Shown piece by piece: positions 1 to 64,000 of a stretch of DNA of 64,000 nucleotides (positions within the stretch are counted from its first letter, which is position 1; each line of letters starts with the position of its first letter). The notes under the pieces were generated by a model that saw nothing but the letters and a program-made list of their open reading frames with translations, did no database searches and was not told the DNA's origin. The translations under genes were made by a program, and so were the position numbers. The stretch comes from Planctomycetota bacterium (GTDB taxonomy: Bacteria; Planctomycetota; B15-G4), in NCBI GenBank assembly GCA_038212275.1, contig JBBQUR010000019.1, forward strand, positions 34,627 through 98,626, read 5' to 3'.

Positions 1-2
1 GC

Positions 3-1124
3 CAGCTCGGGCCGCGGCATCGCACCGACAGGCCGCGCAAGGACGGGCCGCTCGCGCTCGGGATGATCGGTGTCGGCGGTCGCGGCGCGGACAACCTCGC
101 CGCGGTGTCGGGCGAGCACATCGCGGCGCTCTGCGACGTGGACGCCGACCAGCTCGCAGTGGCGGCGGCGCAGTTCCCGGCGGCACGCCTGTTCCGCGAC
201 TACCGCGAGATGCTGGCGGCCGTGCCGCTGGACGCCGTGGTGATCAGCACGCCGGATCACACGCACGCGCCGGCCACGCTCGCCGCGCTGGCCGCAGGCC
301 TCGACGTCTACTGCGAGAAGCCGCTCGCGCATTCGGTGGCCGAGGTGCGGGCCGTCGCTGCCGCGGCCGCGTGGCATGGCGCCGTCACGCAGATGGGCAC
401 GCAGATCCATGCGGGGGACAACTACCGTCGGGTCGTGGAGCTGGTGCGTGCCGGCGCCATCGGCCCGGTGCACGAGGCGCACTGCTGGGTGGGCAAGTCC
501 TGGGGCGGCGGCGAGCGGCCGACGGAGACGCCGCCGGTGCCCGCCTCGCTCGATTGGAATCTGTGGCTCGGCACCGCGCCGCGCAGGCCGTACAGCCCCG
601 ACTATCACCCCGCGGGCTGGCGCCGCTTCTGGGACTTCGGCTCCGGCACGCTGGGCGACATGGGTTGCCACCACCTCGACCTGCCGTTCTGGGCGCTGGA
701 CCTGCAGCAGCCCCGCGACGTGGTTGCCGAGGGCCCGCCGCCGAACGCCGACACCGCGCCGGCCGAGCTGACCGTGCGCTGGTCCTTCCCGGGCGTGCAG
801 CTCTGGTGGCACGACGGCGGCCGCCGCCCGCCGCAGTTCGCGCAGGGCCTGCTGCCGGAGTGGGGCGACGGCACGCTCTTCGTCGGCGAGCGCGGCCTGC
901 TGCTCGCGGACTACGGCCGGCTGGTGCTCCTTCCCGAGCAGCGCTTCGCCGACGTCATGCGCCCCGCGCCCACGATCCCGGCGTCGGTCGGCCACCACAA
1001 AGAGTGGCTGGACGCCTGCCGCACGCGCGGCGAGACCAGTTGCGATTTCCGCCGTGCCGCGCCGCTCACCGAGACCGTGCTGCTGGGCGTCGAGGCCTAC
1101 CGGCGCACGGCCGCGCCGGGCTGA
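3..1124 (+). CDS. Gfo/Idh/MocA family oxidoreductase (5' end probably outside the window)
   Basis: IGVGGRG Rossmann motif, STPDHTH, CEKP, GDMGCHHLD; frame is open back to the window start. Confidence 0.9.
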   Translation, partial: QLGPRHRTDRPRKDGPLALGMIGVGGRGADNLAAVSGEHIAALCDVDADQLAVAAAQFPAARLFRDYREMLAAVPLDAVVISTPDHTHAPATLAALAAGLDVYCEKPLAHSVAEVRAVAAAAAWHGAVTQMGTQIHAGDNYRRVVELVRAGAIGPVHEAHCWVGKSWGGGERPTETPPVPASLDWNLWLGTAPRRPYSPDYHPAGWRRFWDFGSGTLGDMGCHHLDLPFWALDLQQPRDVVAEGPPPNADTAPAELTVRWSFPGVQLWWHDGGRRPPQFAQGLLPEWGDGTLFVGERGLLLADYGRLVLLPEQRFADVMRPAPTIPASVGHHKEWLDACRTRGETSCDFRRAAPLTETVLLGVEAYRRTAAPG

Positions 1125-1161
1125 GCACGCCCCGATCCGGGCGCGTATCCGCGCGGCGCTC

Positions 1162-2238
1162 TCAGCGTCCGATGCGCTCGCGCAGCGCGAACTCCAGGCG
1201 CGCGCGCCAGCGCGGCAGGCCCACGAGCAGCGTATGAGCCTGGACGTCCTGCGCGCCCCAGTCGCGCTTGTGCGGGGCATCGCCCTCCTGGAAATCGCAG
1301 GTGCGCACGCCGCGTTCGATGAGCTGCGACAGCGCCCAGGCGCGCAGCGCGGTGCCCGGTCGCCAGGCGATGTCGGGCGTGAAGCCTTCCTGGATCTGCG
1401 TGTAGACCGAGCCGCTCTGCAGGCCGAACTGCGCGGCGATGGGCTTGCCGCCCAGCTCGAGCAGCGCGAGGCGCAGGCGGCCCTGCGCCAGGTATCCGGT
1501 TGCCATCTCGGCGTAGAACGCGCGCCTCCGTGCGTCGGCGAAACTTCCGCTTCTCCCCTCCGACTGCCAGCGCACCTGGTGCAGCTCGAACAGCGAGGCC
1601 AGGCCCGCGTCGAGTTGTGCGGGGTCCTCGACGAAGCGCGCCCGCGCGCCGGCGCTCTCGATGGAGCGCAGCGCCGCACGCACCTTGCTGCGCATGCGCG
1701 GCTTCAGCATCGCCAGCGTGTCGGCGAAGGTCTCGCCCAGAGGCGCCTGCAGATACACCAGCGGGACGAGCCGGGAGGGCCAGCCGCGCTGCCGCATCGT
1801 GGCCTCCAGCGCCTGCGTGCCTGCCGACAGGCCGGGCGTGCAGAAGAGCAGCAGCGCCGCTGCGTTCCGCTCGTGCGACAGCCCTTCGGCAAGCACCTGC
1901 GCTCCGGCTGACTCGAAGCCCGGAGCGATGAGCGGCTCCAGCGCTTCGGAGTCGAAGCTGCCGTCGGCGGCGTGCAGCAGGCGGCGCAGCGCATACCAGC
2001 CGCGCGACGGCTCGCGCTTCAGCGGGAGGAAGGCCTGCGCGCAGCCCGCGCCGTCGCGCGCCACGAGGGCGAACGGCTCGCTGCGTCCGGGGAAGGCGCG
2101 GAGGTAGGGCAGCACCCAGGCCGGTTCGTTGCAGGGCTGGGCCGGACGAACGCGCTCGCACAAGGCCTGCCACTCGGGCGCGAAGGCCGTCAGCGCATCG
2201 AGGCCGTCGAGCCGCTGCAGGGCCAGCGCGCCGCTCAT
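1162..2238 (-). CDS. GNAT family N-acetyltransferase, CelD/BcsL (Acetyltransf_6) type
   Basis: LFELHQVRW, LALLELGGKPIAAQFG, PGTAL, DFQEGDAPHKRDW; start could be 2238, 2244 or 2262. Confidence 0.8.
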   Translation of the reverse strand: MSGALALQRLDGLDALTAFAPEWQALCERVRPAQPCNEPAWVLPYLRAFPGRSEPFALVARDGAGCAQAFLPLKREPSRGWYALRRLLHAADGSFDSEALEPLIAPGFESAGAQVLAEGLSHERNAAALLLFCTPGLSAGTQALEATMRQRGWPSRLVPLVYLQAPLGETFADTLAMLKPRMRSKVRAALRSIESAGARARFVEDPAQLDAGLASLFELHQVRWQSEGRSGSFADARRRAFYAEMATGYLAQGRLRLALLELGGKPIAAQFGLQSGSVYTQIQEGFTPDIAWRPGTALRAWALSQLIERGVRTCDFQEGDAPHKRDWGAQDVQAHTLLVGLPRWRARLEFALRERIGR

Positions 2239-2296
2239 GTCCATCGAGCCGTTACGAAACATGGGGGCAGCGTGACTGCCTCCGCGGCCACTCGCA

Positions 2297-4558
2297 TCAG
2301 AAATATCCCAGGGCCTCGAGGCCCGCGCGGATGTCGTCCGAGAGCATGAGCGTCGGCACGTCGCGGAAGCCGGTCTCCTGCAGGACCTGGCTGTGCGCGC
2401 GCAGCAGCTCGAGCAGGGCCTTCACGCGTTCGTGCTGCGCCGGGTCGTGCATCAGGTCGTGCTGCTCGTGCGGATCGGCGCGCAGGTCGAACAGCTGCTG
2501 GCGTCCCGTCGGGCCCGGCGGATTGTTGGTGTCGCGCTCCGTGAGCACCAGCTTGTACATGCCGTCGCGCAGGCCGCTGAAGACGAAGCTGCGCGTGTCG
2601 TCTTCGTTCTCGCCGAACTCGCTCTCGATGTAGTGCACGGACGGTGCCAGCGGTGCGGGCTCCGGCTTCACGAGTTGCGCGAAGGTCCTGCCGTCGCCCA
2701 GCTGCTGCTGGCCCGTGCCGGCGAGGTCCAGCAGCGTCGCCGCGATGTCGTGCGTCGCCACCGGATCGGTGACCACGCGGCCGACGGCCACGCCTGGGCC
2801 GCGCAGGATGAGCGGTACGTGCACCACTTCCTGGAAGAGCGAGAAGCCGTGGCCGAGCACGCCGTGCTCGAAGAACTCCTCGCCGTGGTCGCTGGTGATG
2901 AGCAGCAGCGTGTTGTCGACGAGACCGAGCTTCTCCAGCCGGGCCTCCAGCTCGGCGATGCCGTCGTCCATGTAGCGGATCTCGGCGTCGTACAGGTCGC
3001 GGCCCACGAGGCGCTTGCGCTCGTTGAACAGCGGGAAACCGTGGTCCTGCGCGAAGTCCGTCGCGTAGGGCTCGGGCGGCGAATACGGCTCGTGCGGATC
3101 GATGTAGTGCAGGTAGAGGAAGAAGGGCTTGTCGTGGTGGGCGTCGAGCCACGGCAGGATGTGCGCGTTCATGGCCGTGCAGTCGTTGGCGTACTTCCAG
3201 TTGAACTGGTAGCGGGTCAGGTCGGCCAGCACCGCGCCGAAGAGCGAGTCTCGCAGCGACGAGAGCGTGAGCGTGTCCTGCGCGGGTGCGTCGAACCACA
3301 GGTCGAAGCCGCGGTCGAAGTTGAAGACGGCCTTGATGTTGGGGTTGCTCACGAAGCCGGCCGTCTCGAAACCGGCGGCGCGGAAGGTCTCCGCCAGAGT
3401 CTTCGTGCCCGCTGGCGTGTGGAGCTGGCTGCCGTGATAGAGCGCACCGTGGCGCGACGGGAAGAGGCCCGTGAGCAGCGTGCCCGTCGACGGCTTGGTC
3501 CACGAGGCCGCCGCCACGAGATCCTCGAAACGGGTGCCCTGTGCGGCGATGTGATCGATGGTGGGCGAGGTCTTGCGCGGATAGCCGTACGAGGAGAGCG
3601 CATCGGCGCGCAGCGTGTCGATGGTCACGAAGACCACGTTGGGTCCGGTGGGGCGGCCGGCGGCCGGCGTGCTCTGCGGTTCCGGCGCGGCGCCGTCGTC
3701 GGGAGCGGTCGCACCGCTCACGCCGGCCTCGGTCGCACCGCTCACGCCGGCCACGGGCACGGTCGCCTGCGGATCCACGTCGAAGGTGGCCACCCAGACG
3801 ACGGTGCACGTCAGCAGCAGGGCGCGCAGGCCGAAGAGCAGCGGGCGCGGCGCGATCGTTGCGCGACTGGCCGTCCACGCCAGGGCCGGCATGACGGGGC
3901 ACAGCAGTCCCATGCCCAGCCGTGCGAGCACGAGGGACGCCGGCGCGCACAGGCCCGCCGCCAGCCAGGGCCAGAGGCCGGCGTGGTCGTGGAGCAGGAT
4001 CGTCCACGCGCCGGTCAGGCCGAGACCGAGGCTGGCCGCACCGGCCAGCGCGCGCCCGAGCGGCTCGTCCGCCCTGCTGCCGGGCAGCGCCGCGGCGACG
4101 CACTCGAACACGATGAAGAGCGCCGCGCACGCCCCGATGCCGACGACGTCGAGCAGCAGCACGCCGCCCGTGGCGAGAAAGGGCAGCGCCTCGCCCGCGA
4201 GCCACGCACCGAGGGCGATCCACAGCGTGAAGCCGGCGCTGACGCGCACCACGTTGGCCGCCAGGCGCGTGTCGACGGGCCACGCGCCAGACGGTCGCCA
4301 GCGGCGGTCGAGCAGCGGCAGCAGGAGGCATCCCAGCAGGCACAGCAGCAGCGCCAGCAGGCCGAAGCCCAGGGACTCCACCGCGGCACGCTGCAGGATG
4401 ATGAGCGTGCGCTCGCTCCACGGCGACGTGGCGCCCGCCTGGAATTCGAGCACGTGCTCGCGCTGGCTGTACTCCAGCAAGCCGCGCACGCCGCCGAGCA
4501 CCAGCGCCCACAGCGCCACCGACGTGGACCAGCGCAGCATGGAGCGCAGGCGGTTCAT
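2297..4558 (-). CDS. Membrane-anchored sulfatase-like hydrolase/transferase (alkaline phosphatase superfamily)
   Basis: About 7 N-terminal hydrophobic segments, then FVTIDTLRAD, ASWTKPST, YIDPHEPY, TSDHGE; ATG overlaps the upstream stop (ATGA). Confidence 0.85.
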   Translation of the reverse strand: MNRLRSMLRWSTSVALWALVLGGVRGLLEYSQREHVLEFQAGATSPWSERTLIILQRAAVESLGFGLLALLLCLLGCLLLPLLDRRWRPSGAWPVDTRLAANVVRVSAGFTLWIALGAWLAGEALPFLATGGVLLLDVVGIGACAALFIVFECVAAALPGSRADEPLGRALAGAASLGLGLTGAWTILLHDHAGLWPWLAAGLCAPASLVLARLGMGLLCPVMPALAWTASRATIAPRPLLFGLRALLLTCTVVWVATFDVDPQATVPVAGVSGATEAGVSGATAPDDGAAPEPQSTPAAGRPTGPNVVFVTIDTLRADALSSYGYPRKTSPTIDHIAAQGTRFEDLVAAASWTKPSTGTLLTGLFPSRHGALYHGSQLHTPAGTKTLAETFRAAGFETAGFVSNPNIKAVFNFDRGFDLWFDAPAQDTLTLSSLRDSLFGAVLADLTRYQFNWKYANDCTAMNAHILPWLDAHHDKPFFLYLHYIDPHEPYSPPEPYATDFAQDHGFPLFNERKRLVGRDLYDAEIRYMDDGIAELEARLEKLGLVDNTLLLITSDHGEEFFEHGVLGHGFSLFQEVVHVPLILRGPGVAVGRVVTDPVATHDIAATLLDLAGTGQQQLGDGRTFAQLVKPEPAPLAPSVHYIESEFGENEDDTRSFVFSGLRDGMYKLVLTERDTNNPPGPTGRQQLFDLRADPHEQHDLMHDPAQHERVKALLELLRAHSQVLQETGFRDVPTLMLSDDIRAGLEALGYF
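3706..3753. repeat. 24-bp tandem duplication in the sulfatase linker
   Basis: cggtcgcaccgctcacgccggcc(t/a) x2, encoding AGVSGATE/AGVSGATA. Confidence 0.85.
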
Positions 4559-5277
4559 GCGCGGGCCGCTCCTTCCGCGAGATCCGACAGGGCTCCGCTC
4601 CGCGCGACCCGCTCCGGAAAGGCGCGCTTGAGCGCGGACGACGCCACGCAGACGTGGCCGAGCGGCGACCTGAACAGGCGGAAGCGGCCGCGCGTCACGA
4701 AACCCAGGGCCGAGAGACCCTTGCGCGACACCGCTTTGCCGACATGCGCGTAGCCGACCAGCTCGGCCTTGCCGCTGCACGAGAGGTCATGCAGCACGTA
4801 GCGCATGCCGGCCTCGTAGAGCTTGCGGCCCCGGTGCTCGGGACTGGTGTAGGCCTTGTAGATGAAGACCTGGTCGTCGCGAAGCCTGCGCTTGAGGTGG
4901 CCGGGCACGTTGAGATGGCGCGGATTGACCCACATGCTGAAGACCGCGAGCTCGCGGCCGTTGCTCTCGCGGTGGAAGGCGATCACCACGCGATGACCGA
5001 GTTCCAGCCGGCGGCAACCCGACTCGCGCTGAAACTCGTCCAGTTCCGTGTGCTGTTCCTCGCAGGCGGCCAGCTCCTTCTGCGTGCCCCAGCCGAAGCG
5101 ATAGCCCTCGGGGGCGGTGAAGCTGCGGTGCTCCGCTTCCACGCTGCGCACGAAGACGTCGAAGGTGTCCACGCCCGTTGAGCGGCGCAGGCGGCCCAGC
5201 GCGTGTCGCACGCCCAACCACCAGGCACCGGAGGCATGCTGCGTGGCGGTTTCCGTCGGCACTCGTCCGCTGCCCAT
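4555..5277 (-). CDS. GNAT family N-acetyltransferase
   Basis: FIYKAYTSPEHRGRKLY acetyl-CoA motif A; ATG overlaps the upstream TGA. Confidence 0.75.
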   Translation of the reverse strand: MGSGRVPTETATQHASGAWWLGVRHALGRLRRSTGVDTFDVFVRSVEAEHRSFTAPEGYRFGWGTQKELAACEEQHTELDEFQRESGCRRLELGHRVVIAFHRESNGRELAVFSMWVNPRHLNVPGHLKRRLRDDQVFIYKAYTSPEHRGRKLYEAGMRYVLHDLSCSGKAELVGYAHVGKAVSRKGLSALGFVTRGRFRLFRSPLGHVCVASSALKRAFPERVARSGALSDLAEGAARA

Positions 5278-8200
5278 CAGAGGCCGAGGTACAGCTGGGC
5301 CGTGGAACCGACGGTTCCGACACCGTTCGGCATGGAGGGGTCCATGACGACGTACGCGAAGTCGACGAAGAACTCGAGACCCAGGAAGCTCGGGCCGGGC
5401 GGAAGGTTGAGCGCGGTGATCGGCGCGCTCTGGCCGTTGAGGTCGAGCTTGCCGATGAAGCCCGGCATGATCGCCGTGTTCAGCATGAGCGGGAAGAGCG
5501 AGTCGATGTTGCAGGGCAGCACGCGCGTGTCGGGATCACCGAGGTTCGAGAGCGGCAGGCCCGGCACCTTGCCGGAGACCGTGGGCACGATCGCATACTT
5601 TCGGTTCGGATCGCCCGGGCTTACGAGGCTGAGCGCGATGCTGGCGCCGGCCTGCGCCGAGCCGTGCACGAGCAGCGGTGCGCGGGCGCCGCCCGTTCCG
5701 GGGACCAGCGGCGCGGGCGTTCCCGCGATGCCGTGCTCGTAGACGGCCCAGCCGTCGAGCACGTAGGCGCTGCAGCCCTGCGCACCGGCGAGGCCCGGAG
5801 TGCCCGGCGCGAGGGTCACGCCCTTGGGCGCGTCGTAACTGCCCGCCAGCAGCGTCGGCGCGCCGCCGTTGCGCGTCATGCGCAGCAGGCGCCCGGTCCG
5901 GCCCTCGGTCACGTAGAGTTCGCCGGCCGCATCGAAGGCCAGCCCGCCTTCGAGGTCGCCCTGCGACCAGCCGGTGAAGCTCTGGAAGGCGACGTGACCC
6001 GCCGCCACCGTCGCCGGTGCGACGTCCACGCGCAGGATCTCGCCGACCTTGTCGCCGGGCGCGCCCTGCTCGGTGAGCCACACCTCGGAGGTCAGCGGAT
6101 CCATGGCGGGACGCAGGCCGCGGCTGGAGTGCGTGAGCAGTTGCAGCACGCCGGCGTCGAGTCGCAGCAGGCGGCCGTCGATCTTGCCTGCGGGGCGCTC
6201 GATGAGCAGCACGCGGCCGGCGCCGTCGAGGCACATGCCGCGCACGTCGGTCAGGGCGTTGGGCGCGTCGGCGTAGAGCAGCGTGACGGGATCTCCGGCG
6301 AGCGGGCCGACTTCCCAGAGGCGGCCGTCGCGCGCGGCCACCACGAGCCGGCCGCCGGGGCGCGCCGCGATGGCGATCAGGTCGCCCGCGAGGCCCTGCC
6401 CGGGGCCGGCGATTTCCGTCACGGCGCGCGTCGTCGGCTCGATGCGCAGCACGCGCGAGCCCGCGGTGGCCAGCAGCAGTCCCGTCCCGCCGGGCTCGGC
6501 GCACAAGGCGCGAGGCTCTCCCTGCGCGGGGCTGGCGAATCCGGCGCAGCGGCCGATGGGCGGCGCCAGCGGATCGAGCAGGCCTGGCGCGGGCGCCGGC
6601 ATGCCGCCGAGTTCCCAGAGGAAGTTGCGCTCGGCCACGTACAGGCTCCAGCCGGTGCTGCTGGGAGTCTGGCCCGTGCTCGCTGCGAGCGCGAGACCCG
6701 AGGGATGATTCACGTAGCTCGACCCGATGAGCACCTTCGTGCCGGTCACGCGGTCGTAGCGCAGCAGGCTCCAGTCATCTTCGCTGGCGGTGTAGAGGTT
6801 GCCGTAGGCGTCCGCGACGACATCGCCGTCGCCCCAGCTGCTGGCATTGGAGTAGTTGAGGCCGTTGAAGCCGGCGATCGGCTGCAGGCCCGCGGGAGTG
6901 GCGACATCGAGGCTGTCCACGGTGCCGACGAAGCCCGCCGCCTGCCACTGCGTGACGAGTGCGCGCGCGGTGAAGGGGTCGACGGCGAGGCCGCGCGTCT
7001 CCTTGGTCGTCGCAAGCGACGACACCGAGTTGCCTCCGGGGTCCAGCGCCCAGACCTTGCCGGCAGCAAAGCCCGTGATGTCGGCGAGCAGCGCGCGTCC
7101 CTGGCGCGTGAGCAGCAGGTCCTTGCCGGCGATCACCTGGTTGCCCGCGTCGGCGTACAGCGTCGTCGCCGCGAAGGGACTCTCGGTGAACGACTGCACC
7201 TCGCCGCCGTGCGTGAGCGTGACGACGGCGCCCTTGGCGTCGAGCGCGATGCCCTCGACGCTGCCGAGCAGCCCGCTTGCGGCGTTGAAGATCGTGGTGC
7301 TCGCCAGTCCGGGCAGCGTGATGCGTCGCACCGCGGGATTCAGGCCGAAATTGTCGCCGCCCACGAGCAGGTTGCCGCTGGCGTCGCGGGCCAGGTCGAA
7401 GACGTTCAGGCCGCTGAAGAACATGAGTTGCTTGCCGCGGTCGGGCACGGTGCCGAGATCGCTGCACACCGCGCCGGCCGGCGCGGGCACGTTGCCCCAT
7501 TCGCGGATCTGCGTGGGGGCCTCGCCTTCCGCGAGGTAGGCGCTCCAGCCGCTTGCGCTGGCGACGCCGCCGCTCGAGGTGGCGATGCACACGCCGCGCA
7601 ACGTCGTGGTCGCGCTGGCGAGCATGCTGGACAGCCCGGTCGCGCGCGTGTGCAGCCAGAGCTTGCTGCCCGCGACATACAGCGCGTCGCCGTTCGTCAG
7701 CGCGGCGAGGTCGCCATCGAGCTTGGCCGCCGTGAAGCCCGGGTTGGCGCCGCTGCCGAGCAGGCTCGACGGGTGCGAGGCGTTGCTGGTGTCGACGCGC
7801 CGCAGCGCACCGCCGCCCGCTTCGTCGCTGAACAGCACGCCGGGGCCCAGAGGATCGGCGGCCAGGCCCAGCGGCTGGTGCGCCACGAGGTAGTACGCCC
7901 AGCGCTGCCCGTTCGCGCTGATGAAGTCGAGCGCGCGCACGCCGGTGGACGGCGTCTTGCTGGCGATCAGCAGCGTGCCGGCGGTGTCGACGATCAGGTC
8001 GGTCGGGTCGTCGACGAGGAAGCCGTCGGCGTAGATCTTCGTGGCGGCGCCTCCTGCGGCCGGGAGGCTGTACAGGTCACCCGAGTCGTCGAGCAGCACC
8101 AGCGCACCGGTGGGCGTCTGCACGAGCGCGCGCAGCGGCTTGGGAAATGGCGCCCCGAGGGCGGTGGCGAGCACCGTGCGCGTCCCGGTGATCGCGAGGC

Positions 8201-8402
8201 GACCGACCTCGCCCTCCGCGGTGCAGTAGAGGAAGGACGCGCTCGTCGCGGCGTCCGGGGCCAGGTCCACCACGCGGCCGGGGATCGTGGTCAGTGTGCC
8301 CAGCGTCTGGGCGGCGCAAGGCTGCGTGAAGGCCGCAACGGACACCGTGACCAGCATCGCGGCGGCACATCGAACGACGAGTGCGGACGGATTGCGAAAC
8401 AC
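5277..8402 (-). CDS. Large secreted multi-beta-propeller protein (NHL/SMP-30-like blades) with a C-terminal beta domain
   Basis: Signal peptide ending CAAQ; repeated blade motifs (GLAADP, GLAVDP, GIALD, GLAFDAAG); GTG start at 8402 is inferred. Confidence 0.75.
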   Translation of the reverse strand: MFRNPSALVVRCAAAMLVTVSVAAFTQPCAAQTLGTLTTIPGRVVDLAPDAATSASFLYCTAEGEVGRLAITGTRTVLATALGAPFPKPLRALVQTPTGALVLLDDSGDLYSLPAAGGAATKIYADGFLVDDPTDLIVDTAGTLLIASKTPSTGVRALDFISANGQRWAYYLVAHQPLGLAADPLGPGVLFSDEAGGGALRRVDTSNASHPSSLLGSGANPGFTAAKLDGDLAALTNGDALYVAGSKLWLHTRATGLSSMLASATTTLRGVCIATSSGGVASASGWSAYLAEGEAPTQIREWGNVPAPAGAVCSDLGTVPDRGKQLMFFSGLNVFDLARDASGNLLVGGDNFGLNPAVRRITLPGLASTTIFNAASGLLGSVEGIALDAKGAVVTLTHGGEVQSFTESPFAATTLYADAGNQVIAGKDLLLTRQGRALLADITGFAAGKVWALDPGGNSVSSLATTKETRGLAVDPFTARALVTQWQAAGFVGTVDSLDVATPAGLQPIAGFNGLNYSNASSWGDGDVVADAYGNLYTASEDDWSLLRYDRVTGTKVLIGSSYVNHPSGLALAASTGQTPSSTGWSLYVAERNFLWELGGMPAPAPGLLDPLAPPIGRCAGFASPAQGEPRALCAEPGGTGLLLATAGSRVLRIEPTTRAVTEIAGPGQGLAGDLIAIAARPGGRLVVAARDGRLWEVGPLAGDPVTLLYADAPNALTDVRGMCLDGAGRVLLIERPAGKIDGRLLRLDAGVLQLLTHSSRGLRPAMDPLTSEVWLTEQGAPGDKVGEILRVDVAPATVAAGHVAFQSFTGWSQGDLEGGLAFDAAGELYVTEGRTGRLLRMTRNGGAPTLLAGSYDAPKGVTLAPGTPGLAGAQGCSAYVLDGWAVYEHGIAGTPAPLVPGTGGARAPLLVHGSAQAGASIALSLVSPGDPNRKYAIVPTVSGKVPGLPLSNLGDPDTRVLPCNIDSLFPLMLNTAIMPGFIGKLDLNGQSAPITALNLPPGPSFLGLEFFVDFAYVVMDPSMPNGVGTVGSTAQLYLGL

Positions 8403-8575
8403 GTTGGGTCGGGGCTCTTCTGGGCGCGGGCGGAAGCGGATCGAGTCTACAGTCCGCTGGTATTCTCGGCTATTTCGCCTGTCCGACTGCTGCACACTTG
8501 GCGCGGCCGCGTCACCGCCCCGACGTGCAGGCAGCCACGGGGCGGCTCACGGAGCGCCTGCGGATCCGGCGCCGG

Positions 8576-10483
8576 TCAGGGCAGGACAGCCTTCAGGCCG
8601 TTGGATCCCGCAGGACCGTTCGGCCCGCCGGCGTTCGGGAACCACGCCTGGAACCACACATTGAGCCCCGAGGGCAGGCCTGCAGGCCACGGCACGACGA
8701 AGCCGAGCTTGCCGGTCGGGTCGGTGACGATGTCGAGCAGGAAAGACGGCGTCGGGACGAGCGTGCCACCCTTGAACGGGGAGTTGATGGCGCTGAGGCC
8801 GAGGATGAGCGTCCCGGGTGCGCTCAGCGGGGCGCCGTCCAGCGTGATCGACGTCGGAGCGGCGGGGAGCAGCGTGCCTTCGCCGTTGAGCGTGATCGGG
8901 CCGAGGGTGCCATCGACACCGCCGCCGACCATCGTCCAGCGCGTGGAGATGGTGAGGTTCTGATCCACGGCCACGTTCTTCAGCGTCGTCGTGGTTCCGT
9001 CGTTCCACTCGACGGTGAGGCTGTCGATCAGCGTCTCGGCGCCGAGGCCGAAGTGGACCTTCAGCTCGCTGGAGCTCTGGTCGTTGTCGCCGCCGAAGAG
9101 GAAGCCTGTCTGGGTGATGCCTCCGGCGGTCAGGCGCACGGTCGAGCCGTAGCCGTGCTGCGCGAGGCCTGCGTCCGCGTCCGTGTCCAGCGCGACGCGG
9201 AGCCAGTGCTTGTTGGGGCCGGAGAGATCATTGCGCCAGAGTTGCGCCTTCTCGTTGTTGGCGAACACGATGAGGTCCTGGTCGCCGTCGTTGTCGTAGT
9301 CGAAGTTCACCAGGCCGCGGCCCTGGCCGAGGTGATTGAAGCCGGCGGCCACGGAGCTCTCCGTGAAGCTTCCGTTGCCCTGGTTCAGCCAGAGCCTGGA
9401 GCGCTCGTTCACCCACTCGTTGTCCCACTGAGCGCCGTTCGTTTCCGCGATGTCCAGCCAGCGGTCGTGGTTGAAATCCACAGCCACCGAGCCCCAGCCG
9501 TATCCACCGTCGTTCACGCCGGCCGCGGCGGCGATCTGGCTGTAGGTGTGCGTTCCGTTGTTCTGGTAGAGCTTGTTGCCCGTCCACGTGGGCTGAACGA
9601 TGACGGAGTGGATCGAGTCCACGTACCAGTCGGGCAGGCCGTCGCGGTTCCAGTCGCCGACGCTGCCACCCATGCCGTTCTCGTCCTTGCCCGTGCCGGA
9701 CTGCAGCGTGTAGTTGGTGAAGGTCCCGTTGCCGTTGTTGCGCAAGTACTTGCTCGTCCCGAAGTCGCCTGAGATGAGCAGCTCCGGATATTTGTCGCCG
9801 TTCATGTCGGCGAAGCGCGTCGCGAAGCCGAAGACGCCTGCCACGAAGCCGACGAGGTTGGAGGACGAGGTGGCGTCCGTGAACGTGCCGTCATTGTTGT
9901 TTCGGTACAGCCGGTTCTTGTGGGAGTTGAAGCCCGTGACGAACAGGTCGAGGTCGCCGTCGAGGTCGTAGTCGCCGAAGCAGCAACCGAAGGAGTCCAC
10001 CGCCGTGCCCGGGACGCCGGCTGCAGCCGCCATGTCCACGAAGCCCGTGCCGGCAAGATTTCGATAGAGCTTGTTCTGGCCGGCCTGTCCGGCGCCACTC
10101 GCGCCCGCGCTGCCGACGTAGACGTCCAGCCAGCCGTCGCCGTCGTAGTCGCCCACCGCGATGGACGTCCCGCGATGCACCGTCGTGAGGCCCCAGGCGG
10201 CGCCGCTCTCGGCAAAGGTGCCGTCACCATTGTTGATGTACAGGCGGTCCGCGCCATTGGCCCCGCCGCCGCTGAGGATGAAGAGGTCCTCGAAGCCGTC
10301 GCGATTGAAGTCGCCGCTCGCGCCCGCAGCCATGTACTCGGACGAGATGAAGGTCCCGGGGAGATACTTCACGTCGATGCCGGCGGCGAGCGTCTGGTTC
10401 GAGAAGCTGAGCGTCGGGGACTGTGCAGATGCCGATCCGGCCAGGCCCGCAGACAGAAGGGCGACAACAACGGAGGTACGCAT
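8576..10483 (-). CDS. Secreted CRTAC1-family protein (FG-GAP repeats + ASPIC/UnbV) with a C-terminal beta domain
   Basis: GGAG RBS, signal peptide MRTSVVVALLSAGLAGSASA, DxxxDGxxD repeats, VHFGLG...VEWNDG UnbV motif. Confidence 0.9.
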   Translation of the reverse strand: MRTSVVVALLSAGLAGSASAQSPTLSFSNQTLAAGIDVKYLPGTFISSEYMAAGASGDFNRDGFEDLFILSGGGANGADRLYINNGDGTFAESGAAWGLTTVHRGTSIAVGDYDGDGWLDVYVGSAGASGAGQAGQNKLYRNLAGTGFVDMAAAAGVPGTAVDSFGCCFGDYDLDGDLDLFVTGFNSHKNRLYRNNNDGTFTDATSSSNLVGFVAGVFGFATRFADMNGDKYPELLISGDFGTSKYLRNNGNGTFTNYTLQSGTGKDENGMGGSVGDWNRDGLPDWYVDSIHSVIVQPTWTGNKLYQNNGTHTYSQIAAAAGVNDGGYGWGSVAVDFNHDRWLDIAETNGAQWDNEWVNERSRLWLNQGNGSFTESSVAAGFNHLGQGRGLVNFDYDNDGDQDLIVFANNEKAQLWRNDLSGPNKHWLRVALDTDADAGLAQHGYGSTVRLTAGGITQTGFLFGGDNDQSSSELKVHFGLGAETLIDSLTVEWNDGTTTTLKNVAVDQNLTISTRWTMVGGGVDGTLGPITLNGEGTLLPAAPTSITLDGAPLSAPGTLILGLSAINSPFKGGTLVPTPSFLLDIVTDPTGKLGFVVPWPAGLPSGLNVWFQAWFPNAGGPNGPAGSNGLKAVLP

Positions 10484-10705
10484 GAAACAGCTCCATCTGG
10501 GCTGAGATACAGGGGCAACAGGACCACGGGGGAGGCGCGACAGCTTAGCACCGATTGCAAAGCGCAGCCGCGTGTCCGTGGTTTGAATCAAACCGACCGT
10601 TCTTTCATTCGCGATCGATGCCGCGGTCCACGACGGTTCGCGACGATTCATGAATCAGCGCGAATCAGCGCGCGCGACAGGTTTCGACTTCGACGTGGCC
10701 GTGCT

Positions 10706-11110
10706 TCACGCCGCAGCCGGTTCGCCGGCGGCGGCGCGGAAGTCCGCGGGAATCGGTGTCGACCCTCTCTCGTCGTGGAAGACCATGACGGTGAGAGCCT
10801 CGGCACAGAGCGCATCGCCCCGCTGCATCCGCTGTCGGAAGCGCACGCTGCTGCGCCCGAAGCCGACCACGGCCGTTTGCACGGTGACCGTGTCGCCAAG
10901 CTGAACCGAGAGTCGGAAGTCCACCTCCGTGCGGGCCACCACGAACCACTGCCTGCGATCCGCGAAACCGTCGTAGGAGAAACCCAGCGAAATCAGCCAC
11001 TCGAGGCGCGCCTGCTCGAACCAGCCCAGGTACACGCCGTTGTTCAGGTGGCGGTAGCTGTCCAGCTCGTAGCTGCGCGAGGTGAAGTTCGAATCATGGA
11101 CGTGTGACAT
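10706..11110 (-). CDS. Acyl-CoA thioesterase (4HBT/YbgC-FadM hotdog family)
   Basis: ELDSYRHLNNGVYLGWFEQAR motif. Confidence 0.9.
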   Translation of the reverse strand: MSHVHDSNFTSRSYELDSYRHLNNGVYLGWFEQARLEWLISLGFSYDGFADRRQWFVVARTEVDFRLSVQLGDTVTVQTAVVGFGRSSVRFRQRMQRGDALCAEALTVMVFHDERGSTPIPADFRAAAGEPAAA

Positions 11111-11183
11111 GTGCGGCGGATTGTAGCGGCCGGCTGGACTCGCGTATCGTCTCCGGCCCGTCGCACCGGAGGACAGACCCGCC

Positions 11184-11738
11184 GTGAAATTTCTGCAGAC
11201 AGCTCTGCCAGGCGTCCTGCTCGTCGAGCCCGACGTGTGGCGCGACGAGCGCGGCTTCTTTCTCGAGAGCTACCACGCGGGCAAGTATCGCGACGGCGGG
11301 ATCCCGCTGCCGTTCGTTCAGGACAACCACAGCCGCAGCGCGCGCGGCACTCTGCGGGGCCTGCATGCGCAGTGGCGCAAGCCGCAGGGCAAGCTCGTGC
11401 GCGTGCTGCAGGGCGAGATCTTCGACGTGGCCGTAGACGTGAAGCCGGGCTCTCCGACTTTCGGCCAGTGGGTAGGTGCGACGCTCAACTCCGAAAACCA
11501 CCTGCAGATCTGGGTTCCGGCCGGACACCTTCACGGCTTCTGCGTGCTGAGCGAGACCGCCGAGGTCGAGTACAAGTGCACGGACGTCTACGATCCGGGC
11601 GGCGAGGTCGGCGTCGCGTGGAGCGACCCCGACATCGGCATCGAGTGGCCCGTGCGCACGCCGGTCCTCTCCGGCAAGGACGCCGCTGCTCCACTGTTGA
11701 AGGACGTTGCTTCGCTGCTCGAGAATTTCCGCTGCTGA
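11184..11738 (+). CDS. rfbC: dTDP-4-dehydrorhamnose 3,5-epimerase
   Basis: DERGFFLE, QDNHSRS, TLRGLH, HGFCVLS, YKC; GGAGG upstream. Confidence 0.95.
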   Translation: MKFLQTALPGVLLVEPDVWRDERGFFLESYHAGKYRDGGIPLPFVQDNHSRSARGTLRGLHAQWRKPQGKLVRVLQGEIFDVAVDVKPGSPTFGQWVGATLNSENHLQIWVPAGHLHGFCVLSETAEVEYKCTDVYDPGGEVGVAWSDPDIGIEWPVRTPVLSGKDAAAPLLKDVASLLENFRC

Positions 11739-11831
11739 GCCGCTGAACGCCGAGCCGCTGAAGCGTCGGCTGCGCAGGGCGCGGCACGACCGCCGCTGCG
11801 GGTCACGCTGACATCCGCAAGGAGTCTCGCC

Positions 11832-12770
11832 ATGGAAGGCATCCATCGCTTCGACGATCGCGTCGAGGACTACGAGCGCTACCGGCCGGGATATCCGGAC
11901 GCTGTGGCGGGCGTGCTGGCTGCCCGCGGCGTGGGAAATCCTGCCGACGTGGCCGACATCGGCGCGGGGACCGGCAAGCTGGCCGAGGTCTTCGTGCGCG
12001 CCGGCCACCGCGTCACGCTCATCGAACCCAACGACGCCATGCGCGCCGTCGCCGAGCGGCACTTCGCCGCGCCTCGGGGCGAAGTGCCCGGCAACGCGCA
12101 CGATGAGTTGCACGATGAGTTGCACGATGAGTTGCGCAGTGAGTTGCGCGGTGAGTTGCGCGGTGAGTTGCGCGGTGAGTTGCGCAGTGAGGCGCGCGGC
12201 GAAGTGCGCCGTGAGGTGCGCGGCGAGGTGCGCGGCGGTGATCGCGCCGTATCGCGCACGGTGAAGCGCGCCGTGGTGCGGGCCGGCACGGCCGAGGCCA
12301 CCGGCCTGCCGGACCGCAGCGTGGACGCGATCACCGCAGGACAGGCCTTCCACTGGTTCGATCGGCCGGCGAGCCGCCGCGAGTGGCTCCGCATCCTGCG
12401 CCCTGGCGGCGCGGTGCTGCTCATCTGGAACGAGCGGCGCACGGAGGGCAGCGGCGTGCTGGTGGACTACGAAGAGCTGCTCTGCAAGCACTGCCCCGAG
12501 TACGCGGAGGTGCAGCGCAACGGGCCGGGCGAGTCCGGCGTGCGCGCCTTCCTCGGCCCGTCCGCCGCGCTGACAGGCTTTCCCAACGAGCAGGTGCTCG
12601 ACTGGCAGAGCCTGCTCGGCCGCGCGATGTCCGCGTCGTACGTGCCGAAGAGGGGGCCGGCGCACGACGACTTCGTCGCGGGACTGAGGCGGTCCTTCGA
12701 ACGCCATGCGGTCGCGGACCGCGTGCACCTGCTCTACGACACGCGCGTCTTCCACGGCACGCTCGACTGA
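11832..12770 (+). CDS. Class I SAM-dependent methyltransferase with internal repeat insertion
   Basis: YERYRPGYP, DIGAGTGK, AGQAFHWFD, LRPGG; AAGGAG RBS. Confidence 0.9.
   Translation: MEGIHRFDDRVEDYERYRPGYPDAVAGVLAARGVGNPADVADIGAGTGKLAEVFVRAGHRVTLIEPNDAMRAVAERHFAAPRGEVPGNAHDELHDELHDELRSELRGELRGELRGELRSEARGEVRREVRGEVRGGDRAVSRTVKRAVVRAGTAEATGLPDRSVDAITAGQAFHWFDRPASRREWLRILRPGGAVLLIWNERRTEGSGVLVDYEELLCKHCPEYAEVQRNGPGESGVRAFLGPSAALTGFPNEQVLDWQSLLGRAMSASYVPKRGPAHDDFVAGLRRSFERHAVADRVHLLYDTRVFHGTLD
12075..12242. repeat. 12-bp in-frame tandem array (~14 units; HDEL/RGEL/RGEV)
   Basis: cacgatgagttg x3, cgc(a/g)gtgagttg x4, then degenerate cgcggcgaggtg-like units. Confidence 0.95.
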
Positions 12771-12776
12771 GCGCCC

Positions 12777-15335
12777 TCAGCTCCTGCGCGGCCGCGGCTT
12801 GACCGCGAGGTACTGGTCCGGCCACGGCTGGCTGTCCACGCCGTACTGCGCGGCGGCATCGAGCGTGAGATACGGATGCGAGAGGTGCGCGCGGGCAATC
12901 GCGCAAAGGTCCGCGCGGCCGGCGGCGAGCACAGTGTTCGCATGGTCCGCGCCCTGGATCGCGCCGACGGCCATCACCGCGAGGCCCGGCACTTCGTGGC
13001 GGATCCGGTCCGCGAACGGCACCTGGTACATGCGGCCGTACTCGATGACGCTTTCGGGCGAGTTGCCGCCCGACGAGACGTCGATGAGGTCGCAGCCGTG
13101 CTCGTGCAGCGCGCGCGCGATCACGACCGCGTCGTCGGCGGTGAGGCCCACGTCGTGGCCGGCCTTGTCCTTCCAGTCCGAGGCCGAGATGCGCACGGCC
13201 AGCGGCTTGTCGGCGGGCCACGCGGCGCGCACCGCGTCGAAGACCTCGAGCGGGAAGCGCAGGCGCTTGTCGAGGCTGCCGCCGTAGTCGTCGGTGCGCC
13301 TGTTGCTCGCGGGCGAGAGGAAGCTCGAGAGCAGGTAGCCGTGCGCCATGTGCAGCTCGATGAGATCGAAGCCCGCGGCCAGCGAGAGGCGCGTGCTGGC
13401 GACGAAGCCGTCGCGCACGCGGTCCATGTCGGCGCGATTCATTTCCTGCGGCGGCGGATCGCCCGGCTCGAACGGCAGCGCCGACGGGCCGATGGTCTGC
13501 CACGCGCGGCTGTCGCGCAGGGGCGCACCGCCCTCCCAGCTGAGGTGGCAGCTGCCCTTGCGGCCCGCGTGCGCGAGTTGCACGCCGATGCGACTGGCCG
13601 AGTGCTCGTGCACGAAGGCCGTGATGCGAGCCCAGGCTGCGCGCTGCTCCTCGTTCCACAGGCCCGCGCAGCCGGGCGAGATGCGCCCGTCGGCGGAGAT
13701 GTTGGTCATCTCCGAGATGACGAGGCCTGCGCCGCCCACGGCGCGACTGCCGAGGTGCACCAGGTGCCAGTCGGTCGGCACGCCCTGCACGGCCGAATAC
13801 TGGCACATCGGCGAGACGACGATGCGATTGCCGAGCGCCAGGCCGCGCAGCCGGAAGGGCGCGAACATCGGCGGCGGCACCGGGCCGTCGGCAGCCGGCG
13901 CCGTCGGCACCCGCAACGCCGCAGCGGCGCGCACCGTGGCGTGGCCGGAGTCCGAGCCGCCCGCGGTGGCAGCGGGCGCCGGTGCGAAGCGCTGCGCGTC
14001 CTTCCAGAACCAGTTCGCGACCGCGGCGACGAGCGCCGGGTCCCGCAGCGCAAGATTGTCGAAGGTGATGCGCTTGCTGCGCGTCATGAGGTTGAAGGTG
14101 AATTGCAGTGGGTTCTGATCGATGTAGCGCGCGGAGTTCTCGAACCACTCGAGCGAGGTCTGCGCGGCCTTCTGCACCTTCAGCACGTCGAGCCGGCGCG
14201 CGCTCTCGTACGCGGCGAGGATCTCCGGCACGTCGGCCGCCGCGGGCGCCGCGAACTGCGCGGACGCAGCCGCCGTGCCCGGCGCACCCGGCGCACACGC
14301 GGCAAGCGGCGCGCCGCCCGCGCCAGCAGCACCAGCTGCGCCAGCTGCGCCAGTTGCGCCAGTTGCACCAGCAGCACCAGCAGCGCCAGCAGCGCCAGCA
14401 GGACTGCCCCCACCGACGGCGCCACCCGCGCCGGCATGCCCGCGGAAGGCGTCGAGCAGCGCGATCGCGTCTTCCATCGCGAGCTTGGTGCCCGAGCCGA
14501 TGGAGAAGTGGGCGGTGTGCGCCGCGTCGCCCACGAGCACCATGTTGCGGTGGTGCCAGGTGGCGTTGGTGACCGTGGGGAAGGCGCGCCAGATCGAGCG
14601 GTTGGCGAGCAGCTTGTGGCCGCCGAGGTCCTGCGCGAAGAGCCGTTCGCAATAGGCGATCGTCTCGGCTTCGCTGGCGGCATCGAGGCCTGCGCGCCGC
14701 CAGGTGTCCTCATGGCATTCGACGATGAAGGTGCTGAGGTCCTTCTGGAAAGGATAGGCGTGCACCTGGAAGAGCCCGTGCTCGCTCTCCCGGAAGATGA
14801 AGGTGAAAGCCGAGAGCGGCTTGTCCGTGCCCAGCCAGCAGAAGCGCGCGCTGCGCCAGTCGATCGTCGGGCGGAAATGCTCGACGAACTCGGTGCGCAG
14901 CAGACTGTTGAGGCCGTCGGCTGCGAGCACGAGGTCGGCGCCCGCCACGTCGGACGCGCTGCGGATCTCGCGCTGGAAGTGCAGTCGGACGCCCAGGTCC
15001 GTGCAGCGCTTCTGGAAGATCTGCAGCAGCTTCTTGCGCGACAGGCCGCAGAAGCCGTGGCCGGTGGAGCGCACGCAGGTGCCGCCGTACCAGGTCTCGA
15101 TGTCGCCCCACGTGGCGAGGTGACGGCGGATCTCGGCGAAGCTCTCCGGATCGGCGCGCTCGAAGTTCCCCAGCGTCTCGTCGCTGAACACGACGCCCCA
15201 GCCGAAGGTGTCGTCCGGCGCGTTGCGCTCGAAGACGTCGATCTCGACGCCGGGAAAGGCCTGCTTCATGAGCAGACTGAAGTAGAGGCCGGAGGGGCCG
15301 CCGCCGGCGGACACGATGGAAAAGGGCTTGGTCAC
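12777..15335 (-). CDS. Bifunctional salicylyl-CoA 5-hydroxylase / anthraniloyl-CoA monooxygenase-type enzyme (FAD monooxygenase + OYE-like NADH:flavin oxidoreductase)
   Basis: [39 protein letters not shown]-terminal [32 protein letters not shown]. Confidence 0.92.
14320..14400. repeat. 9-bp in-frame tandem array (9 units, Gly-Ala-Ala/Thr)
   Basis: gc(g/a)ccag(ca/ct/tt) x9 on the + strand. Confidence 0.95.
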
Positions 15336-15495
15336 GGCGGCAGATGTTACCCAAGGCACGCGCGGATCCCGTCGCGACTCCGCCGCCGCGCCGCCCTGCT
15401 GTCCCGCTGCCGCCGTGCCGATGTCCGCGCGGCGGCATTCCCCCCGGCGGAAAGTCAGGTGCGCCCGGGCGCGGCCGGGGGAATAATGTGGCTCC

Positions 15496-16995
15496 ATGGA
15501 ATTCCAGCAGTTCTATCTCGGGTGTCTTGCGCAGGGCAGCTACCTCGTGGGCGACAAGCCCGACACTGTGGCGAGCCCCGCGAGCCCCGCGAGCCCCGCG
15601 AGCCCTGCGAGTGCCACGAGTGCCACGAGTGCCGCGAGTGCCGCCGGCGCTCACGGCGCCGCGATGGGTGAGTGTGCGATCGTCGATCCGCGCCGCGACG
15701 TGGACCTCTACATCGAGGCCGCGGCGGCCCGCGGGCTGGTCATCACGCACATCATCGAGACGCACCTGCACGCGGACTTCGTCTCGGGCCACGTGGAATT
15801 GGCGCGGCGCACCGGCGCGACGATCCACATCGGCCACCGCGCCGGCGCGTCGTTCCCGCACGTGCCGGCGCATGACGGCGACGAAATCGTGCTCGGCCGC
15901 GTCGTGCTTCGCTTCCTGATGACGCCGGGGCACACGCCCGAAAGCCTCTGCGTGCTCGTGCTCGAGGGCGGCGCGCCCGTCGCGGTGCTCACGGGGGACA
16001 CGCTCTTCATCGGCGACGTCGGCAGGCCCGACCTGGTGTCGAGCAAGGGCTTCTCGGCGCAGCAGATGGCCGGGATGCTCTACGACTCGCTGCGCGACAA
16101 GCTGGCGCCGCTGCCGGACGACGTCCTCGTGTACCCGGCGCACGGCGCGGGTTCCGCGTGCGGCAAGAACATCAGCAAGGCGCTCTCGTCCACGCTGGGC
16201 GAGCAGAAGGCGCTGAACTGGGCGCTGCAGCCGATGACGCGCGAGGCCTTCATCGAGCGCTCGACGGCCGGCCTCCCGCCCTCGCCGCCGTACTTCGCGC
16301 ATGACGCGGAGCAGAATCGTGCCGGCGCGACGCCGCTGTCGGACCTGGTTGCACCGCCGCCGCTGTCGCCGGAGGCCGTGCAGCGCGCGCAGGCAGCCGG
16401 CGCCTTCGTGCTGGACGTGCGCGAGAAGGAGGCCTACGGCGCGGGCCACGTGCCGGGCTCGCTGAACATCGGACTCACCGGCTCCTTCGCGCCGTGGGCC
16501 GGAACGCTGCTGCCGCTCGATGCGCCGCTCATCCTGGTGGCGGACGGTGCCGGGGCCGTCGCCGAGGCGCGGATGCGGCTTGCGCGGGTCGGCCTGTCGG
16601 ACGTGGCCGGCTTCCTCGACGGCGGCGTGACGGCGTGGTCCTCGGCGCAGCGGCCGCTCACGGCACTGCCGCAGCTCCCGGTGGAAGCGCTGCGCGCTCG
16701 CCTCGCGGGAGACCGCGCATTGCTCGTGCTGGACGTGCGCGGCCCGGGCGAACACGAGGCGGGCCATGTGCCCGGCGCACTCAACATCCCGCTCCCGCAA
16801 CTCCGGGAGCGACTCGCGGAGCTGGACCGATCGCGCCCGACGGCCGTCGTCTGCCAGAGCGCCTACCGCAGCAGCGCCGCGTGCGGCTTGCTGGAACGCG
16901 CCGGCTTCCGCAAGCTGTACAACGTGGCCGGCGGGACGCAGGCCTGGATCGCCGCGGGCTTTGAAACGGGCCGGGTGGAAACCGCATCAAGCTGA
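15496..16995 (+). CDS. MBL-fold metallo-hydrolase fused to two rhodanese domains (persulfide dioxygenase/sulfurtransferase-like)
   Basis: ETHLHADFVSG, TPGHTPE, TGDTLFIGDVGRPDL, two GHVPG motifs, active-site loop CQSAYRS. Confidence 0.92.
   Translation: MEFQQFYLGCLAQGSYLVGDKPDTVASPASPASPASPASATSATSAASAAGAHGAAMGECAIVDPRRDVDLYIEAAAARGLVITHIIETHLHADFVSGHVELARRTGATIHIGHRAGASFPHVPAHDGDEIVLGRVVLRFLMTPGHTPESLCVLVLEGGAPVAVLTGDTLFIGDVGRPDLVSSKGFSAQQMAGMLYDSLRDKLAPLPDDVLVYPAHGAGSACGKNISKALSSTLGEQKALNWALQPMTREAFIERSTAGLPPSPPYFAHDAEQNRAGATPLSDLVAPPPLSPEAVQRAQAAGAFVLDVREKEAYGAGHVPGSLNIGLTGSFAPWAGTLLPLDAPLILVADGAGAVAEARMRLARVGLSDVAGFLDGGVTAWSSAQRPLTALPQLPVEALRARLAGDRALLVLDVRGPGEHEAGHVPGALNIPLPQLRERLAELDRSRPTAVVCQSAYRSSAACGLLERAGFRKLYNVAGGTQAWIAAGFETGRVETASS
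15571..15642. repeat. 9-bp in-frame tandem array (8 units, ASP/TSA/ASA)
   Basis: gcgagccc(c/t) x4 followed by (g/a)cgagtgcc x4. Confidence 0.95.
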
Positions 16996-17076
16996 GTCGA
17001 GGCCGAGTTGCGTTCGCCGCGTCGTGCTCGACGGAGCGCGGGCCACGGACCGCAGACCCCAGGGAGAGCACACCGC

Positions 17077-17847
17077 GTGACACGGTCGTCGGACGGGCTC
17101 GCGGACATCCGCCACGAGACGGGGCGCTACAGCGTGCGGATCGCGCGGAACGATCGCGATGTGCGCCGAGCGCAGGAGCTCCGCTTCGAGGTCTTCAACC
17201 GCGAGCTGAACGAGGGCCTCGCCGTGTCCTGGGAGAAGGGCTACGACGAGGATGTCTTCGACGCCCCCTGCGACCACCTGCTCGTGGAGCACATGGATAC
17301 CGGCGCGTGCGTCGGGACTTATCGCGTGCAGGCCACGCGCCGCGTCGTCGACCCGCCGGGCCTGTACACGGCCGGTGAGTTCGACCTGTCCAGCCTTGCC
17401 CCGCTGGTTCCGCAAGCCGTCGAGACGGGCCGCGCGTGCATCCACAAGGACCACCGCAACACGCGCGTGCTGCAGCTCCTGTGGATGGGCCTCGGCAGCT
17501 ACATGCTCGCCAACGAGGCGCGCTACCTGTTCGGCTGCTGCTCGCTGACCTCGCAGGATCCCGAGGAGGGCAAGGCCGCGTGGCGCTACCTGCGCGACGA
17601 AGGCCACCTGCACCCGACGCTGGTCGCGCCGCCGCGCGCGGAGTATCTGTGCTTTCCGGCGGGCGCGGCGGCCGCTCCGGGGCCCGTCGCGCGCGGCGTG
17701 CCGCCGCTCTTCGCGTCGTATCTGCGCATCGGCACCAGGGTCGTGGGCGAGCCGGCGCTCGACCGGCACTTCAAGACCATCGACTTCCTCGCGCTGCTCG
17801 ACCTCGCGGATCTCACCGAGGTGAATCGCAAGCGCTTTCTGCGTTGA
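17077..17847 (+). CDS. olsB: L-ornithine N-acyltransferase OlsB-like (GNAT, Acetyltransf_5)
   Basis: AQELRFEVF, DVFDAPCDHLLV, VGTYRV, ETGRACIH, YLFGC, PPLFASYLRIG, PALDRHFKTID. Confidence 0.8.
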   Translation: MTRSSDGLADIRHETGRYSVRIARNDRDVRRAQELRFEVFNRELNEGLAVSWEKGYDEDVFDAPCDHLLVEHMDTGACVGTYRVQATRRVVDPPGLYTAGEFDLSSLAPLVPQAVETGRACIHKDHRNTRVLQLLWMGLGSYMLANEARYLFGCCSLTSQDPEEGKAAWRYLRDEGHLHPTLVAPPRAEYLCFPAGAAAAPGPVARGVPPLFASYLRIGTRVVGEPALDRHFKTIDFLALLDLADLTEVNRKRFLR

Positions 17848-18677
17848 GCGGCCGGACGGGCGGATCGAGCGCGCCGCTGCGCGCCGGCACGCGCCTCGTG
17901 CTCGTGGTGCTGGCGTCGGTGGCGTTGGGTCTGCCCCTCGCGCCGCTGCGGCTCCTGGGGCTGCCGTTCGGGCGCCGTGGCCACGCGTTTTCACTGCGCA
18001 GCTGCCTGCGCGTGCAGCAAGCGTGGGGCCGGACCGTGCTGGCGATCATGGGCGTGACCGTGACGCGCCCGGCAGGCGCGCCGCCGCCGGGGTGCGTGAT
18101 CGTCAGCAACCACCTCAGCTATCTCGACATCCCGCTCATCGCGAGCATCGTGCCCTGCCGCTTCGTGTCCAAGGCGGAGGTCGCCCACTGGCCGCTGATG
18201 GGGCTGCTGGCCCGGCTCGCGTACGTGCTCTTCCTGGACCGAGGCCACAAGGGTGCCGTACCCGCCATAGGGCGCGACATTGCCGCGACGCTGGACCAAG
18301 GCGTCACCGTGACCTTTTTCCCGGAGGGCACCTCGACGCGCGGCGCGCAGGTGGAGCACTTTCACGCGGGCCTGCTCGAGCCGGCCGCTGCGCTGGACAT
18401 TCCCTGCGTGGCCGTCGCGCTGCACTACGACACGCCGGGTGACATCGAGCCGCCGTCGTGCACAATCTGCTGGTGGGGCGACACGACCTTCGGCCCGCAC
18501 GCCTGGAACCTGATGAAGATCCACCGCATCGAAGCCACCGTCCGCTGGTCCGATGTGCCGCTGCGCGGGGCCGACCGCAAGCTGCTGGCCAACGGCCTGC
18601 ACGCGCAGGTGGCGGCGATGTTCGTGCCGGTGCGCCAGGCGGCCGATGTCTCCCGGGAGCTGGCTGCCGCGCCATGA
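17844..18677 (+). CDS. olsA: Lysophospholipid acyltransferase, OlsA/PlsC family
   Basis: NHLSYLD, FVSKAEV, FFPEGT; TTG start overlaps the olsB-like stop. Confidence 0.75.
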   Translation: MSGRTGGSSAPLRAGTRLVLVVLASVALGLPLAPLRLLGLPFGRRGHAFSLRSCLRVQQAWGRTVLAIMGVTVTRPAGAPPPGCVIVSNHLSYLDIPLIASIVPCRFVSKAEVAHWPLMGLLARLAYVLFLDRGHKGAVPAIGRDIAATLDQGVTVTFFPEGTSTRGAQVEHFHAGLLEPAAALDIPCVAVALHYDTPGDIEPPSCTICWWGDTTFGPHAWNLMKIHRIEATVRWSDVPLRGADRKLLANGLHAQVAAMFVPVRQAADVSRELAAAP

Positions 18678-19222
18678 ACACGAGCTCGAACGTCGACCCG
18701 ATCGGCCCCAATATCGAGGTCCTGCAGCAGACGCTGTGGCTCCTCGAGGAGCTCGACGACAACCAGTACATCCACGTGGAAGCGCGGCTCTCGTCCGCGT
18801 CCATCGGTGCGCATGTGCGTCACAACCTCGATCATTACAGGCTCTTCCTCGCAGGCCTGCCGTCGCGGCTCATCGACTACGACGCGCGCGACCGTGACAC
18901 GCCGGTGGAGACCAACCGCAGCGCGGCGGCGGCCGCCGTGCGCAGCGCCATCGCGGGACTGTCCGCGCTGTCGCGCGAGTCGCTCGCCCAGGCCGTGCGC
19001 ATCCGCCAGCAGGGCAGTTACGAGCCCGGGCGCTTCGACGGCTGCGAGAGTCGCGTGGATCGCGAGCTGCTCTTCCTGCAGAGCCATGCCGTGCACCATC
19101 ACGCGCTCATCGCGGTGCTCGCCCGCGCGCAGGGCCTGCCGATTCCCGAGAGCTTCGGCATGGCGCCTTCCACCCTCGAGTGGTTGCAGCGGCACGCGAC
19201 GCTGCCCGCCGCGCGGAGCTGA
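18674..19222 (+). CDS. DinB-superfamily protein
   Basis: SIGAHVRH, IDYDARDR, RELLFLQSHAVHH, FGMAPST; ATGA overlap. Confidence 0.8.
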   Translation: MNTSSNVDPIGPNIEVLQQTLWLLEELDDNQYIHVEARLSSASIGAHVRHNLDHYRLFLAGLPSRLIDYDARDRDTPVETNRSAAAAAVRSAIAGLSALSRESLAQAVRIRQQGSYEPGRFDGCESRVDRELLFLQSHAVHHHALIAVLARAQGLPIPESFGMAPSTLEWLQRHATLPAARS

Positions 19223-19229
19223 GCACCGC

Positions 19230-20063
19230 GTGTGCACGCTGACGTTCGTGCCGGGCCTGCCGCTCGGCGGTTTCCTGCTGGCGCACAATCGCGATGAGTC
19301 GCTCCGGCGCGGGCCCGGCCTGCCTCCGGTGATCGGGCAGCTCGGCGCCGCACGGATCATGGCGCCGCGCGACACCGATGCGGGCGGCACCTGGCTCGGC
19401 GTGGACAGCCGCGGCCGCTGCCTCGCCATCCTCAACGGCGACCGTCCGTCCGTGACGCCGACGCCCGCCGACGCCCGCAGTCGCGGACTGCTCGTCATGG
19501 ACCTGCTCGCCGACGCGCGGCCCGCCGCGGTGCGCGCGCGCCTGGAACGCCAGGTCGCCGAAGGCTCGCTGCGCAGCAGGTCCTTCAAGCTCGTGGTCGT
19601 GGAGAGCGGCGATGGCCCGGGTGCCGAGGCGCCGCAGGCTCGGCTCCTGCGCATCGACTGGGACGGACTGCAACTTGCCTTCACGGAGCTTTCCGGTCCG
19701 CAGTGCATCGTGTCGAGCACCTACGCGTCGGACGCCGTGGAGAGCGCACGACGCGCCGCCTTCGCGCGGCTCCTCGACACGCTGCCGCTCGAGGCGGGCG
19801 CGCCTCGCGGGTCGGAGTCTCGAAGTCGCGTGGACGACCCGGCAGTCGTCGCGGCCGCGCTGCGGGCCTTTCACGCGGGACACGCGCCGTCCGCGCCGCA
19901 GGGTGATGCCTTCTCGGTGTGCATGCACCGCCCCGATGCGCGCACGGTGAGCCGCACGCTGCTGATCGTCGGCCCGCGCGAGATCCGCATGGAGTACACG
20001 GCCGGCTGGCCTTGCGCCGGCGCCGAGGCCGTCGTCACGAGCATGGAGCGTCGACCCGGATAG
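19230..20063 (+). CDS. NRDE/TANGO2 family protein (Ntn-hydrolase fold)
   Basis: Starts MCT; HNRDE, GGTWLG, SRGLLV, ARTVS. Confidence 0.9.
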   Translation: MCTLTFVPGLPLGGFLLAHNRDESLRRGPGLPPVIGQLGAARIMAPRDTDAGGTWLGVDSRGRCLAILNGDRPSVTPTPADARSRGLLVMDLLADARPAAVRARLERQVAEGSLRSRSFKLVVVESGDGPGAEAPQARLLRIDWDGLQLAFTELSGPQCIVSSTYASDAVESARRAAFARLLDTLPLEAGAPRGSESRSRVDDPAVVAAALRAFHAGHAPSAPQGDAFSVCMHRPDARTVSRTLLIVGPREIRMEYTAGWPCAGAEAVVTSMERRPG

Positions 20064-20195
20064 CCGCCTGTCGGACGCGGCACGTGCCCGGCGCGACGCG
20101 ACAGGTGCGAGGCAGCACAGATGGCGCGGTGCTCGGCCGGCACCGTGATGCGGGGCCGGGGCGATGTCGCACGCGCTCTGCGCTACCATCGCGTC

Positions 20196-21341
20196 GTGAC
20201 GGACGATGTCGTGACACTCACCGAGCAGCTCGTGGCGCGGGACAGCGCACCGGGCCGCAGCACGGAGCCCGCGGTTGCGCTGCTCGCGGAGCGGCTTGCG
20301 GCCGCCGGTGCGCGCGTCACGCTGCAGGACGGTACGCACGGTGGCGTGACGCAGCGCAATCTCGTGGCGCGCTTCGGCGGCGCCGGCCCCGCGGGCCTGG
20401 TGCTCGCCGGACACATCGACACCGTGCCATGGCAGGTCGGCAATCGCGCGACCTCGACGCCCGAGCGCGACGGCCGCACGCTCTTCGGCCGCGGCGCCTG
20501 CGACATGAAGGGCCCCATCGCCGCGCAGGTGCTCGCCGCGGAGCGCGCGCTGCGTGGCGCGGTGTTGCGGCGGCCGCTTGTCCTGCTCTACAGCTATGCG
20601 GAGGAAATCGGCTGCCACGGGGCGCTCGCGCTCGTCAGCCGACCGGAACTTCTGGGCGATGTCGCCGGCGCGGCGTGCCTCGTCGGCGAGCCGACCGGGC
20701 TCGTGCCGATCGTTGCGCACAAGGGCTACGCGGTGGCCACGCTGACGCTGCGCGGTCGGCCCGCGCACAGCAGCAACCCCTGGGCGGGCGCGGACGCGTC
20801 CGTCGCGCTGGGCGTGCTGCTGCCGGGTCTGCACGCGCTGCGCGAGGAACTGCGGCGTGAAGGCGACCCGCGTTGCGGCCTCACGCCGCCGTGCACCACG
20901 CTCAACACGGGCATGATCTCCGCCGGCACCGCGGCCAATGTCGTACCCGACCGCGCCGAGGTGCGCCTCGAGTGGCGCCCGCTGCCCGGCTTCGACGGCG
21001 ACGCGCTGCGCGCTCGCGTGGCGGCACTGCTCGAACGCGCGTGCCAGGCTGCGCCCGGCGTGCACGGCGAACTGCACTGGCCCGCGCCGCTGCCGCCTTT
21101 TCGCCAGCCCCGGGAGCATCCGCTGGTGAGCTGGCTCGCGGGACGCGCCGGCCACGCGCCTGGCAGCGTGGCTTTCTACACGGAGGCCGAGCTCTATCGC
21201 GCGGCGTTCTCGCTGCCGACGGTCGTGTGCGGCCCGGGCTCCATCGACCAGGCGCACCGCGTGGACGAGTCCATCCTGTTCGATGAGCTGGAAGCCGGGC
21301 TGGCGCTCTACGGAGATGCCGTCGCGGAGTTCTGCGGCTGA
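20196..21341 (+). CDS. argE: M20 family acetylornithine deacetylase
   Basis: GHIDTVP, GRGACDMKG, EEIGC, GEPT, AHKG, GPGSIDQAHRVDE. Confidence 0.8.
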   Translation: MTDDVVTLTEQLVARDSAPGRSTEPAVALLAERLAAAGARVTLQDGTHGGVTQRNLVARFGGAGPAGLVLAGHIDTVPWQVGNRATSTPERDGRTLFGRGACDMKGPIAAQVLAAERALRGAVLRRPLVLLYSYAEEIGCHGALALVSRPELLGDVAGAACLVGEPTGLVPIVAHKGYAVATLTLRGRPAHSSNPWAGADASVALGVLLPGLHALREELRREGDPRCGLTPPCTTLNTGMISAGTAANVVPDRAEVRLEWRPLPGFDGDALRARVAALLERACQAAPGVHGELHWPAPLPPFRQPREHPLVSWLAGRAGHAPGSVAFYTEAELYRAAFSLPTVVCGPGSIDQAHRVDESILFDELEAGLALYGDAVAEFCG

Positions 21342-21366
21342 GTCCGGCCGGGTCGGATCCGTGCGC

Positions 21367-22047
21367 TCATGCTTCCGGTCGGCCCACGATCACCGTCGGC
21401 CGCATGCCGAGGAAGAGGCCCGTCTCCACGATGCCCGGATGGAGCTTGAGGCGTCGCGCCACCTCGTCCGGCGCGGCAATGCCGCCGTCGAAGCGGACGT
21501 CGATGATCCAGTGGCCTTCGTCCGTGACGAGCGGGGCCCCGCTCGTCGTGACGCGCAGCAGCGGGCGCCCGCCGAGTTCCGCAAAGAGCGCGTCGTGACT
21601 GCGGTGCCCGAAAGGCACGACCTCGACCGGCAGCGGTGCGCGCGTGCCGAGCCGCTCCACGAGCTTCGACGCGTCGACGACGATGGCCAGGTGCCGCGAC
21701 GCCGTGGCGACGATCTTCTCGCGCAACAGCGCTGCGCCGAGTCCCTTGATCAGGTTGCCCTCGGGGTCGACCTCGTCGGCGCCGTCGATGCTGAGGTCGA
21801 GGACGGGGCGCGAGTCCAGGTCGGTGACCGGCACTCCGGCGCGCACGGCCCGTTCGTGCGTGGCTCGCGAGGTGGGCACGCCGACGATGTCGGAGAGCCG
21901 CCCGTCGCGCAGGCGCCGGCCGAGTTCATCGACGACGAGCACCGCCGTCGACCCGCTGCCCAGCCCGAGCACCATGCCGGAGACGACGAGGTCCACGGCC
22001 TGCAACGCAGCTCGCTGCTTGGCATCGTTCTGGCGATCGGCGTTCAT
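21367..22047 (-). CDS. rpiA: Ribose-5-phosphate isomerase A
   Basis: GLGSGST, DGADEVD, LLREK, PVEV. Confidence 0.95.
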   Translation of the reverse strand: MNADRQNDAKQRAALQAVDLVVSGMVLGLGSGSTAVLVVDELGRRLRDGRLSDIVGVPTSRATHERAVRAGVPVTDLDSRPVLDLSIDGADEVDPEGNLIKGLGAALLREKIVATASRHLAIVVDASKLVERLGTRAPLPVEVVPFGHRSHDALFAELGGRPLLRVTTSGAPLVTDEGHWIIDVRFDGGIAAPDEVARRLKLHPGIVETGLFLGMRPTVIVGRPEA

Positions 22048-22108
22048 GCGGGGTTCTCCGGCGCGGCTCGATCGTCGCGGAGCTCGCGCAACGCCGCGCC
22101 GAGCCGCC

Positions 22109-22911
<803 letters not shown>

Positions 22912-22915
<4 letters not shown>

Positions 22916-25905
22916 CGGCCGCGCTCCGCGGCGTGCTCGCGGTCGAGGTCCAGCGTGCGCTGGTGCGCCTCGCGCAGCGCGGCCAGTTCGCAGCGCAGCA
23001 CGGGCGTGCTGCCGTCGCGGAGGTCGAGCACGCTCTCGGCGGTCGTCCGGCCGATGAGCGTGTGCGGCACGTCGGCGAGGAGCTTGTGCAGTTCCTCGCG
23101 GCGTTCCGGCGCCACCTCGACGAGGAAGCGCGAGGCGCTCTCGGCGAAGAGCCGGCGCGGCAGGTCCGGCGCGCCGCGCACCGGCATGGCGGCGACGTCG
23201 AGCGACAGGCCGACGCCGCCCGCGAAGGCCATTTCGGCCGCGGCGACGGCGAGGCCGCCTTCGGAAAGATCGTGGCACGAGAGCAGCAGGCCGCGCGCGA
23301 TGGCTGCATGCACGGCGCGCAGGAGCTTCGGCGCCAGCACGAGATCCACCGGCGGGACCTCTGCGCCGGATGCGCCGAGGGCGTGCGCCAGGTGGCTGCC
23401 GCCGAGTTCCGGGCCCGTGATGCCGAGGATGAGCACGTCGTGGCCCGGGCCCTTGAGGTCCATCGTGCAGGCTCGACCGATGTCGGGCACGATCGCGAGC
23501 GCGGTGATGAGCAGCGTCGGCGGGATGGAGAGGCTGACGCCGCCCTCGCGGTAGTCGTTGTTGAGGCTGTCCTTGCCGGAGATGAATGGCGTGCGGAAGG
23601 CCATCGCGCCGTCGTAGCAGGCGTCGCAGGCCTGCACGAGGTCGCCGAGATTCTCGGGCCTCTCGCAGTTGCCCCACGAGAAGTTGTCGAGGATGGAGGT
23701 CTGCTCCGGGTCGCCGCCCACGGCGACGACGTTGCGCAGCGCCTCGTCGATCGCATGCAGCGCCATGCGGTACGGATCCACGTCGCCGAGACAGGGATTG
23801 ATGCCGCACGCCACCGCGAAGCCGCGCCGGCTGCCCGGCACTGGCGCGATGACCGCACCGTCCGACGGCCCGTCGCGCCGCGGCCCGGTGAGCGGCTTCA
23901 CGACCGAGCCCGCGAGCACCTCGTGGTCGTACTGGCGGATGATCCATTCCTTGCTGGCGATGTTGGGCGCCGCCAGCAGCGACAACAGCAATTCGCCGGC
24001 GCGCGTGCCGCCGTGCGCGGCCGCCGCTTGCGTGCCCGCCGACTGCGTGCCCGACGACTGCGCAGCTGCGTGCGGCGGCCCCGTGAGCGCGAGCTGCGCC
24101 GGCGTGGGGTCGGCCAGCGTGCGCTTGCGCTTCACGGCGGTGCGCGTGCGGCGCGGCAGGCCCTTGTGCAGGAAGTCCATGGAGAGGTCCATGACGGGCG
24201 TGCCGGCGAACTCCGCGGTGAGGCGACCGCTGCCGTTGAAGGTGCCGATGACAGTGGCCTCGACGTCCTCGGCGGCGAAGACCGCGAGCAGCGCGCGCTC
24301 GTGCTCCGGCGGCACGGCGAAGACCATGCGTTCCTGCGCTTCGCTGATCCAGATCTCGCGGTAGGTGAGGCCGTGGTACTTGAGCGGCACGCGGTCGAGC
24401 AGCACGTGCGCGCCGTGGCTGCCCTCGCCCATCTCGCCGACGGCGGAGGACAACCCGCCCGCGCCGCAGTCCGTCACGCCGCGGTAGAGGCCGAGGTCGC
24501 GTGCAATGAGCAGCGCGTCCATGAGCTTCTTCTCCTCGATCGCGTTGCCGATCTGCACCGCGCCGGAAGAGACCGTCTCGCTTTCCTCGTGCAGTTCCTG
24601 GCTGGAGAAGGTCGCGCCGTGGATGCCGTCGCGGCCCGTGCGTCCGCCGGCGACGACGATGAGATCGCCGGGACGGACTTCCTTGTGCAGGCGGTTGGCC
24701 GGCAGCAGGCCGATGCTGCCGCAGTAGACCAGCGGGTTGCCCACGTAGCGCGGATCGAAACACACCGCGCCGTTCACGGTGGGGATGCCCATGCGATTGC
24801 CGTAGTCGCGCACGCCGGAGACGACGCCCTTCATGACGCGCAGCGGGTGCAGGCTGCCCTTGGGCACCTTGCTCGCCGGCAGGTCCGGCGGGCCGAAGCA
24901 GAAGACGTCCGTGCTGGCGATGGGGCGCGCGCCGAGGCCCGTGCCCAGCGTGTCGCGGAGCACGCCGCCGAGCCCGGTGCCTGCGCCGCCGTAGGGCTCG
25001 ATCGCCGACGGGTGATTGTGCGTCTCGACCTTGAAGGTGAGGTGATGCGTGTCGTCGAAGGCGACGACGCCCGCGTTGTCCACGAAGACCGACTTGCAGA
25101 AGGGCCGGTTCAGCTCGTGCGTGGCGCGGGCGATCGTGGACTTCAGCAGGTTGTCGCGCAGCGTGCCTTCGTATTGCACGAGGCCCGTGAGCGTCTTGTG
25201 CTTGCAGTGCTCGGACCAGGTCTGCGCGAGCGTTTCCAGTTCGATGTCGGTGGGTTCGCGCGCCTCGCTGCGGAAGTGGCCCTGGACGGCGGCCATCTCG
25301 GTGGCGTCCAGCGCGAGGCAGCCCTCGGTGGAGAGCCGCGAGAGCTCGGCGGCGCTGGCCTCGCGCAGCGGCACGTGCTGCAGGCGGAAGGGCGCGTCGG
25401 GCAGGTCGGCCACCGGTGCGATGCCCGTGGCCGGATCGAGTCGCACCTCCTCGATGGCGAGATTGGCCAGCAGGCCGCTGCCCAGCCGCGCGAGCAGCGC
25501 CTTGTCGGTGCCGGCCGGGAAGACGAAGGCCTGCCAGCTGCGCACGTCGGAGACCTGCAGCGAGAGGCGCTTCGCCGCGCGCAGCACGCTCTGCGCGGAG
25601 GGGTCCATGACGCCCGGGAGGCGCACCACCTCGAGGCGCGTGGTGTCGGGCTCCGCCGGGCTGCTGCCCGAGGGAAACAGGCGCACCGTGTTCATCACCG
25701 GGTCGCAGAGGAAGCGCTCCGCCAGCGTGCGGGCCGCGGCTGCGCCGCCGACCACGTGAAGCGACCAGCCGCGCCGGGACTGCACGCCGTCCGGGAGAGC
25801 CATGCCGAGCTCGGCCGCCTGGCGCAGGAGCCGCGCCGCGACGACGTCCTTGCGCTCGGGGCGGATGCCGATCTCGATGCAGACGGAGGTCGTGTCGCTG
25901 TCCAC
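22912..25905 (-). CDS. purL: Phosphoribosylformylglycinamidine synthase subunit PurL with N-terminal PurS-like extension
   Basis: WSEHCKHK, ETHNHPS, TGRDGIHG, DCGAGG, SEAQERM, QYDHEV, HDLSEGG. Confidence 0.95.
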
Positions 25906-26011
25906 GGGTGCCGGGCGGTGTCCTGCGGGGAGTCGGCCACGATAGCCAAACGGCCCCCGGGCGAGACACCCGCTACCTCAGGCGGGGTGCCGGCGGCTAC
26001 GATTCCGCGCC

Positions 26012-27025
26012 ATGCCCCGATCCAAGCTGCAGCATCCCGCGCTCAAGAACGCGCTCGCCTTCGAGAAGCCGGTCCGCGAGCTGGACGTGCAGATCGAAGA
26101 ACTCACCACGGCCGCCGCGCTCGAAGCCTCCGGTGGCAAGCCTCAGCCGCCCAGCCCAGCTCTCACGCAACTCATCGCCAAACGCGACAAGCTGCTCGAG
26201 GAGTTGCAGCGAGACCTGAGCATCTGGAAGCGCATCCAGCTGTCGCGCCACACGGAGCGGCCCGTGTCGTCCGACTACTTCGAGCTCATGCTGACCGATG
26301 TCATCGAGCTGCACGGCGACCGACTCTACGGCGACGATCGCGCTATCTTCACGGGATTTGCCACCCTTCAGGGGCGCAAGATCATGGTCGTGGCGCACCG
26401 CAAGGGGCGCACGACGCAGGAGCGCATCGAGTGCAACTGGGGCTGCGCGCACCCTGAAGGCTACCGCAAGGCGCTGCGCTGCATGCAGCTCGCGGAGCGC
26501 CAGAACCTGCCCATCCTCACGCTGATCAACACGCCCGGCGCCTATCCGGGCATCGGTGCCGAGGAGCGCGGCCAGGCCAGCGCCATCGCCTGGAGCATCC
26601 TGGAGATGTTCCGGCTCAAGGTGCCGGTGGTGTCCGTCGTCATCGGCGAGGGCGGCTCCGGCGGGGCGCTCGGTATCGGTGTCTGCGACCGGCTGCTGGT
26701 CCTCGAGAACGCCTACTACTCCGTGATCTCCCCCGAAGGCTGCGCCTCCATCCTCTGGAAGGACGGCGCGCGCTCGGAGGAGGCCGCGATCTCGCTCAAG
26801 CTGGCCAGCTCCACGCTGCTGGAGTTGGGCGTCGCGGACGAGATCGTGCCCGAGCCGATGGGCGGGGCGCACCGGGACAAGGCGGGCATGGCGGCCGTGC
26901 TCAAGGAGGCGCTCATCCGGCACTTCGATGAGCTTTCGGCCCTCTCGCCGGCTGAACGGGGCACGCTCCGGGCCGCCAAGTACCGCAACCTCGGCACCTA
27001 CGTGGGCAGTTCCGTCCCGAGCTGA
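26012..27025 (+). CDS. accA: Acetyl-CoA carboxylase carboxyltransferase alpha subunit
   Basis: ELHGDR, PEGYRKALR, TPGAYPG, GEGGSGGAL, ISPEGCASILW. Confidence 0.96.
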   Translation: MPRSKLQHPALKNALAFEKPVRELDVQIEELTTAAALEASGGKPQPPSPALTQLIAKRDKLLEELQRDLSIWKRIQLSRHTERPVSSDYFELMLTDVIELHGDRLYGDDRAIFTGFATLQGRKIMVVAHRKGRTTQERIECNWGCAHPEGYRKALRCMQLAERQNLPILTLINTPGAYPGIGAEERGQASAIAWSILEMFRLKVPVVSVVIGEGGSGGALGIGVCDRLLVLENAYYSVISPEGCASILWKDGARSEEAAISLKLASSTLLELGVADEIVPEPMGGAHRDKAGMAAVLKEALIRHFDELSALSPAERGTLRAAKYRNLGTYVGSSVPS

Positions 27026-27179
27026 GGCAGAGGCTGCGGCCCGCCTCCATTCTGGGTGGGTCTGAGGCCGGGCCTGATTCCGGATGGAGGATGGCGAGGG
27101 ACGCCCGGGCGAGCGAGTATTGAGGTCGGGTCGTGCTGTGCGATCCATCACGCGCCGGAGCGGTCCCGTAGTCGGGTCC

Positions 27180-27944
27180 GTGAACTCTCCGGCGCAAAAG
27201 CTCCGCAACTGGACCGGCCCCGTGACCGAGCCGACCCGCGACGACCACGAGTTGATCCGCGCGTGCCTCGAGGGCAGCCAGGAGTCGTTCGCCGCGCTGG
27301 TGAAGCGCCACGAGCAGCGAGCCTTCTGGGCGGCCTACAAGATTCTGGGCGACGCCGACGGCGCCCGCGACGTGGCCCAGGAAGCCTTCATGCGCGTCTG
27401 GCGCGCGCTGGACCGCTTCGATTTCTCAATGGCCTTCACCACCTGGCTCTACCGCATCACGGTGAACCTCGCCATCGACCACCTGCGGCGCAACAAGCGC
27501 CACAAGGGCGTCGACATCGACGTGTTCCGCGAAGCGCTGCCGGACAAGAGCCCGGGCCAGTCGCCCGACAGCGGACAGGACAGCCGCGAGCTGGCGCGCA
27601 ACGTGCGCCTCGTGCTCGACACGCTGGACGAGAAGTACCGCACGGTCATCGCGCTGCGCGATCTCGAGGGCCTGTCGTCCAAGCAGATCGCCGACATCAC
27701 GGGCATCGCGCACGCCACGGTGCGCTGGCGCCTGCACGTCGCGCGCAAGCAGTTCCGCGAGGTGTGGAATCGCCTCGAGACCCGCAACGAGAGCCGCGCG
27801 CATCGCGAGGCGCTTGCCGAGGACGATGATGCGACCCTGCCCGGCCTGGAAGCCGCCGGCAGCCGCGAGGGCTCGGCCCGCGAGACCGGAGCGCGAAAGC
27901 CCGGCACACCACACGACACCAGCACCAGGAAGCGCACGCCGTGA
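27180..27944 (+). CDS. ECF RNA polymerase sigma factor
   Basis: ARDVAQEAF, FTTWLYRITVN, region-4 HTH (IADITG...TVRWRLH); start uncertain (27180 or 27222). Confidence 0.9.
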   Translation: MNSPAQKLRNWTGPVTEPTRDDHELIRACLEGSQESFAALVKRHEQRAFWAAYKILGDADGARDVAQEAFMRVWRALDRFDFSMAFTTWLYRITVNLAIDHLRRNKRHKGVDIDVFREALPDKSPGQSPDSGQDSRELARNVRLVLDTLDEKYRTVIALRDLEGLSSKQIADITGIAHATVRWRLHVARKQFREVWNRLETRNESRAHREALAEDDDATLPGLEAAGSREGSARETGARKPGTPHDTSTRKRTP

Positions 27945-28735
27945 TGTTCAGCCGCACCAATTGCCGTACCGTGAGAAACCTGCTGCCGCTGCACGTCGGC
28001 GGCGATCTTCCGCCGCGCCAGGCGGGCACCGTCGAGGAGCACCTGCACACCTGCCTGCCGTGCTTCCGCGATTACCGCGAACTCACGGCGATGCGCGAGC
28101 GCCTCGGCGTGCTCACGGAGCAGCCGCTGCCCGAAGGAGTCCTGGATGGTTTCGCCGACGAGATCATGGCCCGCATCGCGGTGGGCGAGCCGGGCCCGCG
28201 CGCCGAACTTCCCGCGTCGATGGAACGCGCGCGCCTGTGGCCGCGCTACGCCGCGGCCGCCGCGCTGCTCGTCGGCCTGGGCCTCGGCATGCACGCCGCC
28301 GGTGCGTGGAGCGCAGCGCCCGTCCTGCAGACGGAGACTTCGCCCGTGGCCTCCGATGTGACCTCCGATGTGACCTCCGATGTGACCTCCGATGTGACCT
28401 CCGATGTGACCTCCGATGTGGCCTCCGATGTCGGCGCGGATCCCGGCCCCGTGGCCGCGGCCGATGACCTGGGAATCTTCCCCACGCCCTTCGATGACTC
28501 GAGTCCGCATCCGCTGGCCGTCCCGCCCGTCTACGACGTGCAGGGCCATCCGACCGAGGTTGCCTCCAGCGGCCGTGGCATGCTGCCAGCCGGTGCGCGC
28601 GGCGGGATGCCGTCCTTCACCGAGGGCGCTCGCGTGCTGGTCGATGCAGCCGGTTCGCGCATCGTGCTCATGCTGCCGCAAGGCGGTGGCCTGCAGCCCG
28701 AAGACGGCCGCGAGCTGCGCCCGCGCGATCCCTGA
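27941..28735 (+). CDS. Zinc-binding (zf-HC2/ZAS) transmembrane anti-sigma factor
   Basis: HLHTCLPC (HxxxCxxC), one TM segment, overlaps the sigma stop codon. Confidence 0.85.
   Translation: MMFSRTNCRTVRNLLPLHVGGDLPPRQAGTVEEHLHTCLPCFRDYRELTAMRERLGVLTEQPLPEGVLDGFADEIMARIAVGEPGPRAELPASMERARLWPRYAAAAALLVGLGLGMHAAGAWSAAPVLQTETSPVASDVTSDVTSDVTSDVTSDVTSDVASDVGADPGPVAAADDLGIFPTPFDDSSPHPLAVPPVYDVQGHPTEVASSGRGMLPAGARGGMPSFTEGARVLVDAAGSRIVLMLPQGGGLQPEDGRELRPRDP
28346..28429. repeat. 12-bp in-frame tandem array (7 units, V(T/A)SD)
   Basis: gtg(a/g)cctccgat x7. Confidence 0.97.
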
Positions 28736-28758
28736 CGCGCCGGCCACGGCGCACACAG

Positions 28759-28884
28759 GCTGACTCGCTGTCTCCGCACAGCCCCGGAGGTGGGCGGGCA
28801 TCACCTTGAGTCCTGCGGAGGCTTAACACCTCGAACGCGCACTCAGGGTTACTGCCCTCCTTCGGTGTCGTCGCAGCGCCCAGC
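28759..28884 (+). other. Long imperfect rod-like hairpin (candidate ncRNA or palindromic element)
   Basis: Nested complementary blocks gctg/cagc, cgctg/cagcg, ccggagg/ccttcgg, gggca/tgccc, accttgagt/actcagggt, gagg/cctc; G-U wobbles favour the + strand. Confidence 0.5.
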
Positions 28885-29013
28885 TTCAATGTGGGAAGAG
28901 CATTGAAGGGGTTGGCAGGACCGCTGCCGGTGATAGGCTGGGTGAAAGGCACGCAGGATCTCGGGGTAGGGCTTCGGCCGCTCCCGATGCTCCTCGTCTG
29001 AAGGAGCCACTCG

Positions 29014-30675
29014 ATGCGCTGGCAGTTGATTCCAAAAATGTTGTGGTTCGGGACGCTTCTGACTGCCACGGCAACTCCGCAGCAGCCGCTCCTGCAACTT
29101 CAAGGCCAGCCGTACTTCGGGGGCAGCATGACACTGCATGTCACGGCTCCCGGGGCAGTCGGGCAACCCGTGCTCCTGGGTTTCGGCCTCAATCCGCTGC
29201 CGCTCAGTGGACCCATCAACACGGGCAAGGGGCCGTTCTACATCGGGAACCTGACGTCGGTCATCGTGCTTGGCGCGATTCCGGCCAACGGGCGCTTCGA
29301 CTTTCCGTTCACGATGCCTGCGCCGATCGCCGGTGCTGAGGGAATCGCGATCAGCCTTCAGGCGTATGTCGCGTCACGGCTCAGCAACCCTGCGACAATC
29401 GTGCTGGATCAGCCTTATTACGTTCCGGCAGATGCACAGATTCTCGTGTCACCGAACCCGACGACGGCAGGACTTTTCGGCGACCGGCTTGAAACGGGCG
29501 ATCTCAATGGCGACGGCGCCATGGATATTGTCGTCGGTGCGTGGTTCGAAGATGCAGGGGGGCTTGACCATTCGGGTCGCGCACACGTTTTTTGGGGGCC
29601 GAACCTGCTTGCCACGACGACGCTCGACCCTCCTTCGCCAATCCCATTCGGCCTGTTTGGTCAGGGTCTTTCGGTCGCCGATTTCAATGGGGACGGCATC
29701 GATGATCTGGTTGTCAGTGAGGGGAATGGAGATCCGCCGCCCGCAGGCGCTGCAGGTCACTTTTACGTGTATCGCGGAGGTGCTGTGTTCTCCAGCGCTC
29801 CGACGCTCGTGAAGGCAAGCGTCGGCACGGGAGATCCGTATCAGGAGTTCGGTCATCGTTCCGTTGTTCAGGATCTCACCAATGACGGAGTACCTGATAT
29901 CGCGGTTGGACTTCCGATCTCGATCGTACAAGGGATCCAGAAGGCGGGTCGGGTCGAGATTTACCAGGGTCCGGACTTCACCGGAGGCCCTGTCGTGGTT
30001 GCTCCGGATCTCGGCACGAATGGCTTCTTCGGCGATCATCTTGCTACGGGAGATGTGAACGGCGATTCTATCATGGACCTCATCGTGGGAGCGCCGCGCA
30101 AGCCAGTCGGCAGCCTCGCCTCGATGGGACGTGTCTACCTGTTCGCAGGACCTGATTTCGTGCCGCTCAAGACCATCGAGCACCCCGATCCGTCAGGCAT
30201 CAACTCGCGCTTTGGAAACGATGTCGTCGCTCGCGATCTGAACGGGGACAGTATCGACGACGTGATCGCAACCGATCAGAGAAACCACGCCTATGTGTTC
30301 TGGTCTCCGACGTTCGAGGCGTATACGCGAATCACCCGGCCACCTGATCCGGTGACAGGTACTGCGATCAGTACCTCATTCGGCTACTTCGCAGCATGTG
30401 GCGATGTGAATGGCGATGGCCTTGCAGACATCGTTGTGGCTGATCCGTATGCCTCAGGAAAGGGGCGCGCCTACGCAGCATTGGCGCCCTACTATTCTTC
30501 GTTGCTGTTGCTGTTCGATCAGGCGCCCGAGAGCGGCGCCGAGTTCGGCTGGGGCGTGCGGCTTCGCGACCTCAATGGCGATGGTCGTCTCGAACTGCTT
30601 GTCGGGAGCGATCTGGCCGACCCAGGAGGCGTGTCCGGGGCAGGACATGTGACAATTTTTTCAAGCAACAAATAA
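29014..30675 (+). CDS. Secreted FG-GAP/integrin-alpha repeat beta-propeller protein
   Basis: AAGGAG RBS, signal peptide, repeats of FG...GD(L/V)NGDG..D..VGA...G. Confidence 0.9.
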   Translation: MRWQLIPKMLWFGTLLTATATPQQPLLQLQGQPYFGGSMTLHVTAPGAVGQPVLLGFGLNPLPLSGPINTGKGPFYIGNLTSVIVLGAIPANGRFDFPFTMPAPIAGAEGIAISLQAYVASRLSNPATIVLDQPYYVPADAQILVSPNPTTAGLFGDRLETGDLNGDGAMDIVVGAWFEDAGGLDHSGRAHVFWGPNLLATTTLDPPSPIPFGLFGQGLSVADFNGDGIDDLVVSEGNGDPPPAGAAGHFYVYRGGAVFSSAPTLVKASVGTGDPYQEFGHRSVVQDLTNDGVPDIAVGLPISIVQGIQKAGRVEIYQGPDFTGGPVVVAPDLGTNGFFGDHLATGDVNGDSIMDLIVGAPRKPVGSLASMGRVYLFAGPDFVPLKTIEHPDPSGINSRFGNDVVARDLNGDSIDDVIATDQRNHAYVFWSPTFEAYTRITRPPDPVTGTAISTSFGYFAACGDVNGDGLADIVVADPYASGKGRAYAALAPYYSSLLLLFDQAPESGAEFGWGVRLRDLNGDGRLELLVGSDLADPGGVSGAGHVTIFSSNK

Positions 30676-30776
30676 TATACATTATTCCAGAAGGGGGCTA
30701 GCTAGTGAATAGCTCATAAAAGGTCGGGCTGAGAAGTATTGTAGTCTTCATTGCATTCTTATCACCAGCAAGCGCG

Positions 30777-32360
30777 ATGCAGACGACAGTATGGGTTGAT
30801 AGCGTGTTGGGTGACGATGGTAACTCCGGATCGTCGCTGCTGCCATACAGCACAATCAGCAAGGCTGCTGAAGTGGCGAAGGCAATGGGTGGCGACTACC
30901 TTATAAAGGTCATCGAAGGTGACTACACGCAGGCACATGAAATCGGCGGTGGCGCCACAACGCCCGGCTATCCCATTGTCATCGACAAGTCGGACATTCG
31001 CATCGAAGGTACAAGCACGGACTCAGCTCACTACCCCCGCTTGGGTGGCGATGTTGCTGATTCAGGAGTTGACGCAATCATTCGGATCGATGTGCCATCG
31101 GGAAGCAACCTCGTGGGGATTTCACTGAATCGACTGCATTTTGTCGGCGAAGACACTGCCGGTGAGGATGCCCCGAGTGCAATTCATGTCTACTCCGATG
31201 AGCAACGCACCCTCGCAAGTTCAGGGGCAAGCAACTGCACTATCGAGAGATCGGAGATGAACGCCTCCTTCGAGGATGGACGTCCCTCAGTGTTGTTGGA
31301 GACGGCCGGTGGAGGCAGCTTGATGCAATTCACTTTGTCGAATTGCGAGATTTGGTGCTCCAACCGGGGAGGCGCCGAGGTTCGGATCGCCACGCCGACA
31401 GGAGATCCTGGCCAGGATAATCCTCTACTCATCGTTGATGAGTGTCAGGTGTTGATCGCCGGCAACGATGATGCGATGTTCGGCTTGGGATTCACTACCG
31501 AGGAAGACAGTAACTGTACAGGTGACGCTGGCCTGAAGGCGCACTTGGTCATCATTCATTCAACTGGCGCAAGCGAAGGCCATGGGATCGAAACGGGCCT
31601 CGGCTACTGGCTGGCAGCTTCCGATGGCACGCTGGTTCACCCCTTGGCAAATCGGATATCGCGCTGCGAGATCAAGGGGTGTCTCTCGGATGCCGTCTTG
31701 GTCCATTCTCGGGAAGAGGGATCTGGAACCGTGAATATCGTGTTGCCGGAGGACGACTTTTCGTTCAACAAACTACACCACAACGGTGGCGCAGGCATCC
31801 ATCTGGATTGGGGTGAGAGCGGAGGCTACGTCAACGTGAAAACAGAGAACAACTTGATCTACAGGAATGAGTGGGGGATCTGGTATCAGGGCGTGAACGA
31901 GGACATCGACGGTCAGCTATGCGGGCATCAGTTCGAGACGATCTGCATGAACCAGAGCTACGCGTTCCGAATGGACGGCAGCGGCACTCCTTCCACCGAA
32001 ATTCCTGGGCCGTTCCTGAACAGCGTGATCGTGTGGCAGAACAATGCTGGCGGCAGCTACATCCAGAATGGTGGCACGCTGACGTGGGATCCCCAAGTGG
32101 AGGGACAGATGAAGCGGTCCTGCTGGCAGAACCTCAGTTCGCCCGTGAACCGGAATACGAACGCCAATCCGAACCTCGCCAACACCGCCAGCGACGACTA
32201 CCACCTGACCTCGTCCTCGACAACGTGCATCGACCTCGGCGACAACTACCCGGCCGGTGGACTTCCGCCATTTGACCTGGATAGGGAAGATCGGACGGTG
32301 AACGGCAACGCCGCAGACGGTGACGAGGTCGACAAGGGGTGTGACGAGTACGACCCATAA
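30777..32360 (+). CDS. Beta-helix surface protein (DUF1565-like N-terminus, choice-of-anchor-Q-like C-terminus); signal peptide interrupted upstream
   Basis: WVDSVLGDDGNSGS..PYSTISKA; C-terminal DYHL...CIDLG...DLD...VDKGCDEY. Confidence 0.7.
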   Translation: MQTTVWVDSVLGDDGNSGSSLLPYSTISKAAEVAKAMGGDYLIKVIEGDYTQAHEIGGGATTPGYPIVIDKSDIRIEGTSTDSAHYPRLGGDVADSGVDAIIRIDVPSGSNLVGISLNRLHFVGEDTAGEDAPSAIHVYSDEQRTLASSGASNCTIERSEMNASFEDGRPSVLLETAGGGSLMQFTLSNCEIWCSNRGGAEVRIATPTGDPGQDNPLLIVDECQVLIAGNDDAMFGLGFTTEEDSNCTGDAGLKAHLVIIHSTGASEGHGIETGLGYWLAASDGTLVHPLANRISRCEIKGCLSDAVLVHSREEGSGTVNIVLPEDDFSFNKLHHNGGAGIHLDWGESGGYVNVKTENNLIYRNEWGIWYQGVNEDIDGQLCGHQFETICMNQSYAFRMDGSGTPSTEIPGPFLNSVIVWQNNAGGSYIQNGGTLTWDPQVEGQMKRSCWQNLSSPVNRNTNANPNLANTASDDYHLTSSSTTCIDLGDNYPAGGLPPFDLDREDRTVNGNAADGDEVDKGCDEYDP

Positions 32361-32485
32361 GTTACGTGAGCATGTTCGACCTGAACTGAGGACTTCACCC
32401 ATGCAGGTCGGGCGATGGTGGGAATGAAATTGTGTGCTTCCGGCTTTCGTGCGGGCGCGTGATACGAGACCGCCCGCGACCCGCC

Positions 32486-33568
32486 CTACGTCTTCGCCCG
32501 CCGTCGCAACTGCCCGCAGGCCACGCCCACATCCTGACCGCGCGCGCGGCGCACCGTCGTGGTGATGCCGGCGTCCTGCAGGATGGCGGCGAGCGACTCG
32601 ACGCGCACCTGCGCCGGCGCGCGCAGCGGCATGCCGGCGATCGGGTTCCACGGAATGAGATTCACCGCGGCCGGGTAGCCTTCGAGCAGCTTCGCGAAGG
32701 CGTGCGCGTCCTCGTCGCGGTCGTTCACGCCGGCGAGCACGACGACCTCGATGGTGAGGCGGCGGCCGGTCGCGTCGAAGCGCGCGCGGGCTGCCTCCAG
32801 CGTCGCGGCGATGTCGGACATGCCGAGGCCGGGCATGAGCTGCTCGCGGCCGTCATCCGTCGGCATGTGCATGGACAGCGCGACGTTGAAGGGGATGGGC
32901 ACCTCGGCCAGTTTGGACAGAGCCTGCGGATGACCGACGGTGGACACGGTAATGCGCCGCGCGCCGATGCCCAATCCGTCGGGTGAGTTCATGATCTCGA
33001 TGGCGGCGAGCACGGCGCGCATGTTGTGAGTCGGCTCGCCGGAGCCCATGAAGACGTAGTTGGTGAGCGGCTGGTCGGGGCGCAGCTCGCGTGCGAGCAG
33101 CACCTGCTCCACGATTTCACCGCTGGAAAGATTGCGAAGGAGGCCGTTCTCGCCGCTGGCGCAGAAGGCGCAGCGCACGGCGCAGCCCACCTGGCTGGAG
33201 ATGCACAGCGTGTGGCGCTCGCCCTCGGGGATGGAGACCGACTCCAGGATCTGGCCGTCGTCGAGTCGCGTGAGGATGCCGAGCGTGCCGTCGGAGCTGG
33301 CGTGCGTGCGCTCCAGCGCGCCGCGGCGCACGCGGAAGCGCGTGGCGAGCTCGGCGCGCAACGCGAGCGAAAGATCCGTCATCGCGTCGAAGGAGGACAC
33401 GCCGCGCTGCAGCACCCAGCGCCGCACGAGCCCCGGCGTGAAGCGCCGCGCGCCGGGGATCTCCGCGATGACGTCCCAGCCGGAGAGCGGCAGGTCAGTG
33501 AGAGCTGGCAGCGCGGACGCGGGAGCGGCCGGCTCCCCGTCCTGCGGCGGTGGGGCCGCGTCGGCCAC
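32486..33568 (-). CDS. rlmN: Dual-specificity 23S rRNA (A2503)/tRNA C2-methyltransferase RlmN
   Basis: CISSQVGCAVRCAFC, FMGSGEP, ITVST, ACGQL. Confidence 0.92.
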   Translation of the reverse strand: MADAAPPPQDGEPAAPASALPALTDLPLSGWDVIAEIPGARRFTPGLVRRWVLQRGVSSFDAMTDLSLALRAELATRFRVRRGALERTHASSDGTLGILTRLDDGQILESVSIPEGERHTLCISSQVGCAVRCAFCASGENGLLRNLSSGEIVEQVLLARELRPDQPLTNYVFMGSGEPTHNMRAVLAAIEIMNSPDGLGIGARRITVSTVGHPQALSKLAEVPIPFNVALSMHMPTDDGREQLMPGLGMSDIAATLEAARARFDATGRRLTIEVVVLAGVNDRDEDAHAFAKLLEGYPAAVNLIPWNPIAGMPLRAPAQVRVESLAAILQDAGITTTVRRARGQDVGVACGQLRRRAKT

Positions 33569-33576
33569 GTCGCGGC

Positions 33577-34896
<1,320 letters not shown>

Positions 34897-34937
34897 GCGG
34901 GACCTGTCTGCGTGGGGCGGGAACCGGCCGCCTGTGC

Positions 34938-35540
34938 TCAGGCATTCTGGACCGGATGGATGATCTCGTCCACGATGCCGTATTCCTTGGCCTGCTCGGC
35001 GTCCATGTAACGGTCGCGATCGGTGTCCTTCTCGATCTTCTTGAGCGGCTGGCCGGTGTGCTTGGCGATGATCTCGTTGAGCGAGTGCTTCAGCTTGAGG
35101 ATCTCGTCGGCCTGGATACGGATGTCCGCCGCCGTGCCGCCCGCGCCGCCCCAGGGCTGGTGGATCATGACCCGGCTGTGCGGAAGGATGTGCCGCTTGC
35201 CCTTGGTGCCGGCCATGAGCAGCAAAGCGCCCATGCTGGCCGCCTGGCCGATGCAGAAGGTCGCCACCTTGCACTGCACGTGCTGCATGGCGTCGTAGAT
35301 CGCGAGGCCCGCCGTGACGGAGCCGCCCGGCGAGTTGACGTAGATGTTCACGTCCTGGCTGCGATTCTCCGTCTCCAGAAAGAGCAGCTGCGCGACCACC
35401 GCGTTGGCGACGTGGTCGTCGATCGCCGTGCCGATGAAGACGATGCGGTCCTCGAGCAGGCGGCTGTAGATGTCGTAGGCCCGCTCGCCGCGCCCCGTCT
35501 TCTCGATGACATACGGGATCGGGTAATAGGCGCTGGCCAT
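34938..35540 (-). CDS. clpP: ATP-dependent Clp protease proteolytic subunit
   Basis: [25 protein letters not shown]. Confidence 0.97.
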
Positions 35541-35664
35541 GCTCGACGACTCCTGGAATCGGGGGGTGTGCGGCGGATGCGTTGGGTGCGGCCTGTGCCG
35601 CCTGCCTTGCATGATCGGCCCCGACCGGGGCGCGACCAAGGGCATTCCTCTCATAGCTCTTCGG

Positions 35665-37014
35665 TCAGGAGCCGGCTGCGGCTCCGGCTCCCGCGGCGGG
35701 CGGGGGCGGCGGGACTTCGGTGACCTTCGCCTTGGCGCGCAACCATTCGCGCGTCTTGGCCTCGGTCACCTGCGCGGCCACGTCGTTGAGCCAGCCCTCC
35801 TTGCGCGCCTCGGCCAGGAGCGCGGCCGGGTCCTGCTGCTGGGTGCGGGCCAGCTCCACGACCTGCGACTCGGCCTCTTCCAGCGTGGCGGCCAGCTCCT
35901 GCTCGCGGGCGATGCGCGCCAGCAGGAAGGAGGCGTGCAGTGCCCGCACCGTCCCGGTGGTGATGCGCTCGCGCTCGGCCTCGGCGCGGGCGTGGCCGGC
36001 CTCGGCGTCCAGGCCCTGCTCCTCCATGAGCTTGTGGGCCACCTCGTGGATGCGGCGATCGATGGCGCGCGCCAGCATGGCGGACGGCAGCTCCACCGGG
36101 TGCTGCTCCACCAGCCAGGTCTCCAGCGCCCGGTCGATGGACTCGTCGCGGAAGCGCACGCGCTGGATCTGCAGCTGCTCGCGGATGCGGTCGCGCAGCT
36201 CCAGCTCCGTGGTCACGCCGGCGCGCGAGAGCAGCTCCTCGGTCAGCGGGGGGACCACCATGAGGCGGTGCTGGTCGATGGTGATGGCGAGCGAGGCGCT
36301 CTTGCCGCCCAGTTCGGCCGGCTGGAAGTGCGCCGGCAGCTCCGCCTGCAGCGTGACGCTGTCGCCCAGCTTCGCGCCGTGGAAGACCGCGCCGGAGTCC
36401 GGGACCTGCATGCCGTCCACGATGTGGTGCTTGGGGAACACCGGGCGTTCGGTGCGGGGCTCCAGCGCGGTGCCGTCCACCGTGTAGACGATGGTGCAGC
36501 CCAGGACCGAGTCGTCGGAGATGGGCGCGTCGTCGGCGGCGGGCTCCAGCGTGGCGCCCTGCTGCTGGAAGCGGCGCACCTCGGCCTCGACCATGGCCTC
36601 ATCCACGTCGGCCAGCGTGATGGTGACCGGGATGTCCTCCAGGGCTTTCAGCTCGATGTCGGGCGCGACCTCCACGGAGAGCGTGAAGGTGAACGGGCCG
36701 GAGTCCTCGTCGTTGAGCAGGTCGAGCTTCAGCTCGGGCTGGCCGACCGGCACGAGCTTGTGCTCCTGCACGGCTTCCTGGAAGGCGCGCGACATGACGG
36801 CCTGGCGGGCTTCGTTGGCGGCGGCCTTGCCGTGGGTCTTGCGCACGAGCGCCAGCGGCGTGTGGCCGGGGCGGAAGCCCTTGAAGTTGGCCCGCTGGGC
36901 CAGGGCGGCGAGGCGACGTTCGACCTCGGCGTCGAGCGCCGCGCGGTCCACGGTGAAGGCGAGGGTGCGCTGGCAGGGGCCGTCAACGCTCAGGGTGCAG
37001 GACATGGCTGCCAT
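35665..37014 (-). CDS. tig: Trigger factor
   Basis: GFRPGHTP ribosome-binding signature; tig-clpP-clpX synteny. Confidence 0.88.
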
Positions 37015-37186
37015 CCGACGGGGTGAAAAGGAGGCCCATCGTCCCCCGTAGCGTGCAGTCGTATCAAGAGGCGATCGAAGACGGTGCGCGCGGGCTCGAG
37101 TCCGGAGGCGGGACCCGCATGCTCCGGCCGGCGGCCCGCTGTGATTCAGTGGCGGCGAGCCGAGGGGCCTTTCTAGAATCGCCGGG

Positions 37187-38692
37187 ATGGACGCGCCCGC
37201 AGAAGGAACTGGTGAGCGAGCCGATGAGCGCATGCTCAAGCTGGAGCGACTCCGGGCTGCCGGCGCGTCGCCCTACCCCGCGGGCATGACGCTCCCGGAC
37301 CCGCCGCGCGCCACCGTTTCCGCGGTGCTGGCCGGGAACGACCCCGATGCGCCGACGCGGGCCACCGTCACCGTGGCCGGGCGGGTCACCGCCCGCCGCG
37401 ACCACGGCAAGAGCCTCTTCCTGGACCTGCGCGACGACAGCGGCCGCATCCAGGTCTACATGCAGGCCAAGGTGCTGGGCGAGGCCGCCTGGGACCTGCT
37501 GCTCGGTGCGCTGGACCTCGGCGACTTCCTCGCGGTGCGCGGTGAGCTGGGCCGCACGAGAATGGGCGAGGTCACGATCTTCGCTGGAGCCTGCGAGCTG
37601 CTGACCAAGAGCCTCGCCACGCCGCCGGCCGAGTGGTACGGCCTGGCCGACGTCGAGACGCGCTACCGCCAGCGCTACGTGGACCTCATCGCCAATCCGC
37701 CCAGCATGGCGCGCTTCCGTGCGCGCTCGGCCATCGTCGCGGACGTGCGCAGCTTCCTGCAGGCGCGCGGCTTCCTCGAGGTGGAGACGCCGCTGCTGCA
37801 CTCCATCGCGGGCGGGGCGGCGGCGCGGCCGTTCATCACGCACCACAACACGCTCGACATGGACCTCTTCCTGCGCATCGCGCCGGAGCTGTATCTCAAG
37901 CGGCTGCTCGTGGGCGGCTTCGAGCGCGTCTTCGAGATCGGCCGGAACTTCCGCAACGAGGGCCTCTCGCCGCGCCACAACCCGGAGTTCACCATGTGCG
38001 AGGCCTACCTCGCCTACGGTCGCGCGGCGGACTGGATCCGGTTGGTGGAGGAACTGCTGCCGGCTCTCGTCGTCGCGCACGCGACCGTGCCGGAGGGCAA
38101 GGAGGCGCCGGGCGGCACGCGCGTCTGGCGCGGCGAGGAGCTGCTGGACTTCAGCGCGCCGTTCGCGCAGCTCACCTACGCCGGATCCATCGCGCAGCAC
38201 ACGGGTTGCGACATCTTCGACGCCGCGTCGCGGGCGGCCGTGCGCCGCACGCACGACGTGCCGGCCAACGTGTCGGACGCAAACCTCGCAGACTTCCTGT
38301 TCAGTGCGTACGTCGAGCCCAAGCTGCGCAACCCGACCTTCGTCACGGACTTCCCCATCGAGATGAGCCCGCTTGCCAAGGTCTCGCCCGACGACCCGCG
38401 TGTCGCCGAGCGCTTCGAGCTCTACGTCGCCGGCATGGAGCTGGCCAACGCCTTCTCCGAGCTCAACGATCCGAACGAGCAGCTCCAGCGCTTCGAAGCG
38501 CAGGTGGCCAGCAAGGACCCGGAGCTGCCCGGCGAGGTGGACCACGACTACGTCACGGCGCTGCGCTACGGCATGCCGCCCGCGGCGGGCATCGGCATCG
38601 GCGTGGACCGCCTCGCGATGCTGCTCACGGGCGCGGAGTCCATCCGCGACGTGATCCTGTTCCCGCTGCTCCGCCCGGCCGGCGGGCGCTGA
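37187..38692 (+). CDS. lysS: Lysine--tRNA ligase (class II)
   Basis: RYRQRYVDL, GGAAARPF, RIAPELYLKRL, FRNEG, YGMPP. Confidence 0.97.
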   Translation: MDAPAEGTGERADERMLKLERLRAAGASPYPAGMTLPDPPRATVSAVLAGNDPDAPTRATVTVAGRVTARRDHGKSLFLDLRDDSGRIQVYMQAKVLGEAAWDLLLGALDLGDFLAVRGELGRTRMGEVTIFAGACELLTKSLATPPAEWYGLADVETRYRQRYVDLIANPPSMARFRARSAIVADVRSFLQARGFLEVETPLLHSIAGGAAARPFITHHNTLDMDLFLRIAPELYLKRLLVGGFERVFEIGRNFRNEGLSPRHNPEFTMCEAYLAYGRAADWIRLVEELLPALVVAHATVPEGKEAPGGTRVWRGEELLDFSAPFAQLTYAGSIAQHTGCDIFDAASRAAVRRTHDVPANVSDANLADFLFSAYVEPKLRNPTFVTDFPIEMSPLAKVSPDDPRVAERFELYVAGMELANAFSELNDPNEQLQRFEAQVASKDPELPGEVDHDYVTALRYGMPPAAGIGIGVDRLAMLLTGAESIRDVILFPLLRPAGGR

Positions 38693-38693
38693 G

Positions 38694-40049
38694 GTGTTCC
38701 GGCTCTTCCTCGCCAGTCGCTACATGCTGGCGCGACCCGTGAGCTACCTGGCGATGTGCGCGATCGCGGTCGCGGTCATGGCGCTCATCACGGTGATCTC
38801 GGTGATGAACGGCTTCCTCATGGAGACGCGCCACATCGTGCGCGGCACGACCGCCGACATCATCGTGCTGCCGCGGCAGGACCCGGCGGTGAACGTCACG
38901 GCCTCGCGCGAGGCCTTCGAGGCCATCGTCGCGGCGCACCCGGAGGTGGCCGGCGTGTGCGCGCGGCTCGTGCGGCCCGCGGTGGTCAAGGTGCACGGCA
39001 CGACGAACACGAGCCTCGGCGACTCGATCTTCTCGTCGCTGAACCAGGTGCTGGTGCTGGGCATCGACCCCGTGGCGGAAGGCCCGGTGACGGATCTCAC
39101 GCACTACCTCGAGCCCGTCGGCGGCAAGGACAACCGCGACATCGAGGTCACCGACAGGAGCCAGCCTTTCCTGCTGGACCGGCGCGAGATCGCCGACGGG
39201 TCGCTGCGCAACGCGGGGCTGCCGCACGTGCTCGTCGGCGAGCCGCGCATGCGGACGCTCAATCTCTCGCGCGGCGATGCGCTCGAGATGGTGACCGTGC
39301 CCGAGGGCTCGGCCCTCGAGAACCAGAGCATCCGCGCGACGACGCAGACCTTCGTGATCTCCGGCACCTTCGAGACCGGCAAGCACGACTTCGACATGGG
39401 CACCGTCTTCGTGCCGCGCGACGACTTCCGCGCGTGGACCGGCACGAAGCAGCAGTTCTCGGAGCTCTACGTGCGCTGCAAGGACGGCGCCGATCTGGCG
39501 CGCGTGCGCGACGAGCTGAAGTCGGCCTTCAACCGCGCGCGCCTCGCTGCCACCGTCGAGACCTGGATGGACCGGCACTCCGTCTACCTCGGCGCGGTGG
39601 AGAACGAACGCAACATCCTGGGCTTCGTGCTCGCGCTCTTCGTGCTGCTCACCTGCACGATCACCTTCTCCATGCTCACGATGATGGTGCAGGAGAAGGT
39701 GCGCGACATCGGCATCCTCTCGGCGATGGGGGCCGGAGCGGGAGGCATCGGCGCGGTCTTCGCGCTGTGCGGCCTCTACGTCGCGGGGCTGGGCGGCGTG
39801 CTCGGCCTGCTGCTGGGCGAGCTGCTTTCCAGCAAGATCAATGTCGTGAAGGACTGGATCGAGAGCACCTTCGACATCCAGATCTTCAATCGCGACGTGT
39901 ACGCCTTCACCGAGATCCCGACCTCGATCCACCACGAGCTCAACGTGGCGATCGTGGTCGGCACGGCGTGCTTCTCGGTGTTCATCTGCCTGCTTCCGGC
40001 GCTGCGGGCGGCGCGCATGGACCCGGTGGAGGCGCTGCGCCATGAGTGA
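38694..40049 (+). CDS. lolC: Lipoprotein-releasing ABC transporter permease LolC/E
   Basis: [37 protein letters not shown]. Confidence 0.88.
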   Translation: MFRLFLASRYMLARPVSYLAMCAIAVAVMALITVISVMNGFLMETRHIVRGTTADIIVLPRQDPAVNVTASREAFEAIVAAHPEVAGVCARLVRPAVVKVHGTTNTSLGDSIFSSLNQVLVLGIDPVAEGPVTDLTHYLEPVGGKDNRDIEVTDRSQPFLLDRREIADGSLRNAGLPHVLVGEPRMRTLNLSRGDALEMVTVPEGSALENQSIRATTQTFVISGTFETGKHDFDMGTVFVPRDDFRAWTGTKQQFSELYVRCKDGADLARVRDELKSAFNRARLAATVETWMDRHSVYLGAVENERNILGFVLALFVLLTCTITFSMLTMMVQEKVRDIGILSAMGAGAGGIGAVFALCGLYVAGLGGVLGLLLGELLSSKINVVKDWIESTFDIQIFNRDVYAFTEIPTSIHHELNVAIVVGTACFSVFICLLPALRAARMDPVEALRHE

Positions 40050-40821
40050 CACGGATGCGCTGCCCGCCGAGGCGTTCGCGCCGCTGGTCGAGGCGCCACC
40101 CCGCAAGCCGCGCGGCCCGGTGGTTCTCGCGGCACGCGACCTGACGCGCCGCTACCGCATGGGGCAGGAGACCATCGAGGTCCTGCGCGGCGCGAGCCTC
40201 GACCTGCACGCCGGAGAGTCCGTCGCCATCATGGGGCGGTCGGGCGCAGGCAAGAGCACGCTGCTGCATCTGCTCGGCCTCCTCGACCGGCCCGACAGCG
40301 GCAGCCTGCGCATCGACGGCGTCGAGAGCGCCGGACTCTCGCGGGCCGCGCGCGCGCGGCTCCGCAATGCGTCGGTGGGCTTCGTCTTCCAGTTCTACCA
40401 CCTGCTGCCGGAGCTGTCGGCGCTCGAGAACGCGATGCTGCCGCGCATGATCTCGCACGGCCCGCTGGAGTGGTTCTCGGAGCGCCGCGAGGCGCGCGAG
40501 CATGCACTGGCGCTGCTCGATGAACTCGGCCTCGCGTCGCGCGCACGTCACCGCCCGGCCAAGCTCTCCGGCGGCGAGCGCCAGCGCGTGGCCATCGCGC
40601 GCGCCCTCGTCGGGCGCCCGCGGCTGCTCCTCTGCGACGAGCCCACCGGCAACCTCGACGAGCGCACGAGCGCCGTCATCGCCGATCAGCTCTTCGCTCT
40701 GTCCGCGCGGCACGGGCACACCCTGGTGCTCGTCACCCACGATGCGGAGCTTGCCGGCCGGGCCGACCGGACGCTGCTGCTGCACGAGGGGCGGCTGGAC
40801 CTGCCCCAAGGGCAGTCGTAG
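40042..40821 (+). CDS. lolD: Lipoprotein-releasing ABC transporter ATPase
   Basis: [34 protein letters not shown]. Confidence 0.9.
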
Positions 40822-40828
40822 CGGCCCG

Positions 40829-40857
40829 CTCAACTCATCCCGGGCTGCGGTCGAAGT
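40829..40857 (+). promoter_or_regulatory. sigma28-like promoter motif
   Basis: CTCAAC-N15-GTCGAAGT, 7 nt before the ATG at 40865. Confidence 0.55.
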
Positions 40858-40864
40858 CGCGTCC

Positions 40865-41443
40865 ATGGCCGCCCGGAGTCCGTTCCAGAATCAGCCTCGC
40901 TGGCGCCAGGCGCTGCCGCTCACGGCGGTGATGGGGCTCGGCGTCGTCGTGTCGCTCATGGGTGTCGTGGGCCCCACACCGTCCGCATCCGGCGGCGACG
41001 ACCTGTGCATGTCCGTGCTGGCGGATCACTCCCGGCTGCGTTTCGCGGTCAAGGCCTTCATGCACGACACGCACGTGTCTCCGTCGGCGAGCTTCGACCT
41101 CAGCGCGGGTGTGCCGAGCGCGCTCTCCGATGCGCGGCTCGTGCCGTTCGCGCGGCAGGAGACCTGGCGCGGGCCGTATCTCGAGCCCGGCCTCTCGCAT
41201 CCGACGCCCGCCAGCTTCTGGAGTCTTGCCGACCCGGGCGTGACCGATGGTCTGGACGCAGACCCGGGCCCCGCCGTGTGGGCCCGCCTCCACCGCGGCT
41301 ACGGCGAGATCGACGATGCGACGGCGCTCTCCGTCGACCAGGCGCTGGACGACGGCGATCCGGGCCGAGGCACCGTGCAGATCACCGGCACGTGGATCTG
41401 GTTCCGACTCGCGGATCTCGCCGCGCCGCCCGCCGCCCGCTGA
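40865..41443 (+). CDS. Pilin/pseudopilin-like membrane-anchored protein with degenerate prepilin N-terminus
   Basis: N-terminal hydrophobic helix, WRGPYLE (GspG-like), VDQALDDGDPGRGTV. Confidence 0.55.
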   Translation: MAARSPFQNQPRWRQALPLTAVMGLGVVVSLMGVVGPTPSASGGDDLCMSVLADHSRLRFAVKAFMHDTHVSPSASFDLSAGVPSALSDARLVPFARQETWRGPYLEPGLSHPTPASFWSLADPGVTDGLDADPGPAVWARLHRGYGEIDDATALSVDQALDDGDPGRGTVQITGTWIWFRLADLAAPPAAR

Positions 41444-41488
41444 GCAGACGCTTCACTCGCGCCGGCGCACGCGGCAGACTGGTCCGCC

Positions 41489-42478
41489 GTGCCGAACCCA
41501 CCGGAGAGCTGCCGTCGTCCGCGCGCCGCCTCGCGGCACCGCGCGTGGGAAGGCGCGTGGCACGGCACGTGGGGCCGCGCATGGCGGGCGCTGCTTTGCG
41601 GCGCCGGGCCGCTGCTGCTCGTCGCGAGCGCCGCGTTCGCGCTGCCCGCGTGCAGCGCGACGGGTTCGGAGCGCGAGCCTGCGCATCGCGTCGTGCCGCC
41701 CGACTACACGGGCCACCTGCAGGTGTGGTGGGCCGACGACCGCTTGCGCGAGGAGGGCGACTATCGCGATGGCCGCCGCCATGGCCACGTGCGCGGCTAC
41801 CATCCCGACGGCAACCTCGCCTTCGATGGCAACTTCTCCGACGGCGTGCCGACCGGCCAGCTCGACCAGCACGACCCGGACGGCGCGCTTGCCATCCGCG
41901 AGACGCTGAGCGACGGCACGCTGCAGGGCCCGCGCACCGAGTTCTTTCCCGACGGCAGCGTGTCGAGCACGGTGCAGATCGTCGACGGCCTCGCGCAGGG
42001 TGAACTGCTGCGCTACCACCCCGATGGCACGCTCGCCCTGCGCGGCAGCTACGACCGCGGCACGCCCAGCGGCCGCTGGGAGCAGTTCGGCGAGCAGGGC
42101 GCTCGTCTCGTCGAAACGTGGTACTGGCAGGCGGACGGCGCGAGCGCCGGCTACCTCGAGACCGACTTCGATACCGAGGGCCGCGTGTCGGTACAGACGC
42201 GTATGCTGCTGCAGGGCGACACGTGGTTGGGGAGAGTCACCGTCTGGTATCCCAACGGCACGCAGGCGGGGCTCATCGAGACCGTGAACGGCCTGCGCCA
42301 CGGGCGCGACGTCGCGTGGGACGGCGCGGGGCGCAAGCGCGCGGAGGGCCGTCGCGCCGACGACCTGCGCGAGGGCCGCTGGACCTTCTGGGACGAGCGC
42401 GGCTTCGTCGAACGCAGCGTGGATTACGTCGCCGACAAGCCGCTGGGAGTCGAGCCGGCCGTCACGCCTGCCGGGTGA
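41489..42478 (+). CDS. MORN-variant repeat (YwqK-like) lipoprotein
   Basis: Lipobox-like LPAC; repeated YHPDG/FPDG/YPNG...G.Y..G...G units. Confidence 0.8.
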   Translation: MPNPPESCRRPRAASRHRAWEGAWHGTWGRAWRALLCGAGPLLLVASAAFALPACSATGSEREPAHRVVPPDYTGHLQVWWADDRLREEGDYRDGRRHGHVRGYHPDGNLAFDGNFSDGVPTGQLDQHDPDGALAIRETLSDGTLQGPRTEFFPDGSVSSTVQIVDGLAQGELLRYHPDGTLALRGSYDRGTPSGRWEQFGEQGARLVETWYWQADGASAGYLETDFDTEGRVSVQTRMLLQGDTWLGRVTVWYPNGTQAGLIETVNGLRHGRDVAWDGAGRKRAEGRRADDLREGRWTFWDERGFVERSVDYVADKPLGVEPAVTPAG

Positions 42479-42545
42479 CCGCTTGCCCGGCACGCGGCCG
42501 GGCCTATTCTCTCTGGCTCGACCGTCGCCTCCGGAGTGAGTTGCC

Positions 42546-44228
42546 TTGGCCAAGCCGCGTGAAGTCCTGGATGTGGACGTGCTCTTCGTCGGCGGCGGGC
42601 CGGCCGGCCTCGCCGGCGCGCTGCACCTGCAGCGCCGCATCGCCGAGCACAACGCCCTCGCGAAGGAGCAGGGGCGGCCCACGCTGGACGAGCCGATGGT
42701 CGCGGTCATCGAGAAGGCCGATGCGATCGGCGCGCACACGATCTCGGGCGCGGTCATGGACCCGCGCGCGATGGACGAGCTGCTGCCCGACTGGCGCGAG
42801 CAGGCGCCGCCGCTCGTGCCCGTCTCCGCCGACGACCTCTGGTTCCTGACCGAGAAGGACAGGTTCCCGCTGCCGCATCCACCCTGGATGAAGAACACCG
42901 GCTTCTGGACCGGCTCGCTCAACACGCTGGTGCGCTGGCTGGGAGAGAAGGTCGAGGCCGCCGGCGTGAACGTCTTCCCCGGCTTTCCGGCAGCGGACCT
43001 GCTCATCGAGGACGGCGCGGTGAAGGGTGTCGTCACCAACGACAAGGGCATCTCGGCCAAGGGCGAGGAGCGCAGCAACTTCGAGCCGGGCGTCGAAGTG
43101 CGCGCCAAGGTCACCGTGCTCTGCGACGGCAGCCGCGGCCATCTCACGAAGCGGCTCGTGAAGCACTTCGGCACGCAGGGCCGGAACCCGCAGGTCTACG
43201 AGACGGGCGTGAAGGAGACGTGGGAGGTGCCCGGCGCCGATGCGCACAAGGGCCGCGTGCTGCACACCGCGGGCTGGCCGCTGCCGCGCACGCTCTTCGG
43301 CGGCTCCTTCCTCTACTGGACCGGCGAGTCCCGCGTGACGCTCGGCCTGGTCGTCGGCCTGGACTGCGAGAACCCGGAGCTGGACATCCACGAGGAGTTC
43401 CAGCGCTTCAAGACGCACCCCGAGATCCGCAAGCTGCTGGAGGGCGGCACGCGCGTTCACTACGGCGCCAAGAGCCTGCCGTGCGGCGGCTACTGGTCCA
43501 TGCCGCGCGCCTATGTCAGCGGCTGCCTGCTCGCCGGCGACAGCCTCGGCACGCTGAACGCCGCGCGCCTCAAGGGGATCCACGGCGCGATCAAGTCCGG
43601 CATGCTCGCCGCGGAGACGGCGCTGGCCGCGCTGGTCAAGGGCGACAGCAGCGAGGCCACACTCGCCCCGTACGAGGTCGCGTTGCGCGAAAGCTGGCTG
43701 GGCAAGGAGCTGTGGAAGTTCCGCAATTTCCATCAGGCGATGGCGCACGGCATCGGGCCGCTCGCCATCGCGCACGTCGGGCTGCAGATGATCACGGGCG
43801 GGCGCGGCGTGCGCGATTGCTACCCGCACGTCGAGGGGCACTCGCTCATGCGCAAACGCGGCGCCGTGAAGCCGTTGCACAAGGAGCCCTTCAAGCCGGA
43901 CGGCGTGCTCACCTTCGACAAGCTCACCAACGTCTATTTCTCGGGCACCACGCACGAGGAGGACCAGCCGGCGCACCTGCTCGTGCACGCGTCGGCGGAC
44001 CATTGTTCCGTGAAGTGCCGCGAGGAATACGGCAATCCCTGCCAGCACTTCTGTCCGGCGGCGGTGTACGAGATGGTGCCCGACGAAGCGCGCGGCGCGG
44101 ACGGCAGGAAGCTGCAGATCAACTTCAGCAACTGCGTGCACTGCAAGACCTGCGACATCATGGACCCGTACCAGGTCATCGAGTGGGTCACGCCGCAGGG
44201 CGGCGGGCCCGCGTACATGAACCTGTAG
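42546..44228 (+). CDS. Electron transfer flavoprotein-ubiquinone oxidoreductase
   Basis: VGGGPAGL, GAHTISGA, KGIHGAIKSG, CPAAVYE, CVHCKTC (4Fe-4S). Confidence 0.95.
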   Translation: MAKPREVLDVDVLFVGGGPAGLAGALHLQRRIAEHNALAKEQGRPTLDEPMVAVIEKADAIGAHTISGAVMDPRAMDELLPDWREQAPPLVPVSADDLWFLTEKDRFPLPHPPWMKNTGFWTGSLNTLVRWLGEKVEAAGVNVFPGFPAADLLIEDGAVKGVVTNDKGISAKGEERSNFEPGVEVRAKVTVLCDGSRGHLTKRLVKHFGTQGRNPQVYETGVKETWEVPGADAHKGRVLHTAGWPLPRTLFGGSFLYWTGESRVTLGLVVGLDCENPELDIHEEFQRFKTHPEIRKLLEGGTRVHYGAKSLPCGGYWSMPRAYVSGCLLAGDSLGTLNAARLKGIHGAIKSGMLAAETALAALVKGDSSEATLAPYEVALRESWLGKELWKFRNFHQAMAHGIGPLAIAHVGLQMITGGRGVRDCYPHVEGHSLMRKRGAVKPLHKEPFKPDGVLTFDKLTNVYFSGTTHEEDQPAHLLVHASADHCSVKCREEYGNPCQHFCPAAVYEMVPDEARGADGRKLQINFSNCVHCKTCDIMDPYQVIEWVTPQGGGPAYMNL

Positions 44229-44265
44229 ACGGCTGCCGCTCGGCCGTCGGCGCGCCGACCGCCGC

Positions 44266-44667
44266 TCAGCGAGGTGCGCCGGGATCTGCACGGGGCGGCA
44301 GCGGCCCGTCGGGTGCGAGAGCCTGGCTCGCACGCAGGCCGGAGCTCGAATCCGTGCTTTCGCCGGAACCCGGAGTCCGAGGCGGCGCCTGCCTTGCCTC
44401 CGGCGCGGCCGGCGCGATGGGCGTGACTGGCGTGACTGGCGTGACTGGCGCGACTGGCGCGATGGGCGTGATGGGCGTGACCCGGGCGGTCGAGGCGGCT
44501 GCTGGCGGATTCGCCGTCGAGCCCGGAACGCCGGCGACGAACAGCAGCAGCGTGACGACGACGAACAGGCGCAGGCAGGCACGTCGCAGCGCGCGGCCCT
44601 GGAGTCGCTCGGCATCGGCGGCCGCCTGACTCACGTGCGCGACGCCGTGGGGATCAACGCGCCGCAT
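44266..44667 (-). CDS. Hypothetical single-TM protein with Pro-rich repeat tail
   Basis: Hydrophobic LFVVVTLLLFVAGV followed by (P-V/I-T/A)n; directly downstream of the last pilin gene. Confidence 0.35.
   Translation of the reverse strand: MRRVDPHGVAHVSQAAADAERLQGRALRRACLRLFVVVTLLLFVAGVPGSTANPPAAASTARVTPITPIAPVAPVTPVTPVTPIAPAAPEARQAPPRTPGSGESTDSSSGLRASQALAPDGPLPPRADPGAPR
44402..44482. repeat. 9-bp tandem array (9 units)
   Basis: ggcg(c/t)g(act/atg/acc/gcc) x9. Confidence 0.95.
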
Positions 44668-44730
44668 CCCGGGCGCTGCTGGCGTGTCGGCAGAGAACGC
44701 GACATGAGTGTTCGGGATCCGTGCTCGGAG

Positions 44731-45210
44731 TCATTGGTTGAAGGGCGGGCAGGCTTCGGATGATGTGCCCGTGGCGTTGCCGCGGATCTGGCCCGTCTTC
44801 GGGCAGTACATCCAGGCCTTCTCGCCGGACGGCAGCGCCGGCATGCGGTCCACGATCAGCAGGCTGCTGCTGTTCGTGTAGGGGTTCGTCGGCAGCGCGC
44901 CGTCGCTCAGGTACGGCCCGAAGGAAAAGTCGTCCGTCGCTCCGACCTTGCCCTCCTTGTTGGTCCGCCGCAGGAGCTGGTTGGCGGCCGTCATCGCGTC
45001 GGGGCCCGGGAAGCTGCCGTGCTCGGACGCATAGGAGTCGATGGCGGTGCGCAGCACGGCGAGCCGGGCGAGCATCAGCTGGGCACGCCCATCCTCCCTG
45101 TTGCACGTGAATTGCGGGATGGCCACGGCGGCGAGGAGGCCGACGATGGCCACGACGATCGTGACTTCGAGCGCGGTGAAACCCCGCGACCTGCGACTGC
45201 GCGCCTGCAT
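44731..45210 (-). CDS. Type IV prepilin, major-pilin/GspG-like (copy G1)
   Basis: RG|FTALEVTIVVAIVGLLAAVAIPQF; FGPYL, PTNP, GQIRGN. Confidence 0.88.
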   Translation of the reverse strand: MQARSRRSRGFTALEVTIVVAIVGLLAAVAIPQFTCNREDGRAQLMLARLAVLRTAIDSYASEHGSFPGPDAMTAANQLLRRTNKEGKVGATDDFSFGPYLSDGALPTNPYTNSSSLLIVDRMPALPSGEKAWMYCPKTGQIRGNATGTSSEACPPFNQ

Positions 45211-45305
45211 CGATCCGACTCCGCCAGCCCAGGCAACACCGGCGTGATGAACCGTCGCGGAAAGCTGTGCGATCGGCCGCGCCCGGTGTCGGGGCTGTAG
45301 CGCGC

Positions 45306-45335
45306 GTATCGACCGGCTCCGCGACCCGGCTTGAG
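45306..45335 (-). promoter_or_regulatory. sigma28-like promoter motif
   Basis: CTCAAG-N16-GTCGATAC. Confidence 0.6.
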
Positions 45336-45367
45336 GTCGCATGGCGGATCGAGTCAAGCGGGAAGCT

Positions 45368-45838
45368 CTACAGCGAGAAGAAGTCCGCGCCGCTGGGCGC
45401 CACGCCGACATTGTTGGCGCGGATCTCGCCGCTGTTGTTGCAGTAGATCCACGCCGTGGCGCCGGTCGCGGCGGAAGGCATCGTGGCCACGTTCGTGCCG
45501 GTGGTGGTGTTCGTCATCGGGTTGGCGGGGAAGGTCGTGCGCAGGTACGGCCCGTACTTGGTCCCCGCGGCGCCGGTCGCATCGGTGCCCGTCGTGAGCT
45601 GAGTCACCAGTTCCGACCAGTTGGCCTGGCCCGGATAGGTTTCGTTGTGCTGGACGCGGTAGAGGCTGATCGCCTGGCGGACCGTGTTGAGGTTGGCGAC
45701 GAGCGAGGATTCCTTAGCATCCGAGGAAACCGCATTGAACTGCGGGATCACGACGGCGGCGAGGATGCCGAGGATGATCACGACGATCAGCAGTTCGACG
45801 AGCGTGAATCCGCGCTGGTCGCGGCGATGGCAAGCCAT
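45368..45838 (-). CDS. Type IV prepilin, major-pilin/GspG-like (copy G2)
   Basis: RG|FTLVELLIVVIILGILAAVVIPQF; KYGPYLR, FPANP, GEIRAN; GGAG RBS. Confidence 0.92.
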   Translation of the reverse strand: MACHRRDQRGFTLVELLIVVIILGILAAVVIPQFNAVSSDAKESSLVANLNTVRQAISLYRVQHNETYPGQANWSELVTQLTTGTDATGAAGTKYGPYLRTTFPANPMTNTTTGTNVATMPSAATGATAWIYCNNSGEIRANNVGVAPSGADFFSL

Positions 45839-45899
45839 GTTCGGATTCTCCAGAAGGCCCTCGCCTGGACGGGCGGGTGGTCGGGCCTTGCAATCACGC

Positions 45900-45929
45900 A
45901 CATCGGCGCCTTGCACGGCACGACTTGAG
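45900..45929 (-). promoter_or_regulatory. sigma28-like promoter motif
   Basis: CTCAAG-N16-GCCGATGT. Confidence 0.65.
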
Positions 45930-45942
45930 ACAGTTGCCTGAT

Positions 45943-47085
45943 TCACGGTGCCACCTCGCCCGGGACGACGCCCAGCCACGGGTCATCCGAGACGCCCTGA
46001 CTGAGGACGACCGCCGAGCGCTGCTGAAGCGGCCGGTTGTTCGGGAAGATCGTGATCGAGACGCGGTTGATGACCGGCGTGATGGTCGTGGTGGATGCCG
46101 ACCACGGACCCTTCACGTCGAGCGGGATCGTGGACATCTGCGCAACCCACGACGCCGAGCCGCCGACGCCCTTCTTGAGGATCTGGTCCGCGGGGAAGGA
46201 CGCCTGCACCATCTGCTTGAGCACCACGGTGTTGGTGTTGCCCAGCGGCGTGATCAGGAGCGTGTATCCGACGCCGGGGGTGAGCGCCGCCGAGAGAGAC
46301 ACCGGCACCAGGCTCGAGGGAACGTTCCACACGCTGCCCGTCTGGGTCGCCGCGGGCATCGATGAGCTGTTGACGGTCGCGGTGGCGAGCGCGGTGCCGG
46401 TGGGCCGTCCGCGGCCCGGGGCCCAGCCCTCGTAGACCGTGAGCGTCACCTTCTTCTCGCCACTGCCCTCGAAGAAGGCCATCGGCACGTCGAAGATCGA
46501 GGACTGCACGGAGATGACCTGCTCGGAGGACGTGGCCTGGCCGGGAACCTGGGTCGGGAGAGCGGGCGCCACGAACGCGATGGCAAGCGACTCGCCCGAA
46601 TCGACGGTCAACGCGGACGGCGTGCCTGTCGCGGCCAGCGTGCTGTACCAGACCCCGTCATGACTCGCAGGCGAACCTTCGCGATAGCGGTCGATGTAGG
46701 TCGGCTCCATCTGGATCGACTTGAAGGACGTGTACATCACGCCCGTGTCGCCGTTCGGCCGCTTGACCATCAGGTTGGCGCCCGAGGTGTAGTACTCGGT
46801 GAACGCGCCTTCCGTGTCGGCGAGCTTGATGTGGGTGTTGCTCACCTGCTCCACCCACCACGCCTGGCGGATGTCATTGGTGATGCGGCGCAGCGCCGGA
46901 TCGGCGTCCGTGCCGGAGATGCCGGCAATCTCTTCCATGTGGTCGAGGTTGCGCGTGTAGCCGTAGGTCGTGAAGGCCAGCGAACTCAGCAACATCGCCC
47001 CGAGGACGGAGGCGATCAGCAGCTCCGGCACGGTGAAACCCGCATGGCGGGCGGAGAGAGGAAAGCGCGGCTTGAAGGCTGTCAT
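45943..47085 (-). CDS. Large minor prepilin, PilW/GspJ-like (copy W1)
   Basis: AG|FTVPELLI; IRQAWW, RPNG, RYREG, C-terminal DPWLGVVPGE. Confidence 0.8.
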   Translation of the reverse strand: MTAFKPRFPLSARHAGFTVPELLIASVLGAMLLSSLAFTTYGYTRNLDHMEEIAGISGTDADPALRRITNDIRQAWWVEQVSNTHIKLADTEGAFTEYYTSGANLMVKRPNGDTGVMYTSFKSIQMEPTYIDRYREGSPASHDGVWYSTLAATGTPSALTVDSGESLAIAFVAPALPTQVPGQATSSEQVISVQSSIFDVPMAFFEGSGEKKVTLTVYEGWAPGRGRPTGTALATATVNSSSMPAATQTGSVWNVPSSLVPVSLSAALTPGVGYTLLITPLGNTNTVVLKQMVQASFPADQILKKGVGGSASWVAQMSTIPLDVKGPWSASTTTITPVINRVSITIFPNNRPLQQRSAVVLSQGVSDDPWLGVVPGEVAP

Positions 47086-47113
47086 CGTTGTCGACCCTGA
47101 GGTGTGGCAGCGC

Positions 47114-47142
47114 TTGTCGACACCGCGCAGGGGCGACTTGAG
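47114..47142 (-). promoter_or_regulatory. sigma28-like promoter motif
   Basis: CTCAAG-N15-GTCGACAA. Confidence 0.6.
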
Positions 47143-47151
47143 TGCCCTGAC

Positions 47152-47625
47152 TCAGCCCTGAGCGATCTTGCCCGTGGCGGGGTCCAGCGTGAGCGTGCGC
47201 ACGACTCCCTTGCAGGTGAAGATGACCGTGCCGCCTGCGATCGGGAGGCCCTGGCCGTCGAAGATCGCGGCGGCGCCGTTGGCGCCGAAGCTCGCGCGCG
47301 TGAAGTCGATGCCCTTGGGCTGGTCGGGACGATCGAAGGACACGATGTAGCTGCCGCGCGTGAGCGGGTCGGTGACGGCGGTGCCGTCCTTGTCCACGAC
47401 GGCGAATCGGTTCGTGGCGACGTCGAAGACCACGCCGTGAGTCTCGCGCGAACTGCGTGAGAGGCTGCTCGCGCGGGCAAAGGCATCGCGCACCTGCAGC
47501 TCGACGTTGTCGAGACGGTCGCTGTAGCCGCTGCCGGCGGCCGGCAGCGCCACGAGCGCCATGACGCCCATGATCGAAACGACGACCAGCAGTTCGATGA
47601 GCGTGAATCCCCGGCGGCTGTTCAT
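47152..47625 (-). CDS. Minor prepilin, FimT/GspH-like
   Basis: RG|FTLIELLVVVSIMG; IFDGQGLP, C-terminal LDPATGKI. Confidence 0.85.
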   Translation of the reverse strand: MNSRRGFTLIELLVVVSIMGVMALVALPAAGSGYSDRLDNVELQVRDAFARASSLSRSSRETHGVVFDVATNRFAVVDKDGTAVTDPLTRGSYIVSFDRPDQPKGIDFTRASFGANGAAAIFDGQGLPIAGGTVIFTCKGVVRTLTLDPATGKIAQG

Positions 47626-47640
47626 GGTCTCTCGCGCTCC

Positions 47641-48612
47641 TCAGCGTGTGGCCGGGAAGGCGAAGTCCGCGATGGCCTGCTTCTCGGCGCGCGAGGCCGA
47701 GGAGGACGGGAAGGCCACGCGGCGAACGCCTTCGGCGCCCGTGTCCAGCGAGTCGGGCCAGGTGCGCGGCCCGCGACCCGAACCCGGCTGGTCGATGGAG
47801 GTGCCGAGAGCCAGCGGCTCGGTCACGACCACCTGCGCGTGCAGGGCACCGCGACCGGGCAGCGTGAGATTGCGCGCGATGACCACGCCCTTGATCTGCA
47901 CGCGGTCGTTGCCCGTGCCCGTGATGGCTGCGTCCGGCGCCACGATGGAGCAGCCCGGAAGCGTGCCACCCGATTCGATGAGCAGGCCGCCGTCGATGAT
48001 GATCGACGTGCGCTGACCATTCGTCCACGGGATGTCCGTGCAGGCCGGCTCGCTCACGATGGCGCCCGTCAGGATCACGTTGCGCAGCGTGAGCGTGGCC
48101 CCGTCGTGCAGGTAGATGATGCCGGTCAGCTCGGTGTCGGCGATGGTCCTCGTTCCGGTCACCTCGGTCGTGCCGGAAGCCGTCGTGACGGCGCGCCGCG
48201 CGGGGTTGGTCAGGCTGGGAAGTCCGCCGGACAGCGTGCGATAGGTCTCGACCACGCCGGAGATTTCCTGCGTGACGCCCTGGCCGCTTGCGGTCACCGT
48301 CACGGAGTGCAGGTCGGTGCCGCTGTCCACCATCGCGATGGAAATGTCGTCGCTGCCGAGGGAGAGCGTCGTGCTGCTCGCGCCGGACGAGAGCAGCGAC
48401 TGCTTGGCCCAGGCGAAGCCGGAATCGGCCGCGTGTTCCGCGGCCTGCGCGCGCAGCGTGGCGTGCGTGTTGTCGGCGGCAGTGAGCACATGCCGCGCCT
48501 GGCCCATGGTGAGGCTGACGATGAGCACCGCCAGCAGCAGCACGGAGAGCAGAACGAAGCCCCGCTGTCCGGCGCGTTCCGGCGTGCTCCTGAGTGTTGC
48601 GGAGTGTGTCAC
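47641..48612 (-). CDS. Minor prepilin, PilX/GspK-like (no Glu+5) with probable beta-solenoid (copy X1)
   Basis: RG|FVLLSVLLL; AEHAADSG; GTG start overlaps the upstream TGA. Confidence 0.75.
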   Translation of the reverse strand: MTHSATLRSTPERAGQRGFVLLSVLLLAVLIVSLTMGQARHVLTAADNTHATLRAQAAEHAADSGFAWAKQSLLSSGASSTTLSLGSDDISIAMVDSGTDLHSVTVTASGQGVTQEISGVVETYRTLSGGLPSLTNPARRAVTTASGTTEVTGTRTIADTELTGIIYLHDGATLTLRNVILTGAIVSEPACTDIPWTNGQRTSIIIDGGLLIESGGTLPGCSIVAPDAAITGTGNDRVQIKGVVIARNLTLPGRGALHAQVVVTEPLALGTSIDQPGSGRGPRTWPDSLDTGAEGVRRVAFPSSSASRAEKQAIADFAFPATR

Positions 48613-49142
48613 GGGTTGAGCCACCAGATGTAGGTGCCGATGACCTCTTCGCCTTCCCGCACGGTGACGGTCAGGCGCAGCAGCGCGGCGTTGCTGGTCG
48701 GGTCCGAGGCCAGAATGCCGGGTGTCGTCAGGTTCACGTGCTCGACGTGCACTTCCTGGCTCCAGGCGCTGACGCTGGTCATGGCGGCCAGTCGGGCCGA
48801 GATGGGGGGCGAGAAGCTGGCCCCGTCGAGGTCATCCAGCGTGATCACCTCGGCGCCGGTCGTCGCGGGCACACCGTCGCCCACGGTGCGCGGCAGCACC
48901 TGGGCCGCGCTGTGGATTTCGCGGGCCAGACCGAAGGCCGTCGTCGGCACATCGGCCATGACCTGCGCGGCCGTCACCGATTCGGTGAGGGCCGATGTCG
49001 CAGCCACCAGCATGGTGCCCGCGATCAGCGTCGCGAGCATCACCTCGACAAACGTGAGGCCGGTCGTGGCCCGGCGAGAGGAAGACCTCTCGCCGGGCAC
49101 GAGTCCGGAGCCAGCTTCGGGTTGTGGCGTGCTCGGAATCAC
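48609..49142 (-). CDS. Minor prepilin, PilV/GspI-like (copy V1)
   Basis: TG|LTFVEVML; LAREIH, LDGASFSPPI, WSQEV, WWLNP. Confidence 0.78.
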   Translation of the reverse strand: MIPSTPQPEAGSGLVPGERSSSRRATTGLTFVEVMLATLIAGTMLVAATSALTESVTAAQVMADVPTTAFGLAREIHSAAQVLPRTVGDGVPATTGAEVITLDDLDGASFSPPISARLAAMTSVSAWSQEVHVEHVNLTTPGILASDPTSNAALLRLTVTVREGEEVIGTYIWWLNP

Positions 49143-49149
49143 GAGTCGC

Positions 49150-49626
49150 TTACAGGGTGAAGTACGCGACGCCGCTCGGGCCGACAGTCGCCGTGTTGCA
49201 TCGGAACTCGCCGTTGCCGGTGGAGTACACCCAGCCCTCGTTGCCGGTTGCGGTCGCAGGCATCGTGGCAGCCGTCTTCACGTCCGCCGCATTGGCGGGA
49301 GTATCAGCCACCGGGTTCGACGGGAAGGAGTTGCGGATGTACGGGCCGTACTTGCCGCCCGCGACCACCGTGCCGGAGACATCCGTCTCCGAGGTCAGCT
49401 CCGCGACGATCGAGGCCGACGGGAACGCGTCATTGTGCTGCACCTTGTACAGCTCGATCGCCTGACGAATGGTGGCCAGGTTGCTCGCAACCGCGGCTTC
49501 CTTGGACTCGGCCGCCGCCGTGTTGAACTGCGGGATCACGACCGCGGCAAGAATGCCGAGGATGATGACCACGATGAGCAACTCGACGAGGGTGAAGCCC
49601 TTCTCGCTACGACGGATATTCAGCAT
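49150..49626 (-). CDS. Type IV prepilin, major-pilin/GspG-like (copy G3)
   Basis: KG|FTLVELLIVVIILGILAAVVIPQF; KYGPYIR, FPSNP, GEFRCN; GGAG RBS. Confidence 0.92.
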   Translation of the reverse strand: MLNIRRSEKGFTLVELLIVVIILGILAAVVIPQFNTAAAESKEAAVASNLATIRQAIELYKVQHNDAFPSASIVAELTSETDVSGTVVAGGKYGPYIRNSFPSNPVADTPANAADVKTAATMPATATGNEGWVYSTGNGEFRCNTATVGPSGVAYFTL

Positions 49627-49695
49627 GGAACTTTGACTCCGGAAGGAACAGCAGGTCCCGCCGACGCGGCGGATACATTGGGTACTGCGCGCACT

Positions 49696-49724
49696 CTTTC
49701 GGCAACCCACCGGGGGCACTTGAG
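49696..49724 (-). promoter_or_regulatory. sigma28-like promoter motif
   Basis: CTCAAG-N15-GCCGAAAG. Confidence 0.65.
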
Positions 49725-49750
49725 GCCGCATCCGGAAAAGTCTCAAAGTC

Positions 49751-50914
49751 TCAAGGCAGGCTTGGAGACTCGTTGGGGACGACGCCCAGCCACGGGTCCT
49801 CGGCCAGCACCTGGCTCGAGGGGCAGGCGGAGGCGATGTGCTCGACGCCTTCGCTGCTCACCAGTGACATCGAGATCTGCGTCGTGACATCGGTCGCCAC
49901 TGTCGTCGTGATCGTCGCGTCGCCGTAGATGCCCATGGGAATGATCTTTGCCTGATCGGCCCAGGCGGCGGCCGCATTCTGGCGGAACGCGACGCTGCGC
50001 TGCGCGCCGGTGGGTGACACCCACGCGCCCACGATGCCGATGGAGCCCGTACCGGTGACCGAGAGCACCACGCAGTAGCCGGTCCCCGGCGGCAACAGCG
50101 CGTTGATCGCGGGAATCGCGATCGACGTGGTGGTGGCGGGCGCCGCGTAGATGGCGGTGGTCAGGTCGAGCGGGTTGGTGGCCGGAATGGCCACCGTGCC
50201 CAGCGACAGCAGGCGCAAGCCGATGTCGAAGGAGACGAGTGCCGAGGCGCCGGGCCGTGGGCGGGCATCGCCCGGCGCCCGCGACCTGTAGATCTCGACA
50301 TGGAGCTGCCCGCCAGCGGACATGCGAGCGAGCCGCAGGTCGAGACGATCCGGCACGAAGCGCAGGATGCGGTCATCCACGCCGGAGGCGGTGCGCGGGC
50401 CTGCGTTGCTGTTCACGTCGAAGGCGAGGGACAGCGAGTTGCCCGGGACGAGCAGCATCGATCCCGGAACGGAGACCGGCGTTGCCACGCTGTCCAGTCG
50501 ACCGTTGACCGTGGCGACGGGGCCCTCGCGCAGGCGGCGTGTGGCGGTGCCCTCGAAGGAGACGTCCGACAATCCGGAGATCACGGCACCTTGGCTGCCG
50601 TCGGGGCGGGTCACGAGCAAGCTGTCGCCGACGACGGAGTATTCGGTGATCGCGTTGTCGGTGTCCGCGACGAGCAGCTTGCCGGCGCTGGGCACGTCCG
50701 CCCACCACGCGTAGCGCACGTCACGGGTCAGTCGGGCAAGCGTCGCCTCGTAGGAGTCCACGGAGTCGAGATTGAGGTGTGCAACCGTGTTGCCGAAGCT
50801 GCCGGTCATCGTGGCCGTGGCGGTCACGAGGATGGCGCCGAGCGCCGTGGCCAGCATGACTTCCATGAGCGTGAAGCCGGCCTGGCGATTGCAGGTTCGT
50901 GTCGTGTGCAGCAC
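49751..50914 (-). CDS. Large minor prepilin, PilW/GspJ-like (copy W2)
   Basis: AG|FTLMEVML; VRYAWW, RPDG, RLREG, RAPGDARP, DPWLGVVPNE. Confidence 0.8.
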   Translation of the reverse strand: MLHTTRTCNRQAGFTLMEVMLATALGAILVTATATMTGSFGNTVAHLNLDSVDSYEATLARLTRDVRYAWWADVPSAGKLLVADTDNAITEYSVVGDSLLVTRPDGSQGAVISGLSDVSFEGTATRRLREGPVATVNGRLDSVATPVSVPGSMLLVPGNSLSLAFDVNSNAGPRTASGVDDRILRFVPDRLDLRLARMSAGGQLHVEIYRSRAPGDARPRPGASALVSFDIGLRLLSLGTVAIPATNPLDLTTAIYAAPATTTSIAIPAINALLPPGTGYCVVLSVTGTGSIGIVGAWVSPTGAQRSVAFRQNAAAAWADQAKIIPMGIYGDATITTTVATDVTTQISMSLVSSEGVEHIASACPSSQVLAEDPWLGVVPNESPSLP

Positions 50915-50983
50915 GGAAGTCTCGCATGCCGGATCGGGGATGAAGGTGAGCGCTGCGAGCGGAGGACGTCGCAGCGGGAGTCC

Positions 50984-51012
50984 ACATCGGCGTCGAGGGC
51001 GCAGCAGTTGAG
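50984..51012 (-). promoter_or_regulatory. sigma28-like promoter motif
   Basis: CTCAAC-N15-GCCGATGT. Confidence 0.65.
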
Positions 51013-51053
51013 GGTGAACTGGTTCGCCCGCCCCTCGGCCGCAGACGGTGGCC

Positions 51054-52016
51054 CTACTTGGCCGGGAACTGGAAGGTCTTGATGGCCGCGAGGTCACCGC
51101 TGGCGGGCGCGGCCGTCTGGAATGCCAACGACTTGAGCCCGAGCGCACTCACGCTGACCGCTGCGGGCCAGTCCAGCGGCGCACGCCCCAGTCCCGGACG
51201 GTCGATGGTGCCGGGGAGCGTGAACGGCTGCGAGGCGACGACTTGCGCATCCATGCTGCCCGAACCGGAGACGGAGATCGACTTGCCGAGCACGATGCCG
51301 TGGATCTCCACGTGGCTCGTGGCGTCCGCGATGATCGCGCCGTCGGGCAGCAGGATCGCGCAGCCGGGGAGCATCGAGGTGGGTTCGATGCGCACGCCTT
51401 CCTGCAGCGTCAGCGTGGTGGCCATCGCCGGGTTGTAGGGCGGTCCGAGCAGTGCCGCTTCCGACACGATGCTGCCGTGCAGCACGACGTCCTTCAGCGT
51501 CAGCTTGCAGCTGCGTCCGAGGCGCAGCGTGCCGGTGATCACGGTGTTCTGCAGTGTCACCGTGCCCGTGTACTTCACGGCCGTGGCGTCGGCCGTCACG
51601 GCCGCCACGGCCGCGGAGGTGACCGAGGGGACCAGCTCGCCCGTGAGGCCGAAGACGCGCGCGTCGGCCTCGATCGTCGCGCCGAGGCCGTCCGACGTGG
51701 CATTCACGCGGATGGAGCGCTTGTCGCCGCCTTCGTCGGTGACGACCACAGAGATGCTCTTGTTGCCCGAGTTCACGCTGGCGGTCCCGAGGCTCTGCCC
51801 CGAGGACAGCACCTGGCGCGCGAAGGCCACGCCCGACTGGGCCGCCTCCCGGGTCTCGTGCACCCACAGCGAGGCCGTGGACTGTCGCCAGTCCACCGTC
51901 GTGTGGCGCGCGTGGCTGGCCGTGGTGGCCACGATGAGGGCCGCCAGCAGGAGCACGGTGATGAGCACGTAGCCGCGCGATCCGCGGCGAGAGTCGGACA
52001 GGCGCGCGTCGCTCAT
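51054..52016 (-). CDS. Minor prepilin, PilX/GspK-like (no Glu+5) with probable beta-solenoid (copy X2)
   Basis: RG|YVLITVLLL; REAAQSG; collinear with X1 (GxIVSE, LPGC, IDxPG.GR.P..WP). Confidence 0.78.
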   Translation of the reverse strand: MSDARLSDSRRGSRGYVLITVLLLAALIVATTASHARHTTVDWRQSTASLWVHETREAAQSGVAFARQVLSSGQSLGTASVNSGNKSISVVVTDEGGDKRSIRVNATSDGLGATIEADARVFGLTGELVPSVTSAAVAAVTADATAVKYTGTVTLQNTVITGTLRLGRSCKLTLKDVVLHGSIVSEAALLGPPYNPAMATTLTLQEGVRIEPTSMLPGCAILLPDGAIIADATSHVEIHGIVLGKSISVSGSGSMDAQVVASQPFTLPGTIDRPGLGRAPLDWPAAVSVSALGLKSLAFQTAAPASGDLAAIKTFQFPAK

Positions 52017-52516
52017 GGATTGATCCACCACCACCACGTGCCCATGTCGATGTGTCCGTTCAGGACCCTCACGCTCAGCCGGTACAGTGCGCTGGAGGAT
52101 TTGGTTTCGCTGGTGAAGGAATCGGAGACGGGGTTTTCCAGGTCTCCCAGCGCATAGACGGAGACCGTCACCTCCTGGCTCCAATGGGCCGCCGAGGCGA
52201 TGGAGCTCTTGGCCGAGTCGATCGGCGGAGAGAACGTGGCCCCGTCCAGGCTGTCCAGCGCCACGATGCCTGCGCCGTTGGCCGCCACGCCCGCACCGCT
52301 GGCCGCCGTCGGAAGCGTGAGCGCGAGCTCGTGGATCTCCTTGGCGAGCAGCGCCGCGTTGATCGGCGACTCTTCGTGGATGTGTCTGCTGGTACTGGAT
52401 TGCGACACCGCCCAGCTGGCCGAGACGAGCACGAGCCCCACGATGAGCGTGCCCATGAGCACCTCGATGAGCGTGAGGCCGGCGTGCCTGGCCTGCGTGC
52501 GCGCCGGGCCGTTCAT
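52013..52516 (-). CDS. Minor prepilin, PilV/GspI-like (copy V2)
   Basis: AG|LTLIEVLM; LAKEIH, LDGATFSPPI, WSQEV, WWINP; ATGA overlaps at both ends. Confidence 0.8.
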   Translation of the reverse strand: MNGPARTQARHAGLTLIEVLMGTLIVGLVLVSASWAVSQSSTSRHIHEESPINAALLAKEIHELALTLPTAASGAGVAANGAGIVALDSLDGATFSPPIDSAKSSIASAAHWSQEVTVSVYALGDLENPVSDSFTSETKSSSALYRLSVRVLNGHIDMGTWWWWINP

Positions 52517-53739
52517 GACTCGGTCTCGCCGGGGACGACGCCCAGCCAGTGATCGGTCGCCATGCCCTGGCCGGTGAGCGTCACCGAGCCCGTCACCTCG
52601 GTTCCATCGCCTCCCACGAGCGTGATCGCGACGCGCTGCACGACCGTGTTCGAGAGCGTCTCGGTGACCGACATGTTGCCGCTCAGCGAGCAGGCCACGG
52701 CCAGAGCCGCTTCGTTCATGCCTGCGCCGGCCGCATCGAAGGCCACGCCCGAGTTGTTGGCCGCGCCGGTGACGGCGGTGGCGATGGCCATGCCGCCCGT
52801 TCCGCTCATGGAGATCTGCAGCGTGTAGGCGCGACCGGGCAGAAGCGCGGCGGCGAGGTTGAAGCTCCCCAGATCCACCGACACGTTGCTCGCGGGCGCC
52901 GTGGTCACCAGCGAATACGTGCCGTGCTTCTTCCACCAGCCCCAGGCGTTGCCGTTCGGAACGTTGACCTTTTTCTTCTTCTTGCTGTCCCAGACGTAGG
53001 ACGACGTGACGGGAAGCGCGACCGGGTCCAGCGTGAAGCTTCCCAGCGCTGCGCCTTCGGGGCGGGCATCGCCCGGGGCGCGCGCCCGGTACAGCGTGAG
53101 GGTGACGGTGCCACTCACCGGCGAGATCGCGGCGAGCGGCAGCGAGAAGGACGTCGGGCTCGCATTCACGAGCTGCTCCGTGATGCCGGGCACGAGCGAT
53201 GCGCCGACGGGAGACGGCGAGGCCAGCGTGAAGCCGATCGCGATCTTGTCAGTGGCCTCGAGGATCGTGGCCGTGGGCGTCGAGCCTCCGGGCAGGGCCG
53301 CGCTCCAGACCGTGCCGCCGCGCACGGCCGGCGTGCCCTCGCGATAGCGAGCCAGCGTCTCGGCGGCGAAACTGCCGCTGGTCAGCCCCTCGAGCAGGTA
53401 GCCCTGCGACCCGTTGGGCCGGACCACGATGAGCTTGTCCTTGCGGAAGGCATACGTGGTGGTATTGCCCTGCGGGTCGGAGAGCGTGAGCGATGTGCTG
53501 TTGGGCACCTCGGCCCACCACGCGTAGCGGATCTCGTCCGCGATGGAGCTGAGCGACTCCTCGAGCGAAGAATCCTGCTCCGAATCGAGCTCCTTCAGCT
53601 GCGTGCCGAACATGCCGGCCGTCGTGGCCGTGGCGATGAGCAGCAACGCGCCGAGTGTCGCGGCCAGCATGATTTCGATGAGCGTGAAGCCGCGCTCCGC
53701 AGCCCGCCTCGCCTGACGGCCCTGCGCGTCAGCAGGCAT
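52513..53739 (-). CDS. Large minor prepilin, PilW/GspJ-like (copy W3)
   Basis: RG|FTLIEIML; IRYAWW, RPNG, RYREG, RAPGDARP, DHWLGVVPGE. Confidence 0.82.
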   Translation of the reverse strand: MPADAQGRQARRAAERGFTLIEIMLAATLGALLLIATATTAGMFGTQLKELDSEQDSSLEESLSSIADEIRYAWWAEVPNSTSLTLSDPQGNTTTYAFRKDKLIVVRPNGSQGYLLEGLTSGSFAAETLARYREGTPAVRGGTVWSAALPGGSTPTATILEATDKIAIGFTLASPSPVGASLVPGITEQLVNASPTSFSLPLAAISPVSGTVTLTLYRARAPGDARPEGAALGSFTLDPVALPVTSSYVWDSKKKKKVNVPNGNAWGWWKKHGTYSLVTTAPASNVSVDLGSFNLAAALLPGRAYTLQISMSGTGGMAIATAVTGAANNSGVAFDAAGAGMNEAALAVACSLSGNMSVTETLSNTVVQRVAITLVGGDGTEVTGSVTLTGQGMATDHWLGVVPGETES

Positions 53740-53893
53740 GGACGTCTCGCTCCGGCGCGGCGCAGCGCAGAACGAAGCGCGGCCTGCCGGATCCGACTGA
53801 TCCGTCGTATTCAAGTGCAGCGTCCAGGTGGGTGTGAGCGGCCGGCCCGCGGCGGGGTGAGCGCCGGGTGATCTGGAACGGTCCGCAGCCGGG

Positions 53894-53923
53894 CTATCGT
53901 CGGGCGCGCGGCGCGGACTTGAG
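53894..53923 (-). promoter_or_regulatory. sigma28-like promoter motif
   Basis: CTCAAG-N16-GACGATAG. Confidence 0.55.
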
Positions 53924-53993
53924 CATCCGTCGGGCGCGTCCCGGAACGGACACGCCTTGAGAGCTGCGGCCGCCCGGTGCACGATGCCCACCC

Positions 53994-55748
53994 GTGACGA
54001 GCGCTCGCGCCACCTTGCTCTGGTCCCTGCTCGCAGGGTTGCTGTCGTTCGGGGCGAGCCTGCACTGGGACGCCTCGCCCGACCTGTCGGGCGTCATGGC
54101 CGAAGTGGACGGCGTGCATCCCGTGCGTGCGGCGCAAGCTCTGCGCGAGGCCTACGTCCCCGGCGGTGGCTTCCTCGACAAGTATCCGCCGCTCGGCTCC
54201 TTCCTGATGGGTGTGGTCGTCGCAGCGACCGACGCCTCGTACGGCGCCGAGAGCGCGACCATCCCGGACTTGTCGGCGGAGCTGCGGCGGCCGGCGCTCT
54301 GGTCCCTGCGCGAACGAACCCAGCGCCTGCTCGGCGCGGAGCGGCTTTTGTCGCGTCTCGCGCTGGCCGGCAGCGTGGCTCTGCTGTGCGCGCTGGCGCT
54401 CCGCTTGCTTCGGCGGCCGGAACGGGCCGCGCGGACAGCAGCGGCGTCGGCCGTGCCGGCGGTTGCCGCCCTGCTCGCCGCGCTGGTCTTCGGCTGCAGC
54501 GCGCCGGCCCTGTACTACGCCGACACCACCAATGTGGACGCCCTCGCCTTGCTCGGCAGCCTCGCGAGCGTGCTGCTGTGCGTGCAGCGCCGCTGGATCT
54601 GCGCGGCCGTCGCCCTGGCGCTGGCCACGGCCGTCAAGGATCCGGCCGCAGCGCTCGCGCCGGTGATCCTCGCCGGCGCCTGGTTCGACCGAGTGGCCGG
54701 CGCGACCGGCGTGACCGGCGCGACCGGCGCAACCGGCGCAACCGGCGCAACCGGCGCAACCGGCGCGGCTGGCGCGATCGGCGTGACCGGCGTGACCGGC
54801 AGGCAGGCGTTTGCGGCGCGCGCGCGCCGACTGGCGGCGGTGATGGCCGCGGGACTGCTGACCTACGCCCTGGCGTCGGGCGCCGTCACGGGGCCCGGCG
54901 TGTGGTGGCAGCACGTGCGCTACCTCTTCGCCGGCGGCATCGGTGGAGTGGATCGCATCGACCATGCCGTGCCGGCGCAATGGATCGCGTTGACCGGCTA
55001 CATCGCCTCCCTCGTGCGCGGCGCCCTCGGCTTGGGCGCCGCACTCTTCGGCCTGCTCGGCCTGGCGCTGCTCGTGCGCGAGCGCGGACGCACGGGATGG
55101 TTGCTGCTGGCGGCGTGTCTCGCCACGCCGGTGCTCTTCGTGCTGCCGATCGGTTTCGTGTATGCGCGCTTCCTGCTGGTGCCGATGGCGCTGCTGTGCG
55201 CGGGCCTGGCCGTCCTGCTCGTGCGTCTCGCGGAAGGGCCGGCGGGGCGCCCCACGCGACTCGGGCTGCTGGGAGCAGGGGCTTGCGCACTGCTCGTCGT
55301 GGCGGGCGATCGCCAGATGTTCGACTTTCACCGCCACGTCGCGCCGGCGCTCGACGCCCGCCGCGCCTTCGCGCAGGACCTGCCGAGCCGCGCCCCGGAC
55401 GGCTCGCGCATCGTGATGTTCGCCGACGAGCGCGAGCATGGCCCGCCGCTGGATCCCGGCCGCTGGACACTGGACGTGGCGGGTCTCGACACCGCCGATG
55501 CCCGGCTGCGTGACTGGGCCGCCGCGCTGCCGGAGGAGCGTCCCGACTTCGTGCTGTGGATGAGCTTTCCGACGGATCGGCCGTCGGGCCTCCCGACCAC
55601 GCCCTGGCCGCTGCCTGAGCCCGGCACGCGTGTCGGCGGCGTCTTCGAGGTGGTCGAGGTGCTGCCGGCGCCCGCCCCGGAGAGCTGGCCGGCGCGCAGC
55701 CTCGCGGTCCGCCCGCAGATCATGCTGCTGGCCCGACTGCCTCCCTGA
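53994..55748 (+). CDS. Polytopic membrane glycosyltransferase, GT-C (ArnT/PMT-like)
   Basis: Many TM segments, acidic EVD after TM1, DKYPPL, TNVD, ATAVK, YARFLLVP; soluble C-terminal domain. Confidence 0.6.
   Translation: MTSARATLLWSLLAGLLSFGASLHWDASPDLSGVMAEVDGVHPVRAAQALREAYVPGGGFLDKYPPLGSFLMGVVVAATDASYGAESATIPDLSAELRRPALWSLRERTQRLLGAERLLSRLALAGSVALLCALALRLLRRPERAARTAAASAVPAVAALLAALVFGCSAPALYYADTTNVDALALLGSLASVLLCVQRRWICAAVALALATAVKDPAAALAPVILAGAWFDRVAGATGVTGATGATGATGATGATGAAGAIGVTGVTGRQAFAARARRLAAVMAAGLLTYALASGAVTGPGVWWQHVRYLFAGGIGGVDRIDHAVPAQWIALTGYIASLVRGALGLGAALFGLLGLALLVRERGRTGWLLLAACLATPVLFVLPIGFVYARFLLVPMALLCAGLAVLLVRLAEGPAGRPTRLGLLGAGACALLVVAGDRQMFDFHRHVAPALDARRAFAQDLPSRAPDGSRIVMFADEREHGPPLDPGRWTLDVAGLDTADARLRDWAAALPEERPDFVLWMSFPTDRPSGLPTTPWPLPEPGTRVGGVFEVVEVLPAPAPESWPARSLAVRPQIMLLARLPP
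54699..54797. repeat. 9-bp in-frame tandem array (11 units, Gly-Ala/Val-Thr)
   Basis: ggcg(cg/tg/ca)acc-type units x11. Confidence 0.95.
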
Positions 55749-55783
55749 TCCACGCCCGGCGCCCGGAAATCCGCGCTCAGCGG

Positions 55784-55819
55784 GCAGGCGACGCTCGCGC
55801 CGCCGAGTGCCGCGCCTGC
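55784..55819. terminator. Hairpin between convergent genes
   Basis: gcaggcg...ctcg/cgag...cgcctgc; no U-tract. Confidence 0.3.
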
Positions 55820-55820
55820 T

Positions 55821-55892
55821 CTCGATGGCGTGTGGGGCCTCGATGGCGCGCGGGCCATCGAGGGCGTGCGGTCGCTCGATGGCGTGAGGGCT
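55821..55892. repeat. 18-bp degenerate tandem repeat x4 (intergenic)
   Basis: ctcgatggcgtgtggggc / ctcgatggcgcgcgggcc / atcgagggcgtgcggtcg / ctcgatggcgtgagggct. Confidence 0.8.
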
Positions 55893-55992
55893 CGCAGCGG
55901 TCCGCCACATCCTGCTGCGTCGCCACATCACCGCATCACCGCATCGCCGCTTTGCCGCATCGCTGGCTTGCCGCGCGGGACGCTGCAACGCG

Positions 55993-56068
55993 TGGTGGAC
56001 GGTAGGGGGGTCGAACCCCTGACCTCCTGGATGCCATCCAGGCGCTCTACCAACTGAGCTAACCGCCC
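55993..56068 (-). tRNA. tRNA-Ala(GGC)
   Basis: 76-nt cloverleaf GGGCGGTT...CCA, anticodon GGC, G3:U70, A32-U38; upstream TTGCGT-N17-TAGCTT promoter. Confidence 0.97.
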
Positions 56069-56297
56069 TGCGACACGAAGCGCGGTGAAGCTAGGTTGCG
56101 ACCGCGCGCCACGCAAGGGGGTTGTTGCGACGGAACCGTGCGGCGGCCGGCCGGCCTCAGCCTGATTGGCCCGGGGCCGACTCCACGAGACCGGGCCAAG
56201 CAGGCTGGGGCCAGGCGGCTGACGACGGTATCCTGCGCCGCCTTCACGGCTGTTCATCGGCCTCCCGCACACTCTCTCAGCAACTGGTCAGGGCGAC

Positions 56298-58936
<2,639 letters not shown>

Positions 58937-58940
<4 letters not shown>

Positions 58941-59332
58941 GGGACGACCAGCTCGAGACGCGCGATGGGGTCGGGAGGAGCAGCGATGCCTCCGCCGCCC
59001 GCCGCGGATCCGCCTCGCGCCAGCCCGCCGCGCCCGCGCCTGCGGTGCGCGCCATCGTCTTCGTCTGCCACGGGCCATCGTGCTCGGAGCGCGGCAGCCC
59101 GGCCCTCTGCAAGCGGCTGCGCGAACGACTCAACGAGAGTTCCGCGCGCCGCGCCGTGCGCGTCTGCGAAACCAGCTGCCTGGATCACTGCGCCACCGGC
59201 CCCAACGCCCTGCTCTCTCACGAAGGCGCGATCCAGGCCGGACTGGCAGTCGAAGGCCTTGACGACCTCATCACGTTGCTCATGGCCGGCGGCACGCCGC
59301 CCGCGCCGCCCACGCCGACCGCACCATCCTGA
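58937..59332 (+). CDS. Thioredoxin-like (2Fe-2S) ferredoxin
   Basis: VCHGPSC...[16 protein letters not shown] overlap with leuS. Confidence 0.8.
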
Positions 59333-59447
59333 TGAAACCGGCTCTCGACGCCCCGCGATGCCTCGCGACGAATCGCGACGCCGCTCCATCGGCCGTGTCC
59401 CGCAGCCCTTGACCCTGCGGTGCCAGCCCGAGGATCATCGTCTCCGG

Positions 59448-59471
59448 TTCCTTCATTCCTTCATTCCTTCA
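59448..59471. repeat. 8-bp tandem repeat in the tRNA leader
   Basis: ttccttca x3. Confidence 0.85.
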
Positions 59472-59474
59472 CGT

Positions 59475-59551
59475 GCACCCGTAGCTCAGCTGGATAGAGC
59501 GCTTGCCTCCGAAGCAAGAGGTCACAGGTTCGACTCCTGTCGGGTGTACCA
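59475..59551 (+). tRNA. tRNA-Arg(CCG)
   Basis: 77-nt cloverleaf GCACCCG...CGGGTGTACCA, anticodon CCG; upstream TTGACC -35 element. Confidence 0.97.
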
Positions 59552-59940
59552 GCCGTTTGGGGCGGAAAACTGAGGGGTCGGAGAGCGGGTTTTGAGGATC
59601 GGGCGAACGGGCGCGATTTTGCGCGACGTGGGGCGGTCTGGGGCGCGTCGGTGGGGTGGTTTGGCGGCCCGGACGAGGACACTTGAGAACGCCCGAGTGG
59701 CGAAAGCGCTCTCGGTGCTCTCGCTTCCTACGCCACCCGGCGTCCGGATGCCGGGCCATCCATGTTCCCGAACAGAGCGCCGTCGCATACCCGCTGCTCC
59801 AGCTGGCCGGCTCGCGCTCGTGCCATGGCTGAACCACGTGGCCGGCAGCTGAGCGACCAGGTCGTTAGCTGGGCCGGCGCGGCCTTCGCGCACTGGCGAT
59901 AGGCCTCAACGTAGTGACCTAGATGCCAATGCGCATGCAG

Positions 59941-60564
59941 CTAGCCCGGCAGTCTCTGCCTCACGAGGGAGTCGAGTCGCGACAATGCGTCTTTGTGCAT
60001 TTTGCGCGCAGCATCTGCGCTAGGCCGTCCGGACTCCGAAGCAACTTCCTCCCACGATCCGCCGAGGAACTCGCGCAGGATGATCACTTCCTGATCGTCT
60101 TTGGAGAGTTGTCCGAGGCATTCATCGACGATCGCAGCCGACTCTCCCCGCGAAATGTTTTCGGTAGGGGTCGGGCCGCTTCCGGGGAGTGTCGTGTCTG
60201 CTTGTACTCGCCTCGGTGCCGCTCGCTTCTTGGCTGCGTGAAAACGGGCAGCATGGAGGATCTGCCGCTCGGCGATCTTGGAAAGCCAGTTCAATAGGGT
60301 GGCTTCGCTCTTGACACTGAACTTGTCGAAGCTCTGGATGGCCGCAAGGAGCGTCTCTTGCAGGATGTCATCGTCCTCGACGAGCCCGCGCAGTTGAGCT
60401 CCTAGCCGAAGTCGAATGACCCGGTGAAGTCTGGGCTGATAGCGGCGGCAGACCTCATTCAGCGCAGCGACGTCTCCGCGCTGGGCCTTCGAGACCAACG
60501 CCAGTGTAGTTGATAGATCGACCGGTTCATCCGCCACGTCTGACGATCCTCGCTTCTGAGCCAA
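59941..60564 (-). CDS. ECF sigma factor, planctomycete kinase-associated type
   Basis: STTLALV..AQRGD, IRLRLG..LR..VEDDDILQET, WLSKIA, GPTP, region-4 HTH; start uncertain. Confidence 0.85.
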   Translation of the reverse strand: MAQKRGSSDVADEPVDLSTTLALVSKAQRGDVAALNEVCRRYQPRLHRVIRLRLGAQLRGLVEDDDILQETLLAAIQSFDKFSVKSEATLLNWLSKIAERQILHAARFHAAKKRAAPRRVQADTTLPGSGPTPTENISRGESAAIVDECLGQLSKDDQEVIILREFLGGSWEEVASESGRPSADAARKMHKDALSRLDSLVRQRLPG

Positions 60565-60701
60565 GTGTAACTACCAATCAGACCCTAGCAGTACTGTCCC
60601 CGTCGTCAACTAGTGTGGCCCCGAGAGTGGCCGCCAAGCGCCAGCGCGCGCAGTCATGTGCTGCACGCGCTGGACTGGCATTTGTGATGCGGCTTGGTGA
60701 C

Positions 60702-61244
60702 TTACCGAGCGTAGATGCCGTCGTACAGGTGGGTGTACGGGCTCGGTTTCGGCGTGGCAGGCAACGTCATCGTATGAAAGTGCATGTCGCCAAAGTGCAG
60801 TGTGTCCCCGCTCAAGCCGTTGTTGAAGTGATACTGCGTCAGGCCGCCGAAGTTGGCGCTGGCCCCACGAGAGGGCGTGTCGAATCTGGGCAGCTCGGGC
60901 CAGCTGACGTCAGTGGCCGTTCCTTGGAGGCCATTGGAGAAGGCATAGGTGGTGACGTTTCCGAGCTGCGATGAGGTCCCGGTGACGCCGTTGTTGAGCC
61001 AGTACGCCTCCGTGGGGCCGATCGGGAACGACGAGACCGTCAGGCCGTTGTTGAACGAGCTGAAGGTGGAGTCGCCGATCCTCATGGTGCTTCCGGAGAG
61101 GCCATCGCTGAACTGGTGGAACGAGAAGTCGCCGATGTCCAAGCTGCTGCCCGTGATGGTATGGGAGTACCTCTGGCCCGTGGTCCAGGGCGCCATGAAC
61201 AAGAGGCTGGCCAGAATCGTTGCAAGGGTCATGAAGCGAAACAT
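60702..61244 (-). CDS. Secreted hypothetical protein with ~19-aa internal repeats
   Basis: GGAG RBS, signal peptide, repeats of G.S..IG..T...F(S/N)NGL. Confidence 0.7.
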   Translation of the reverse strand: MFRFMTLATILASLLFMAPWTTGQRYSHTITGSSLDIGDFSFHQFSDGLSGSTMRIGDSTFSSFNNGLTVSSFPIGPTEAYWLNNGVTGTSSQLGNVTTYAFSNGLQGTATDVSWPELPRFDTPSRGASANFGGLTQYHFNNGLSGDTLHFGDMHFHTMTLPATPKPSPYTHLYDGIYAR

Positions 61245-61496
61245 GCTTTTCTCCGGTGAGGTTTTGCGCCCGAGTGGTGCGCTCAACCGGCTTAGGCCCA
61301 ACGGATCGCAAACCGGAGCGGGATTCCGTGCCCGGTGGGAGCTGTACTCGTAAGTGTCTGTTCAACAGTATGTTGCGGAAGGTAGGCAGCCGACATCACA
61401 CCCGGAGGGCGAACGGGCAAGCGGTATCGCGCATGGTTCTCCTCGCGATGCCGAGGGGTACGCTCACCGCTGCCTGAAGATGAAGGAGTTCAGCTA

Positions 61497-63944
61497 ATGG
61501 CGAGCCACCAGGGCGCCCCAACGGATCAGTCGGATGATCCGACGGTGGCCACCGTCCTTCGTGACTACCTAGGACAACTGCGAGCGAAGGCGGACCTCGC
61601 TCCGGTAGATGAGCCAAGGTGCGGCGACTCGATCAACGAGTTCGAGTTGCGTCGCCTCGTCGGACGAGGCGGGATGGGGACGGTCTGGGAGGCCCGACAG
61701 CATTCGCTTGATCGCGTGGTGGCGCTGAAACTCCTTCGAGGCGATGTCGCACATGCTTCGCGCGAAAGGTTCCTGCGAGAGGCCCAATCGCTCGCGCGGG
61801 TCAAGCACGACAATGTCGTACAGATCTACGCCGTCGGCGATTCAGAGGGTGTGCTGTACATCGCCCAAGAACTCGTCGTGGGCGGCCTAACCGTGCGCGA
61901 TCTGGTGGACGTGATGCGGTTGCAATCGCTGCCTTCCCTTCAGCTCTACGACGAGGTTGCATCCTTGGCTGCGAGAGTGTGCGATGCCCTTCAATGCGTG
62001 CATGACGCAGGCATGATTCACCGCGACATCAAGCCTGCCAACATTCTCGTGTCGGCGAGCGGCGTGCCAAAGGTCGCGGACTTCGGTATTGCCAGACTGC
62101 TAACCGATGCGACCCTCTCTGCGACCGGGGACATGGCTGGCACGGTGTACTACATGAGTCCCGAGCAGGCGTCAGCTAGTGCGGGCGAGGTCGATCACCG
62201 CTCAGATGTGTTCTCTATGGGTGCGACGCTCTACGAACTGCTGACCACCCAGAGGCCGTTCGAGGGAGGCAGCCGGGAGGAGGTCCTCCGCAAACTCATG
62301 GATGGATCGGTGACGTCTCCCGACTTGGTGCGCCCTGGCGTTCCACGCGACCTGTCGGCCATCTGCATGAAGGCGCTTCGACGGTGGCCATCTGATCGTT
62401 ACCAGTCATCGGGCGACTTCGCGGCTGACCTCCGCCGATTCATTGAGCGGAAGCCAATCACCGCGCGCCAAGTGTCGGCCATGGATCGACTCACCAAGTG
62501 GACCAGACGCTACCCAATGGCGGCCGCGCTCATCTGCGTCTCCCTGCTAGGTTCCGTCGCTGTGACCGGCTTGTACCTTCAGGCGAGGACCGCTCGCGAA
62601 CGCGAGGGAAGGAAGGCCAGTGAACTCTCGACTGCCCTCCAGGATGTCGAAGCGGCCCTGCATCGCGAGCAGGCCGCCGTTGCGGATCTCGCCAAGGCGA
62701 ATGCTCGGTACATCGAAGAAAAAGAGGCAGCTGACGACACGACTAAGTTCATTTCTAGTTACCTTACATCATCCGGAATAGGCGTAACGTCGGGACTCAC
62801 GATTCCCGCGGTGACGTACTATCAGGCAGCAGCGAGCGGCTTGCTTAACGGCTCCTTTTCCAGCAAGCCTCTGGCGCGCGCGAGTATCGCGGGGATCGTG
62901 GGGAAGGGGCTCGTTGACGTAGGGATGGCAGCCGACGGAATCGCGATCCTTGAGGAAGCGAGGAACATCTACCGGGACAGATCCGACAGCGCCTCGAGTC
63001 TGGTCCTTGTGCTCCTCAACTTAGCGGAGGCGTATCAGCATGCTGGCAACGAGAAACTTGGAAATGATGCCCTGGACGAGGCGGAGCAGGCGGTCAGCCG
63101 AATCGTTGAGGATGAGGCTGATGGACAGGGAAGGCGCCGCGTCGTCAGGCTTGTGAAGTTGGCTCGTGCCTCCAGTTTGTGCGCGCAAGGTAGGTTTTCG
63201 GACGCCATCGCGATTGCGAAAGCTCAACTTGCAGAGTCGGTCGCCGAGGATGGAAATACCGCTGCTGATACGGTCGCCTGTGCATCTGTGCTTGCGCGTG
63301 CAATGCACTCCGATGGAAGGGATGCTGAAGCAGTTGGAGTGCTTCATGACTACTTGCTGGCCCCAATGGCTGCCATCGACACTGCCGAGCTGCCAGAACT
63401 CGTTAGGCTGAGCAAGGCCGGCCGCATGCTTGTTGAATGCGGGGCCGTAGGTCAGGGTATCGACATTCTTCGCCCCGCCTTGGCACGCCAAGTCGCTCTT
63501 GCAGGCGAAGACAGCCCGGGAACTCTCTATACAGCCGAAGCCTTGGCTGCCGCCTATTTGGAGAACAGCCTATTTGACGAAGCTGAGGCTCAGTTGCTCT
63601 GGCTTGAGCGGTTGGTCAGCAAGACTGCCGGCCCTTCATCGCCTGACATGACGTCGCTATTGTGGAATCGTGTCCTGTGCCAGGTTGGGCGGATTGAGCA
63701 GCTGCGCGGCAACACCAACTGGCGAGCTTCGGCCGCAGGAATGATGGACCTTTCCCTGACCGGTATCCCAACCGCAAGTTTGGATGAGGCGCTCGTGAGC
63801 CTCAAGAGCATGCGGGCCGATCTCAGTCGTATGCTGGAGATCGTCAAGAACCTACAGGGGGGCGGAGTTGCGGGACTAGAGGGACAGGTCGCCGCATACG
63901 AGGGCGCGGTGATAACGCTCGACGAGACGATTGGAACTCGCTGA
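61497..63944 (+). CDS. Hanks-type Ser/Thr protein kinase with TM segment and TPR-like C-terminus
   Basis: GRGGMG, VALK, HRDIKPAN, DFG, YMSPEQ; AAGGAG RBS. Confidence 0.95.
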   Translation: MASHQGAPTDQSDDPTVATVLRDYLGQLRAKADLAPVDEPRCGDSINEFELRRLVGRGGMGTVWEARQHSLDRVVALKLLRGDVAHASRERFLREAQSLARVKHDNVVQIYAVGDSEGVLYIAQELVVGGLTVRDLVDVMRLQSLPSLQLYDEVASLAARVCDALQCVHDAGMIHRDIKPANILVSASGVPKVADFGIARLLTDATLSATGDMAGTVYYMSPEQASASAGEVDHRSDVFSMGATLYELLTTQRPFEGGSREEVLRKLMDGSVTSPDLVRPGVPRDLSAICMKALRRWPSDRYQSSGDFAADLRRFIERKPITARQVSAMDRLTKWTRRYPMAAALICVSLLGSVAVTGLYLQARTAREREGRKASELSTALQDVEAALHREQAAVADLAKANARYIEEKEAADDTTKFISSYLTSSGIGVTSGLTIPAVTYYQAAASGLLNGSFSSKPLARASIAGIVGKGLVDVGMAADGIAILEEARNIYRDRSDSASSLVLVLLNLAEAYQHAGNEKLGNDALDEAEQAVSRIVEDEADGQGRRRVVRLVKLARASSLCAQGRFSDAIAIAKAQLAESVAEDGNTAADTVACASVLARAMHSDGRDAEAVGVLHDYLLAPMAAIDTAELPELVRLSKAGRMLVECGAVGQGIDILRPALARQVALAGEDSPGTLYTAEALAAAYLENSLFDEAEAQLLWLERLVSKTAGPSSPDMTSLLWNRVLCQVGRIEQLRGNTNWRASAAGMMDLSLTGIPTASLDEALVSLKSMRADLSRMLEIVKNLQGGGVAGLEGQVAAYEGAVITLDETIGTR

Positions 63945-64000
63945 GGTGCGTGAGGCTACTCCACCCGCTCGTACTGCCCCCGCCCGATCCGCTTGAACCG

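Follow-up and report, generated by a model that had tools for sequence, protein, structure and literature searches.

A planctomycete array of eleven prepilin genes with a putative lineage-specific set of type IV filament tip pilins

Known minor-pilin tips and the prepilin array

The reference for minor-pilin tips is the T2SS (type II secretion system), in which the tip is formed by GspK-GspI-GspJ plus GspH (ETEC 3CI0, Vibrio EpsI-EpsJ 2RET, P. aeruginosa XcpVWX/XcpW 3NJE). In the account of Treuner-Lange et al. (2020, PMC7541494), M. xanthus has three minor-pilin/PilY1 clusters whose paralogous four-pilin sets serve a single machine, either of two minor-pilin sets alone suffices, and the tip, which includes a PilX-type member without Glu5, primes assembly and is responsible for adhesion; the idea that a single machine uses interchangeable tip sets is already established in that organism. 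Pilins may also be modular, the pilin module then carrying a functional one that is displayed at the tip of the filament, as described by Raynaud et al. (2021, PMC8179133) for S. sanguinis PilB (vWA) and PilC (lectin), ETEC CofB and the beta-solenoid-bearing ComZ of T. thermophilus.

We examined a window (the whole stretch of DNA that was analysed, 64,000 nucleotides) from an uncultured planctomycete, which carries 11 intact prepilin genes on the minus strand at positions 44731-53739, in the order W3-V2-X2-W2-G3-V1-X1-H-W1-G2-G1. Accessory cassette A is opened by W3 (52513..53739, 408 aa) and continues with V2 (52013..52516, 167 aa), which overlaps W3 and X2 by 4 bp each, and X2 (51054..52016, 320 aa). 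Accessory cassette B comprises the second W paralogue, W2 (49751..50914, 387 aa from a GTG start chosen here), together with V1 (48609..49100, 163 aa), X1 (47641..48624, an ORF of 327 aa, or 323 aa in the gene caller's version) and H (47152..47625, 157 aa). The remaining genes are G3 (49150..49626, 158 aa), the core W gene W1 (45943..47085, 380 aa), G2 (45368..45838, 156 aa) and G1 (44731..45210, 159 aa). The intergenic gaps range from -16 to 157 bp, and the GC3 of all 11 genes (0.87-0.93) is similar to that of the flanking housekeeping genes (0.89-0.95). A polytopic membrane protein gene (53994..55748, plus strand) lies divergently from W3; its product gave a weak GT87/GT-C-like match (GT87: 23.0 bits against a cut-off of 25, E 7.8e-5) and contains a Gly-Ala/Thr repeat. 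A homologue is situated directly upstream of the first pilin gene in five related loci (L045, L027, L044, L030 and L076), which suggests that the gene is possibly associated with the array.

The translations confirmed the eleven prepilins and their order as given in the first-pass annotation. Gly-1, a hydrophobic residue at +1, Glu+5 and a hydrophobic helix were present in 9 of the 11, and Glu+5 was absent, as also noted there, from X1 (G/FVLLS) and X2 (G/YVLIT). The Pfam N_methyl model was matched over the cut-off by six proteins and listed at E<=0.1 for eight. None of the 11 reached any NCBIfam equivalog cut-off. The predicted folds, the complex prediction and the copy numbers described below support the view that the W, V and X proteins form a set of minor pilins of tip type, specific to this lineage, that belongs to a type IV filament system.

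Predicted folds of the pilins and of the W3-V2-X2 complex

The W motifs RYAWW, RP(N/D)G, R(Y/L)RE and terminal D(P/H)WLGVVP(G/N)E, reported in the first pass as common to the paralogues, proved to be invariant or nearly so in a 23-sequence alignment. W2 and W3 are 34% identical; on N_methyl, W3 scored 22.5 bits, which is over the cut-off, and W2 29.6 bits. In the AF2 model of W3 (pLDDT 83.9) the pilin module aligned best (VIA-align) with XcpW (3nje; Z 10.4, rmsd 3.5, 118 aligned) and TTHA1219 of Thermus thermophilus (5G23; Z 10.3, rmsd 2.8, 109 aligned), followed by EpsJ and GspJ (Z 8.8); the likeness to TTHA1219, a protein of 236 residues, is limited to the fold level and the N-terminal helix. 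The insert that TTHA1219 lacks spans approximately residues 136-359 of W3 (about 220 residues) and was modelled as a jelly-roll beta-sandwich resembling phage baseplate/tail-tip domains (Z 13.3 and 12.9) and the lectin-like domain of Cwp84 (Z 11.4). By predicted fold, W is therefore a GspJ-type minor pilin with a jelly-roll inserted into the pilin fold, which sets it apart both from the T2SS tip and from the modular pilins of Raynaud et al., in which the module is grafted C-terminally and not placed within the pilin beta-sheet region.

For X, the model of X1 had a pLDDT of 68.8 overall and about 90 over residues 146-270. Its region 146-308 resembled SRRP (5nxk, Z 9.9), bactofilin (Z 9.1) and autotransporters (approximately Z 8), which backs the solenoid-like region noticed earlier, whereas the pilin module 51-128, which was poorly modelled (pLDDT ~50-58), aligned with GspK (3ci0_K; Z 6.9, rmsd 1.9, 78 aligned). 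X2, whose fold is taken from the model of its paralogue X1, matched the NCBIfam GspK N-terminus below the cut-off (E 1.4e-6). Thus, by predicted fold, X combines a pilin module that has no Glu5 with a C-terminal beta-solenoid, and would occupy a GspK-like position at the top of the tip. Pilin plus beta-solenoid is also the architecture reported for ComZ, which was absent among the 50 listed fold matches of X1; no GspK alpha-domain was matched, and the extra modules of W and X matched no Pfam family. An adhesin or substrate-recognition domain had been proposed to be built into W and X: extra domains are indeed present in the models, but the recognition role is suggested by fold resemblance only.

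The V proteins (V1 and V2, 40% identical, with the C-termini IWWLNP and WWWWINP) had been described as ending in WW(L/I)NP, and a tail of this type, with variants such as WWLAEP, closed all 16 aligned sequences. Below the cut-offs, V1 matched the PilV model across 135 of 139 positions (E 0.037), and V2 gave weak GspI (E 0.069) and prepilin-domain matches; the sole PDB-sequence match of the V profile was TTHA1219 (E 0.002, N-terminal 72 positions). H scored 36.5 bits on the GspH model TIGR01708 (cut-off 80), and its paralogues are the last gene in each of the genome's four other cassettes. On the GspG model TIGR01710 (cut-off 88.85), G3 scored 53 bits, G2 55.6 bits (positions 1-97 of 134) and the more divergent G1, 38% identical to G2, 43.4 bits. 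These sequence hints suggest that V resembles GspI/PilV, H GspH, and G1-G3 the major-type pilin GspG. G2 and G3 had been said to share an N-terminal helix and to differ in their heads. Their first 27 mature residues are identical, but the heads are moderately rather than strongly divergent, because overall identity is 50%. GspG-like heads of this kind would also suit a T2SS pseudopilus.

Modelling of W, V and X as a pilin heterotrimer was successful for W3-V2-X2, which scored 0.74 in three runs against 0.00, 0.00 and 0.24 for the controls, although this pass may also reflect the predictor's memory of the solved GspIJK and XcpVWX complexes. Among 157 solved complexes, 116 attained the score mark used, whereas only 2 of 215 mismatched pairs did so; the runs had at least 88% of contacts in common, and partner pLDDT was 79. 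The C-terminal residues 161-167 of V2 contacted X2. The motifs of the predicted W-X interface are conserved in every W copy, and 15 of the 42 W positions with at least 90% conservation fall in this interface, compared to 27 of the 322 others (W residues 45-408; odds ratio 6.1, p 8e-6), an overlap that is no independent evidence since the predictor was fed the same alignments. The W jelly-roll and the X beta-solenoid are predicted to pack into one composite head, so that, unlike in the modular pilins of Raynaud et al., two modular pilins would join their modules.

The array thus resembles the T2SS tip in its five pilin classes (G, H, I-like V, J-like W and K-like X), in the K-like member without Glu5, in the GspJ fold of W (Z 8.8-10.4) and in the predicted ternary complex. 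It differs in having no sequence-level membership and in its J-I-K-H order. Profile searches of PDB sequences did not find GspI, GspJ or GspK. Because there is no such match and no cut-off was reached, homology rests on predicted folds, obtained from shallow alignments (16-23 rows).

Assembly machinery and cassettes in relatives

No T2SSE, T2SSF, secretin or prepilin-peptidase match was detected on the entire contig that holds the window (C19), which extends the earlier observation that the window lacks an ATPase, platform protein, secretin and peptidase. Machinery genes do exist elsewhere in the genome. Contig C12 carries V-X-H paralogues and, after them, a PilM/PilN-like fusion gene, a GspM-like gene and the genes for a secretin of PilQ architecture, an ATPase of GspE/PilB type and a GspF/PilC platform; the machine also encodes a small periplasmic protein. 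This cluster, the only one of the genome's five E-F clusters with V-X-H paralogues, contains no W or G genes, and its having its own V-X-H without W or G ties the array to the C12 machine, although the two lie on different contigs and, unlike in the T2SS, the J-like and G-like genes are away from the machine. The genome's single prepilin peptidase is encoded on C6. A scan of the genome for PilY1 (PF05567) gave no match, its control likewise giving no signal in 14 of 14 genomes.

We surveyed 16 genomes of the GTDB family to which the window belongs; the labels of the relatives are Planctomycetota or Phycisphaerales. The numbers of W, V and X copies rise and fall together from 1 to approximately 7 per genome, which agrees with the earlier notion of paralogous tip sets and is unlike the T2SS. 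The W:X:V counts were 6:6:6 in G000, 5:5:5 in G308, 3:3:3 in G292 and G146, 2:2:2 in G262 and G302, and 1:1:1 in G127, G301 and G307. In the latter three the sole V-X is situated in the machinery cluster, and in the single-W genomes (these three and G303) the W is invariably of the W1 type and lies within a G3-W1-G2(-G1) locus. The identical 11-gene order was found in two relatives, and 8-gene versions in two others. G3 orthologues scored 173-223 bits in all six related loci where they were found. G1 was present in five loci representing four relatives (L028 and L044 being one place), plus L076, but not in G127 (L048) or G301 (L074). Synteny with G292 is lost at about position 54,966 of C19. 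Of the 15 other genomes of the family, 14 have one copy of the fused PilM/N-like gene, and 8 of these 14 have a W gene on the contig that carries it, at a distance of 25-29 kb. In two genomes of the sister family, the machinery operon itself continues after GspF with W-like, X-like and H-like genes.

The W clades were supported across genera, with values of 100/99 for W1 (7 rows), 92/89 for W3 and 87/82 for W2, which groups with W from a contiguous W-V-X-H cassette of G146. As judged from their sequences, W1, W2 and W3 are old, position-specific orthologue groups, kept separate at 31-50% identity across genera. This does not agree with the free mixing of three W with two V/X proposed in the first pass, and instead each W would have a cognate V-X: the data support the pairs W3 with V2-X2 and W2 with V1-X1-H, and the genomes with one W, one V and one X suggest the machinery-encoded V-X-H as the partner of W1. 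The genome's sets are partly incomplete (one W without V-X, one V-X-H without W). In this respect, as in its three major-type pilins and in the bulky domains built into its pilins, the system differs from M. xanthus as described by Treuner-Lange et al., with its one major pilin; several paralogous sets and a Glu5-less PilX-type member are common to both.

Alternative explanations and the proposed filament

The array could instead encode a periplasmic T2SS-type pseudopilus, with exchangeable W-V-X piston tips recognising and pushing different folded exoproteins through the secretin, a reading that we regard as unlikely. T2SS tips contact the secretin and substrates. G1-G3 match GspG past the N-terminal helix, H is best matched by GspH, X matches the N-terminus of GspK, and the protein encoded next to the PilM/N fusion, on its downstream side, matches GspM, all below the cut-offs; the fusion has the architecture of GspL, which we take only as a lead, and the C12 secretin and ATPase score slightly better on the GspD and GspE models. 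However, the C12 secretin covers the PilQ model fully (1-428 of 428) and the GspD model in its C-terminal half only, and the gene order (PilM/N-like, GspM/PilO-like, small periplasmic protein, secretin, ATPase, platform) is that of pilMNOPQ-pilBC. Moreover, the genome already has a canonical D-E-F-G-H-I-J cluster with GspG above the cut-off, as well as two PilT-family ATPases, and modules of jelly-roll and solenoid fold typically occur in adhesins and in the receptor-binding parts of phages.

It appears quite improbable that the W-V-X(-H) sets are distributed over the five E-F machines, each set to its own machine, and that they lie with G genes in the window by historical accident. Three clusters (C1, C10 and C12b) have no I/J/K-like set of their own in an N-terminal motif scan, and in the six genomes compared GspF and cassette numbers increase together (3 GspF at 1-3 cassettes, 5 at 5-7), so some cassettes may serve other machines. 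Yet three GspF occur with one W/V/X set in G127 and with three sets in G292 and G146, V-X-H paralogues are confined to the C12-type cluster, and several genera have both window cassettes, identically ordered, inside the core G3-W1-G2-G1 locus. A view of the extra copies as mere duplicates, redundant or in decay and without a role of their own, can hardly be maintained: a W gene on C11, outside the array, is split into two ORFs and cassette A has no H of its own, but none of the 11 window genes is broken, their GC3 is native, the W orthologue groups have been kept apart across genera and the interface motifs persist in every copy.

We consider it somewhat more probable than not (about 0.55) that the array serves as the pilin locus for a single type IV filament machine specific to this lineage, which builds an adhesive or ligand-capturing pilus with cassette-chosen heads. 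By analogy with the GspK-I-J and PilVWX priming complexes, leader cleavage would come first, after which X, having no Glu5, would cap the filament, its beta-solenoid standing in place of the GspK alpha-domain, with V and W beneath it, H connecting the tip to the shaft and G1-G3 polymerising into the shaft. We infer this order, and also that the filament uses the C12 machine, is exposed at the surface and binds ligands. The ancestral core would be G3-W1-G2(-G1), with W1 completing the machine-encoded V-X-H; cassettes A and B would have been added to it, flanking G3. The first-pass proposal of planctomycete type IV filament tips thus holds with regard to their lineage specificity but not to their kind, which is already known and has precedent for multiple sets: the system represents a form of the minor-pilin tip complex that is specific to this lineage. 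With three further cassettes elsewhere, the genome would have six alternative heads, and which cassette is expressed would choose the head of a surface-exposed, adhesive or ligand-capturing pilus.

Eleven prepilin genes and their family assignment

The array occupies positions 44731-53739 of the window, where eleven ORFs on the minus strand follow one another in the order W3, V2, X2, W2, G3, V1, X1, H, W1, G2, G1 (W being J-like, V I-like, X K-like and G GspG-like). The spacing between these genes ranges from -16 to 157 bp, and with proper starts their GC3 is 0.87-0.93, similar to that of the nearby ETF-QO and leuS genes. A pilin superfamily member was recognised by a leader ending in Gly, a hydrophobic residue at +1, Glu at +5 (absent in the K/PilX class) and a hydrophobic helix of about 20 residues. 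All 11 translations carry such a class III leader, Glu+5 being absent in X1 and X2 only, which is a GspK-class trait. The first-pass annotation had described the array in these terms, and the motifs that it listed for the three tip families are also real and conserved in alignments of 23 W, 16 V and 16 and 23 X rows. The helices of G2 and G3, which it had called identical, are so over the 27 N-terminal mature residues; the identity of the two proteins is 50% overall. A scan of 44300-54300 yielded no sigma-70 promoter and a single terminator-like site, which was on the opposite strand and below the shuffle mean. The only Rfam matches in the window were two tRNAs. Elsewhere in the window, the segment 29014-32360 (plus strand) has a low GC content (0.56 vs about 0.70) and encodes two proteins, one with FG-GAP repeats and one whose N-terminus matches DUF1565 (beta-helix).

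In Pfam the N-methylation motif alone was found above cut-off, in 6 of the 11 array proteins, and no pilin-head family was listed for any of them; TIGR02532 was above cut-off in seven. The NCBIfam equivalog cut-offs for the T2SS proteins were reached by none of the 11, the best scores against the cut-offs being 55.6 against 88.85 for GspG, 36.5 against 80 for GspH, 13.6 against 44.35 for GspI and 28.1 against 130 for GspK, and the GspJ model TIGR01711 was not listed for any W. Below threshold, NCBIfam gave hints of GspG for G1-3, of GspH for H, of GspI or PilV for V, of the PpdC, ComGF and GspJ N-termini for W and of the GspK N-terminus for X. The Verru_Chthon cassette proteins A-D (TIGR02596-02600) were rejected as relatives, matching the N-terminal helix only with 12.5-23.7 bits against cut-offs of 70 and 256.5. 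When the W, V and X profiles were compared with PDB sequences, no GspI, GspJ or GspK was recovered: the matches of V and W were confined to pilin N-terminal helices, and X had none. This implies that the kinship of W, V and X to the solved GspI, GspJ and GspK is remote and rests on predicted structure. PilY1 (PF05567), which accompanies the minor pilins in the T4aP set FimU-PilV-PilW-PilX-PilY1, was not found in the genome of the window in a scan whose control was silent too (0/14 genomes).

Predicted folds of W and X and a predicted tip complex

In the AlphaFold model of W3 (pLDDT 83.9) the pilin helix is accompanied by a globular portion, which can be aligned with the GspJ class over residues 50-404, on both sides of an insert at about 136-359. 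The pilin part matched XcpW (Z 10.4), TTHA1219 (Z 10.3) and EpsJ and GspJ (Z 8.8 each) in VIA-align wide, which was the sole method to detect the pilin fold, since Foldseek of the same model against the PDB gave only low-TM jelly-roll matches (TM ≤0.25) and no pilin. By its modelled GspJ fold, W3 falls into the GspJ/PilW structural class. The insert is a predicted jelly-roll with phage baseplate and tail-tip domains as its top matches (Z 13.3 and 12.9), followed by the Cwp84 lectin-like domain (Z 11.4) and by PHR and carbohydrate-binding modules (Z 6-8). The model of X1 (pLDDT 68.8) contains a confident beta-solenoid at 146-308, similar to SRRP (Z 9.9), bactofilin (Z 9.1) and autotransporter passengers (Z about 8). 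Its N-terminal pilin module aligned with GspK (3ci0_K; Z 6.9, rmsd 1.9, 78 residues) in a low-confidence region of the model, and no match to the GspK alpha-domain was listed for X1, the large extra domain being the beta-solenoid. Modular pilins in the sense of Raynaud et al. 2021 combine a pilin module with an extra folded module not specific to pilus biology; as judged from the predicted folds, both W and X are of this kind, but in W the extra module is inserted rather than C-terminal.

For the tip complex, mature W3, V2 and X2 were co-folded with a separate alignment for each chain and with X2 as the scored partner. The scores were 0.74, 0.74 and 0.75 against 0.00, 0.00 and 0.24 for the controls; the runs had at least 88% of contacts in common, and the pLDDT of the partner was 79. 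The score mark passed here is attained by 116 of 157 solved complexes and by 2 of 215 mismatched pairs. For this one cognate set the prediction supports a heterotrimeric tip of the GspK-I-J type, as the first-pass annotation had anticipated, and predictor memory of GspIJK and XcpVWX may account for part of the result. The residues of W3 at the predicted interface are family motifs, namely 71-74 (RYAWW), 132 and 134 (RYRE), 220-224 (RAPGD), 300-304 (PGRAY) and 393-401 (DHWLGV), and the interface also includes the V2 tail WWWWINP and the conserved X2 stretch PG.GR.P. Among the W positions conserved to at least 90% (residues 45-408) 15 of 42 lie in the interface vs 27 of 322 others (odds ratio 6.1, p 8e-6), an overlap that is not independent because the predictor was given the same alignment. 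Two of the W motifs are located inside the jelly-roll and contact rungs of the X solenoid in the model, which suggests that the jelly-roll and the solenoid form one composite head. W is least conserved at residues of about 238-297, outside the predicted W-X interface, and paralogue-specific insertions are found there.

In many W relatives of 480-650 aa the W profile matches as 2-3 separate stretches, and the insert domain is therefore a hotspot for further insertions. A 514-aa W paralogue on contig C3 of the same genome (L054:8935-10476, minus strand) has a Cys/His-rich motif of about 40 residues (...ICHVPPGNP.NAH...AHLAHGD..G.C) inserted twice in its jelly-roll, where Pfam gave no match. On contig C11 (L053:8218-9769, minus strand) a W gene is broken mid jelly-roll into two ORFs, the first of which closes with an unrelated tail of about 90 residues, and the second opens with an apparent ordinary signal peptide followed by the remainder of W. 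W matches are split at the same point in other genomes of the family.

Machinery elsewhere in the genome and distribution of the array

The absence of machinery beside the array extends to the entire contig (C19), on which no ATPase, platform, secretin or peptidase match was found. The genome (91% complete, 40 contigs) contains eight T2SSE-family matches, two of them of the PilT family, five GspF genes, eight secretin matches and one prepilin peptidase. A phmmer search of all its ORFs uncovered further W-V-X-H cassettes on C21, C11 (with the split W) and C3, and a V-X-H set without W at C12:12178-14328, giving totals of six W, six V, six X and five H. Directly after the C12 set come a 470-residue protein grouped with PilM/PilN fusions in a language-model search (a lead only), a GspM-like protein (E 4e-8, below cut-off), a small periplasmic protein, a secretin, an ATPase of the GspE/PilB type with an MshEN domain, and GspF. 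The type signals of this machine are mixed, since besides the GspM-like match and the PilM/PilN leads the secretin match spans the entire PilQ model with GspD scoring higher, and the ATPase scores about equally as GspE and PilB. No W or G gene is present in this cluster. The observation of the first-pass annotation is confirmed and its interpretation borne out in part; W and X have extra domains in their predicted folds, and machinery is present elsewhere, on C12. Contig C4 carries a further, canonical D-E-F-G-H-I-J cluster, and at C1:31882-35990 two neighbouring GspE/PilB-type ATPase genes are accompanied by GspF, with no pilin gene or secretin found nearby in the scans.

Full-length W is confined to the GTDB family of the window, occurring in 7/7 family genomes of a 301-genome phylum sample and in 16/16 genomes when the whole family was searched. 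Elsewhere in the phylum the W profile matches the N-terminal helix only, and in the sister family also the N-terminal half (3/6 genomes). Of 1.84 billion cluster representatives, 104 matched W at E ≤ 1e-30, 130 at 1e-10 and 743 at 1e-3; the named records are Planctomycetota MAGs, one name being cut off after 'Candidatus Li'. The HMM searches of genomes were more complete than a pattern scan on the W C-terminal motif alone, which gave 5 loci. For copy numbers, all candidates were scored per genome and split matches were merged into genes; the W copy numbers from the 301-genome sample, scored on 6 candidates per genome, are lower bounds. The W:X:V counts agreed within genomes, being 6:6:6, 5:5:5, 3:3:3 (two genomes), 2:2:2 (two) and 1:1:1 (three); for five other genomes, G304, G305, G306, G215 and G080, the counts are approximate owing to fragmentation and partial matches at contig ends, and in one 72%-complete family genome W was counted with no V or X.

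The 11-gene order is identical in two fetched relatives, L029 and L030 (L043 is the same place as L030), and the W, V and X genes examined in G308 (three, two and two on one contig) keep the same relative order. Two 8-gene forms were found, W2-G3-V1-X1-H-W1-G2-G1 in L027 and W3-V2-X2-G3-H-W1-G2-G1 in L028 (the same place as L044). The surroundings of the locus are conserved where examined, and in 9 of the fetched loci ETF-QO adjoins G1 or the terminal pilin gene. In a maximum likelihood tree of 23 W proteins, the positions W1, W2 and W3 formed clades with support of 100/99, 87/82 and 92/89, and the dispersed cassettes formed a fourth (97/96). The positional clades cross genera, which argues that the W paralogues are old and maintained.

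In the single-W genomes (n = 4) the gene is of the W1 type and lies in a G3-W1-G2 or G3-W1-G2-G1 locus (at the contig start in G307); the three of them that have V and X carry both in the machinery cluster. Of the 15 other family genomes, 14 have one copy of the PilM/N-like gene, and in 8 of the 14 this copy shares its contig with a W gene at a distance of 25-29 kb. In the genome of the window this gene and the array lie on separate contigs; synteny with G292 is broken at about 54,966 of C19. In two genomes of the sister family, a GspF gene is immediately followed by W-like (one or two copies), X-like and H-like genes; this GspF resembles that of C12 most, by a modest margin (218 vs 191 bits). 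A GAF/histidine-kinase-like gene is inserted between the X-like and H-like genes inside the sister-family machinery operon at about 5100-6700 of L071 (G182:C115) and 11500-13000 of L072 (G022:C73).

A proposed core pilin locus with accessory tip cassettes

We propose that the window carries the core pilin locus, G3-W1-G2-G1, of a C12-type machine, and that two accessory cassettes for tips would have been added to this locus, one consisting of W3-V2-X2 and the other of W2 with V1-X1-H, placed around G3. As judged from GspK-I-J and PilVWX, the filament would be capped by X with V and W below, and H would join the tip to a shaft made of G proteins. The V-X-H set encoded with the machine would be completed by W1, and the remaining cassettes would serve as alternative heads. 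A surface, ligand-binding pilus is the favoured reading of this filament because the gene order follows pilMNOPQ-BC, the secretin appears to have the PilQ architecture and the folds modelled for the extra domains are of the adhesin type. A serious rival to it is a T2SS-like pseudopilus whose tips would be substrate-specific, given the Gsp-like look of the G, H and M proteins. Some of the cassettes may also belong to other machines, as the number of GspF genes climbs with that of the cassettes.

The logic of alternative tip sets has been shown experimentally for the three minor-pilin/PilY1 clusters of M. xanthus (PMC7541494), and the arrangement proposed here matches this logic; it likewise fits the modular-pilin concept (PMC8179133). 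Unlike in both, the extra domains here are in the J-like and K-like pilins and are predicted to be joined to each other, the core set is split over two loci, and the copy number reaches about seven. No published description of the W/V/X family was found in searches of the literature outside subscription journals.

Divergent from W3, a polytopic membrane protein is encoded at 53994-55748 (plus strand), with a weak GT87/GT-C-like match and a collagen-like (G-A/V-T)n repeat; five related loci (L045, L027, L044, L030 and L076) have a GT-C-like homologue immediately upstream of their first pilin gene. TfpW of P. aeruginosa is a GT-C-type pilin glycosyltransferase, and by analogy the protein could be one as well. 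It is conceivable, albeit improbable, that the filament is a retractile 'fishing' device with exchangeable lectin-like W-X heads, each capturing another polysaccharide or particle, and with pilins glycosylated by the GT-C-like neighbour. Dextran-gold has been reported on fibres of P. limnophila and G. obscuriglobus, for which the accessible text of the report names no pilin genes (Boedeker et al. 2017, PMC5394234). If the fishing filament were true, it would give genetic access to the pili-like, ligand-binding fibres that have been reported for Planctomycetes.

The analysis also indicates that a pilin array without nearby machinery can be linked to a machine through paralogy and copy-number bookkeeping, and it provides a proposed role for about 100 hypothetical-protein clusters of uncultured Planctomycetota. 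Both the priming of a type IV filament and its binding partners are determined by the minor-pilin tip. In this family, the GspJ-like and GspK-like subunits themselves contain binding-type domains, which are predicted to fuse into a single head, with one to about seven heads per genome for what looks like a single machine. The array would thus represent a compact natural system for tip exchange and for the passage of bulky tips through a secretin.
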